NCBI RefSeq assembly: GCF_963921235.1
Contig: NC_086097.1
Coordinates: forward strand, 56,112,001-56,176,000
DNA from: Mobula hypostoma
Taxonomy: Eukaryota
Direction: 5' to 3'
DNA: 64,000 nt
Shown: one piece after another, positions 1 to 64,000 of the stretch
Layout: every line of letters begins with the position of its first letter
Position numbering within the stretch: position 1 is the stretch's first letter
Made by a program: the position numbers and the translations under genes
Notes under the pieces: model-generated
The model's database searches: none
Told to the model about the DNA's origin: nothing
Seen by the model: only the letters and a program-made list of their open reading frames with translations

Positions 1-2998
1 TAAGCTTTCCTTTGGACTACACTGGTGAGGCTGAGAGGGGGGTCTTGATGTCCGGGCAGCTCAGGATCTCCTTACCTTCCACCCAGGCTTGTGATGATGA
101 TTTTTAGAGATTTTTTTTAATGTTCAAAATATTTCTCAGTTAGGAAGAATATCTTTCTGGATGTTGAGAAGTTAAATTGGTAAGGACCCTTCTCCACTGC
201 GTGGACCACTAATTTGCTTCTGTACATCAAATTTACATGAGCATTAAATTTAATCATCTGCTCGTTTATTCTGAACACTTGAAGATAAACAGGACAAAAA
301 GGACAACCTTGCCAAAAGGTGGACTTTTCTTATGTGTAAATTTAATTTAATTTGAATGTACAAAAATCAGAATTTGGAAATACAATGAATCCCAATGCTT
401 TGGAAGGTATTTTCAGTGAGTTTTTGCTATTAGAAAGCAACAGTGAGGTAATCTGGCAGTTTTATGAATGATTGCTTGATATCAGACAGCGTGCAAGAGG
501 TTCATATCTCAGGAACACTCATCACCTGAACTGGTTTCTTTAATGTTGTTGGAACAAGTTTTGTCTACACTTGGCTTGACTACTTTTAGTGTCCCTCATA
601 GTCCCTTTGATAATTGGTTGAAGTAAAGGGCTATTCTTTTTAATAAAGAGAATTCCCTCAGATTGCCTGTACAGAATTTCACTTCTATTAATTTCAAAAT
701 ACCAATCGATTTTGAACTGTCCAAATCCATGTACTGTTGGGGACAGTTTAAAAAGAGCAAAGGAAACTAAATATACAGATGAAAATAAGCTTAGATTTAA
801 AGTGTTTGGAGGGTGGAAGTTCTAGTCCAAACAATCCATTCTATAAAGTTGATATAAGAAGACTTGAATAGCATTGCTGCAGCATGAACAAAATCTGATT
901 AAAATGCAAAATGTTCACTCTGTGATTCCATTCGATTGCAATAACATGGTCTTTGAGTACTTTCTGCAAATACTTTCAAAAGGGCTTTTTCCTTTATATT
1001 CATTTAACATTGCTAGAATGCACAAGGTATGGTGAGAATGTTAATTTGTGAAATTTTGAAAATATCAAACTAATGAGAAGATTACAGCAGGATTCTTTGT
1101 TATATTAAAAAGACATTTAGCATTCCTGAAAGCTCTATAAGAGTAAATGAATGCTGACCCATACAGCAGGTTTTCAATGCACACAGCTTAAAATTCAATA
1201 GCCACTTTGTCGAGGCATCCAAAATTTAAAGTTAATTAATAAGCTTGCTTCTGGTTTCCATAGATTCCTTTCAAATGCAAGTGCCATGATAGATGAACAG
1301 TAACTTATGCAAAGTTCTCATTAAGCAGCCACTGAAAAGGACAACTAAAAGCAAATGCTGTGACCACCATTTATATTATCCTTTTGCCAATTTTATTTGG
1401 GACTTTTACTTTTAGAACAGTAATAACTGTTTAACTGCAGCAGTGCTATTGATGTATAGGAATATAATAGAACAGCACAGAAAGCATTGACTATGAATGC
1501 AAAGTATAAAAAGGCAATGCATGGTTTATTCTTGTAAATATTTTTTATTATGAATAAGGTCTATTTGATAATTAATAAAAATAACTGGTTAACTGAAGGG
1601 AAAATAAAATGTCTTCTGATAAAATAATTCTAAACAAGATAAATAGGTAATTTATAGAAATCCATACAAATCAGAACTGTTTAGCCTTATTAATATAGAT
1701 ACTAGCTGCATATAATAAAACACACATATTTTTGCTTAAATTATAGAGTATTAAAGAGTCTATGTAGTTTGTGTACCACTTACAAAATATCAAAGTTTTA
1801 TCTTCAGATTTGAATTATATTCAATATTTTCATTGAAAAATAGATTTGCAACTAAAAGAACATAAGAAGCAGGAGAGGAATAGCCAATTAAGCCCATTGA
1901 ACATGGGTGATTCTTTACCTCTGCGCCATTCCCTTAATGTTCACGTGGATTGTTCTTAATATTTAATATGTATAATCAGTTGTTATATCGAAACTGGGCA
2001 ATGGAAAGGTAAGAGAGAAACATTAAGTGCAGTTAAGAATTAATGAAGAAAAATCATTGATGAATCTTAACAAAGCAAATCTCTTTTTTATAACATTGTC
2101 ATATACTTGCAAAAACATTTCAAATTATAGCTGCTAATTATCCAGGATTGTCAGAGACTTTTGGGATTAAAAGGTAATTTTCTGGTCCCAAAAGAAAAAT
2201 CAAAGGGACATCATGTATTTCATTTTCTTTGAAAACTTAATTAGTACAGAAGAGCTAAAATGACAGTTTGACCAAGACAGTTAGAATCAAGCAAATATGA
2301 TAAATTTTCAAAGACTAAGTCCAGCACTGGCAGCCTTAACTCAAATCCAATGGACTAATTCGAGTTGATTCTGAGTACAGTATGATTTGTACTATCATTG
2401 ACTCCAATATCAAAATCAGGGGAAAATTGTTGCAGAGCATCAGAAAAGAATTCTATTCTGGAAGAAAAGTTACTAATTAAAATGGTATTTGACTGATGCT
2501 CTGTGTCAAATGTGGATGAGCACTATCACAACATAGATTAACATAATACATAGCAATGGTTAATCAGACTGCACAGTTGTCACCCTGAGGCAAAACATCA
2601 TCCATGTGATAATAAGACAATTGCAGAAATATAGAGGTAATGATGGAGTTCTCATGGTCAAGAACACATTTGGATTAACCCAAGAATTATATGGCTTTTG
2701 GAGACTATCATAATTACTAATCCTCAGCTGTTAAACCAGTAATAAGATACCCTAGAGTAGTAATGGTCTAAAGCAGGAACAAAATTATGCTACTGCTGTC
2801 AAACAGGTTGAAGTTTTAGGTAATACACTCCTTTGTAGTTCTTAACTTGATAATGGTCCAATTTCTCCAATTTACCATAACAGCTTTCAAATCCCCAGGG
2901 GCAAGTTTAAGGTTTACAGCCCAAAAGTCAGAAAGCACAGAACAACATAACCTCGAGGACACCTTATTTCTTTCCATAGATGTTGCCTGACCTGCTGA

Positions 2999-5900
2999 AT
3001 GTGAGCTCACTCACATCGACAGTGATGAAATGCTTTGAGAGGTTGGTCATGACTAGACTGAACTCCTGCAAGGACCTGAACCAATTGCAATTTGCCTATC
3101 GATACAACTGGTCAATGGCAGATGCAATTTCAATGGCACTCCACACGGCTTTAGGCCACCTGGATAACACAAACACTTATGTCAGGATGCTGTTCATCGA
3201 CTGTAGCTCAGAATTTAGTACCATCATTCACACAATCCTGATTGAGAATTTGCAGAACCTGGGCCTCTGTAACTCCCTCTGCAATTGGATCCTCTGCTTC
3301 CTAACCGGAAGACCACAATAGAAACATAGAAACATAGAAAATAGGTGCAGGAGTAGGCCATTCGGCCCTTCGAGCCTGCACCGCCATTTATTATGATCAT
3401 GGCTGATCATCCAACTCAGAACCCCGCCCCAGCCTTCCCTCCATACCCCCTGATCCCCGTAGCCACAAGGGCCATATCTAACTCCCTCTTAAATATAGCC
3501 AATGAACTGGCCTCAACTGTCTCCTGTGGCAGAGAATTCCACAGGTTCACCACTCTCTGTGTGAAGAAGTTTTTCCTAATCTCGGTCCTAAAAGACTTCC
3601 CCTTTATCCTCAAACTGTGACCCCTTGTTCTGGACTTCCCCAACATCGGGAACAATCTTCCTGCATCTAGCCTGTCCAATCCCTTTAGGATTTTATACGT
3701 TTCGATCAGATCCCCCCTCAATCTTCTAAATTCCAATGAGTACAAGCCCAGTTCATCCAGTCTTTCTTCATATGAAAGTCCTGCCATCCCAGGAATCAAT
3801 CTGGTGAACCTTCTTTGTACTCCCTCTATGGCAAGGATGTCTTTCCTCAGATTAGGGGACCAAAACTGCACACAATACTCCAGGTGTGGTCTCACCAAGG
3901 CCTTGTACAACTGCAGTAGTACCTCCCTGCTCCTGTACTCGAATCCTCTCGCTATAAATGCCAGCATACCATTCGCCTTTTTCACCGCCTGCTGTACCTG
4001 CATGCCCACTTTCAATGACTGGTGTAAAATGACACCCAGGTCTCGTTGCACCTCCCCTTTTCCTAATCGGCCACCATTCAGATAATAAAATGTTTTCTTA
4101 TTTTTGCCACCAAAGTGGATAACTTCACATTTATCCACATTAAATTGCATCTGCCATGAATTTGCCCACTCACCCAACCTATCCAAGTCACTCTGCATCC
4201 TCTTAGCATCCTCCTCACAGCTAACACTGCCACCCAGCTTCGTGTCATCCGCAAACTTGGAGATGCTGCATTTAATTCCCTCATCCAAGCCGTTAATATA
4301 TATTGTAAACAACTGGGGTCCCAGCACTGAGCCTTGCGGTACCCCACTGGTCACCACCTGCCATTCTGAAAAGGTCCCATTTATTCCCACTCTTTGCTTC
4401 CTGTCTGCTAACCAATTCTCCATCCACATCAATACCTTACCCCCAATACCATGTGCTTTAAGTTTGCACACTAATCTCCTGTGTGGGACCTTGTCAAAAG
4501 CCTTTTGAAAATCCAAATATACCACATCCACTGGTTCTCCCCTATCCACTCTACTAGTTACATCCTCAAAAAATTCCTATGAGATTCGTCAGACATGATT
4601 TTCCTTTCACAAATCCATGCTGACTTTGTCCGATGATTTCACTGCTTTCCAAATGTGCTGTTATCACATCTTTGATAACTGACTCCAGCAGTTTCCCCAC
4701 CACCGACGTTAGGCTAACCGGTCTATAATTCCCCGGTTTCTCTCTCCCTCCTTTTTTAAAAAGTGGGGTTACATTAGCCACCCTCCAATCCTCAGGAACT
4801 AGTCCAGAATCTAACGAGTTTTGAAAAATTATCACCAATGCATCCACTATTTCTTGGGCTACTTCCTTAAGCACTCTAGGATGCAGACCATCTGGCCCTG
4901 GGGATTTATCTGCCTTCAATCCCTTCAATTTACCTAACACCACTTCCCTACTAACATGTATTTCGCTCAGTTCCTCCATCTCACTGGACCCTCTGTCCCT
5001 TACTATTTCTGGAAGATTATTTATGTCCTCCTTAGTGAAGACAGAACCAAAGTAATTATTCAATTGGTCTGCCATGTCCTTGCTCCCCATAATCAATTCA
5101 CCTGTTTCTGTCTGTAGGGCACCTACATTTGTCTTTACCAGTCTTTTCCTTTTTACATATCCATAAAAGCTTTTACAGTCAGTTTTTATGTTCCCTGCCA
5201 GTTTTCTCTCATAATCTTTTTTCCCCTTCCTAATTAAGCCCTTTGTCCTCCTCTGCTGAACTCTGAATTTCTCCCAGTCCTCAGGTGAGCCACTTTCTCT
5301 GGCTAATTTGTATGCTTCTTCTTTGGAATTGATACTATCCCTAATTTCTCTTGTCAGCCACGGGTGCACTACCTTCCTTGATTTATTCTTTTGCCAAACT
5401 GGGATGAACAATTGTTGTAGTTCACCCATGCAACCTTTAAATGCTTGCCATTGCATATCCACCGTCAATCCTTTAAGTGCCATTTGCCAGTCTATCTTAG
5501 CTAATTCACGTCTCATACCTTCAAAGTTACCCCTCTTTAAGTTCAGAACCTTTGTTTCTGAATTAACTATGTCACTCTCCATCTTAATGAAGCAGATTGG
5601 TGATAACATATCCTCCTTGCTGATGATCAACACTGGCGCACCTCAGGAGTGTGTGCTTAGCCCACCGCTCTACTCTCTATATACACATGACTGTGTGGCT
5701 AGGCATAGCTCAAATACCATCTACAAATTTGCTGATGATACAATCATTGTTAGTAGAATCTCAGGTGGTGACGAGAGGGTGTACAGGAGTGAGGTATACC
5801 AACTAGTGGACTGGTGTCGCAGCGACAACCTGGCACTCAACATCAGTAAGACAAAAGAGCTGATTGTGGACTTCAGGAAGGGTAAGGCAAAGGAACACAT

Positions 5901-6626
5901 ACCAATCCTTATAGAGGGATCAGAAGTGGAGAGAGTGAGCAGTTTCAAGTTCCTGGGTGTCAAGATCTCTGAGGATCTAACCTGGTCCCAACATATCAAT
6001 GTAGTTATAAAGAAAGCAAGACAGCGGCTATACTTCATTAAGAGTTTGAAGAGATTTGGCATGTCAACAAATACACTCAAAAACTTCTATAGATGTACCG
6101 TGGATAGCAATCGGACAGGCTGCATCACTGTCTGGTATGGAGGGGCTATTGTACAGGACTGAAAGAAGCTGCAGAAGGTTGTAAATCTAGTCAGTTCCAT
6201 CTTGGGTACTAGACTACAAAGTACCCAAGACATCTTCAGGGAGCGGTGTCTCGGAAAGGCAGTATCCATTATTCAGAAGCTCCAGCACCCAGGGCATGTC
6301 CTTTTCTCACTGTTACCATCAGGTGGGAGGTACAGAAGCCTGAAGGCACACACTCAGCGATTCATGAACAGCTTCTTCGCCTCTGCCATCTGATTCCTAA
6401 ATGGAAATCGAACCCTTGGACACTACCTCACTTTTTTAAAAATATACAGTATTTCTGAGTTTTGCACATTTTTAAATCTATTCAATATACATATACTGTA
6501 ATTTATTTATTTATTACTATTTTTTTCTCTTCAGTACTATGTATTGCATTGAAATGCTGCTGCTAAGTTAACAAATTTCACGTCACATGCCAGTGATAAT
6601 AAACCTGATTCTGATTCTGATTCTGA
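2999..6626 (+). mobile_element. Rex1/Babar-type LINE, 5'-truncated, RT plus C-terminal region and 3' UTR, interrupted by CR1 at 3320-5592
   Basis: ORF 2980-3321 ([37 protein letters not shown]) continues after the CR1 with GAPQECVLSPPLYSLYT..YKFADD..KKARQRLYF; ends in a (TTCTGA)n tail. Confidence 0.9.
3318..5592 (-). mobile_element. Young CR1 LINE, 5'-truncated (about 2.27 kb), ORF2 RT region with one frameshift near 4576
   Basis: ORFs 4566-5633 and 3416-4549: KSPGPDG, NYRPVSLTS, QHGF, YLDFQKAFDKVPH, GVPQGSVLGP, KFADD, LVRPHLEYC, RTRGH; (TTTCTATG)n tail. Confidence 0.95.
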
Positions 6627-8739
6627 GTTCCTCCATCATTTTTGTGTGTTAAGCACAGAACAAAGTAACAAAGTCAAACAGGCTGTAAGCATTCAGTGTT
6701 AGAGGAGCACAGAGCTGAAGGGTTGCAGAGATGCAAGAGGTTACAAAGATGAGGAAGAGCAAGGAGTTTGAAATCAAAAATAATAGCACTTACAATGGTA
6801 TATTGAACAACCAGAAGCCAGCACAATTCAGTAAGCACAGTGTTGATGGGTGGGAGGTGCAGAGTACAATTAGAATTTAGAATGAGTTTTTGGGGTAGAA
6901 AATGAGATGCTGCACAAGAGAGCTTTGGGACAGTTGAGTCTGAGAGGAAGAGAAAGATGATGGCAAAAGCAGAAGGTAATCAGAGGTAGAAGTGGGAACA
7001 GGAGATGATAAAATGGTGGAAGCAGATGGATTTTAAGATGGAATGAATAGCGTCCCGTAGCTCAGATCAGACAGGGTTAAATGGGATACTGTGGTCGTTA
7101 ACAGTCTGGTTCAACCTGCGATCATGAGCAGGGTGAGGGGCATTATCAGTGATCAATAGTAATGGATAACAGGCACTGTCCAGGGCTGGGGGGCCTTTTT
7201 GCCAAGCTCAGCTGACATTTCTAGAGATCAAATGTTGTTTCTGAGTAAGTTAAACTTCCAACCAATGTTCTTTGTTCAGCCTCTTATTGTAAATGAGAGC
7301 CTGTCTTCAATTCTTAACGTAAAATGCAAGTAATCATCAGTCTGGAGCTAAAAGAACAGCTTTTCAAACAAACAGCACTGCAGGCGCACAGCATGAGGAT
7401 GATTGCTGAAGAGATGCGTTGCGAGACAATGGGGTTGTGTTATTGGGCCTGTATCAAACCAGACACCACTAACTAAGCTATTTAGTTCAAGGAAGTTTGC
7501 AGACCAGATTGATACTATCGCTTAGCACATCAAAGAGCTGATCTATCAATAGTTGGAAGGTTTGTGTCCTCTGAGAGTTAGCATTCACAGCATTAATTGT
7601 GAGTATTTGGGAATGTCCCCGGAAGCTTTTAGATGATCTATGTGAAAAGATACCTGAAAAAATATCACAAACATGTGAAGTCAACCAAGTGGCAAACAAA
7701 AAATTAGTATAAATGTAAGAGAGTAGTCAGGCTTGTTAGGAATGGTCAAGGAACATCAAGAAGAGTGACAGAAAGCCATGGTGAAATAGAATCTATTCCT
7801 TTGCCTTCGATTTCTGTGACAGATGACATATTTGTTTGCAACTCATTGATATGTCTTCTTAGCTTATAGGAATTGGACCTGTGTTTTGGAACTCCTTTGT
7901 GTTTTAGATATTGTTCGTAATTTGTAAATCTCTTATAAGATAAAAAACCTCTGTGAGTTTTAAATGTATTAAGAATTTGATCTAAATATAAATATGTATC
8001 ACTAAAAATAAATGAACTGTGTTTAAACTACTTTATTAACTGGAAATATCTCCTCCTTGGTAGGGAGGGGGAACCCAACACTCAAATAGTGGGTATTGGC
8101 AGCTAAACATGAAGTGGAGAATAAACAGGGAAGTGATCTAACCTTTGAAGAGTCGGTGGTTATAGTATAACCTCCCTTTGGTGAGGATAGTAGAGGCTAC
8201 CTATATCAGATTGGGCTTAAGATCATCTTATAGTTCAGAACTTTGTGGTGAGCAAACCCAATACCATCACACAGCAAGAAAAATATTGAATACAATAGCC
8301 TTAATCTTGCAAATAATTAATTGGAGGAAATAGCTGCTTATTTAGAATCTCATTTCAGGCAAGCTGTATAGCATCCCTCAATCTCTGAAGGTGACAGTGC
8401 ACTACAACTGACCATCATGCTATGGAACCTAAGAAAGTAATTTAAATAATGTCAAGGGCAGCACATGGGTGCAAAATATGTGAGGGGAAGGAGTGAGTGA
8501 TATGAGCAATGAAGTTATTGTGAGATAGCAGATACCACAGGCTCACGGACAAATTCCTCCAAACATTCTTCTGCTGGGGAAGTGAACATCTACATCTGTT
8601 GAACCTGCTGTCTCCCGAAATGATTTATAATCAAAGAATGTCTCTTTAAATTGCAGCCCTTAGTGTAATCCAATCAAGCTCAACAGCAGGTTTGCATTCA
8701 GCAGGGTAATCCAAAAAAAACCAATGAGATAAATCATCA

Positions 8740-8895
8740 ATGTGTTAGTGCAGGAATAAATGTTGGTTTAAACATGGGCTGTTTATTTCTTACAAGGAAT
8801 TTTGCATCTTTCTCATCCACTCTACAGGCAAATGGCCTTTCATTTTAAAATCTTATCCAACAGGTGGCAGTAGTTCCTCAATACCGTACAGGAAC
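8740..8895 (-). mobile_element. Highly degenerate Deu-domain SINE relic
   Basis: aataaatgttgg...catctttctcatccactctacaggcaaatggcctttc...atcttatccaa resembles the reverse complement of the recalled SacSINE1/AmnSINE1 Deu domain. Confidence 0.45.
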
Positions 8896-9254
8896 CTCGG
8901 ACACAATTGCGACCCCAACATTAACACGACATCAGCTTCTGAGTATTTTGTGATGATAGTCGTGAAAATGGATTGGCAAAAACTTGGAAGTCAAGTCAGC
9001 AGATTGGACATTAATGACAATGAATTTTCTGCGTTTCCCAACTCCAGTTTGTGCTATGGGTGTAACAAAAGCCTACATCACTCAATCTCAGCTCTCAATT
9101 TGAAAAGGCAGTGTAGAAATGCAATCTGAATGTAACAGGAAATCTTTAAGGTGGAGATAGGGTGGCTAATGGTGGTATGTGGGAGAGGGAGGGAACAATT
9201 TTCTGGAATTACCATTAGACCAATATTAGACCCACCAAGGGCAGGGGTCATGTA

Positions 9255-9965
9255 CAATTCAGCCATGTCTTAGTTGGTATACGTCTCTCAGTCAGAATGT
9301 TGTGGCTTTATGATACTCCAGAGAAATGAGCCATAAATTTAGTTCACTGCACCACTGAAGATCAGATTCAGATCAGGTTTAATATCACTGGCATGTTGTG
9401 AAACTTGTTAAATAAGTAATGCAAAAAGAGTGGGGAAAATACTGAGGAAATGCTCATGGGTTCATTGTCTATTTATAAATCTGATGTTGGAAGGGAAGAA
9501 ACTGTCTTGAAACATACAGTGTGTGTTTTCAGGCTCCTTACCTCCTCCTTGATGGAAACAATGAGATGAGAGCATTTTCTGGGCAATGGAGGTCCTTAAT
9601 GATAGATGCCGCCTTTTTGAGGAATCAACTTTTGAAGGTGTCTTGGACGTTAAGGAGCCTACAATGGAGTTGGTTGAGCTTACAAATTTCTGCAGCTTTT
9701 AGCGATCCTGTGCAATGGCCCCTCTATACCAGACAGCGATGCAGCCAGTTAGAACACTCTCAATTGTACATCTGTAGAAATTTGAAAGTGTTTTTGGTAA
9801 CATAACAAATCTCCTCAAACTCCTACTGAAATGAAGCTACTGTTGTGCTTCCTTTGTAATTGAAAAGTAAAGAGGAACTGCTGCTCATCGTTTCTCCCAA
9901 GAGGAAGTAACAGAGGAGTCACTCCCAATGTCCTGGTGATTTTTTATTACTCAGACAATATTACC
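9255..9965 (+). mobile_element. Degenerate Deu-type SINE (head 9255-9360, body 9865-9965) interrupted by Rex1
   Basis: agtcagaatgttgtgg..actccagaga..gagc head and gaggagtcactcccaatgtcctgg body resemble recalled SacSINE1. Confidence 0.45.
9361..9862 (-). mobile_element. Rex1/Babar LINE 3' fragment
   Basis: Reverse complement of the 6000-6626 region, beginning with the atcagattcagatcagg tail. Confidence 0.85.
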
Positions 9966-10631
9966 AGAAAAAAACATAACACACTTTGAGCTTACAGTGC
10001 AGAAAGTGGAGATCATGTTTACTACACCAAAATTGTAATTACATCTTGAAAACTTTTTATTGTCTGTGGGGCCCATTGGGATTCTGAGATTGAGAAAGGC
10101 ATGATATAAAGGAGTGTTTTTCCCTTTAACTATAATTGAATGCTTTTCTTTAAACATTTTGCTAACAATGGAAAAAATGCCCAAGGGTCTCACCAGGAAG
10201 ACATGGTGGGAGGAAGCTGAAGAGATGAGTTGGGCAGTGTAGCAAACAATCCAGCAACCCATTCAGGCCAAGAAGTGAATGCATCTGCTACTTCACCTTT
10301 ATCTGGGGTTTTAAACACTCACCCACCACCCATTCATCTTCCTTCTGTCTCCATGATATCTCTCCTCACTTTCAGCAACAGCGTGTTTCTGCGCCCTCCC
10401 TTACTTATCCATCCACCAATACTTATGGAATATGAGCAATTATAATTCCCCAAAACATGCATCAGATGGAAAGTGAAAATGTAACCAGTTTCTTTGCAGC
10501 TGAAAAAAAAACTTGAATATGCCTACCTCCAGCTTAGACTGAGGTGGGACACAAGGTGGGAAACAAATTCAACTCCCAAGAAATGGATCGAGAAACTTCC
10601 TTGGGCTTGGTGCCTCTTTATGTTCCTACCC

Positions 10632-11538
10632 AAAGTTCAAAGTAAGTTTATCACCACAGTACATTCATGCCACCATATAGTACCCTGACATTTACAGTAA
10701 ACACAAATAAATGAAAAACTAGAAACAAAGCCAGAACAGCAACCAACATGCAAAAGACAACAAATTGCCCAAATACAAAAAGAAAAACAAAATAATAATA
10801 ACAGATAAGTAAATAGTGAGAACATGAGTTGTAGAGACCTTGAATGTGAGTTCATAAGTTGTGGAAAAAGCTCAGACCTCATTGTTGAGGTGAGTGAAGT
10901 TATCCTCTCTGGTTCAGGAATCTGATAGTTCAGAGGTGATAACCCTTTCTGAACCAGGTGGAATGAGAACTAAGGCTCCTATACCTCCTTCCTGATGGCA
11001 GCAGCAAGAAGTGAGCATGGCCCAGATGGTGTGGATCCTTGATGATGGATACTGCTTTTCTGCGACAGCACGCCTTGTAGATGTCCTCTATGGTGGGGAG
11101 GGCTTTACCTGAGATGGACTGGGCTGTGTGCACTACCTTTTGTAAGCTTTTCTATTCAAAATCATTCGTGTTTCCGTATCAGGCCGTGATGCAACTAGAC
11201 AGCATACTCTCCATCATGCATTTATAGAAGTTCATCAGAATTTTAGATGACATGCTCAATCATCACAAACTTTTAAGAAAGCAGAGGTGCTGCTGTGCCT
11301 TCTTCGTAATAGCACTTACATGCTGGACCCAGGACAGATCCTTTGAAATGATAATACTGAGGAATTTAAAGTTACTGACCTTCTCTACCTCTGATCCCCA
11401 ATGAGAACTGGCTCAGGGACCTCTGGTTTCTTCCTCCTGTAGTCAATAATCAACTCTTTGGTTTTGCTGAGATTGAGTGAAAGATTCTTGATGTGGCACC
11501 CTCAGCCAGATTTTCAATCTCCTCTTATATGCTGATCT
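10632..11538 (-). mobile_element. Rex1/Babar LINE 3' fragment
   Basis: ORF 10930-11133 (AQSISGKALPTIEDIY..IIKDPHHLGH..LLPSGRRYRS) and aagttcaaagt tail. Confidence 0.85.
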
Positions 11539-12120
11539 GAGACACATGCAGCTGAGCATATACTCAGCAACCCGCTGGTGGAACTCAGCATGTCAACACG
11601 TTGGGTCAAAACCCTGCACCTGGTCTGAGTGTGGATAGAGAAAATGGCCAGGATTAAGAGGTGTGGGGAGGAGTGAGACAGGATCTTGTTGTTCCATATT
11701 CTAGCATCTGATCTTTCTTGTGTCTCCTTTCTACTCTTAGGATAGAAAATTTAATAAGAAAGCTGAGCCCCCATCTACAAGCCTCACGACATGGGTCATG
11801 GACTCATACATAAATCCAGGATAGAAAAAGTAAAGAAAACCAAAGAACCCTAAATTAGTTGTGCAAAACAAAACAAAACTGTACACTCTTTAAGTTTGGA
11901 ACTAAATTGATTTTTTTTTTGTTTGTATTGTTTTGATTAGAATGAAGTACACATATTTTCCATTTTGAGTAAATGGTGGTTATAAGATATTTAAGTAGTT
12001 TAGTATACCTTTGTGTGCTCTCACATGAGTGCTAAATCCACCAGCTCCACCACCCTCCACTGCCTCTTCTGTTCCATCCCACTTGCCTCCAACAAACTTC
12101 AACCTCTCACTATGCTGCAG

Positions 12121-12318
12121 GGTAATGCAATGGGTGACAGATGACACAAGTTGTTCATAATAGAAACTGGTCTACATAGTACACAAAGAGACAGTGTCTA
12201 ATGTAATGACGTCACTGTAAGGTGACTGCGTTTGTTTTGTTTGTAATGGAAGTAAAGGGCTGCAACTTTTGTTAAGCACATAATAGGTCTCACATATTTT
12301 ATTACATGTACTGGAACA
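12121..12318. repeat. Copy 1 of an unnamed ~200-230 bp repeat (putative solo LTR)
   Basis: Shares aatgggtgacagatgacac, ttgttcataatagaaactg, gtaatggaagtaaagggct and tgttaagcacataa with 14404-14630. Confidence 0.7.
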
Positions 12319-12319
12319 A

Positions 12320-12990
12320 AAGAACGACAAGCATTTAAGAAAAGTAGGAGGTGCCTTTATAACATTTCAATTTAATCACGGGTGAATTTAGTCATTCCTT
12401 CATCCAATTCCTGTCCCATTCACCTATTCTTTTGTTCTCTGAATGGCCAAAAATCTACTGATCACAGCTTTGAATGCACTCAAGGAACATCTACAACCAT
12501 TTTCAGGTAGCGATTTCCAGAGTTACAAACCTCTATATAAAAAAAATCTCATTACTATACTAAATGCTTGATTCTTTTTCCTGAACGTTTTGCCACCATA
12601 TAACCATATAACAATTACAGCATGGAAACAGGCCATCTCGGCCCTTCTAGTCCGTGCTGAACTCTTACTCTCACCTAGTCCCACCGACCTGCACCAGTTC
12701 CAAGCTATCCAACAAGACGAGGCAGAGTTTTAGCACCTGCAGTGTCAACCCCTTTATGTCATTTACAATATGTCTCAATGTGATTACATACTTATTCTTT
12801 TAAACTCCGGTAAATAATTCCAACATTACTGAACCTCTCCTCATAGCATAACTCCCATATCCCAGGAATCAATCTAATGAACTTGTGCGATAGCGACTCG
12901 ACTGCTGGAAAATCCTTTAATTTGCATATAGACTCCATATAAGGTTTCTCTAAAGCCTTGTATAATCTCAGCAAAACTTCTCCTTTCACT
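12320..12990 (-). mobile_element. Old CR1 3' fragment containing a ~95 bp younger CR1 tail (12599-12694)
   Basis: ORF 12792-12989 (EVLLRLYKAL..FIRLIPG..YEERF); the inner element has an (ACCATATA)n tail and cacca repeated at 12594-12598 and 12692-12696. Confidence 0.75.
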
Positions 12991-13313
12991 AAATGACCCT
13001 ACACTAAATCCCCAAATTTAGCACTCATATCTACTGTGATAAGGTGCTTTGAGAGGTTGGTCATGGCGAGAATTAACTCCTATCTGAGCTAGGACCTGGA
13101 TCCACTGTTACTTGTCTAGCACGCAACAGGTTTACAGCAGATGCAATCTCACTGTCCCTCCACTCAGCCTCAGACCATCTGTACATCAGCAATGCTTAAG
13201 TCAGACAGTTGTTTATGGATTACAGCTCAGCATTCAACACCATCACTAATCAACAAGCTTCAAATCCTAGGCCTCTGTATTTCCCTCTGCAATTGCATTC
13301 TTGATTTGCTCTC

Positions 13314-13519
13314 AAGTGTTGGGCACATGGCCAAGTGGTTAAGGCGTTCGTCTAGTGATCTCAAGGTCGCTAGTTCGAGCCTCAGCTATGGCAGCGTGTT
13401 TGTGTCCTTGAGCAAGGTACTTAATCACACATTGCTCTAGTGTCTTCCAATCTGCGCCTTGTAAGGCATGAAAATGCCCGCGCAGGCCTCTCATGGTCTG
13501 AGTCAACGTTCCCTCCCCC
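13314..13519 (+). mobile_element. tRNA-derived SINE with CORE-like central motif
   Basis: A box TGGCCAAGTGG, B box GTTCGAGCC, gtgtccttgagcaaggtacttaa CORE-like segment; 9-bp TSD tttgctctc at 13305-13313 and 13520-13528. Confidence 0.85.
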
Positions 13520-14403
13520 TTTGCTCTCTGGGAGACACAGCCCGTGCAGATTGGAAATAACACCTCTTCCTTGCTGACAACCAAGGATGTATGTTTAGTC
13601 TACTGCTCTACTCTCTCTAAACTCATGACTGTGTGGCTAGGTGCAACTCAAAAGTCTCCTACGTATTTGCTGATGACCCAACTGTTGTCAGCAATATCTC
13701 AGATGGTGATGACGAGGCATACTGAAATGAAATAGATCGACTAGTTGAGTGGAGTCGCAACAGCAAGTTTTCAATCAACATCAGGTGGACCATGGAACTG
13801 GTAGTGGACTTCAGGAAGGGGAAATTGGCAGAGCACACAGCAATTCTCATTGAGGGGTCAGTCAGCAGCGGAAGAGGAGAGCAGCTTCAAGTTCCTGGAT
13901 ATCAGCATCCCAGAAGTTCTATCCTGGGCCCAGCATATCAATGCAATTATGAAGAAGGCATGCTAATGACTATATTTCATTAGGAGCTTGAGGAGATTTG
14001 GCATGCCACCAAAAACTCTAGTAAATTTCTACAGATATACTGTGGAGAGCATTCTGATTGGTTGCATCACCGTCTGGTATGAAGACGCCACTGCACAGGA
14101 TTGGAAAATGCTGGAGAGGGTTGTAAACTCAGCAGGCTCCATTATGCATCTTGCATCCCCACCATCGAGGACTTCTTCAAAAGCCAGTGCTTTTCTTCAA
14201 AAGAAGGTGACATCTATCATTGAGGAACTTCAATATCCAGGGCTTGCCCTCTTCTCATTACTACCACAAGGGAGGTGGTACAGGAACCTGAAAGCACATT
14301 CAACATTTTAGAAATAGCTTATTCCCCTCTGCCTGTGTGGTCAATGAACCTATGAACATTACAGACCTTCAATATCCAGGGCATGCCCTCTTCTCATTAC
14401 TAA

Positions 14404-14630
14404 TGTAATTAATGGGTGACAGATGACACTTATTGTTCATAATAGAAACTGTTCCACATAATTCACAAACACCATAATTGAGTTGTTCTGTTCACTTGAA
14501 GAGAGTATCTGGCACAATGATGTCAGTGTAAGTCAACAGCTTTTGGTTTGTTGGTAATGGAAGTAAAGGGCTATGGCTTCTGTTAAGCACATAAAACAAC
14601 ACTTGCACGTTTTAGTCACAAAGTTCTACA
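14404..14630. mobile_element. Copy 2 of the unnamed repeat, putative solo LTR (TG...CA)
   Basis: Interrupts Rex1 cleanly at ttctcatta|ctaccatcaggg; termini TGTA..TACA; flanks ctaa/ctac. Confidence 0.65.
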
Positions 14631-17600
14631 CTACCATCAGGGAGGAGGTACAGGAGCCTGAAGACACACTCAACGTTTTAGAAACAGCTTCTTCCCCTCT
14701 CCCATCAGGTTTCTGAACAGATAATGAACCCATGGACCCATGAACAGTATCTTTCTCTCATTTTGCACAATACATGCATGTATTGTAATTTATAATGATT
14801 TTTATGTATTGTCTTGTACTGCTGCTGAGAAACAACAACTTTTAGAACATATGTCAGTGATAATAAACCTAATTCTGATTCAGATTCTTCTAAGTTGTTT
14901 ACTCCTTTGAAGTCTATTCATTAGAAGGAATGTAAGAGAACTGGAAAAGCAAATAAAAGATGCATTATCTGTGGCTTATCAGATGGTAAAGCAGCCTGGT
15001 AAAGGTATATGCACAGTACCACCCTTTCACAGTTTGGTTTCTGCAATATTGAGACAATTTCAAATGAGAAAGGTTACATTATTGCAAAAGACCCTTATTC
15101 GTCCCCTATTATCACTGAAATGCTGTCTTTATTTCACCAATACCGATAAGCACACCAAATCCAATGAGTAAAGAATTCACAAGCAGCCAAACCCATGTCA
15201 ATAAAACCCAGCAACCTTTCCCCTCAATTTGCTTTCACAATTACTTTTCCTTGAAGTTTATCTGCACACTGAATACAAAACCATCTTGATTTCCTATTAA
15301 AATCCCTCCCACATGTTCACACTTGTAGGTGAATACCAAACAAAATCCAAACATTAAATGTCATTGCCTTTAAATGTCATGCTACAATAGCATTTACTTG
15401 GAATCCAATGACTAGGTGAATTATCTTGTTTCATAGACTAAATAACTGCTGCTATTAATAAAACAGTAGGATTGTTTTGACAAAAAAATTGACAACATTT
15501 TCAAGTTTATCCAGTGATCAACCACTGTTACAGGAAAACAAGAATTCCTTTATAATATCATGACATTAATACTTTGCTTAAATGAGCCAAAATGCAATGG
15601 CCACCTCCAACAAAATGTAAGGAGTCTGAGAAATCAATAAGAATCAGCAACAGATATACACCTTGTTTACCCAAGCACATTATAATTCCACATTTGTAAT
15701 TCTACACACAAGTTACCACAATACCAGTTTCTTTACACAAAAACAGATTTCATTTTATGTACTTTACTGGCAAGACTATCTGAGTAATATCCACCACCAA
15801 ACTAAAAGCAAACTAGCATAATTATGAAATGACACACAATCAATAGAGGGATCCAGCCTTGTGACTACAAAATAGCTTGAAATTGCTGTTTCCGCTTGTA
15901 AGCAGAATGTCAACATTCAAAGATAAATAAGACAATTCCTTGCTATTTTTCATGAAGGACATACTGTACTGAAGATGGTGTAAAGTGAAAAGTAAGCACG
16001 CGTTATATTATGTTTACATTTAGAACACACAGATAGGATTGTTTTTTTAAATCAAAATCAAAAGCACAATAATTTCTTCCCAGTATTCAGTGAGATGAAT
16101 AGCTGTGTTATCTACAATTACAGATGCCTTGTCTGAAAGCCCTGAGGAACTATAGTAATTATCTCATTATTTATAGAAATTACATTGGATATTGATATTT
16201 GAGGTCCAGATTTTGATTCTTTTCATAATGATTTTACTGACAAATGTTGCCAAGAGGAGTTTGGATATCTTTGCTAATTCAGAAGGGGGACTAAAGTTTT
16301 TCTTTACACCTCCAAAGGACATACATTCATAAATGCAAACCCCATTAGTTTGCTGAGAACACAGATGGAGCTAGGAAATATAGACATAAGCGTACCAATA
16401 CCTTCTTCTAATGGTTTGCCTGTGTCACCAAACCAACAGATTTCATTGCATCTAGTGTACTGACTCAGATGAACCGCCAGAGTTAGGTCCTGCATACTCT
16501 ACTATTTGCACATTTACCAGAAAATTGTTTTTCTTTTATTCTAATTCAAGATATATTGTAATTAGGAAACATCACGTTTATGAAGAATTGCCAGGAAGCC
16601 GCTATACGCTAGAAAGTTGCACAAGAGTAAGAGAAGAGGGCAACAAGTTCAGAATTCTGAACTGCGGACATGCCACAGGTCCAATACGCTGCTGATCAGT
16701 CTGACTTTCACACATACTTTTGTAACCTCCAGGTTTAGCAGCACATCTTACAAATTAGTGTATTCTTTTGTTTTAGTTTACATTAAAATGACAATTACCA
16801 CATAAAAGTAATGGTTATGGACTGAAGCAATCCCAACTCAAAAAGTTGTACTGGGCACCATCTAATGAAGCAGTCAATAGCCAACCAAAGAAGCCTTCAA
16901 CCTTCAATCAATTGTAAAGGTGGTTTTTAAGAGTAAACAACCAATCCATATGGCATTCCTTTGAACAGAGAGTCTTGACTTGCAGAAATAAAAGGCAAAT
17001 TATTATTTTAAAATATATTCCTTTAACGTTTTAAATAATTTTCATTTTAATTAATAATTTTTACCTTTTTAAAATGTTATGATTTGTTTCAAACTTCAAT
17101 AAATTTTAAGTACCTCTAATGTCAGGGAACTTAAAAACTCATTTAGCAAAAATCTACACACCCTTAAGCTCTGTCCCTGGGTTTGCCTTCTTTCAAAGCT
17201 TGTCAGTAATGATCCAAAGGTTCTGCCTCTTGTGGTCATCTCCCGATGTCCATCTCTGACATCATTTCAGGCATCAAAGGTGAAGGAACAAATCCAGTGA
17301 GAACATCGAAATGGAGTTAAGATAACGATGCTCCTGGAACAATTTCTAAGTGGTCACTACAACATCATGGCTCAGAGTTTGCAAGTATATTAATATAGTT
17401 CCTGTCATTGTTACTTTGGAATAAACTGGGAAGCAACCGCCAAAGTTTATTGCTGTCCAATTTATTCTGCTCCTGCAACAGAACATTGCTCAAAGAATTA
17501 ATACTATAACTAAGAATCTTCTATTTATCTATCAAATATGAGTCTAAAATAGAATTAAAGCAGGAAAAGGTAAATGGGTTTTTAATAGAGTGATAATTGA

Positions 17601-20600
17601 CAACTATTGCAAAACTACATTGGCTGGTCTGAAAGCTTAAATAGTCAATCATTTATAATTAGTGATTTAATAATAATTTATAATAGCAGACAAATATAAT
17701 GGAAAATGTAAAACCACTGAACATTATTCATCTTTGCTTTTTGTATCACTTTTCCATTTCTTATTCCCATCAATCTCTCCCAATCTTCATTCTACTGAAG
17801 ATCTAGTTTAACATCCTGTCCAAGCAAGGATTCTTCAATTTGGTTGAGGAGTCTAGGGATCTGTTCAAATATTCATATGCACCAAAGATCTTTTGTAGTG
17901 AGAGTTCAGCTGCATCAGATATAGGGTGACAGCAAGGCCCTCCAAAATATCCCTGGATGGCTTTCAGCGACATGTTTTATCAGCAGAGCAGAGTGATGCT
18001 TTCATTCCTTTAAAGTACTCATGCCTAAACATGTTAAAGTGGTAATTCAGTGTACGTAACAGACAAATCAATTAAAACCTGAATCCAAAATTCCATACTC
18101 TTTATTATTTGCAATTGGATGTGGAGAAAAATGCATTGTCCACTTGAAACTCCAAAACCTTTTAAATGATGCAGCACTTTGGTATAGATTCCCATCACAA
18201 GAAATGACTGATTCTACAAAATAATGGACTGTGTCATATAAGAACTCAAATACATCTCAAATATAAATGTAAAGAAGCGTGTTAACAATACTCTCTGAAT
18301 TGAATGTCTCTGTGTAAGTACAATAAGATAAATAAATATTGCTGAAGAAATTTGCCACTATTCTTTGCAAGTGATCTGTAATCATTTTATTACCCATCTT
18401 CAGTGATGATACAAACACACGATGAAATTACAGGACTGTCTGCCCTATTTGGCATCATTTCAGTTCAGACATTGCGTTTCAATTTGGCTAGTCTGCACAG
18501 TATTCTGTGGCAGACTAGGGGAAATATTTTCCATTAACTGGTATTATCCTTCAGCCTTGAAGTTAGTGTAACATAATCTTACTGACATATCACGCACACA
18601 CTTGCACTCTTCTGGAATTAAATTGAAGATAACAGAAAAAAGTCAGTTCTAGGGCTGGCCAGAATCCATTCCTAATAATAAGAGATCTTGGTGAACTCGT
18701 CTGATTGAGAGCTTTCAACAGAAATGATGAGTACTTTCAGAGATGAAAGAAATCTAATGAAAAGTTGTGTCCAAGCGTATTTTCTCATTGCCATTATATT
18801 AAGTACATTCATGTTATTTATTTCAGTATGAATTGTTTCCATTTTAAGTCTCCAGCTCTTCAATTGATTGTAAAGCACCCATATGAATCAGTTGCCATTC
18901 TGCGTGGGCAGTGAATAAATTCAATTCTGCACATATTATTCCATATATTTAATAAAATTAGCAAACTTTGTTGTTAAATGCAATGAATTTCCCTCAGACA
19001 GAACTGATGAGTGTAAACACATGACAGATTTCACAGGAATAATGTATTTTCTGATTTTTAGGGAAATTAAACAAAATTGAGTCAGAATTTGGAAGAGGCA
19101 GGATGAAATGATGCTCCGCTTCGCTTCTTAATATAGGATGAAAAACAAAATGACTGATTCATTACTCCCCCACAAGGCAGGCTGAAGCACCATTTGATGA
19201 ACCACTCAACATAGAAATGGTGAATTAGGAAGAACTTCAACTTCTTTTGTAAATCAAACATCAAAAATGTTATGCTTTGTTGAATCAGCATACAAATTAG
19301 CTATAATTAGACCTCCATGGCCTTGAAAAGCTAACATTGGAGATTTATTCCCTCAGAATTATAGTATCAATCTTTGAATTCATTGTGGTTTTAAAAGTTT
19401 GTTTGGCTTTCTTAAACTTTTCCTATAACCCATCTATTTCATTCTCTAAAATATTGGAAAGCTAGCTAAAAATCGACAGGACTTCTTTACTTCTGCTCAA
19501 TTGAATGCTTAGTGAATTTAATAACACAATTATGTCAGATGCTTTACAGTCCATCCTGTAGGCATCAAAACAAAGGAAAAGCACCTGCCAAAACCCAAAA
19601 AATGCCGTGACTTACTGTTGACTGCAAACTCTAGCCTAATGTTCTTAAAGCTTACAACATGTTACAAACTTCCTGTTTAGCAATTCATGTACATTATTTA
19701 TTCTCACAAGATGTTAAGTATTTAACCACAGCAGGCATTTGTTTGATTTCATTGACCAAAGTACTCTCCAATCAATGCTTCTATATATTCAGCACCTTAC
19801 TTAGCTTTCCTTAAATCAACAGATTATCCTTTATTACAAAATGTCAGCTGCATTGAGAAACATAATTAACTGAACTTCAATAATTTTGTCATCATAAATT
19901 GCATTTTGGTTATTAGATTTGGAGTTAAGATATGATTACAAAATACATACAAATCAGCATCTGTAGCAAAACAAAATTTGTGGCATGTAGCTGATTCATA
20001 TCCAACAAAGTTAAAATCTGCCCTGATATTTTTATTTAGTATTTCACTAAGAACGTCTGTAAATTTCCATTTTTTATATGTGCAGCAATAGCACATCATT
20101 GCATCTTCCCTTTACACTGCTCTCTGTTTTGCTGACTTCTTCTGTTTTCCTCTCTGTTGCCACCTCTGTTATGAGTTCTCCACATCACCATTACTGGAGG
20201 TATCTTTTGAAGTGAGGGCAGACACGCTTCCATGCTTGAGGTTTATTCCGCAAATCCAAATCATTCTCTTTGATCTATGCATTGGACAGTAGAACTGATA
20301 TGGTGCCAAGTGTGGTATCGTCTGTCTCTGAATATTACTACATATGCCCGTAATGAGATCCTAATAACTTCACCGCCTCAAAAGTCAAGCTCTGCACATT
20401 GACCTCCCAGACTACAGATTTCAGCTAGTTCAAGACAACGCAGTTCACATCTCCTACACAAAAGGGCAAACATTTGAAACCATATGAGTGTTTTTGACAT
20501 ACCCTGCCAGAAGTTGATTTTCCATTGTCTTCTTCACAACCATTGAAATTTTATTGCCAAATACTTTACCTCGATATCTTCTTTGCCATGAAAAAAAATC

Positions 20601-20964
20601 TTGTTTTCCTTCAATTACCAGTTGTTTTCCTTTGATTACTGGTGCTATGTTTTCAACTGCTTTCCAAAAACATTTTTTTTTACATGGAGTAAAACTTCCT
20701 TTACGATTTGTTACTGGTACACAACATGATTGAAAAGTTGCTGCTTATCGGAGCGTGGATTTGCAGTCGTCCCATTTTATCGGTCTCAAATTCTTTCCTT
20801 CTCCTTTCCCACTATGAATCTAGCTAACCAATAAGTATTAACCATTTATAGTTAACTCATCAGAAGCTGCTGTCCTGAGTGCCCAGCTTAGTGACAGGCT
20901 ATTTAGATACTTAGGATTATGACTGCTAGTCTTGACATTTTCATTCCATATCCACCAGTTATGT

Positions 20965-21345
20965 AATGAAAACCAGAAAATGATAGAAATAGTTAGCAGG
21001 ACAGGCAGCTCGTGAAAAGAGAAATGGAGTTAATGTTGAAGTCAATGACTTTGCATAGGAACTAGAAAAGTTTGAGTCGTGGAAAAGGGGGTGAAATGGA
21101 GCCAAAAAAAAGGATGATACGAAAGGTGATCATGACAGTTGAGAGTGGGTAGTAAAGTCTTGTTAACAGAAGCTGACACAAATTAGAAAGAGTGAAGTCA
21201 ACGCTGAAGTTCATAAGTAATACTGAGCTCTGGCAAGTGTGTAACTTGCCTAGACAGATGATGAGATACTGTTCCTTGATCTTGTGATTGATAGTCTTTG
21301 AATAGTGCCACAGGAGAGACATCAGACTGGGAATGGGATTAAAAA
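20965..21345 (-). mobile_element. Old Penelope-like 3' fragment
   Basis: ORF 21062-21322 (HKIKEQYLIICLGKL) resembles the Penelope C-terminal RKLEEQHLIFRLG motif; terminal motif near 20970-21010. Confidence 0.6.
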
Positions 21346-22051
21346 CTGTAGAATTGGTAAACTTTATAATTTTGAGCTTCTGAGTGAACTTTTCAAATAA
21401 TTTATCAGTTGATATACAATGCTTGCTTTAACAAAATTCAAAGAAAAACAATGTAGCGGTGTTTTTCATATCAGTATTTCACAATCTTCATCAGATCCCA
21501 TCTACTGTCAGTGTAGTGCTAGTCTTTACTTTTTCACAATTGCCACTGTGTCTGAGAACAGTGATGAATCTATGATAATCTATTTCAGCCTATCAAACTA
21601 TCTGTTTGCACAGAAAGATATTGTAGAATGGGGAAAACAAATGCATTTTTTGCAACCTTTGTTTAAAATGAACTGTTGACAATACTGTAATATTTGTAAT
21701 GTCTATTCAATACTGCGAATAGCGAATTTCATCAACAAATGTGTTTACAGTAATGCTAATCCTAACCACCTGTTCAAATACAGCAGCAAAAATTTCATCA
21801 TATTTATGAAGCATCAGTGATTTCATTCCAGAAGCTTTGTCTTCCATATGAACAGCTGTTTTGCTGAGTACTTTGCATATAAAGTCTAAGCCAGTTTCTA
21901 ATTGGACTTTATATTCAATATTGGTTACAACTAAATTGATACTTTGAAAGTAAAGAAATACTGCTAGTTATTTATAACTAATCAGGTTACAAAAGTATCT
22001 CAAAACATTTTGTACAATAAATTGCTTTGGGAATCATCACTGTTCTTCAGC

Positions 22052-22968
22052 CAACACATACAAAATGCTGAAGGAACTCAGCAGGCCAGGCAGCATCTAT
22101 GAGAAAGAGTCAACCTTTTGGGCTGACACTCTTCGGCAGGACTGGAGAAAAAAAACTGAGGAGTAGATTTAAAAGGTGGGAGGGGGCGGGAGAGAGCCGC
22201 CGGGGGAGGGATGAAGTAAAGAGCTGGGAAGCTGATTGGTGAAAGAGATAGAAGGCCATGGAAGAAAGAAAAGGGGGGAGGAGCACCAGAGGGAGGAAAT
22301 TAGTGGGGAGGGACGAATGGCCAAGGGAATCATGGAGGGAGGAATCCCTGCAGAAAGAGGAGACTGGGGGGCTGGAGTGAGGTAGAGATGACCTTGGTGG
22401 TAGGGTCCCACTGAAGGAGTCAGAAGTTGCAGAGAATGATATGCTAGATGCAGAGACTCATGGTAATAGGTGAGGACAAGAGGAAAACTATCCCTGTTAA
22501 GGTGGTGGGAAGATGGGGTGAAGGTGGATGTTCAGGAAATGGAGCAGATGTGGGTGAGGACAGCATCAATGGTGGAAGAAAGAAAACCCCATTCTTTGAA
22601 GAAGGAGGACACCTCTGAAGTCCTGGAAAGGAAGGCCTTATCATGGGAACAGATGTGGTGGAGACAAAGGAACTGAGAAAAAGGAATGGCATTTTTATAG
22701 GAGACGGGTAGAAAGAAGTATAGTCAAGATAGTCATGGAAGTCGGCAGGTTTATGAAAGATATATTAATAGGCAGTTTAGGTCTAGAGATACTGAGCTTG
22801 TCAATTTCATCAACTTTGCCTCCAACTTCCACCCTTCCCTTAAATTTATTTAGTCCATATCTGACAACTCTCTCACTCTCCCCTTTCTCAATCTCTCGGT
22901 CTTTACCTCTGGAGACAAACTGTCCACCATTACCTTTTAAAAACCTATCGTCTCCCACTCACCAATGG
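22052..22968. mobile_element. Penelope-like element with inverted arrangement (22052-22790 minus, 22795-22968 plus)
   Basis: Terminal caaaatgctgaaggaactcagcagg motif; minus-strand coding relics; plus-strand ELVNFINFASNFHPSLKF RT C-terminus. Confidence 0.8.
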
Positions 22969-23815
22969 GTTTAAATACGTGCAGGTGATGTTAGAAGCAG
23001 CTAGGTGCCACAATTTCCTGTCCAGGACATCCTACACTTTGAACTCCAGCTGTCTCTGTATTCTATGAGCCAGGCCAAGATCATCTTCCTCATCTCTCTC
23101 TTGACTGAGCAAGCTCTGACCTGGGCACCACTAACGGGACAATAAAACCACCATTTGCAATTTAAATGGGGATTTCAATGCTGAGATGTGCTAGGCTTTC
23201 AACAATCTGGGAAGTGGAAGGGAGGTAGGGGATTGGATACTTCACCTGCATCAAAGCTCATGCTCTGTGTTGGATGACAGCATGGGGTTCAGGACCCTCT
23301 TGACAGAGGGAAGCTTGAATGTGGAAACACTGCTGACCCACTACTATCACAGCCTCCCACATCCCTTGAAAGATCAGCTGTCTGCACAGGAGATGCTCAA
23401 CAATCTCAAAAGTCTCATCACTCTGGCCTTCCATAATGACATGGAACGACTTTCAAGATCATCAGCCAGTTCCATTTCCAGAACTATTGCAGGCTGCAGG
23501 ATCCTCATCATCAATGCCTCCAGAGCCCACAGAGGTAGGGAGAGCTCACTTGACCTCCTAATACTGCGAGCATCGGTGGAGAAACAACTTGTGCCCTTAC
23601 TACGGAGTAGCCATTCACCAACACATCAAGTGCCCACAGTGTCCAGGAGATGGTGCCACTAGGCAGAAACAAGGGGCCTTCTATCTGGTAAGCTCTCCCT
23701 GAACCCTTGTGCCAGCACCATAGCCCAATTCACTCTCTCTGTCCTCCTTAAACATCCCGATGGCTCTAAACATACAGGAGGCTGTGGTGGGTTCTGGTGC
23801 TGCAACAACTTCTGG

Positions 23816-24568
23816 TAATTCTGGTAAGATGGCAGTGCATTTGATTGCAGTGGCCTCTCGAGGCCCAACCAAAGATGTTTTTGAATTTTTAAATGTCTTT
23901 TTTATAGTCACAAGACAATGCTGGACATTGAGAACTCCAAGTACTACAGGTCTGCCCCATCAGTGAGCTGCTCATTGGAGAGGAGGTGGAGAGCTGGTCT
24001 TGGTGCAGACTGTGTTACTGCCTGCTACAGAGAGGCATTGGAGTTCGTGTGCTAAAGCGGTGGGCAGTTTAACAGTGAGTGATCATCTTGGACGTTTCTC
24101 TTGAATTTGTTTATCTGCAAGACAGGTGGCAGGGGAACTGCATGGCCTTGGTTGCCGCGGGCTTACCTGTGGCAGCAGTCCAGTGGAGGAGACGCCAGAG
24201 GTGGTGTAGCGTGGCATCCATGCTGGGTGGGGGGGGGCTGGCCTCTCCCATTGTTGCTACCATCCAGTGACAAGCTGGATTGCATGCATGTATACATTCA
24301 TTTGCAGACTGTTTAGAACTGCTTGATCTTGCTGACAACACCTAAGCACCATCAATTTACAGTATATGTCACTCAGGGACTTGGGCTATATACCTGCATT
24401 TTTTTTTGTGAACCTGTTATGTTTACTTGCTATCTTATATGCACTATATGTGCCTTGTGCTGTGCATAATTGTTGTTATTGTGTTTTGCACCTTGACCCC
24501 AGAGGAGCCCTATTTTGTTTGGCTATATTCATAACTATTCATGTAAGGTTGAATGATAATTAAACTCT
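23816..24568 (+). mobile_element. Non-coding, non-autonomous LINE-like element inserted in the Gypsy protease motif
   Basis: Starts near aagatggcag, ends tgaatgataattaaactctaact; imperfect TSD aacttctgg / aactttctgg. Confidence 0.65.
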
Positions 24569-25210
24569 AACTTTCTGGATCGGACTCTGTGTGTGCAGTT
24601 TGGACTCCCTACTGAGCCTATCTCTCACCTCCTTCTACATCACGGCCATTGATGGACATCCTGTGAGGTCTGGGATGGTCAAAGAGCAAACATGGCCTGT
24701 TCACATGTGCAGCGGAGTGCACCGCAAGTCCATCTAATTCCCCTTGATCAACTCACCCAACACTACTCTCATCTGGGTTACCCTGGCTCTCCACTCACAA
24801 CCCTCACTTTGCCCGGGCCCTCTAATGCACTGCTGGGTTGGGGACCCACCTGCCTGCAACCTCGGCATAGGAAACTCTCAACCTCATCTAACTCCTGCAG
24901 GAATACCACAACTTAGCCATTGCCTTCAGTAAAAGGGAAACCAGTGCCCTGCCACTTCACAGACCACATGACTGCGCGATCAACCTCCTCCCAGGCACCA
25001 CTCCTCCCCAGGCTCTCTGTTCTCCCCCTCAACTCATGAGACCCAAGCCATGAATGACTACATTGCTGAAGTGCTTCAGTATGGCTTCATTCGATTATCT
25101 CAGTCCCTAGCTGGTGTAGGATTCTTTTTTGTCAAAAAGAAAGATGCATCAACTACCATGGACTCAACAAAATCACTATTAAGAACTGTTACCCTCTCCC
25201 CTTGATGGAT

Positions 25211-25690
25211 TTGTTGTTGTTTAGTCATTAAGTTGAGTCCGATTATTAATGACCTCATGGACTCCTGCACACCAACCCTTCTTGTTGGAAACTGCCCCTC
25301 TAAGATTCCCCAAGGTCATACGCATGGTCTGAGTAATATTGTCTATCTATTGTAGCCTCTGTCGTCCTTTCCTTCTTTTACCTTCTGTTTCACCTAACAT
25401 GAGAGTCTTCTCCAAGGAAACCTGACTTCTCATGATGTGGCCAAAATATTTGAGCTTTTGTCTCATAATCAATCCTCCTAGTGAGCAGTCTGGCTGTTTT
25501 TCTTCAAGTATTGACTTGTTGGATCTTCTTGCTGTCTAACAAACACTTTTCTCCAGCATCCAAGTTCAAAGGCATTGATTCTTTTGTATTCAGCCTTACG
25601 AATAGTCCAGCTCTCTCAGTCATACAACACAACTGGAAATACCATACACTCGACTTCTGTATACGGAATTTTGTATATGGATCTTCATAT
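25211..25690 (-). mobile_element. RTE/BovB-like LINE 3' fragment
   Basis: Minus-strand translation ESWTIRKAEYKRINAFELGCWR..LKYFGHIMR..SLEKTLMLG.TEGKRRKGRQR; (CAA)n tail; TSD atggat at 25205-25210 and 25691-25696. Confidence 0.9.
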
Positions 25691-25969
25691 ATGGATAGTA
25701 CGTTCCAAATACTCCATGGGGCCAAGATCTTCACCAAACTGGATCTATGGAGTTCGTATGACCTGATCCACATTCTCCAGGGGATGAGTGTCAGACAGCG
25801 TTCAAAACACCCACTGGTTACCATAAATACTTGGTGATGCCTTTCAGACTTTCCAACAGTCCAGTCATTTTCCAAGTTTTCATTAATGGGATATGCTACA
25901 CAGGTATGAGTTCATCTATCTCAACGTCATTGCATCTTCTCAAAGAACCCCCTGGACCATGTCGGCCAC

Positions 25970-26362
25970 AGCTGGCGATCTTATAGAAGCATATAAAATT
26001 ATGGCAGGGGTAGATAAGATAGAGGTAGAAAAGTTGTTTCCACTGGTAAGTGAGAATAGAACTAGAAGACATAGCCTTAGGATTCAGGGGAGTAAATTTA
26101 GGACAGAGATGAGGAGGAACTGCTTTTCCCAGAGAGTGGTGAATCTGTGGAATTCTCAGCCCATTGAAGCAGTGGAGGCTACCTCAGTAAGTATACTTAA
26201 GACAAGGTTGGATAGAATTTTACAAAGTAGGGGAATTAAGGGTTATGGGGAAAAGGCAGGTAGGTGGAGATGAGTCCATGGTCAGATCAGCCATGATCTT
26301 ATTGAATGGTGGAGCAGACTCAATGGGCCAGATGGCCTACTCCTTTTTATGTTCTTATGTTC
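25970..26362 (+). mobile_element. CR1 3' fragment inside Gypsy RT
   Basis: [29 protein letters not shown]; ttatgttcttatgttc tail. Confidence 0.9.
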
Positions 26363-26808
26363 AGTCCATCAGCGTTTCCTTGAAAGTCACCTGTACTGCA
26401 AGTTAAAATAATGCCAGTTCCACACCCCAGTCATTTTCTTCCTTGGTTGCATCCTTTCACCCCAAGGCATAACTATGGACCCAGATAGAGTGCGTGTTGT
26501 CATGGGATGGCCCCAACTGCACACCCTCAGACAATTACAGTGTTTCTTGGGCTTCTCCAACTTCTGCCCCCATTTCATCTGAAACACCAGTCTAATCACC
26601 ACTCCTCTCTCCTCCCTGACCAAGTCTCCTACCTCACAGGTAACCTAGTCTGCTGCTGTGGGCCACACCTTCAAGGAATTCACAGGACACTTCACCACCA
26701 CTCCCATTCTCCGTCATCCGAACACTTCCGGACCCTTTGTGGTAGAGGTGGCCGCATCTGATGTGGGCGCCAGGGCCATTGTCTCCCGGTGTGGAGTGGA
26801 CAGGAAGA

Positions 26809-27120
26809 TACACCCTTGCGTCTCCTTGTTTATTTTATTATTTAGCAATACTGCGCAGAATACCCTTTCGACCCTTTAGGCTATGCTGCCCCAGCGACCC
26901 TGACAACCCCATTTAAGCCCAACCTAATCCATGACAATTTACAGTGACTAATTAACCAACCAGATACATTGATGGACCGTGGGAGGGAGTCGGAGCACCC
27001 AGGGAAAGCCCCTGCATTCCTTGGGGAAGACGTATAGATTCCTTACAAATGGCGCCAGAAATTAACTCAGATCTCTGGAGCACCCCGAGCTGTAATAGTG
27101 TCACGCTAACTGCTACAGCT
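26809..27120 (-). mobile_element. V-SINE (HE1-like) tRNA-derived SINE
   Basis: Reverse strand reads gtagcagttagcgtgacactattacagc..gtaaggaatctatacgtcttcccc..gggtgctccgactccctcccac; AATAA-type tail; homologous to 49265-49507 and 53990-54262. Confidence 0.8.
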
Positions 27121-27124
27121 CTGG

Positions 27125-28565
27125 GAGCTACTGGAAAGATGACGCCGATAGGGGCTGACTCATTGCATGCAGCTCCAATGGGAATCATCAAATATTCCCA
27201 TTCAACACTGCTACAGCTGAAATCCACAGTTACAACCATGGGTTCTTCAGTAAGCAAAGTCAATTCAATATGTATTAAAAAATTTATCATTCCTTAAAAT
27301 TGATGGATCCCGGACTGCAGACTGAGGTCGCAAATGTAGGTTCCCTTTAAGAAAAAGGAAGAGAGGAAAGCGTGCCTGGCTGCAAGTAAAATTGAAAAGC
27401 AGAGGCTTTAGACCCCCAGTCCCGACTATCTGTCTGGAAAATAAAGCTATAAACCCGAGAGCAAGGTTGCTGTACCAGAAGGACATCTGGGACTGCTGTG
27501 TACTTTGCTTCATGGAAACGTGGCTATCCCCTGCTATTTTGGACACAGTGCTGCAGCTTGGTGGCTTCACTATTCATCATAAGGACAGGATAGCTCAGTC
27601 TTTTAAAGGTAGAGGAGGTGGAGTATGCTTTATATTTAACTCATTGTGGAGCACAGATGTGGTGGTTCAGTATCAGCACTGTTCACCCGACTCGGAACAG
27701 CTAGTGGTCAATTGTCATCTTTTTTATCAACCAAGAGAGTTTTCCGTCATCATCCTGGTAGTGGTGTACATTCCACCTCAGACTAACGTCAGGCAGGCAC
27801 TGGAGGAGCTAAGCTCCATAATCAACAGGCATGAAACAGTGCACCCTGATGCCTTCCCTATCATTGTAGGGGATTTCAACCAGGCTAGCTTGAAGAGGTC
27901 TCTGACGAACTACCACCAACATATCACTTGTGGAACTGGAGGAGTCAACCCACTTGGCCACTGTTATACCGTCATCAAGAATGCTTACCGTGCCACCCCA
28001 TGCCCACACTTCAGAAAGTCCAATGACCTGTCTGTACTTCCACTCTATGTATAGGCTAAGAACAAAGAGCTCAGCACCAGTGGTGAGCAAGAAGCAAATA
28101 TCATCAAAGGAGGCAGAGGTGTGATTATAGGACTGCTTTGAGTCAGTGAACTAGACAATACTCAGGGACTCATCTTTGAGACTGAACGAATATGCCACAG
28201 TTGCGAATACACCAGACATACACAAATCAAAAACTGTGGATGATCCAGGAGATTTGTAGTCTGAGGGCTAGATCTGTGGCATTCAAGACCAGTGATCCAG
28301 AACTATACAAGAAATGCAAATACAACCTATTGAATGCTAGCATAGGAGTGAAAAAACAATTCCAATTGAGGTTAGAGACAAAAATTGGATGTACGTTAGC
28401 TTTGGCAGTGTTTGAAGGTCATTACTTCCTACAAAGCAAAACCTAACATCATGAATGGCTGTGATACTACACTCCCAGATAAGCTCAACATCTTTGCTGC
28501 ATGCTTTGAAGGGAAAAATAAAATTACATCTATGCGAATCCTTGCAGCATCCAGTGGCCTGTAAT
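27125..28565 (+). mobile_element. Rex1/Babar LINE 5' part encoding an AP-endonuclease domain, 3'-truncated
   Basis: ORF 27392-28054: CFMETWL, GGGVC, VYIPP, VGDFNQA, LGHCY, RKSND. Confidence 0.85.
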
Positions 28566-28888
28566 CTCTCCCTTTTCTTTCTTCAATGGCCTTCTGTCCT
28601 CTCTCATCAGATTCCCCCTTCTCCAGCCATGTATTTCTTTCATCAATCTTCCCAGCTCTTTACTTCACCCCTCCCAGTTTCACTTTTCACCTTGTGATTC
28701 TTCCTCCCCTCCCCCCACCTTCTAACTCTGACTGTTCATCTTTCCTTCTCCAGTCCTGCTGAAGGGTCTCAGACCAAAATGTAAACTGTACTCTTTTCTG
28801 TAGATGCTGCCTCATCTGCTGAGTTCCTCCAGCATTTTTGTGTGTTGCTTGGATTTCCAACGTCTGCAGATTTTGTCTTGTTTGTGAC
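28566..28888 (+). mobile_element. Penelope-like 3' terminal region with hammerhead relic
   Basis: Pyrimidine-rich body, cagtcctgctgaagggtctcagaccaaaatgtaaactg, then gctgagttcctccagcatttttgtgtgttgc. Confidence 0.8.
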
Positions 28889-31800
28889 TGAAAAATTATA
28901 TGAGGTTTAAATTAAATATGAAAAACCATTCCACTGATCAATTACTTGAGAACAAAGAGCTAAGATTGTTACCAATCAAACAGGAAGGTTAGGAGCTTAT
29001 TTTAAAATCAAACATGCATTCTGAATGGCAAAATAAATCTTCAGATACAGTGAATGGGGCAGAATTCATGGTGCCTTTGAAACATTTGAAAAGTACACTT
29101 TTAAAGATGTGAGAATAGAGGAGGAATGAGGGATAAGTCTGCAAGAAGCGTTCACTGGCATAATGGATTGAATAGCCTTGTTCTCTTATGTATCTACATG
29201 CCATTGCAGCTCAACTGAGCTGTTATATACTGAAACTATGAAAGGTGGACACAGCACCTCTTCAGATCTGTCAATCAATGATAAGTGAGTCATCTCGTCA
29301 GTTTTGAATCAGTTAGGATTAGATAGAAGTAGCTAAATTGGGATCTAAATGAACCATTAATCTTCTCCCTGTTGTAAATTAATTGAATGACTAAATAAAT
29401 ATAAACTGCAAGCAGATTCAAATGTAATCTGACTAATGGGAACTACTATACAAAACTGCACCTGGCAATTATACTTTTTAAGTGCAGCATAAGGTTGGAG
29501 GGCGAGTGACAGTGTTCAAAGAGTTTAACAGTGAGCTAATTCTAATAGCACTTCAATCGTAACATTTCTTCTTAAGAGTTGGTATTTCTGAAGTAAATTT
29601 AGCATCAATGTTGCCTGTTGAGTGTTGTTTTCTTCTTTGGTATTTAGAAATGCATTATCCAATATTTTATTCCAGTCTTTTACTGATGTTTTTATTGTTA
29701 TTGTGTTCTTCTGTGCATCAGGCATATAGAGAATGTCAAAATATCAGGATGTGAAAGATGTGTGATCATTATCAGCATATTAATATTGCAGTTAATATGT
29801 GCATGCTTATTACAAGTAATGTGATTAATTTAATATCTGGCACAACACAAAAGAACATTAGATTGGACACAGTGGGAAGATTAATACCCAAAAGACTTGC
29901 TCATAACTATTAGCACTAAAAACCTTAGCTTTCTGTAGTGCTGTTTATATTAATAAACCAGCAAACTAAAGCCAAATCAGAATATTATGCAGTTCAAAGC
30001 ATGAAGAAAGTGCATTTTTTTCACAAATTTATAATACTACATTTGCTTTTAAAGATCACAGATACATCTTGCTTTGGCGAATGACTTGAAGCAATCCAGT
30101 ACATCTGACTAATGATTGTAAAATGATGCAAACTTTCCACCTCTTGCTCTTTGTGGCTTCTTCAGACACAGAATGCAAGTAGTATTGAATATAATGCTAC
30201 AAATGCAGCATGTAAGGGACACAGTTCACGTCTGCAATGGACGTGCATGGTTGGAGCAGCTTGTGCTGCCTTTATCCAGTATTCACAGGACCAAGGCTGA
30301 AGAACTGCTCTCTTGTCTGATAGGCTGCTGTTGCAAACTTATGAGCCTGGCTGGCAAAGTGCCCAGAACATGATTCAGTGTCTCATGCCAGCTTATTGCT
30401 TCTCATGATAAGTCCCCAATCATTTTCTTTTATTCCATTAGAAAAAAAATCACCAAAAAACACAGGATAACAATTACGTTGTTTGGACAGTTTGCTTGAT
30501 AGCATAACAAACAATGTGTTAAATTATGCTTATTTGAATAGCAAGTGTTACATATGGATGGCAAAATAAATTCTGGAATTATTTTGAGACCAGGGAGCAG
30601 CTTTGCTATCTTTCTCCCCATGAAAAACTCAAAAATATAAAGATCCCTCAGTATTCAGGAGTATAGGATTTCATCCATGTGCAGCAAGGCCAGCTATTAA
30701 TAGATGAAGGATGCACCAGTATCAGTAATTTTTCCACATGTTAACAAAGTCACAGAAGGTTTTAAATGGTGACTCCACCATTTGGCAGAAACTGTGAATC
30801 ACAAAATGGCTGTTCGTCATTTTAAATTCCCCCAAAATCCATGGCAGAATTAATAATTTTTTGTCTGTAAACCTACTAATGGTAAAACTTGGCAATTTAT
30901 TTTCACTTCCAGCAGGAGAAATAAACAAATGTACAGTTATTTTACGATATAGGAACAAGATATCCACAGATATAAAATTTCAGAAATTCTAATAAATAAA
31001 ACAGATGTCAAGGAAACCATATTTACAGCAATTTACACAACATAGAACATTTCCTGCCCTTCCACCTACTCCTCTGAACAATAGCAAGGTGCTCAGGTGT
31101 GAAACCTGCTGAAATTGCAAGAAGCATATCCATTGCTTATCATGGCATTCATTATGGCCAACAACAATAGTCTCATTCAGCCTATTAAATTTGCAGCAGT
31201 TCAGATTACATTGTTCCATCATAAATCAGGTGCAGTGCCTCACACTTCAAATCTAAAGTAAAATATTCCTTAAATAAAAATGTTTGCTATCAACACACAC
31301 CCCCATGAGGGGTGTTGACTGTGTCCCAACAAGAGAAGAACATCTGAGATCACGGATCTCCTATCACATCCTTTCATGTCCTTTCACGAGAAAGAAATAG
31401 CAGATTGAGTTTTAGTCTGGAGTCTAATAATTGGATGGTGGGGGGAGGGGTGGGGAGGAGAATGGAAAGCAGATATGCATTTAAATGTTTCAGAGTTTAT
31501 CTGTAGGAGTTTTCCAGTGGCAACCTACCTGATGGAATAGGCTGGGAAGCCTACTTCTTGACTGAAGTTTATAACAGTGGATGGTAGAGAAAATACACTC
31601 AAGCGATGACAGAAATCATGTGTGATGTCCGAATACAAAGGTATTTAAATTGTAGAAATCACCGTGTGATTGAGATAGAAAGGTTCACATGGTGATTGGA
31701 ATAGAAACAGGAGAAACCAGGTGGTCTGAAGATAGTTGGCAGGTGCAGTTTCCGACTGGGATGTAGGAGAAGGAGGGTGGTAGGGCTCCGAGAGTAGTTG

Positions 31801-32236
31801 TAGACATCACCAACAGATTGGTATTTATTCTATAGCTTGCTAGGCTAAGAATAATTCTACTTCACCTGGTCCACTATTATAGAGCCATAGTCATTGAAAA
31901 CTACAGTACAGAAACGTGCTCTTCAGCACATCTAGTCTGTGCCCAGCCATTTCTACTGTGTAGTCCCATCAACCTGCACAGGGGCCATAGGCCTCCATAC
32001 CCTTACCATCCATGTGCCTATCCAAACTTGTCTTAAACATTGAAATCAATCTCATATTCACCACTTGCACTGGCAGCTCATTCCACACTCTCACCACTCT
32101 CTGAGTGAAGAAGTTCCTCCTCATGTTCCCTTAAACAATTCACCTTTCACACTTAACCTATGACCTCTGAGTGTAGTGTCACTCAACTTCAGCGGAAAAG
32201 CCTGCTTGCATTTGCCCTATCTATACCATTCATAGT

Positions 32237-33058
32237 CATAGTCATACTTTATTGATCCCGAGGGAAATTGGTTTTCGTCACAGTTGCACCATAAATAATA
32301 TATAGTAATAGAACCATAAATAGTTAAATAGTAATATGTAAATTATGCCAGTAAATTATGAAAAAAGTCCAGGACCAGCCTATCGGCTCAGGGTGTCTGA
32401 CCCTCCAAGGGAGAAGTTGTAAAGTTTGATGGCCACAGGCAGGAATGACTTCCTATGACGCTCTGTGCTGCATCTCGGAGGAACGAGTCTCTGGCTGAAT
32501 GTACTCCTGTGCTGTGCCCATCCACTACATTATGTAGTGGATGGGAGACATTGACCAAGATGGCATGCAACTTAGACAGCATCCTCTTTTCAGACACCAC
32601 CATTAGAGAGTCCAGTTCCATCCCTACAACTTCACTGGCCTTACGAATGAGTTTGTTGATTCTGTTGGTGTCTGCTACCTTCAGCCTGCTGCCCCAGCAC
32701 ACAACAGCAAACATGATAGCACTGGCCACCACAGACTCGTAGAACATCCTCAGCATCATCCGACAGATGTTAAAGGACCTCAGTCTCCTCAGGAAATAGA
32801 GACGGCTCTGACCTTCTTGTAGACAGCCTCAGTGTTCTTTGACCAGTCCAGTTTATTGTCAATTCGTATCCCCAGGTATTTGTAATCCTCCACCATGTCC
32901 ACACTGACCCCCTGGATGGAAACAGGTGTCACCGGTACCTTAGCTCTCCTCAGGTCTACCACCAGCTCCTTAGTCTTATTCACATTAAGCTGCAGATAAT
33001 TCTGCTCACACCATGTGACAAAGTTTCCTACCATAGCCCTATACTCAACCTCATCAGT
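32237..33058 (-). mobile_element. Rex1/Babar LINE 3' fragment (different subfamily) nested in CR1
   Basis: ORFs 32789-33034 (LNVNKTKELVVDLRR..YKYLG) and 32388-32759 (FYESVVASAI..CWG); TSD ttcatagt at 32229-32236 and 33059-33066. Confidence 0.9.
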
Positions 33059-36000
33059 TTCATAGTTTTGTATGCCTCTATCAAATCTCCCCTCAATCTT
33101 CTACATTCCAGAGAATAAAGTTCTAAACTATTCAATCTTTCTTTACAACTCAGGTCCTCAAGTCCCAGCAACATCCTTGTAAATTTTCTCTGTACTGTTT
33201 CAATCTTATTCCCAAAGGTAGGTGACCAACACAGTACTCCATATTAGGACTCACTAATGTCTTATACAACTTCAACATAACATCCCAACTCCTGTACTCA
33301 ATACTTTAATCTATGAAGGCCAATCTGCCAAAAGCTTTCATAACAACCCTATCTACATGTGACGCTACTTTCAATGAATTAAGGACCTGTATTCCCAGAT
33401 CCCTTTGTTCTACCACTCACTGTGTAAGACCGGCCCTGGTTGGTCCTCCCAAAGAGCAACACCTCACACTTGTCTGTATTAAACTCCATCTGCATTTTCA
33501 GACAATTTTTCCAGCTGGTCCAGATCCCACTGCAAGCCTTGATAGTCTTCTTCACTGTTCATTACATCCCCATTCTTCATGTCATCTGCAAATTTGCTCA
33601 TCTAGTTAACCACATTATCATCCAGAGCATTGATATAGATGACAAACAAGAAACAGTCCAGCACCGATCACTGAGGCACTCCACTGGTCACAGGCCTTCA
33701 GTCAGAAAGACAACCATCTTCTTCCACAAAGCCAATGTCTAGTCCAATTTACTACCACATCTTGAAAGCCAAGCGATTGAACCTTCTTGACCAACCTCCC
33801 ATCTGGGACCTTGATAAGTACCTTGCTGAAGTCCATTCAGACAACATACACTGCCTTGCCTTTATCCACTTTCCTGGTAACATCCTCAAAAAACTGTATT
33901 GGGATGGTTAAATACAACCTACCATACACAAAGCCGTGCTGACTATCTCTAATCAATCCCTGTCTATCCAAATGCTCATATATCCTGTCTCTTAGAATAT
34001 CTTCCAATAACTCTCCCACTACTGATGTCAGGCTTTCTCAGAGCCTTTCCTCAACAGCTGAACAATATCAGTCAACCTCCAGTTCTCCAGTACATCACCT
34101 GTCACTAAGGATGATTTAAATATCTCTGCTATGGCCCTTGCAATGTCTGCACTTACCTCCCATAGGGTCCAAGGGAACACTTTGTCAGGCCCTGAGGATT
34201 AGTCCACCTTGATTTATTTCAAGACAGTAAACATCTCCTTCTATGTAATCAGTATAGGGTCCATCACATCACTGCTGCTTTGCCTTACTTCTATAGACGC
34301 TGAGTCAAAAAATCCATTTGCGATCTCCCCATCTCCTTTAGTTCTATGCATAGATTACTATTCTGATCTTTCAGAGGACCAATTTTGACTCTTGTAATCC
34401 TTTTGCTCTTAACATACTTGTAGGATTCTCCTTCAGCTTGTCTGCTAGAGAAACCTTATGCCTTCTTTTAGCCCTCCTGATTTCTTTCTTGTGTCCTCTG
34501 GCATTTCTTATATTCCTCAAGTAACTCATTTGTTCCAACCCACCTATACCTGCTATGCTCCTCCTTTTTGTCCTTAAACATGGTCTCAATATTTCTCAAA
34601 AGCCCTAAACCTGTTATCCTTGCCTTTGATTCTGACAGGCACATACAAGTTTTGTACTCTCAAAATTTCACTTTTGAAGACCTCCCACTTACCAAGTACA
34701 CCTTTGCCAGAAAACAGTCTGTCCTGATCCACACTGGACAGATGCATTCTGATACCATCAAAATTGACCCTCCTCCAATCTAGACTCTCAACCCAAGGAC
34801 CAGACATATCCTTTTCCATTATTAATTTAAAACTAATGACATTATGATCATTAGATGCAAAGCCTTTTCCCACACAAACTTTGGTCACCTGCCCTGTCTT
34901 ATTACCTAATAGGAGATCAAGTATTATGCACTTTCTCGTTGGGACTTCTATGTACTGATTCAGGAAACTTTCCTGAACATATTTGACAAACTCCATCCCA
35001 TCTAGTCCTTTTACAGTATGGGAGTCCCAGTCAATATGCAGAAAGCAAAATCACCTACTATCACAACCTTATGTTTCTGGCAACAGTCTACAATCTCTCT
35101 ACAAATTTGTTCCTCTAAATCCCGTGGACAGTTGGGTGGTCTATAATATAGCTCCATTAACGTGGTCATATTTTTCTATATTCCTCCGTTCCACCCATTA
35201 AGCCTTACTAGACAAGTTCTCCAGTTGGTCCTGACTGAGCACTGCCATGACATTTTCCCTAACTGGTAATGCCACACCTCTCCCTTTAATCCCCCCTGCT
35301 CTATCACATCTAAAAGAACGGAACCCCGGAATATTGAGCTGCCAGTCCTGCCCCTCTTGCAACCAAGTCTCACTAATAGCTGCAATGTCATAATTCCATG
35401 TGTCGATCCATGTCCTGAACTCACGTGACTCTCCTACGATACTTCTTGCATTAAAATATACACAACTCAGACCATTAGTCCCACCATGCTCAATCTTTTG
35501 CTTCCTGTCTTTGTCTGAGGTCTTAACAATATAATGTTAACATAATCACTCCACTATCTGTTCTGGTACTCTGGTTCCCATCGTCCTACAACTCTAGCTT
35601 AACTTCCCATCCACACCCATGCACACTAGCAAATCTTCCCACTAGGATATTAGACCCCCACCAGTTTAGGTACAAACCATCCCATCTGCACAGATCCCAC
35701 CTTCCCTGGAAGAGAGCCCTGAGAATTCAAACATCTGAAGCTCTCCCTCCAACTCCTTAGCCACATGTTAAACTGTATAACCTTCCTATTTCTGGCCTCA
35801 CTAGATTTAACAAATGTAGCAATCCTAAGATCACGACCCTGGAGGTCCTGACTTTAAACTTAGCACATATCTTCCTGACCTTACTTTGCAGAACCTCATC
35901 CCTCTTCCTACCTATGCCATTGGTACTGGAATGGATCATGACCTTGGGCTGCTCACCCTCCCACTTAAGAATGCAGAGGATTCAATCCAAGGTGTCCTGG

Positions 36001-36743
36001 ACCCTGGCACCCAGGAGGCAATGTACTATCCGGGAATCTCGTTCTCACCCACATAACTTCCTTTCTGTTCCGCTAACTAACTATCACCACAGCGCACCTC
36101 TTCTAACCCCTTTCCTCCTGAACTACAGACCCAGACTCAATGCCAGAGACCTGACTGTTGTGACTTACCTCTGCTAGGTCATCGTCCCCCAACAGTATCT
36201 GAGGTGGAATACCTGTTGTTGAGGGGGGTGGCACAGATGTACTCCACACTGGCTGTTTAACACCTTTCAGCCTCCTGACTGTCACCCAGTTTCCTATGTC
36301 CCGTACCTTGGGTGTACCTCTCTATATGTCTTGTCTATCACCCCCTCCACTTCCCAAATGATTCAGAATCCATCCGGTTTCAGCTCCAAATCCTCAATGC
36401 GGAGTGTTAGAATCTGCAGCTGGATGCACTTTTTACAAGTGAAGTTGACAGAGACACTCAAGGTCTCCCTGCTTTCCCACATCCTGCAAGAGGAGCATTC
36501 AACTATCCTGCTCTAGTTATGCAATTATAAAGAAGGAAACAATAAATAAACTGGAAAAAAATCACCCAACAGGTTTTCGCCTTCTCTCCCTCAAATCTCT
36601 CCTCGCTGAAGCCTCAAAGAGCGAAAGCCCCAAAACCATCACTCTAACACTGTCCATTCCAACATGGCCGCTGCCAGAAAGGCTGCTCCACCTGCCCCTG
36701 CCATATTTTAATTTGCACTTGTTAATGAACCCCAATTTCTGAT

Positions 36744-36923
36744 TGGCCACTGTTCAAACACCAAAACTCCCATGAAGTGTTGGTTTTTAATGCTCTCTTG
36801 CTGACCTGAGAGAGTCACCTCTTCACTCTCTCCTGATCTCTGAAAGGCCACTGTTCAAGCACTGAATCTCCCATGAGGCACTGCTTTAATGCTCACTCGC
36901 TGACCTGAGAGAGTCACCTCCTC
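36744..36923. repeat. Two-copy ~100 bp tandem repeat at the 5' end of the CR1
   Basis: ggccactgttcaa..ctcccatga..tttaatgctc..gctgacctgagagagtcacctc occurs twice. Confidence 0.85.
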
Positions 36924-37349
36924 TGTGTATTTATTGCTTCAATAATGTTTGAATAACCTTGTATATATATTGCATGATTAAGCATCCTTCTTTGTTTCAA
37001 TAATTTATTACACGTTATATATAAAAGTAAACATTCTGTGAGCAATGACATTTTTCTAATCCTTTCCTGCTCAGACATATGTTTGGTGTAAGTCACTTTA
37101 AGAAGTCTGTGCTGAATCACCAACACAATAGAAGCAGGAGTAGACCATGAGGCCCCTTATGCCCCAGCATTTCATGTGATTATGTCTAATCTGCTTCTTG
37201 CCTCAACTTTTCTGTGTCCGTTCAAAATTCCAAGTAATTTTATTATCAAAGTACAAATATGTCACCATTAACAACCCCGTGATTCATTTTCTTGCAGGCA
37301 TATTCAATAAATCTACAGAATAATAACTATACTAGAATCAACAACTTTT

Positions 37350-38284
37350 GAGCAGCTGGTTACAGCCAGAGTGCAGAATTCAGGGAGTAGATGGGTGAAC
37401 ACCGAGAGAGATAAAGGGAGAAAGAAGGCAGTGCAGGATCCTTCTATGGCCATTCCCATCATCAACAGATACACCCCTTTGTATACTGCTGAGGGGGGTG
37501 ACCTATCTGGGTAAGGCAGCAGCAGCCCAACCAATAGCACTGCGGTTGGCTCTAAGCATCAGAAGGGTAGGGTGAAGTCAGGTGGAGCCAGGGTGAAGTT
37601 GAGGGACTCAATAGTTAGGGGGGGAAAATAGGAGATTCTGCAGCAGCAAAACAGACACCAGTATAGTGTGTTGCCTCCTGGGTGCTAGGCTCCAGAATGT
37701 CTCTGAGCAGTTTCAGAATATTCTTGAAGGGGAGGGTGAGCAGGTGGAGGTCGTGGTAAGTTGGTACCAATGACATAGGTAGGAGAAGGGTAGAGGTCCC
37801 GTGCGGTAAGTTTACGGAGTTAGGAAGGAGACTGAAAAGCTGGGCCTCCGAGGTGGTACCTCCGGATTACTCCTGGTGCCATGAGCTAGTGAAGGTCAGA
37901 ACAGGAAGGTAGCGCAGATGAATGAGTGGCTGAGGAGATGGTGCAGGGGGCAGGGTTCATGTTCTTGGATCATTGGAACCTTCTTGTACAGGGGTGACCT
38001 GTACAAGTGAGATGGGTTGCACCTGAACTGGAGGAGAACCAATATCCTGGGAGGGAGGTTTGCTCATGCTATTGGGGAGGGTTAAAACTAGATTTGCAGG
38101 TGGGTGGGAACTGAAATGAAGAGGCACAGGATGGGGTGGTTGGCGTACAAGTAGAGGCAGCTTGTAGGGAGTTTGTGAGGAAGGATAAGCAGATGATAGA
38201 GCGAAGTTGCACTCAGCCAGATGGGTTGAGATGTGTCTATTTTAATGCAAGCAGTATCATAAATAAGGTGGATGAACTTAGAGA
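37350..38284 (+). mobile_element. CR1 5' part: ORF1 esterase region and start of ORF2
   Basis: VCCLLGARLQNVSEQFQNILEGEGEQ, GTNDIGR, DGLHLNWRRTNILG; ORF2 start [21 protein letters not shown]. Confidence 0.85.
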
Positions 38285-39531
38285 ACATCTCAATGGCTCC
38301 TCACATGGCGTTAGGCCACCTGGACAACACAAACACCTCTGTCAGGATGCTGTTCATCGATCATAGCTCAGCATTTCATACCATCATTCCCACAATCCTG
38401 ATTGAGAAGTTGCAGAACCTGGGCCTCTATCTGCCTCTGCAATTGGATCCTCAACTTCCTAACCGGAAGACCACAATCTGTGCAGGTTGGTGATAATATC
38501 TCCTCTTCGCTGACAATCAACACTGGTGCACTTCAGGGGTGCGTGCTTGGCCCAGTGCTCTACTCTCTATATACACATGACTGTGTGGCTAGGCATAGCT
38601 CAAATACCATCTATAAAGTTGCTGATGATACAACCATTGTTGGTAGAATCTCAGGTGGTGATGAGAAGGTGTACAGGAGTGAGATATGCCAACTAGTGGA
38701 ATGGTGCTGCAGCAACAACCTGGCACTCAATGTCTGTAAGATGAAAGAGCTGATTGTGGACTTCCGGAAGGGTAAGACGAAGGAGCACAAACCAATCCTC
38801 ATAGAGGGATCAGAAGTGGAGAGAGTGAGCAGCTTCAAGTTCCTGGGTGTCAAGATCTCTAAGGATCTAACCTGGTCCCAACATATCAATGCAGTTATAA
38901 TGAAAGCAAGACAGTGGCTATACTTCATTAGGAGTTTGAAGAGATTTGGTATGTCAACAAATACACTCAAAAACTTCTATAGATGTACCGTGGACAGAAT
39001 TCTGACCGGCTGCATCACTGTCTGGTATGGGGGGCGGGGGAGCTACTGCACAGGACTGAAAGAAGCTGCAGAGCTTTGTAAATTTAGTCAGCTCCATCTT
39101 GGGTACTAGCCTACAAAGTACCCAGGACATCTTCAAGGAGCAGTGTCTCAGAAAAGCATCGTCCATTATTAAGGTCCTCCAGGACCCAGGGCATGCCCTT
39201 CTCTCACTATTACCATCAAGTAGGAGGTACAGAAGCCTGAAGGCACACACTCAGCGATTCAGGAACAGCTTCTTCCCCTCTGCCAACTGACTCCTAAATG
39301 GACATTGAACCCTTGGACACTACCTCACTTTTTTAATATATAGTATTTCTGTTTTTTGCACGATTTTTAATCTATTCAATATACGTATACCATAATTGAT
39401 TTACTTATTTATTATTATTATTTTATTTTGTTTTATTCTCTTCTGGATTATGTATTGCATTGAGCTGCTGCTGCTAAGTTAACAAATATCACGTCACATG
39501 CCGGTGATAATAAACCTGATTCTGATTCTGA
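38285..39531 (+). mobile_element. Rex1/Babar LINE, 5'-truncated, same subfamily as 2999-6626
   Basis: ORF 38402-39109 ([31 protein letters not shown]); (TTCTGA)n tail. Confidence 0.92.
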
Positions 39532-39690
39532 ATGTGAAGAAATTGGAAAGATATGGACATTGTGGAGGTGGAGGGATTAATTTAGTTAGCCATTTGATTA
39601 CTAATTTAATTGGCTTAGCAGAACATTGTGGGCCAAAGGACCTGTTGCTGTTGCTGTGCTGTACTCTTCTGTGTCCTATGTTCTAAGTCT
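39532..39690 (+). mobile_element. CR1 3' terminus
   Basis: gatatggacattgtg..acattgtgggccaaaggacctgt..gtgctgtac..ctatgttcta. Confidence 0.75.
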
Positions 39691-40685
39691 AAGCCTGTGG
39701 GTTCTTGGACTGCTGATGAGGCTAATGCAGACTCTATCCTGAGTGGGGTAGATGGCGTTTGATGTAAGAAGGAGTCCCAAGCAACAGTGGGGATTGCAAG
39801 TCTGTGGGAAGGTTAGGAAATGTTAGAGTGGGTAGAGAAGGGAGACATTGATTCAAGAAGTTGGAGGGAGTAGACGTTTTGCCACTGAATCAAGACTTCA
39901 CCCCGTCAGGACAAAGATAATGTGACCATTCTAACCCTCCGGCAATCCACTGAATTCCTTCTGGTATTTAAGGGTAACCATTATTCTCTTATTGTGACAA
40001 CAATCTGGCATGTCAGAGTTGATGCACTCTTAGAACGTCAATGCGACTATACAGCTGAATAACAGAATGTTTGTAAAGTGCGTGAACAAGTTTTAGAAGA
40101 GTTTGCTTAGATACAACTAGTAATCTTACTTTAAATATAATGAGAAATAATTACTGTAAACTGTGCTAATCTTGACATGTTTGAACTAATGTTAACTGTC
40201 AATGATCTTTAAAGCTGTTATAATTGTTTGCTGCTCTATTGACATATTTGTGTAGAGTGAAAGGGGGGAACAAATTTGCAAGCTATTTGATGACCAGTCT
40301 TCCAGTCAATAACGTTGCATACAACAGGGCTGATTTGCTGCAAAGGTAGCAAAAAGCTAAAGTACAGCTAAAATATAAAGTATGAATCAAAATGGAAACT
40401 TTTTTTGTTCCTGTTTGAGCAGGATAGAACTAAGCATACAATGAATGGAAAGAAATGAATAGTTTTGTTGCAGAATGTTCTAAGAATTTACACATTGAAA
40501 AAAGGCTTGCATCTACCACAACTTTTGAATATTTTCAGGTCCTTTACAATAATTTACATTTTTCAGCTGTGTGGCCAGTGTTGCAGCACAAGCAAGCCTT
40601 GAGTTAATTTGAACACATCAAGGCCTGTAAACAACAAACAAAAGGTGACAAGATCATCTGTGTGCACCATGTTGGAAAGAGAAAT

Positions 40686-41214
40686 ATACTCTGTACCTGA
40701 TAAAGTGGCCACTGAGCGTATGTTCGTGGTCTTCTGCTGCTGTAGCCCATCCATTTCAAGGTTTGACAGGTGTGCTCATAGGCGCTCTTCTGAACACAAC
40801 TGGTGTAATGCATTATTATTTCAGATACTGTCGCCTTCCTGTCAGCTTGAACTTGTCTGGCTATTCTCCTCTGACCTCTCATTAACAAGGCAGCTTCACC
40901 CACAAAACTGCTGTTCACTGGATGGTTTTTGCTTTTCACATTACTCTCTGTAAACTCTAGAGACTGCGATGTGTAAAAATCCCAGGAGATCAGCAGTTCC
41001 TCAGATTCTCAAACCACCCTGTCTGGCAATAACAATCACTCCATGGTTCAAAGTCACTTAAATCACATTTCTTCCTTATTCTAATGCTTGGTCTCAAAAA
41101 CAACTGAACCTTTTGACCATAACTACATTGAGCTTCTGCCACATGATTGCATGTACAGCTCTAGATATTTGCATTAATGAGCAGGTGTACCTAATACAGT
41201 GACCACTGAATGTA
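40686..41214 (-). mobile_element. Tc1/mariner non-autonomous deletion derivative
   Basis: ORF 40604-40939 (RGQRRIARQVQADRKATVSEI..TLKWMGYSSRRPR) is a Tc1 DNA-binding region; terminal repeat gtacctaatacagtgaccactgaatgta ending in TA, with a second copy at 40692-40720. Confidence 0.85.
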
Positions 41215-41933
41215 TTTGAGATGATGCTTTTGGAAGCCATTGAGCAATGAATCTTATGAGACTGGAGAACCTTCACCACTCAGAGTATAACTCAGCTTTA
41301 CAATATTGCTTTCTTTTCCAGAATATAGTCAGTTATATAATGAAAATATATAACATACATGACTTCCACAGCTACCTCCGCTATATCTCTCCCAGCTTGC
41401 AACTGCAAGGATGTTTTCGTTAATTTCTCTATCTCCTCAGATGAGGACTTCTATCCTCAGGCCTCTTAATTGTCCTCTTTCATCTGGAAATATAACTTCC
41501 CCTCTGCTATAGTTGAAGCCCTCACACACATTTCTTCCATTCCCTGTAAGTCTGCTCTCAGCCCCTTTTCTGCAGGGAAAACAGCAATACAGTTTGCCTA
41601 GTCCTCATCTTTCACCCATTAGTATCAGCATTCAACACGTCATCCTCTGCCATCTCCAAGATGATCTCACTACTGATCCCATCTTCTCCTCCAGCCCCCT
41701 TTCTGCCTTCCTCAGGGACCTCTCTCGTCATGTCTCCCTAGTCCATTCATCTGTCCTCATCCTCTCCAACTTTAGCTACAACACCTGTTCCCTTTAACTC
41801 TTTCCTCACCATTATCCAGGTACCTAAATATCCATTCCATAGTGTCACCTGCACCTCTTCCAAACTGTCTATGTTTGGTGCTTACAGTGAGGCCTCCTCT
41901 ATATTGATAAAACCAAGCATAGTTTAGGCAACA

Positions 41934-42363
41934 CACACAAAATGCTGGTAGAACACAGCAGACCAGGCAGCATCTATAGGAAGAGGTACAGTCAACATTT
42001 TGGGCTGAGACCCTTGGTCGGGACTAACTGAAAGAAGAGATAGTAAGAGATTTGAAAGAAGGAGGGGGAGGGGAGATCCAAAATGGTAGGAGAAGACAGG
42101 AGAGGGAGGGATGAAGCTAAGAGCTGGGAAGTTGATTGGCTAAAGGGAAACAAAGCTAGAGACATGGAAGAAAGGGGGAGGGGAGCAGCAGAGGAAGATG
42201 GAGAGCAGGCAAGGAGTGATGGTGAGAGGGAAAGAGAGCAAGAAATAAGGGGGGAATAATAAATGAATGAATAAATAAAATAGGGGATTGGGTAAGAAGG
42301 GGAGGAGGGGCATTAGCGGAAGTCAGAGAAATCAATGTTCATGCCATCTGGTTGGAGGCTACC
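41934..42363 (-). mobile_element. Younger Penelope-like terminal fragment with 16-bp TSD
   Basis: catagtttaggcaaca at 41918-41933 and 42364-42379. Confidence 0.9.
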
Positions 42364-42584
42364 CATAGTTTAGGCAACAGTTTTACAGAGTTCAAAGCTC
42401 AAAGTAAATCTATTATCAAGTACATATATGTCACCATATATGACCCCAAGAATTCATTTTTTTGTGGGCATACTGAATAAATCCATAATAAAATAATAAC
42501 CATAATAGAGTAAATGAAAGACTGCAGAAAACCTGAGTGTTCGACCAGCATGCAAAAGACAACACATTGTGCAAATACAAAAAG

Positions 42585-42693
42585 AAATAATAAATAAATA
42601 AATAAATAAATAGATAGATAAATAAATAAATAAATAAATAAATAAACAAACAAACAAACAAACAAACAAACAAACAAACAAACAAACAAACAA
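42585..42693 (+). repeat. Compound microsatellite (AAAT)n(AGAT)(AAAT)n(AAAC)n in a Rex1 3' UTR
   Basis: Direct reading. Confidence 0.97.
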
Positions 42694-43756
42694 TAGGTAT
42701 AGAGAACATGAGCTGAGGAGGGCTTGAAAGTGAGTCCATAGGTTGTGGGAATATTTCAGTGAAGGGGAAGAGAAGCTGAGTGAACTTATCCCATTTGGTT
42801 CAAGAGCCTGATGGCTGAGGGGTAGTAACTGTTCCAGAACCTGTTGGTATGAGTCCTGTGGCTCCTGTATCTTCTTCTTAATGGCAGCTGTGAGAAGAGA
42901 GCATGTCCTGGGTGGTGGGGGTCCTTGACAGTGGATACTGCTTTCCTGCAACAATGCTCCATGTAGATGTGCTCGATGGTGGGGAGGGCTTTACCTATGA
43001 TGGACTGGGCCATATCCACAATCCTTTGTAGGATTTTCTGTTCAAGGGCATTGGTGTTTCTATATCAGGCTGTGATGCGGCCAGTCAAACCACTCTCCAC
43101 TACACATATATAAAGGTTTGTTAAAGTTTTAGATATCATGCCAAGTCCTCACAAACTCCTAAGGAAGTAGAGGCACTGCCATGCTTTCTTCGTAACTGCA
43201 CTTACGTGCCGGGCCCAGGACAGGTCCTTTGAAATGATAAAATCAAGGAATTTAAAGTAGCTGACCATCTCCACCTCTAATCATCTGATGAGGACTTCCT
43301 CATGGACCTCCAGTTTCGTCCTCCTGAGGTCAATAATCAGCTCCTTGGTCTTGCTGACGTTGAGTGAAACATTGTCAACCACATTTTCAATCTCCCTCCA
43401 ATGTGCTGATTCATCACCACCTTTGATTCGGCCTAAGACAGTGGTGTCATCAGCAAACTTAAATATGGCTTTGGAGCTATGCTTAGCCACACAGTCATAA
43501 ATGCAAAATGAGTACCGCAGGGTGCTAAGCACTCAACCTTATGCTGAATCTGCACTGATGGAGTTTGTGGAGGAGATGTTGTTGCCAATCCAAACTGACT
43601 AAGGTCTCCAAGTGAGAAAATTGAGAATCCAGTTGCACGGGGAAGTAGTCAGGCAAAGGTCTTGAGCTTATTGATTAGCTTTGAGGTGATGATGATAGTG
43701 AATGCTGAGCTGTAGTTGATAAAGAGTATCCTGATGTATGCATCTTTGCTGTCCAG

Positions 43757-44279
43757 CTAGATAATTTATTGATCCCAAAGGAAATTACTGTGTCATAGTA
43801 GCATTATGTGTACAGATATAGAAATATACAAATATTTAGAAGAGGAGCACGAAAGAGTAAAAATAAGTTACCTCAAACAGCCTAGCAGGAGGGGGTTAGC
43901 ACTTCCCCAGCTATAGGTTGACTCATTGTAGAATTTATTGGCCGAGGGTTAGAATGACCTCATATAGCGCTCTTTGGAGCACCACAGTTGTCTTAGTCTA
44001 TTACTAAAAGTGCTCCTCTGTTCAGCTAAGGTGGCATACAGAGGGTGAGAAACATTGTCCAGAATTGCCAGGATTTTCTGTAGGGTCCTTTGTTCTACCA
44101 CAACTTCCAGAATGACCAGTTTGACTCCTATAACACAGCCAGCCTTTCTAATCAGTTTATTGAGTTAGTTGGCATCAACCATGTTGATGCCATTGCCCAG
44201 CACACCACCACATAGATGATTGTACTGGTGACAACAGATTGGTGGAACATGTGAAGGAGAGGCCTGACAGATGACATGT
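43757..44279 (-). mobile_element. Short Rex1-type LINE 3' end nested in Rex1
   Basis: Interrupts gctgtccag|atgttctaggg; homologous to 50396-50852. Confidence 0.8.
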
Positions 44280-47200
44280 AGATGTTCTAGGGTTAAGTGA
44301 AGAGCCGATGAGGTGGCATCTGCTGTGGACCTGTTGCTCTGGTAGGCAAATTAGAACAGATCCACTTCTCAGGCAGGAGTTAATATGTTTCATCACCAAA
44401 CTCTCAAAACACGTCATCACTGTGGCTATACAGTAAGTGTTATTGGACAATAGTCATTGAAGGAGGTTACCATGTTCTTCTTAGGACCAGTTTAAGTGAA
44501 GCCTGCTTGAAGCAGGTAGGTATCTCACACTGCTGAAGCACCAGGTTAAAGATCTCAGTGAGCACGCCAGCCAGATGATCAGCACAACTCCTTAGTACTT
44601 GGCCAGCTACCTTATTTGGGCCAGATGCTTTTCGTGGGTTTACCCTCCTGAAGGCTGCACACACATCAGCCTCAGAGACTGAAGTCACAGGATCATCGGG
44701 GGCTGTGGGAGTTTGTGATGGTTCCTCCATGTCTTGAATGTCATTGCGAGCAGAGAAAGCACTGAGCTTATCTGGAAGCAAAAACCCACTGTTGTCTATG
44801 TCGCTGGATTTTACTTTATAACAGGTGGCAGCATTTAAGCTCTGCTTCCTTTATTGATTCAGGTTTAGTCTGGAATTGTCACTTTGCCCATGAGATGGCT
44901 TACTGGAGATCATACCTGGACCTCTTGTAACTTTCTTAATCACCAGACTTGAATGCCTCTGATTGGGCCCTCAGCAGATTGTGGATCTGATGGTTCATCC
45001 AGAGCTTCTGGTTGGAGAAGACTGAATGATTTTGTGGGGACACACTCATCTAGAAGTGTTTTTATAAAGCCTGTGACAACCATGGTGCATTTATTCAGAT
45101 CCACAGATGAGTCCTTGATCATGGTCCAGTCCACCGACTCGAAGGAATCCCATAAGCTGCTCCTCTGCCTCTGGCAACCTTCTCATTGTTGTCCAAATCT
45201 CTGCAGCTTTGCTTTTTAGACTCTGCTTGTATGCAGGTAGGAGAAGGACAGACTTCCTGATCAGGTTTCCTGAAACTTTTTCTGGGGCATGGAACAGTAG
45301 GCATTCCTTTATCTTAGTATGACAGGAGACTAGTGCATTTGGCCTTTGGTGCTATAGATTATGCGCTGATGGCAATTGGGCAGGGATTTCTTCAGACAAG
45401 CCTAGATAAGGTCCCTGACTATGATTTGGAATGTGGCGGGATGGACTGCTTCTTATTTGGAGGTTGCATTTTGCAGTATCTCGAGCACTTGATTTTAGTC
45501 AGCCATTGGTAGTATGTAAACTCTGATGTGTTAATAGGACAGAGTACCTGCACTCTGTCTACAATGAACATCTCAAGCTCTCCGTTGCAAGTCATTTCAA
45601 TGCCCCTTCCCACTGCCTCAGCTTTCTTGTCTTCCTTGTCTGTCCTCAGCTTTCTTCATTGCTACAAAAAGGCTAAACATAAGTTGGAAGAATAGTAGCT
45701 CATATTCTGGTTGAGTAGATATAACATAACAGTATAAACATTGAACTTTTCACTTTCAGGAACCCACATCCCAGCCGTTCTCCCATAATGACTGTTCTCC
45801 CTAGGTTTCTTCACTTCTCCCATCCCTCACACCATTATATACTGGCAACTCTGCTTCTTTCCTCTCAGGCCTGCTGCAGGATCTCAGCTCAATATGCCAA
45901 TTTACAATTTCTCCCTCCACCAATGTTACTCGACCTGCTGAGTTCTCCGAGTGTGTTTGCACCACATTCCAGAATCTGTAGTCTCCTTTGTCTTCGTACA
46001 ATAAAATATACATGTCTTTAGCTGCACTTTATATGCAAATATTATGTCTGAATGGAAGGTCAACAATGCAAAGATGCTATTATTAATTTAATTGCTCCGT
46101 TGAGTCTAGTTCATGTAATACAAACACTTACGTGTAAGAGAAATCTTTAATTCCACCATAACAGCTTTCCTTGTTAACCTGGATACCACAATGAATCTGA
46201 AACATACTAGATCATTGGCATCTAGAACAGCTGTAAGACCTGTATCCCAGCTGTACCCCAGATCGGCACCCAATATGAACCAGCTAAATCTGACATTGGC
46301 CAACCCACAATGAATCCCCCCCACTCAGCACAACCCAGTGGCGTAAAGGATATTGCACTTCTCTTGTACACAAGCCCCCACTTTAGTGAAAAGGCCTCAA
46401 AACGTTGAGGACCCTTCTGCTCATAAATCAAAGCATACGGGTTGCCGAAAGAGGCCAAGCTTAGGCCACCGTCTAGCTGGTGGCAAATGTACCAAGCAGA
46501 TTTCTGACATTCAGTAACACCGCAAACAATTACAAAGTACACTTAAGGGAAAAGTCAAGCCAAAGTGAAGTACTAAAATATTTAAATAACGATAATCAAA
46601 TACTTTTGCTCGTTTAAATTATTCACATTTGTTTTCGAATGAAAATATGGGAAAACTCACTGCATTACGGCCAAACTGCAAGAGAAATTTTTGAGTAGAC
46701 TTCCGACTTTGTGTAGGAGGGTTGACAGAACTCACATTCCACTGCTGCTCTGAAGAATGCAGAATCTGAGAGAGGAATCACTGGCGAACAGTGACAATTG
46801 AAATTCAAGACTTACACTTTCGGACACACATGTGATCATTCGCCATTTGCTTGGGCTTACAGACGGAATTGCCAACTGTTCCCCAAAAGAATTTTGAAAG
46901 GAAACCATTTAAATAACATAAATTCAGTTCACATAATTGCTCCTAATATTTTTCTTTCACCTTAGTCATTCTGGGTTTGCACTTCTGCATCTTTCCATTG
47001 GGTAATACACCCCTTCCACACTCTGGTACAATAAAGCCACCCTCCTACATCAGCACTTACGCGATAAGGTGCCCTATTCTTTCAGTTCAACAGTACCCAT
47101 GTAAAGCATTTTGGCATCTGATTTCCTTTAATCACTCTCACTGAGCTCCACTTTATCGTTAATCAACACCTATTGATGTTTTTGATCCATGCTTTCTAGA

Positions 47201-47611
47201 TAATAGGCCATCCTTTATTTTCGGCCCCAATCTCAGTAAATTATTTCAGCCAAATGGATCTGGACGCTGTTTTGACATGTTTCGGAGATTATGCAAATTG
47301 TTTCCTCTGCAAAATAAGATTTTAATCCCCTACAACACCCACATTAGGATTTTCTATGCGAATTACAGACATACAATGACATTCATTACACTCCGTACTA
47401 ATTTTCCTCCTTGAACTAGATGGCTCTCTAAAGAAATTTATCATCTGTGATAAATACAAATCAAACTCGACAACATTAATTAGCGTGTGAAAAGAGGCAG
47501 CAACTTTTTATGACATATTGACAGGACAGCTGTTTTTCATTTCATGTTCTGTATAAGCAGACTGGCTTTTCTATGCTTGATACAACAATCAGTTTTATGT
47601 TATTAAAGACA

Positions 47612-48005
47612 CCTTTGAGCTCCAGGGGTTGTAGACTTTGTTAGCTCCATCATGGGCACAACCTTTCGCACCATCGAGGACGTCTTCAAGAGGTGGTGCC
47701 TCGAGAAGATGGCATCCAAGGAACCTCACTGTCAGGAATGTGCCCCTTTTTGCATTTTCTACCTTCAGGCAGTAGATATAGGAGCCTAAGGACTAACATT
47801 CAACAATTCAGGAGCAACTTCTTCCCCTCCATTGTCAGATTTCTGAATGGTCAATAAACTCATGAAGACCATCTCATTACTCCTTTCCTTGTACATTTTA
47901 TTTATTGTGTAATTTATAGTACATTTACGTCTTTGCACTGCACTGCTGGTGCAAAACAAACAAATTTCACATCATTAGGACAGTGATGTTAAACCTGATT
48001 CTGAA
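47612..48005 (+). mobile_element. Rex1/Babar 3' fragment
   Basis: Homologous to 6170-6626; aaacctgattctga tail. Confidence 0.8.
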
Positions 48006-49264
48006 TTCCCCAGCTATCAGCTGAAGTATTGGTATTTTCAGAGTACAGAAGCCACGGAGTAGAAAGGAAGGGAAAGTTCTCAACATTTGGACTGCACTGC
48101 AATCATTTGCCAAGCCATTAATCCTGCAAGTGTTTAATATGGCGAGCAATGTTCACCAACCAGGAATCCATTGGTTCAGGCTATTCCTAAACATTCTGGG
48201 TGTACAATAGTACAATTTGCTAAGCTAACCCGAGCTACTTTCTGGTTTGTTTGTTTTCAGTACCTTCAGCTTTAGAACCTTTCATTGCTCATCTGTTCCA
48301 AAGCATGCGCTGCAAATTCCAGGTATCAGGGGTATTTATTTTTGCTGTACTTTTTTGATCCACTTTGGAATCAACTTATCTCACTAATGGTAGTCCAAAT
48401 ATTAGTGGGACAATGAAGGAGGACAAAACAAAAAATTGCAGGATCAAGAGGAAGAAGAGGGAAAGGAGGACCTGTGCTGGAGGCCCAGAGTCTTCAGAAG
48501 TCACTCATGGAAAACAACAGATGAAGAGTTTAAATTTTAGAGGTAGCACCAAACCCTATCATTTGCTCCAGCAAACAAGATCATTAGTCCCTCAACTCCT
48601 ATGTCTTGGGATGACCCTCAGGTGCAACAGATAAAATTCTTGCAGTTTGTTTAGTTTTTTTTGTATCACATTTTTAATTGATTGCACAATGCAAGGAAGG
48701 AAACTCATATTTGTAAGTCTCATCAGCATTTAAAGAGCCATCAACCCACACTGCTTATGCTCACCAACAGCCTGGCATCTTTCTCAATACCAAAGGTGAT
48801 TAATTCCTAAAAAGGTGGCTTGTTTGCTACCAGATACAGTACATATTAAAGGCATCCACCAAATAAGCAGCCAGCTATCATAATTTGTTCATCATGTTCC
48901 AAGAGTTTTCCACCTTCATAACTGAACAGTTTGCCATGGATTTGTAGACAACTGTTATAATGGATATTCCCTCTGATGAGAGGTGTGATGAAAGCTGATT
49001 ACATATTCAACGTTGTAGCCCCTATGCTTTGTGTAAAGCTCTGACATGATATGCTTTTTCAGCTCCACAGATGCTGCTTGGCCCATTGTGTTTGCCCAGC
49101 ATTCTGCTTTTCATTCTTGATTCCAGTGCCTGTGTTCTCCTGCCTTCATATAACACTTGCAGTCCTACAGTCCTCTAGCAGCACTGATAAAAAGATCAAG
49201 AAAGTGGATTCACATTGTTTAGTATCTCTATCCTAGCATTTGTAAAGGACACACTCTGTGCTGG

Positions 49265-49507
49265 TGAGGCACAGAGGTGTATTAGTTAGCATAAAGCTAT
49301 TACAGTGCCAGCTACTCAGGTTCAATTCCCACCGCTGTCTGTAAGGAGTCTGTACGTTCTCCACATGATCATGTGGGTATCCTCAAGGTGTTTCTTCCCA
49401 CATCCAAAAACGTACAGGTTAATTGATTACATGGGTAATTGGGCAGCAGAGTTTCATTAGTCTGGAAGGGCTTGTTACCATGCTGTATCTCTAAACATAT
49501 AAATAAA
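49265..49507 (+). mobile_element. V-SINE (HE1-like)
   Basis: B box ggttcaattcc at 49319-49329; gtaaggagtctgtacgttctcc V-domain; taaataaa tail. Confidence 0.8.
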
Positions 49508-49875
49508 TTTATCAGCCACCATAGATGCATCACATTAGGACTAGGTGACTTGCTTAGATTGAGAGATGCTAACATTTAGCACCTTGATTCCTTCCATTTT
49601 TAATTTAAAATAACTCTCCACCATTCTTCCACTATTGTAACAACATCCTGTCCTTTTGTGAGCACAGAAGCATAGTATGCATTTATTAACATGCATTCTG
49701 ATTCAAATTTTGATTTTCCTCTAATTGTCCTACCATTCTTCTAACCTTCCTAATGTTTAGGAAACAATGCTCTTTTTGTTATCTGTAAAATTTCACTAAT
49801 ACCCTCTTTGCTCTTTTTTGCTTTCTTCTTTCCGTAGTGCACTCTGTGATAACAATTTTATCAATGGTATTCCAT

Positions 49876-49976
49876 CCAGGGAGTGGGAAGCGCAGAATCA
49901 AATATCGCTGTCATGATTGTACGTACTAGTATCAATTGTTTGGCGACAATAAAGTATAAAATAAAGTAAGTAAGTA
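49876..49976 (+). mobile_element. 101-bp retroposed 3' tail
   Basis: aataaagt..(AAGT)n end; TSD attccat at 49869-49875 and 49977-49983; CpGs retained. Confidence 0.75.
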
Positions 49977-50083
49977 ATTCCATATTTGCTATAAACTTTA
50001 TGTTGTACCACTTTAACTTTATTTATCTTGTTCATCCAGAGACCCTCAGTTTCAGGTGATTAATTTTTCTCCTTTTTGGAACA

Positions 50084-50176
50084 TTCATTTTATTATCAAA
50101 GTATGTAAGCAGAATACAACTCTGAAAACAAACTTCAGAGTTGTATTCTGCATACATACTTTGATAATAAAATGAA
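50084..50176. repeat. Near-perfect inverted repeat: 43-bp arms, 7-nt spacer, 1 mismatch
   Basis: ttcattttattatcaaagtatgtaagcagaatacaactctgaa / ttcagagttgtattctgcatacatactttgataataaaatgaa. Confidence 0.95.
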
Positions 50177-50351
50177 CCTTTGAACTTTTGACCTGAAGTA
50201 TCTCCTCGAGGGTTGGCCTTGCTATTTCTCTCAGTCAGTTTTTGTTCTCTTCGGTATGCGGAATCACTTGATAGTTCACAGAAATTGGTTACTTTCCATG
50301 TGGGCATTTTCACTTTTGACTTCCGGCTGACCCTTTTCATATTTTTTATTA

Positions 50352-50361
50352 TCTCTCTCTT

Positions 50362-50394
<33 letters not shown>

Positions 50395-50409
50395 GTAGAT
50401 AGATAGATA
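50352..50409 (+). repeat. (CT)n(AT)n(AGAT)n microsatellite at a LINE tail
   Basis: Direct reading. Confidence 0.95.
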
Positions 50410-50852
50410 CTTTATTGACCCCAAAGGAAAATGGTGTCACTGTAACATTACAAGTGCACAAATATACAAATATTAGAAGAGAAGCAATAAAGAATAAGAA
50501 ACAAGTTACCTCAAACAGTCTAACAGGAGGGGGGTCATCATTTCCCCAGCTATAGGTTGACTCACAGAGCCTAATGCCCACAGGTAAGAATGACCTCACA
50601 GCACTATTTAGAGCAGTGCAGTTGTCTTAGTCTATTACTAAAAGTGCTCCTCCGTTCAGCCAAGGTGGCATGCAGAGGGTGAGAAACATTTTCCAGAATT
50701 GCCAGGATCTTCCGTAGGGTCCTTCGTTCTACCACAGCCTCCAGAGTGTCCAGTTTGTCTCCTATAACAGAGCCACCTTTCTAATCAGTTTATTGAGCAT
50801 GTTGGCATCACCCATGTTGATGCCATTGCCCTAGCACACCACCACATAGAAG
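50396..50852 (-). mobile_element. Rex1-type LINE 3' end
   Basis: Homologous to 43757-44225; (TATC)n tail; RSFLPVGIRL relic. Confidence 0.8.
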
Positions 50853-51724
50853 ATAATTCACTATTATCCAATGGTCTTTCATTGAAACTCTCTCCATTTT
50901 CCATTTCACTTATTAGATCCTGCACTGCTTCTTTCCTCAGTTGGCTTCCAAATCATTTTTTCCTATTTTGTACAATTTCTCATCCCTAAATGTCCCACCT
51001 TTTTAAACCATCCAGTATACATATGTGTATTAAGAAGTATTAGGCACCTTAAAAGCCAAAACTGCATTTATACCCAATCAACAAATAAAGCACAAGGTTA
51101 ACTAGGGTGCGGATGAAGAACTAGCATTAAAGACATACCCATAAGCACAGGTGCCTGGTGCATTCTCTACACCAAGTCACCGAATCTAAAGATGTGGCTC
51201 AGCTACCTCCACTAACCTCTTTGAGTTGGCTTCATGCTATCACAGATATTCCTTTTGTACTATCTACCTATCTCTTTGCCCACCTTCTCTGCAACCTGAA
51301 AATCCACTTGTTTTTCTCCTTCCCTGCTCTGACGAAGAGTCTTTCACCTGAAGGATTAACTGTTTCTCTTTCCATAGCTGCTGCTGACCAACTTAGCATT
51401 TCCAGTATTAGAGTATTCTCAATTCTTACTATTCTTGTACACAAGCATTTCTTAACTTCTTTGCAAACACATCACCCATTTGCGCACTTCTAAAATAGTA
51501 GAAATAATGAATAATTTCTCTTTGTGATCAGTTACCCTCCATATCTTGAAAACCTTGATTATTCCTTAACCTATGCACCAGGGAAATAACTCTAGGTGAA
51601 GGGCTACTTATATAATATCTGCACTGGGTAAACTGAAAATTATACTGTATAATAAAAAAATTTTCAAAAGCAACACATCTTGTTTAAGAAATCAATTTAT
51701 TAAAAATTGGATACATTTCCCAGG

Positions 51725-52135
51725 GAAGAGTGCAGTAAAGATTCAAGTCTGTCACAGCGGAGCCTAGATTCTTTGGAGTTCAGATGAATGAAAAGTGGCC
51801 TCACCGGAACATACAAGGGCTTAGTGGGGTGAATGCAGGCAGGATACTTCCTCTGGCTCAGGAATCTATTACCAGAAGTTCAAGTCACAAATTCAGGGGT
51901 GGGGGTATGCCAGACTAAGAGGAAAAAAATTCTTCAAAGTGCAGTGAATCTTGAAAATTCTCTACCCAAAAGGCTGAGGAAACAGTTATTCACTTCATTC
52001 AGAATGAAACCAATAGATCTTTAGATATTAAAGGAATCAAGAGATAAAAGGATAGGTCAGTGAAATGACATTGAGGTAGAAGATCATGGTGATTTTGTTG
52101 AATGGCAAACCATTGCCCCTATTCTTTGTGTTTTA
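51725..52135 (+). mobile_element. Old CR1 3' fragment
   Basis: gtgaatcttgaaaattctctaccc..ttagatattaaaggaatcaagagata resembles the CR1 ORF2 end. Confidence 0.65.
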
Positions 52136-52409
52136 TATAAATATGGGTAATAATAGTCAAATTAGACTGACATTAAATTCTTGCTGAGGTACTTGGGTGC
52201 ATCTAAATAGGAAACATTTTCAATTGCACCTCCAGTATTCTCTGAAAGTTAACAGATTTTAAAGAATTTTAAATGTGTTGCTTTATATAATTCAGACATG
52301 AATGAAGGCGGAGGCATGATTTTAAAAAAGCACACTGTGGGTCATCCTTTGATATTTGTCACAGCCTCTAAATTTTACACTTCACACTCAAATTCTTAGC
52401 ACAGTTAAG

Positions 52410-52770
52410 GCCGTAAGATATAGGAGTATTTGGGCGATGAAGTCTGACCTGCGATTCAATCATAGCTGATTTTTTTTTAACCTCATCCTCCCCATAACTC
52501 ATAATCCCCTTACTGATCAAGAACTATCAATCTCAGCCTTAAATCTTAAATACACACAGTGACTGGCCCTCCACAGCCTCTGGCTGAAAACATTCCTCAT
52601 CATCCTAATTTTAAAGGGACATCGGCCCTCAGATAATAGACTCTCATACTAATAGAAGCATCCTCTCCAATCCTCTATCCAGACCTTCCAGTATGTGGTA
52701 GGTTTCAACAACATCCCCCATATCCTCTGAACTTCATCAGTTTCAGGCCTAGAGCCATCAATTGCTTCAT
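52410..52770 (-). mobile_element. Old CR1 3' fragment
   Basis: taagatataggagta..attcaatcatagctgat..aatccccttactgatcaagaac. Confidence 0.65.
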
Positions 52771-52831
52771 TGACAGTAAGTCAACAGCCATTATGACAAT
52801 GCTTCAGGCATATATTGTAAGTATTTAAAGT

Positions 52832-53051
52832 ATAAACACAAGAAATACTGCAGATGCTAGAAATCCAAAGCAACGCACTCAAAATGCTAGAGTAACTCAG
52901 CATGTCAGGCTGTACCTATGGAAATGAATAAACAGTAGATGTTTCAGGCAAGTCCTGAATAAAGTTCTTGGCCCAAAAAGTCTACTTGGTTATTAATTTT
53001 CATGGAAGCTGCCTGACCTGCTGAGTTCCTCCAGTATTTTGTGTGGGTTGT
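52832..53051. mobile_element. Palindromic Penelope-derived mini-element with 14-bp TSD
   Basis: Inverted arms around gtcctgaataaagttcttggccc; TSD taagtatttaaagt at 52818-52831 and 53052-53065. Confidence 0.85.
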
Positions 53052-53721
53052 TAAGTATTTAAAGTTTTAAGATTAAGTTAAAATGTTAAGAACTGAGTGA
53101 CTATTCCATCTTTCTGAAGGATTCCATCAATACTTATTTTTTGATCGATGTTTCCAGGTTATGAAATTATATTACTTATTTTATAGCTGCAGGAGGTACC
53201 ATAGATAGTGATTAGTAGATAACAAAAACTGGAATAGCTTTAAACTACTACAGAAGTTAAAATTCACTCACAATAACTGCTATCTACATTATTATTAGAG
53301 ATTCCATGGAAATGTTAAATTTTATTGAAAAAATGTACTAGAAGTTACAGCAGTTATCAAAGTATGCCATCTATGGCTAAAATGTGAAATTACATGTGAA
53401 ATGTGAATTTGGAGCACTGTGTACTAATACGTGGAATGCCTACCAAACTTTGATAATCTCAAGTAATGATTACTCACGCTTTCAATATTGTGCAGCATTA
53501 ATATAGCCATGCTGCATAAGTATTCGGCATATATAGAATACTCACAAATTGTTTTGTGCACATTACAAAATGGATGTTATTCTAAACTAGATAGAATTTG
53601 TACATACAAAAAATATTACTTTTAAAATCAGAAAGAACGCTGTACAAAATTGATGACCATCCCACACCCCCAATTTTATAAAAAAAAGGGAACAAGATAG
53701 AATTAAATTATTCCATATTTT

Positions 53722-53862
53722 CAAACAAGAGATGTTGGAAATCCAAGCAACACAAACAAAATGCCATAGAAACTCAGCAGGCCAGGCTTCATCAGGATGA
53801 AGGCCCAATACATCGAATGTTTACTCCTTTCTATAGACGCTGCCTGGCCTGCTGTGTTCCTA
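53722..53862. mobile_element. Palindromic Penelope-derived mini-element, internally deleted
   Basis: aactcagcaggccaggc followed by inverted gcctggcctgctg. Confidence 0.7.
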
Positions 53863-53989
53863 CTTTCAGTGCAGAGTTTGTCGGACTGAGCTGAGCTGGA
53901 GTCCAGCTGGCACCCAGTATCGAATGAAGTGATAACCCTACTTCAAGAGAAATGCAGTAAGTATAGTAATTATTCTGTATATTACACAT

Positions 53990-54262
53990 TAGCAGTTAGC
54001 ACAAATCTTGTGGCATCAGAGTTCAATCTCAGCATTTTCTGACAAAGGAGTCTTTGCACAACCTCCCTGTAGAATGCGTAGGTTTTCTCTGGGTGCTCCA
54101 GTTTTCTCCCTGAGCCCAAAGATGTACTGAGTAGATTAACTGGTCACTGTAAATTGTCCTCCCATTAAGTTAGGGTTAAACTGGAATTGTTGGGAGTTGC
54201 TGGGCAGCATAGCTTGTAAGGCCAGAAGGGCCTATTCTTCCCTTTATCTCCAAATAAATAAA
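53990..54262 (+). mobile_element. V-SINE (HE1-like)
   Basis: gagttcaatctc B-box-like; gggtgctccagttttctccc; aaataaataaa tail. Confidence 0.75.
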
Positions 54263-55859
54263 CAAACAGATTTGCTTAAATACAAAAACACATCCCTGCT
54301 TGCTAAAGCTCAGGATGAACAATTATGAATGCTTCCTTCAGAAATGCAGCAAATCTACTGTATATGGTTGCAGAATATCAAGCACCACCTGTATATTTTA
54401 TTCTTTCCAGGACAAAAGTGAAAAAATATTTAAATACAGACCCAAAATTATATGTCAATATTTTCCTAGTGATATAAACATTTTAATAAAAATACAACTA
54501 CTTGATAAATGCTTGCAGAGTAACAAGACTTCTTACATATCTTAATTTTTGACTAACACAAATAAAGCTTTATATGCTGATAAGTGATTGTAAGTGGAAG
54601 AAGCAATATTTCCTGAAAAATAAGTGTCATCATATAATTGACCAGCAAAACTGCCAGGTTCTGTTTGAAGTTCGGGTGTCTAAAGTTTTAGTAAAGACCA
54701 AAGAGACAGAATCTTCTCATTTGGGCAAGGTGCTGCAATTAAAGTGACGGTAATCCTCAAGTCAAATGAAATTCCAGCACAACGTGGGCAGGAATCTGGA
54801 TGAGAACACAAGTCATTGTTATTTCCTTGCCTTAAAGGGAGAGTTATTCAACCACAAAATCATGGAACACAGATTTATTTGGCTAAGGCAAAGGGAACTC
54901 AGAGTAAATCTTCCAAGGTGCCAGTTTTAGATGAAAAGCAAACATAGACTCAAAAAGGATACAAGAGCTTATGGAGTGTCAGTTTAGGCCCATCAACACA
55001 TCAAAGATCCTACTGGTTTTGTTATAAAAAAGATCTAACTGGCCTACTTATCCTTTATCTGAAGGAGTAGTGGCATGAATAGCCACTATATTGCAGTGGA
55101 ATCCAACTTCCCTCTCCCATTTACCTCACCTTGTATCATAGAATAAGGGCTAAATCACAAATTGCTAACAGAGGCATTTTAGCAAATCTCTTCCAATCCA
55201 TTTCAAGAGCCTTTCAGTGACAGAATCCATTGTGAATTCTCCAGATTAGAAAGATCCAATGTGCAAGCTAGGCAACTGTTCTATAATCCAGTTCTCTAAA
55301 GTATAGCTGGGTTAGTTAATGAAGGAGTACAGAGGTGCAGTCCTCTTCTGGTCTCTTACAAATATTGCAAAATCACAGTACAGTGAATAGATATCACTGT
55401 ATTTTGAACATACATTTAAATCGGGGCATTTAAAGCAAGTACATGTGATTGTGTGTAAAAAAAATAAAAACCTGTTGGACCTATTATTCCTCACCTCAAC
55501 GGCTGGCTTTACCTGTTAAAAATCATTCACTCTCCGATCAAATGCATAGGATTTTGCATTCTTTACTACTTCTAGCATGGCATTCCATGTTCTAACAGCT
55601 CTATGCATTACGAAATGGATGGAGAACATGGTTTCAAATGTAGGCCCCCTCAGAACAAAAGTCCACAATTCCTGGAACTTACATTTAGTTCCAGGTTGTA
55701 TTCTCAAATTTTGAATCAAAATTCTCACCCAAACTCTAAAACCAGCTTACAACATAGGCACAAATAATAGGACAATAGTTGAGGGAAGAGATTAGGAAAT
55801 GGAGTTAAAAGAAAATTCCTTAAGTGTGATCATAAGCAGGTGACTCCAAAGATAAATTA

Positions 55860-56165
55860 TGATCCTGAAGAAAATTCTCGGCCCGAAACACCAATTGTTT
55901 ATTCTTTTTCATAGATGCTACCTGACCTGCTGGGTTCCTCCAGCATTTTGAATGTATTGCTATAGATAACCTTGGTTCTGATAAAAGTTCAGTAACTTCA
56001 ATGTATCAACTCTGTTTCCCTCCCCATAGAAGCTCCCCAACCTTAAGAGCATTCCTAGCATTTTCGGTTTTATTATCATTGCAGTCTTGTTCAGCTGGAA
56101 ACACTGGCTGAATGACAGAGAATCATTCTGTCCTGGTGAGTTCCTCCAGCATTTTGTGTGTTGTT
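55860..56165 (+). mobile_element. Cluster of three short Penelope-like terminal fragments
   Basis: ttcctccagcatttt-type motif at ~55936, ~56051 and ~56141. Confidence 0.7.
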
Positions 56166-56429
56166 TGGCAGAAAACATAGAGATTCTATGTTACGGGTTC
56201 AAAGACAGAGTCTTTGATCTTCCCAGCACTTAATGAAAACTAACATCAGACAGATAGCAAGGAATTTAACAGCAGAGAACAATATGAAAGTTGATCTATC
56301 TCAGAAAGATGGTACAAAAGGTGGTACGCAGATGAGGAAACCATGTGAGACATCTTGAATGGTCAAACAAGCAAAAAAAAAGCATCGAACACTTCACATG
56401 CTTAAGATACTACAGGTGCCTTTAATCTG

Positions 56430-58312
56430 GAGCAATTCGCACAAAATGCTGGTGGAACTCAACAGGTCAGGCAGCATCTATGGTTAAAAATGAATAGTCA
56501 ACATTTCAGGCCGAAACTCTTCAGCAAGACTGGAAAGGAATAGGGCAGAAGCCTGAATTAAAGGGTGGGGAGGAGAAGCATGAAGGAAGCTGGGTGGCAG
56601 TGTTAGCAGTGAGGAGGATGCTAAGAGGATGCAGGGTGACTTGGATAGGTTGGGTGAGTGGGCAAACTCATGGCAGATGCAATTTAATGTGGATAAATGT
56701 GAAGTTATCCACTTTGGTGGCAAAAATAGGAAAACAGATTATTATCTGAATGGTGGCCGATTAGGAAAAGGGGAGGTGCAACGAGACCTGGGTGTCATTA
56801 TACACCAGTCATTGAAAGTGGGCATGCAGGTACAGCAGGCGGTGAAAAAGGCGAACGGTATGCTGGCATTTATAGCGAGAGGATTCGAGTACAGGAGCAG
56901 GGAGGTACTACTGCAGTTGTACAAGGCCTTGGTGAGACCACACCTGGAGTATTGTGTGCAGTTTTGGTCCCCTAATCTGAGGAAAGACATCTTTGCCATA
57001 GAGGGAGTACAAAGAAGGTTCACCAGATTGATTCCTGGGATGGCAGGTCTTTCATATGAAGAAAGACTGGATGAACTGGGCTTGTACTCGTTGGAATTTA
57101 GAAGATTGAGGGGGGATCTGATTGAAATGTATAAGATCCTAAAGGGATTGGACAGGCTAGATGCGGGAAGATTGTTCCCGATGTTGGGGAGGTCCAGAAC
57201 GAGGGGTCACAGTTTGAGGATAGAGGGGAAGCCTTTTAGGACCGAGATTAGGAAAAACTTCTTCACGCAGAGAGTGGTGAATCTGTGGAATTCTCTGCCA
57301 TAGCAAACTGTTGAGGCCAGTTCATTAGCTATGTTTAAAAGGAAGTTAGATATGGCCCTTGTGGCTACAGGGGTCAGGGGGTATGGAGGGAAGGCTGGAT
57401 TCTGAGTTGGATGATCAGCCATGATCATAATAAATGGCGGTGCAGGCTCGAAGGGCCGAATGGCCTACTCCTGCACCTATTTTCTATGTTTCTATGTTTC
57501 TATGAAAAGGTGATAGATGAATTTAGGTGGGGGGGGGGAGAGAAAAATGGAATGATGAGAGAAGCTGAGAGGTGCAAGGTGGAAGAGGTAATTGGCTGAA
57601 GGAGGAATCTGAGATTGTAGACCATGGAATAAAGAGAAAGAGATGGGGAACCAAAAAGGGAAAGTGGAAGGTGATGGACAATTCATGCAGGTGGAAGAGG
57701 GGAAAAGGAAGGGTTAGAGGCTACAGGGTTAAGGGAAAATGTTTTGGGAGGGTGAACAGAGGGCTGTAAATACCACAAATATTGATGCCATCAGATTGGA
57801 AACTACCAAAACAGAATATGAGGTGTTGCTCCTCCAACTGGCATCAGGCCAAATGTGCTAGTAGACATGCTGTGGACAGACATGTCACTGTGGGAATGGA
57901 AAGTCGAATTAAAATGACTATCAGGAGACCTGGCTGTTGCAATAGATGGAGCAAAGGTGTTCAACAAAGCGACCTCTCAGTCTGCATCAAGTTTCACTGA
58001 TGTTCAGAAGGCTGCACTGGGAGCACTGGATACAATAAATGAATTAATGAATTCATATGTGAAGTACTGCCTCACCTGGAAGGACTGTTTAGGGCCCTGA
58101 ATGGCAGTAAAGGAGGTGGAATAGGGGCAGGTGTAACACTTTGCTCAGTTGCAGGGTTAAGTGCCTGGACAGAGACTGGTGGGGAGCAGGGGAGATGGAG
58201 TGAAGATAGATGTGCGGGAAATGGAGCTGATGCAGGTGCAAGCTGCATTGATAGCAGTGGAGGAGGTAATATCAGCATTTTTCTGAAAAAAAGAGGACAT
58301 CTTGGATGTCAG
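56430..58312 (-). mobile_element. Penelope-like element (GIY-YIG region and 3' end) interrupted by CR1
   Basis: Minus strand 57945-58105 reads QGPKQSFQVRQYFTYE..IYCIQCSQCSLLNISET*CRLRGRFVEHLCSI. Confidence 0.85.
56586..57504 (+). mobile_element. Young CR1 LINE 3' fragment (0.92 kb), same subfamily as 3318-5592
   Basis: ORF 56629-57303 nearly identical to 3416-4549, with a premature TAG at 57301; (TTTCTATG)n tail; atgaa on both sides. Confidence 0.95.
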
Positions 58313-58609
58313 TGGGATTCTAAAGATATTGGGCATACCTTTAGAATATGCACCGATGGAGACAAAGATAAAGATCATGTTTTTTTTTGTTAACAACAAA
58401 GCATCTGCTTTAATGGCATTCATCAGCAGAAACAATTCATGGAAAAAGGTCAGAAATAGCTTCAATACTGCTAATACAACAGCTCATAATAATTAGTGTT
58501 AGTCAAAATAGTTTAGTTTGTAGGCTAGAACTACTTGCTTCAAAAATGAAAACAAATAATCACCATTACCACAGTCTATAAGCATGTAACTGTGACATTC
58601 CAACTGCAT

Positions 58610-58995
58610 CAAGAATATTATACAAAAGGGTGGTGTAGCAAAGGTTCACCTAATTGATTCTCAGGAATATGGGCAGGATGAGAGATTAAAACAAATTAGG
58701 ATTATAGTCTTGAATTTAGAACACTGAGACATGACCTCACTGAAACATTCAAAGGATTTTTGGGGCTTTACAGGTTAGATGCAGTGAATTGCTTCTCCAA
58801 AGTGGAATGATTAGAATCCATAGTCACAGTCTCAAAATAATGGGCTGCTACTTCAGTACGGAGTTGAGAATTAATTTATTTTTCCAAGGGTTGTGAGTCT
58901 TTGGAGTTCTTTACCCAAGAGGGCTAGGCAAGCATCGTCACCAAGTATGGAGATACAGATGACAGATTGTTAGATATTAAGGGAATCAGATTATA
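58610..58995 (+). mobile_element. Old CR1 3' fragment
   Basis: aggttcacctaattgattctcagg..gacctcactgaaacattc..gtcacagtctcaaaata. Confidence 0.7.
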
Positions 58996-60343
58996 GGTAA
59001 ATTAATAAAAACTAAATATTTACCAAGTAATCTGAAAGATGATCCCGGTGAAACATGATGTCCTTCAAAGTTCTTGTTATTCAACCCCAATCCAAAAATC
59101 TTCAAATGGATTGACCATCAACAGATAGACTACAACTTAGGCTTACTTAGGTAACAAACATGCGGTTGTATTGTGAAAGACGATGTTTGGCTCCTGTGAG
59201 TAAAAGGGAAGTCTGTACTTAGAGCTTAAGTTGAATGAGAGATACATGAAGACAAGGCATAGGGATAGATAGCTTGCATTGTCATAAATTCATTTTTATA
59301 TTTACTGTGTTAGTGATGCCAGTAGCATTGGGACACACAGTCTAAAGACTAGCTTGAACTGTGTCCTTGCACCAAAAGATAGTGATTTTGAAAGATCAGC
59401 TTAGTTTAATCATTCAATCTTGAGTGTAAAACAACCATTCTATATTTCATGTTGTTAACCATTTTAGGTATCATTTTAGACAAGTAGCTAACAAGAATTA
59501 ATAGTTCTGCAAATTAAGTTTTAATGACATGGACAACTCAAAGCAGATTTAAGAAGTATGATTTAAAATGATTACATGGTTAATGATGTCAAAGGCAATA
59601 CTGACAAATTTCCAATATGCATTTCATTACCCTTCCATCAAGACGTCGATTATTAAACCTACTTTGCAGACCTTTTAATATCAGTGAAATATTACATCTT
59701 GTAATCAATAGACTGGCTCCAAAAATACAAATGAACCTGTGTATTTGGCTTTTCCTTTTAAAAAAAGCTGTTTTGGCCATGTTCACCAAATCACTTTAGC
59801 AAAGTTGCTCTGGATTTTTTCCCCCCAAATGAACAATGAATAATATTAGAATTCTATAACTACTAACAACTTCTTTCAGCTAATTATGGAATTACAACAA
59901 ATGCAGTTAGCTACCTTTAGACCTCCTTGTATTCTGGCCCCATCTAAAAAATTCAAATACAATTAGTAACTATAGAAAATAATTTAATAGCAACAGCATT
60001 TAAAGAATTTTATCATTAATTAAATTAACCCAGAGGTAACGCAAGATACCCTAGACCACTTGGCATGCGCGTCTAAGCCACATAATAATCGCAGAACATT
60101 TAATATGCCCTAAAAACCAAAGGTGCCAGAAGTGGCATCAGCTAGAGGAGTCCAAGCCCCAAGCCTTGCAGGGTAAGGAATAGCTGCTGTCACTGCAGTC
60201 CACTTGTGAGGCTGTGTGTTTCATGAAAGGCACGTTTTAGGTAATCACATTACAGCTCAGGGAAGGAATAGGTGATTGAAGAGAATCAAGAGCAGGTAAA
60301 TGGTGCAGGTGATTCCTGATGGCAACATGTTCTTTAATAAATA

Positions 60344-61163
60344 CAGTGGAATCCGGTTAATTAGGCTATTGGTTAAATTGTGGCAGCTGCTTATTTGGAC
60401 CAACTCTTAAAGAACAAAAACTAATTGAGAAAATAGCCGGGATTCCCTTTGATTATTTAGGACACTATGCCACTTAATTGAGACAGGAGACTGTTGCTGA
60501 ACAGTTTCTAATCTAGAGTCAATTGCATGAACGTGTAGCTGCTAGACACTACACTGTGCTTAGAGCAAGCATTTTTTTAAAATAACATCACTTGCATGTG
60601 TTTGTTTAAAAAGTGGTGATTTATGTCACTGATAGCTGGTGAGAAATAAACAGCAAGACAATTCAAAGCTATTTTGTTCCTTGAGTTTTCAAGCACTTAG
60701 GCTTGGAGATGCCAGAAACAGCAGTGAGTGAAAATGAAACAATTTCACTACTTCAAAAAGTTAGGCACTACAAAGAATTTGAAGGTATCAACAATCATCA
60801 TGAATGTTACAATGAAAATAAGATTTGGAGGATGCAGTCATCGAAAGTATTATATGAAGGCAGTCCATTGTTTACACTGGATGTCTATGCTGATTTTGTT
60901 CCTTTATAGTCAATCAAAAAAATGCAGCATCGTACAGGTAAACGGGATTAATTCCACCATCAATAATTAGGAATTAATACAATTTTATAATTGATGTAAT
61001 GTTCTAATTTGTTTTATTTTTCATTTAAATACACAATTTATTACTGAGTTAAATGGTAGTATACCTTTTAAACAATTTCTATGAAAAAGGCTACTTGGGA
61101 ATCCGCTTCATTGGGCCAAAATGTACAGATCTCAATGCGTCCTAATTAAAAAGGAAACTACTG
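60344..61163 (+). mobile_element. pogo/Tigger-like non-autonomous DNA transposon
   Basis: TA on both flanks; imperfect TIRs cagtggaatccggttaattagg / cctaattaaaaaggaaactactg; internal SWREINSKTIQSYF relic of a pogo transposase C-terminus. Confidence 0.75.
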
Positions 61164-61587
61164 TATTCAATTCTGGCGATAGACAAAGTGAAACATTTCC
61201 TCTGAAGCAATGGGACTAATCCTGGGCAATTTGGAAGCATCTCAACAGATTTGAATGAACACTCAAATTTATTTGACAGGAAAATGGTACTGAAGAAAAG
61301 AAAGTTACAAAAAAATTGGGAGAGAGAACTAGCACAAGAATAAACAAAGTCTTTAAGCCATGACTAGATTAAGGGAGAGTACAATAAAGTCTTAAAGATA
61401 CACTTACAAATTCTGCAAACTTTAGCATATTGAAAAATGTAATTCAGGTGCGGATTTAATCAACCACCTGGCATTATGTTGTCATGGTAATAACAAAGAC
61501 CATGAGGGAAAAAGAAGGGCACTGGGTTACAAATAATCCTATTTGCAATGGGTTACAAATAGTTTTAGGACAAAGTGTTCAGGATGG

Positions 61588-62273
61588 ATTTCGGTTCTTT
61601 GCAGGAACGGGACCCGTTCTTGGGATTTCAGGACCGGCCATTGTTCAGCACGCCAAGGGGTCGGCCTGAGAGGTGGCCTAGTGTTCGGAAGCCTTAAGAT
61701 CTCTGGGTTCTGGAGACGGGTGGATTGAGGGTCAGTGTCACGGCAGGAGACTCGTGTGTCATTGGGGAGGCCGGAAAATCTTTTGCTGTAGGCCCAAAGA
61801 CCCGAGATCTTTGCAACCTTCAGGCACAGAGCTTGTAAAAAAGCAACGAAACCAAATTTTTAACATCGTAAACCAGCGGGTCGGTATGCCTCTCGCTCGC
61901 TATGAAACTGGGGGCACCTCCCTCTCCTTTATTAGGGAGAGAGAGAACCTGTGGGTTGCCGAATTCCAGATGAATTGCGATAGTCTTTGGGGTAACTGCA
62001 AGGTCTGTGTCTCTGCTATCGCTTACCTCACTCTTGTGCTCGGTAGCGGGTGCACTTTTTGTTTTGCCGGTGGAGGGAGGGGGGGATTGTTGCTCGCTGC
62101 CACTTACGTGCGGGAGGAGGGAGCTGGGGGGGGGGGAGAGGAATTTGGGGTTCTCACATTTAACTGTTGTTCATTCTTTGGGGCACTTCTCCGTTTTCGT
62201 GGATGTTTTGTGAAGAAAAAGCATTTCAGGATGTATACTGTATACATTTCTCTGACATTAAATTGAACCTTTG
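61588..62273 (+). mobile_element. CpG-rich non-coding retroposon with (TTGAAC)-type tail, inserted in an old CR1 endonuclease relic
   Basis: GC/CpG-rich block ending gacattaaattgaacctttga; flanks aaagtgttcagg..aaaggtgaaggagtagca resemble the CR1 FR..GGGVA region. Confidence 0.65.
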
Positions 62274-63969
62274 AAAAAAGGTGAAGGAGTAGCAATATCG
62301 ATTAAAGGTAATAATACAATGCTGGAGAAAATTTCCTGGAATGATCAAGCTATCTGTTTATAGAGTTAAAGAACAATACATATGTAATTACACCACTGGG
62401 ACTATTCCAGTGATTACATGCCAAAGAGCAAATATACTGAAAAATAACAAATGCATACTTTTTTCATCATCACATCTGAAATTTAAGGTGGACTTGTTTT
62501 TGGGTGGTAAGCTGGGTCAACTGGAGCAAGTATCTATGGAACAGCTATAGGAAAGGCTAATAAACCGTTTCAAGATCAACTGGTGTGGAGCCACCTTCAA
62601 TGATATTGTAACAGACCTGACTCAGGTAAACTAGACAGTAACTAAACAAAGCAAATGCATTCCTAAAACAGAAAGAGAAAGGAAGTTAAAGCCCAAACTC
62701 TATGGATGAACAAAAAGATGAAATGGAGCTGAAGGAATGAGCAGTCAACAAGAGCTTGGCTTTTAAAATGACAACCAGGCTGATTACAAGAACTTGAAGG
62801 GAAATTAATAAAAAAACAAGAGGCAGAGAGCAAGGATGGGCAGCAAACACAAAAGGAAGTCCTTATAAGCATGAGGGCAGGCAAGGCCTTTAAGAATAGT
62901 AGTGGAGCTAATGAGGAAACAAAAAGGATATCTAATCATGGGAGACAGAAGGTACAGCTGTGATACAACCAAGAATGTATTAAACTGGAAGATGATGCAC
63001 CTGCAGTCTCAAAGAAAGCTGTGGCTGGGCTTCTGGAGGGGCTGTAAATACAATAAACATTCACTTCTTGCAGATAAAATGTATTCTATGTTGCTGGGGA
63101 AAGTAACTGGCAATAATCTTCTAAGCATCTGTAAGATTTGGGGTGGTGCCTATGAGATAGCACCAAAATGAGATATTTTACCACAATAACCACAGATTAG
63201 CTACTTTAACCCACATGGTGGAAAAAGTTATAAAATCAATAGTCAGGAATAGAATTAGAAGCATGGATTGAGAAAGCCAATTATGGATTTGTTACCAGCA
63301 AATTCTATTTAATGATTCAACTTGACAGTCTAATGAAAGAAATGTAGCTGATGTAGCATTCTGTGGTTCTCTGATTCTCTTTCCCCACATTGCACAGTAT
63401 TTTGGAATACTGACAATAGTAAATAAAGAGAAATGCTTCTCTACATTGTATACAAGGTTACTGGCAGTTTAATGAAGCAGTATTTACACTTTTACCATCT
63501 GTAAAATAATTTTGCAGTTTTTCCACTTACTGATTTGACTTTTTACTCTTAACTCAAGAAAAATGCTTCAAAGCATGCATGCACATAAAATAATTACAAT
63601 ATAAACAGTCAAATACAAAACAAATCCATAATGTACAATGTTAAAAAGTAGTATTATAAAATGTGAAAGTTACAAGCCAATTATTTGTGATCATAATGCC
63701 AGCATATGGAAGATCAAATTTTATTCAAAAAACAAATAAATAATCTACAAAATCAACTTGAGTTTTGTTGAAATTACTTTGTTTTATTTTCATGGCAAAT
63801 GCGATTAAAACGAACCAACACTGAAAACCCAATCCATTTCCTCCTGCAACTTACAGTTTGAAGACTTTTGAAATTCTCAGTTCATCTTTTTCCTTCAGTA
63901 ATCATGCATTATTGCCACAGTGGATAACATTAACCTTAGAGATGGCAAAGGGAATATATATTTTCTGGA

Positions 63970-63983
63970 GCGCCACCTGCAGA
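63970..63983 (-). promoter_or_regulatory. Candidate CTCF-binding motif
   Basis: Minus strand TCTGCAGGTGGCGC resembles the CCASYAGRKGGCRS consensus; motif match only. Confidence 0.35.
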
Positions 63984-64000
63984 GCTCGTTAATAACTAAA

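What the first reader, a model, noticed from the sequence alone, without database searches (positions are those of the whole stretch)
28751..28788. Minimal hammerhead ribozyme relics in Penelope-like termini across the window
Seen: five copies align as stem I / core / stem II / core / triplet / stem I'. They are 28751+ cagtc-ctgctga-agggtctcagacc-aaaat-gta-aactg; 55860+ tgatc-ctgaaga-aaattctcggccc-gaaac-acc-aattg; 56495-56532 minus cagtc-ttgctga-agagtttcggcct-gaaat-gtt-gacta; 41989-42026 minus tagtc-ccgacca-agggtctcagccc-aaaat-gtt-gactg; 22107-22144 minus cagtc-ctgccga-agagtgtcagccc-aaaag-gtt-gactc. The inferred consensus is CAGTC-CTGANGA-AGGGTCTCGGCCC-GAAAC-GTH-GACTG. Established: Penelope-like elements carry minimal type-I hammerheads that cleave as dimers. 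Inference: every copy here has at least one core or stem lesion, several explicable as CpG decay, so they are probably inactive remnants of an active ancestral ribozyme.
Basis: partly seen in the sequence, partly recalled or inferred. Interest (0 to 1): 0.7.

Follow-up and report, generated by a model that had tools for sequence, protein, structure and literature searches.

The report
Penelope hammerhead relics, drifting catalytic core
The five motifs are broken copies of the known tiny "hammerhead" RNA motif carried in the end repeats of a Penelope-type jumping gene; three of them share an inherited core change that would likely slow cutting and that the element's lineage likely later reversed, which suggests the motif is kept but need not cut fast.

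Summary
Real, mostly known. All five motifs are at the stated places and beyond chance. They are decayed 3' ends of an endonuclease-bearing Penelope-like element (RT plus GIY-YIG ORF of 1,014-1,016 aa; hammerhead in both pLTRs). Each window copy has a disabling lesion, so 'relic' holds for them. It does not hold for the family: 7,038 + 39,845 exact intact-core copies exist. Two changes are inherited subfamily states, not decay. One is A6C, in 3 of the 5 copies: 1,310 copies against 327 G/T. The other is G10.1-U11.1 in the youngest wave: 39,845 TG against 1,698 CA. Trees place the young A6 family inside the C6 grade, suggesting reversion (AU p 0.033, 0.129, 0.026; modest). The motif changed 3 of 38 sites between oldest and youngest subfamilies while its flanks changed 33-52%. 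None of 46 young copies starts or ends at the cut site. Cleavage is untested. The scan already noted this motif family (76 findings, at least 22 genomes) and A6C in this genome; the reversion order and U11.1 sweep were not found in one look-up.

The parts
28751..28788 (+). Minimal hammerhead relic of the C6 subfamily; added lesions G12A, 11.3 C>A, 1.1 G>A; predicted cut site between 28783 and 28784
28566..28887 (+). PLE 3' fragment (3' UTR, hammerhead, tail), closest to C6 copies
   Evidence: 79-81% to C6 copies L028, L107
22107..22144 (-). Hammerhead relic, C6C7 (CUGCCGA); lesions G12A, 15.2 C>G, 10.2 G>A
22046..22761 (-). PLE fragment: RT-thumb remnant, internal deletion, 3' UTR, hammerhead and tail
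   Evidence: tblastn 53% over 135 aa, E 1e-23
22791..22961 (+). Inverted 5'-truncated piece of the same insertion (RT remnant)
41989..42026 (-). Hammerhead relic of the younger A6C7 type; lesions U4C, G8C, G12A
41928..42441 (-). PLE fragment: last about 40 codons of the ORF, 3' UTR, hammerhead, tail
56495..56532 (-). Hammerhead relic, C6; lesions C3U, 10.2 G>A
56424..58302 (-). Likely one PLE 3' fragment (GIY-YIG remnant 57778-58302, UTR, hammerhead) split by a CR1-like LINE insert at about 56586-57503
   Evidence: the joining is inferred from the coordinates
55860..55897 (+). Hammerhead relic in a stub (55863-55967); U16.1C, G16.2A, stem II broken
52834..53050 (.). Head-to-head pair of PLE ends; hammerhead relic at 52950-52987+
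53730..53863 (.). Second head-to-head pair of PLE ends
45864..45956 (+). Strongly decayed PLE end with a C6 hammerhead relic
51328..51410 (+). Strongly decayed PLE end with an A6C7 hammerhead relic

Best explanation
The five motifs are mutated, likely dead copies of the minimal type-I hammerhead in the pLTR of a high-copy Penelope-like retrotransposon, whose source elements kept the motif under selection but likely as a slow, dimer- or protein-dependent cutter. Shown: an intact element is pLTR(hammerhead), 138 nt, ATG, ORF (RT, Cys linker, GIY-YIG), 292-nt UTR, pLTR(hammerhead), tail; the two hammerheads are 3,512 nt apart in L282. Genomic copies end 60-75 or 95-110 nt beyond the cut site and none of 46 begins or ends at it. 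Inferred: the copies were reverse-transcribed from RNA not cut (or re-joined) at this site, starting at two internal sites in the tail, as shown in vitro for the Anolis element. Cutting, through pairing of two ACGU palindromes or with the element's protein, would act on only part of the transcripts: releasing a unit RNA from tandem or read-through transcripts, or removing the RT start site. Shown: the source sequence passed through A6U7, C6(U/C)7, A6C7 and A6C7+U11.1 states. Inferred: weakening changes were tolerated, while changes known to kill the core (such as G12A) never became a subfamily state in my samples; the young A6 likely arose by reversion from C6 (about 65%).
For: Two same-strand hammerheads flank the ORF in 8 of 16 long-ORF loci. 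RVT_1 E 1.7e-5 and GIY-YIG E 5e-4; YIDD and CKRNKCYTC. Exact counts: 7,038 with C11.1, 39,845 with U11.1, 1,698 with G12A. Older flank: A6 3,485, C6 1,310, G/T 327. Young flank: C is the rarest substitution, 17 of the 100 listed, hand count. Random 1 Mb: A97, C11, G5, T2, gap 2 of 117. 16 of 20 long relatives of a C6 copy, picked by 1.3 kb of sequence, carry C6. Hammerhead 3/38 changed against upstream UTR 117/226 and tail 22/66 (p 1e-7 and 0.004). The C6-stage majority ORF end has no stop; 70 synonymous to 21 nonsynonymous codons to the young family, against 498:1,251 in decaying copies. Copy ends. PMC4209133, PMC11167929, PMC7151607, PMC3088659.
Against: No cleavage was tested. ViennaRNA never gives the double hammerhead as the best dimer fold (-11.5 to -19.9 against -29 to -34 kcal/mol), and young A6C7 monomers fold into a closed rod (open form p about 0.0007). 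No two-sided compensatory change was seen, only pair-keeping one-sided ones, so conservation could reflect protein binding or a promoter. Reversion is not rejected on the ORF alone (AU p 0.129), where site patterns are 5 against 6. The upstream UTR is low in complexity and may be misaligned. Pfam scores are below the curated cut-offs.
Confidence: 0.8

Rival explanations
1. The motif is kept for something other than cutting (a protein-binding hairpin, RT positioning or a promoter element), and cleavage has been dispensable throughout; A6C and U11.1 are near-neutral drift.
For: A C6 source made an estimated 38,000 copies (19,000-68,000). None of 46 young copies starts or ends at the cut site. 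Hammerhead mutants did not affect insertion in vitro for the Anolis element (PMC11167929). Naiad PLEs spread without canonical hammerheads (PMC8557442).
Against: All other core letters, the ACGU palindrome and four CpGs stayed fixed through the succession of subfamilies. The C11.1-G12 CpG was fixed as TG, which keeps G12, not as CA; this is a single event. A6 probably returned.
Confidence: 0.3
2. C6 was a side lineage, possibly mobilised in trans by coexisting A6 sources, that died out; the young family descends from an A6 source with no reversion.
For: ORF-only AU test does not reject a C6 clade (p 0.129). A6 and C6 copies are intermixed at the base of the group. Long branch to the young family.
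Against: The young family sits inside the late C6 group (97/92). AU p 0.033 and 0.026 with UTR columns. C6 was one clade in 0 of 200 bootstrap trees in each of three trees. The C6-stage ORF shows some purifying selection (20:21 against 498:1,251, p 0.008).
Confidence: 0.3
3. A6C is a functional retuning: it removes a competing GACG/CGUC pairing and shifts metal preference towards Mn2+.
For: Predicted open-hammerhead share 0.30-0.39 for C6 against 0.0007 for A6C7; Mn2+ preference of C6 hammerheads (PMC7151607).
Against: Folding predictions only; the Mn2+ data come from a phage and a gut-metagenome ribozyme; nothing suggests relevant Mn2+ levels in the host.
Confidence: 0.08
4. The copies are an independent non-LTR retrozyme or SINE family.
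For: Many copies are short stubs starting near the hammerhead; retrozymes are proposed to derive from pLTRs (bioRxiv 10.64898/2026.07.22.740005).
Against: No tandem arrays of the motif in the window; 3 of the 5 copies run into PLE ORF remnants (one across an insert); lengths form a 5'-truncation series.
Confidence: 0.03

Closest known systems
Minimal hammerheads (min-HHR) in pLTRs of metazoan Penelope-like elements (Cervera and De la Pena 2014, PMC4209133; parts 1-2 of 4 read)
   Same: Type-I core, one extra base after A9, palindromic 15.2-16.2 with no helix III, present in both pLTRs, mostly single truncated copies, pairs on opposite strands.
   Different: Subfamily-level A6C and G10.1-U11.1. 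That paper reports a U3-A8 core covariant and calls G10.1-C11.1 highly conserved. No shark or skate names in the 2 supplement files searched (one file not searched). Copy number is far higher: about 400,000 estimated.
PAc (Poseidon, Anolis carolinensis) hammerhead (Frangieh et al. 2024, PMC11167929; parts 1-2 of 4 read)
   Same: Two 3'-end clusters about 35 nt apart (the tail); copies derive from RNA not cut at the hammerhead.
   Different: Here the ATG and both end clusters lie downstream of the hammerhead, with the clusters before the ATG; the protein has the Cys linker of Neptune/Nematis.
C6 hammerhead of phage Bcep176 (Perreault 2011, PMC3088659, passages; Naghdi 2020, PMC7151607, part 1 of 4)
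   Same: A6C in the core; reported as slow in Mg2+ and better in Mn2+.
   Different: A single phage ribozyme there; here a minimal dimer-type motif amplified to tens of thousands of copies; activity unknown.
Neptune/Nematis EN+ PLEs (Craig et al. 2021, PMC8557442, passages)
   Same: C-terminal GIY-YIG, CX2-5CxxC linker, partial tandems, inverted 5'-truncated copies, tail.
   Different: Clade not placed by an RT tree here.

Membership tests
PLE minimal hammerhead (min-HHR) | Core CUGANGA, GAAA, UH | tested here: met
   Met by the family: 7,038 + 39,845 exact copies. Not met by any of the five window copies.
PLE minimal hammerhead (min-HHR) | Extra base between A9 and 10.1; palindromic 15.2-16.2 | tested here: met
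   A in 113 of 117; ACGU is the modal helix III
PLE minimal hammerhead (min-HHR) | G10.1-C11.1 pair | tested here: inconclusive
   Met in older subfamilies; G-U in the youngest
PLE minimal hammerhead (min-HHR) | Located in both pLTRs flanking an RT-EN ORF | tested here: met
   8 of 16 long-ORF loci
PLE minimal hammerhead (min-HHR) | Self-cleavage as dimer or with protein | not testable with these tools
   Bench assay needed; only contigs were available
EN+ Penelope-like element | Single ORF with RT and C-terminal GIY-YIG | tested here: met
   1,014 and 1,016 aa; RVT_1 E 2e-5, GIY-YIG E 5e-4 and 2e-3, below Pfam cut-offs; YIDD
EN+ Penelope-like element | Partial-tandem pLTRs, inverted 5'-truncated copies, 30-40-nt tail | tested here: met
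Neptune/Nematis clades | CX2-5CxxC linker between RT and EN | tested here: met
   CKRNKCYTC at residue 883; definition from PMC8557442
Neptune/Nematis clades | Placement by RT phylogeny with reference PLEs | not tested
   No reference PLE proteins fetched
Non-LTR retrozyme | Tandem repeats of hammerhead-bearing units | tested here: not met
   Dispersed single or head-to-head copies in the window
Rfam hammerhead families | Covariance-model match | tested here: not met
   No hammerhead hit in the window, nor on an intact copy, so Rfam is blind to this form
C6 (Bcep176-type) hammerhead | Mn2+ preferred over Mg2+ | not testable with these tools
   Sequence feature present; metal dependence needs an assay

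The most novel reading that the evidence does not exclude
One continuous retrotransposon lineage left a dated record of ribozyme core evolution in vivo: canonical A6, then a C6 core (slow in Mg2+ in other hammerheads) that still produced tens of thousands of copies, then reversion to A6, then re-weakening by G10.1-U11.1 in the current wave. Selection would hold this hammerhead at low but non-zero activity, and the natural variants give a ready series to test what PLE ribozymes are for.
Probability: 0.35. Interest if true: 0.6.

Novelty: new variant of a known kind. Interest (0 to 1): 0.36.

Why it matters
What PLE hammerheads do is unresolved (PMC8557442, PMC11167929). The five relics add nothing to that. 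The family does: it shows which core changes a replicating element tolerated (A6C, G10.1-U11.1) and which it did not fix, and it supplies natural, dated variants whose cleavage rates can be compared with their success in the genome.

Tried and rejected
Rfam gave no hammerhead match for the window or an intact copy; uninformative. RNA evidence: no RNA holder listed on record, and only contigs were available. Laying contigs cannot show ends, strand or level, and gave no row for position 6, so C6 in other organisms was not tested. Lunse et al. 2016 was not held; I saw it only as cited in PMC6765202, and it may list such variants. Rejected: A6C as independent decay; U11.1 as CpG decay; retrozyme; dimer formation among window copies (no intact same-strand pair). 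An idea that C6C7 traps the core in a GCCGA/UCGGC hairpin was not borne out by folding. An idea that early young-flank copies still carried C6 was not supported. One search excluded copies ending before offset 45; one search removed that filter with the same result. Tree rows: 115 of 375 copies had at least 500 nt upstream; 52 of these were used long copies, with young copies thinned by hand. One C6 copy of the oldest subfamily (L281) was counted as an independent change, not with the C6 group. The host species was not determined.

Full report
Observation. The five strings are present at the given coordinates and strands. A natural intact copy as probe finds 6 window matches at 10 or fewer mismatches, against 0 in 50 dinucleotide shuffles. 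A profile of the 3' end finds 14 hits in the window, 8 spanning the hammerhead. Rfam reports no hammerhead in the window or on an intact copy, so it cannot see this form.

The host element. The genome is 3.48 Gb in 200 contigs. I did not determine the species; the repeat resembles shark and ray elements from my recall and from earlier notes. Loci with an intact motif run upstream into an ORF end about 292 nt away. I fetched 16 loci chosen for long open frames. In 8 of 16 the ORF is flanked by two same-strand hammerheads 3.4-3.7 kb apart. L280 and L282 encode 1,014 and 1,016 aa with RVT_1 (E 2e-5) and C-terminal GIY-YIG (E 5e-4, 2e-3), both under Pfam's cut-offs, with YIDD and a CKRNKCYTC linker. 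PMC8557442 (passages) gives that linker for Neptune and Nematis. Upstream repeats of variable length and inverted 5'-truncated copies occur. In L282 the ATG lies 138 nt after the predicted cut of the upstream hammerhead. In the window, the 22107 and 41989 copies run into ORF remnants, and the 56495 copy likely does across a LINE insert.

Structure. Stem I is (C/U)AGUC/GACUG, the core CUGANGA, one extra A, stem II GGGU/GCCC, then GAAA and the palindrome ACGU ending at U16.1, with C17 as cut site. This matches the min-HHR of PMC4209133 (parts 1-2 of 4 read), which cut weakly and only as multimers or with an added helix III. The double-hammerhead fold is fully pairable for intact copies but is never the best predicted dimer. 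Young monomers prefer a closed rod.

Relics versus family. Each window copy has a core or stem lesion, and 18 of 38 differences are of CpG type. The family is not only relics. Exact intact-core counts are 7,038 and 39,845, with reversed controls 0. In 100 evenly spaced 10-kb stretches there are 191 ends; 117 of 125 core-spanning hits were scored, and 23 keep A6 core and all stems, wobble allowed. That extrapolates to about 660,000 ends and 80,000 intact motifs.

A6C is inherited. Three of the five copies have C at position 6. With the older flank and CpG decay allowed, A6 numbers 3,485, C6 1,310 and G/T together 327. With the young flank, C is the rarest change, 17 of the 100 listed (hand count). 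C6 travels with a flank haplotype, and 16 of 20 long relatives of a C6 copy carry it. The random sample has 11 of 117, about 38,000 copies (19,000-68,000). The C6-stage majority ORF end is open, with signs of purifying selection. A6C is known from phage Bcep176 as slow in Mg2+ and Mn2+-preferring (PMC3088659 passages; PMC7151607 part 1). Two searches listed no paper on A6C in a PLE; Lunse 2016 could not be read.

U11.1 is inherited. All 16 long-ORF loci have G10.1-U11.1 at the 3' hammerhead, and 7 of 8 have it in both pLTRs. TG outnumbers the mirror decay CA 39,845 to 1,698. In public contigs, C>T at this place makes up 64-68% of depth in runs X1 and X19 but 21-23% in X14 and X18, where G>A is as common (crude weights), which fits a recent sweep.

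Order of events. With hammerhead and CpG columns masked, copies form a ladder: A6U7 (mean non-CpG divergence 0.17, then 0.11), C6 (0.09-0.10), A6C7 (0.05), U11.1 (0.016). The young family falls inside the C6 grade in three trees (best support 97/92). AU tests of a C6 clade gave p 0.033, 0.129 (ORF only) and 0.026; these data sets overlap. Site patterns are equivocal (6 against 3; 5 against 6). I put reversion at about 65%. From oldest to youngest majority the motif differs at 3 of 38 sites, the upstream UTR at 117 of 226 and the tail at 22 of 66; the stem changes keep pairing.

Mechanism. Of 46 young random copies that reach the hammerhead, 21 end at offsets 90-106 and 18 at 125-140 (cut after 30); none ends before 58 and none starts at 31, the nearest being 24, 34 and 35; 11 start between -10 and +5. 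This fits PMC11167929 (parts 1-2 read): two internal RT starts, uncut template, protein-assisted cleavage. I infer a slow cutter that acts on a minority of transcripts and is kept by selection. The main rival is that it is kept for binding or promoter roles.

Novelty. PLE minimal hammerheads are published. This scan holds 76 notes on the motif in at least 22 genomes and notes A6C in this genome; I reached A6C before those look-ups. One look-up for reversion or U11.1 returned nothing. Verdict: known kind with subfamily-level core variants; interest 0.36.

Noticed in passing
window 50084-50176: Near-perfect hairpin, 43-nt arms 98% complementary, A+T-rich; Rfam miRNA hits are below gathering scores and likely generic hairpin matches.
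   Followed up: no
window 3318-5642 and 56586-57503: Two young CR1-like LINE pieces (family name recalled), 96-98% identical in inverted orientation; 386- and 358-aa frames in the first.
   Followed up: no
window 5592-6626, 13530-14888, 38265-39537: Fragments of another LINE family ending in (GATTCT)n tails.
   Followed up: no
window 40604-41008 (-) and 25469-25837 (+): Frames resembling a Tc1-type transposase and a Ty3/gypsy RT remnant (recalled motifs).
   Followed up: no
L283:3951-7340 (-): A 1,130-aa open frame in which a CR1-like RT runs in frame into the PLE ORF, likely a chance fusion by insertion.
   Followed up: no
L158:694 (+), L178:3040 (-), L283:8581 (-): A separate, fairly young PLE family with loop II UCCG and a different tail, on its own long branch.
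   Followed up: partly
L150-L249: 11 of 46 young copies start within -10 to +5 of the hammerhead's first base, four at -10; earlier notes report the same in other genomes.
   Followed up: partly
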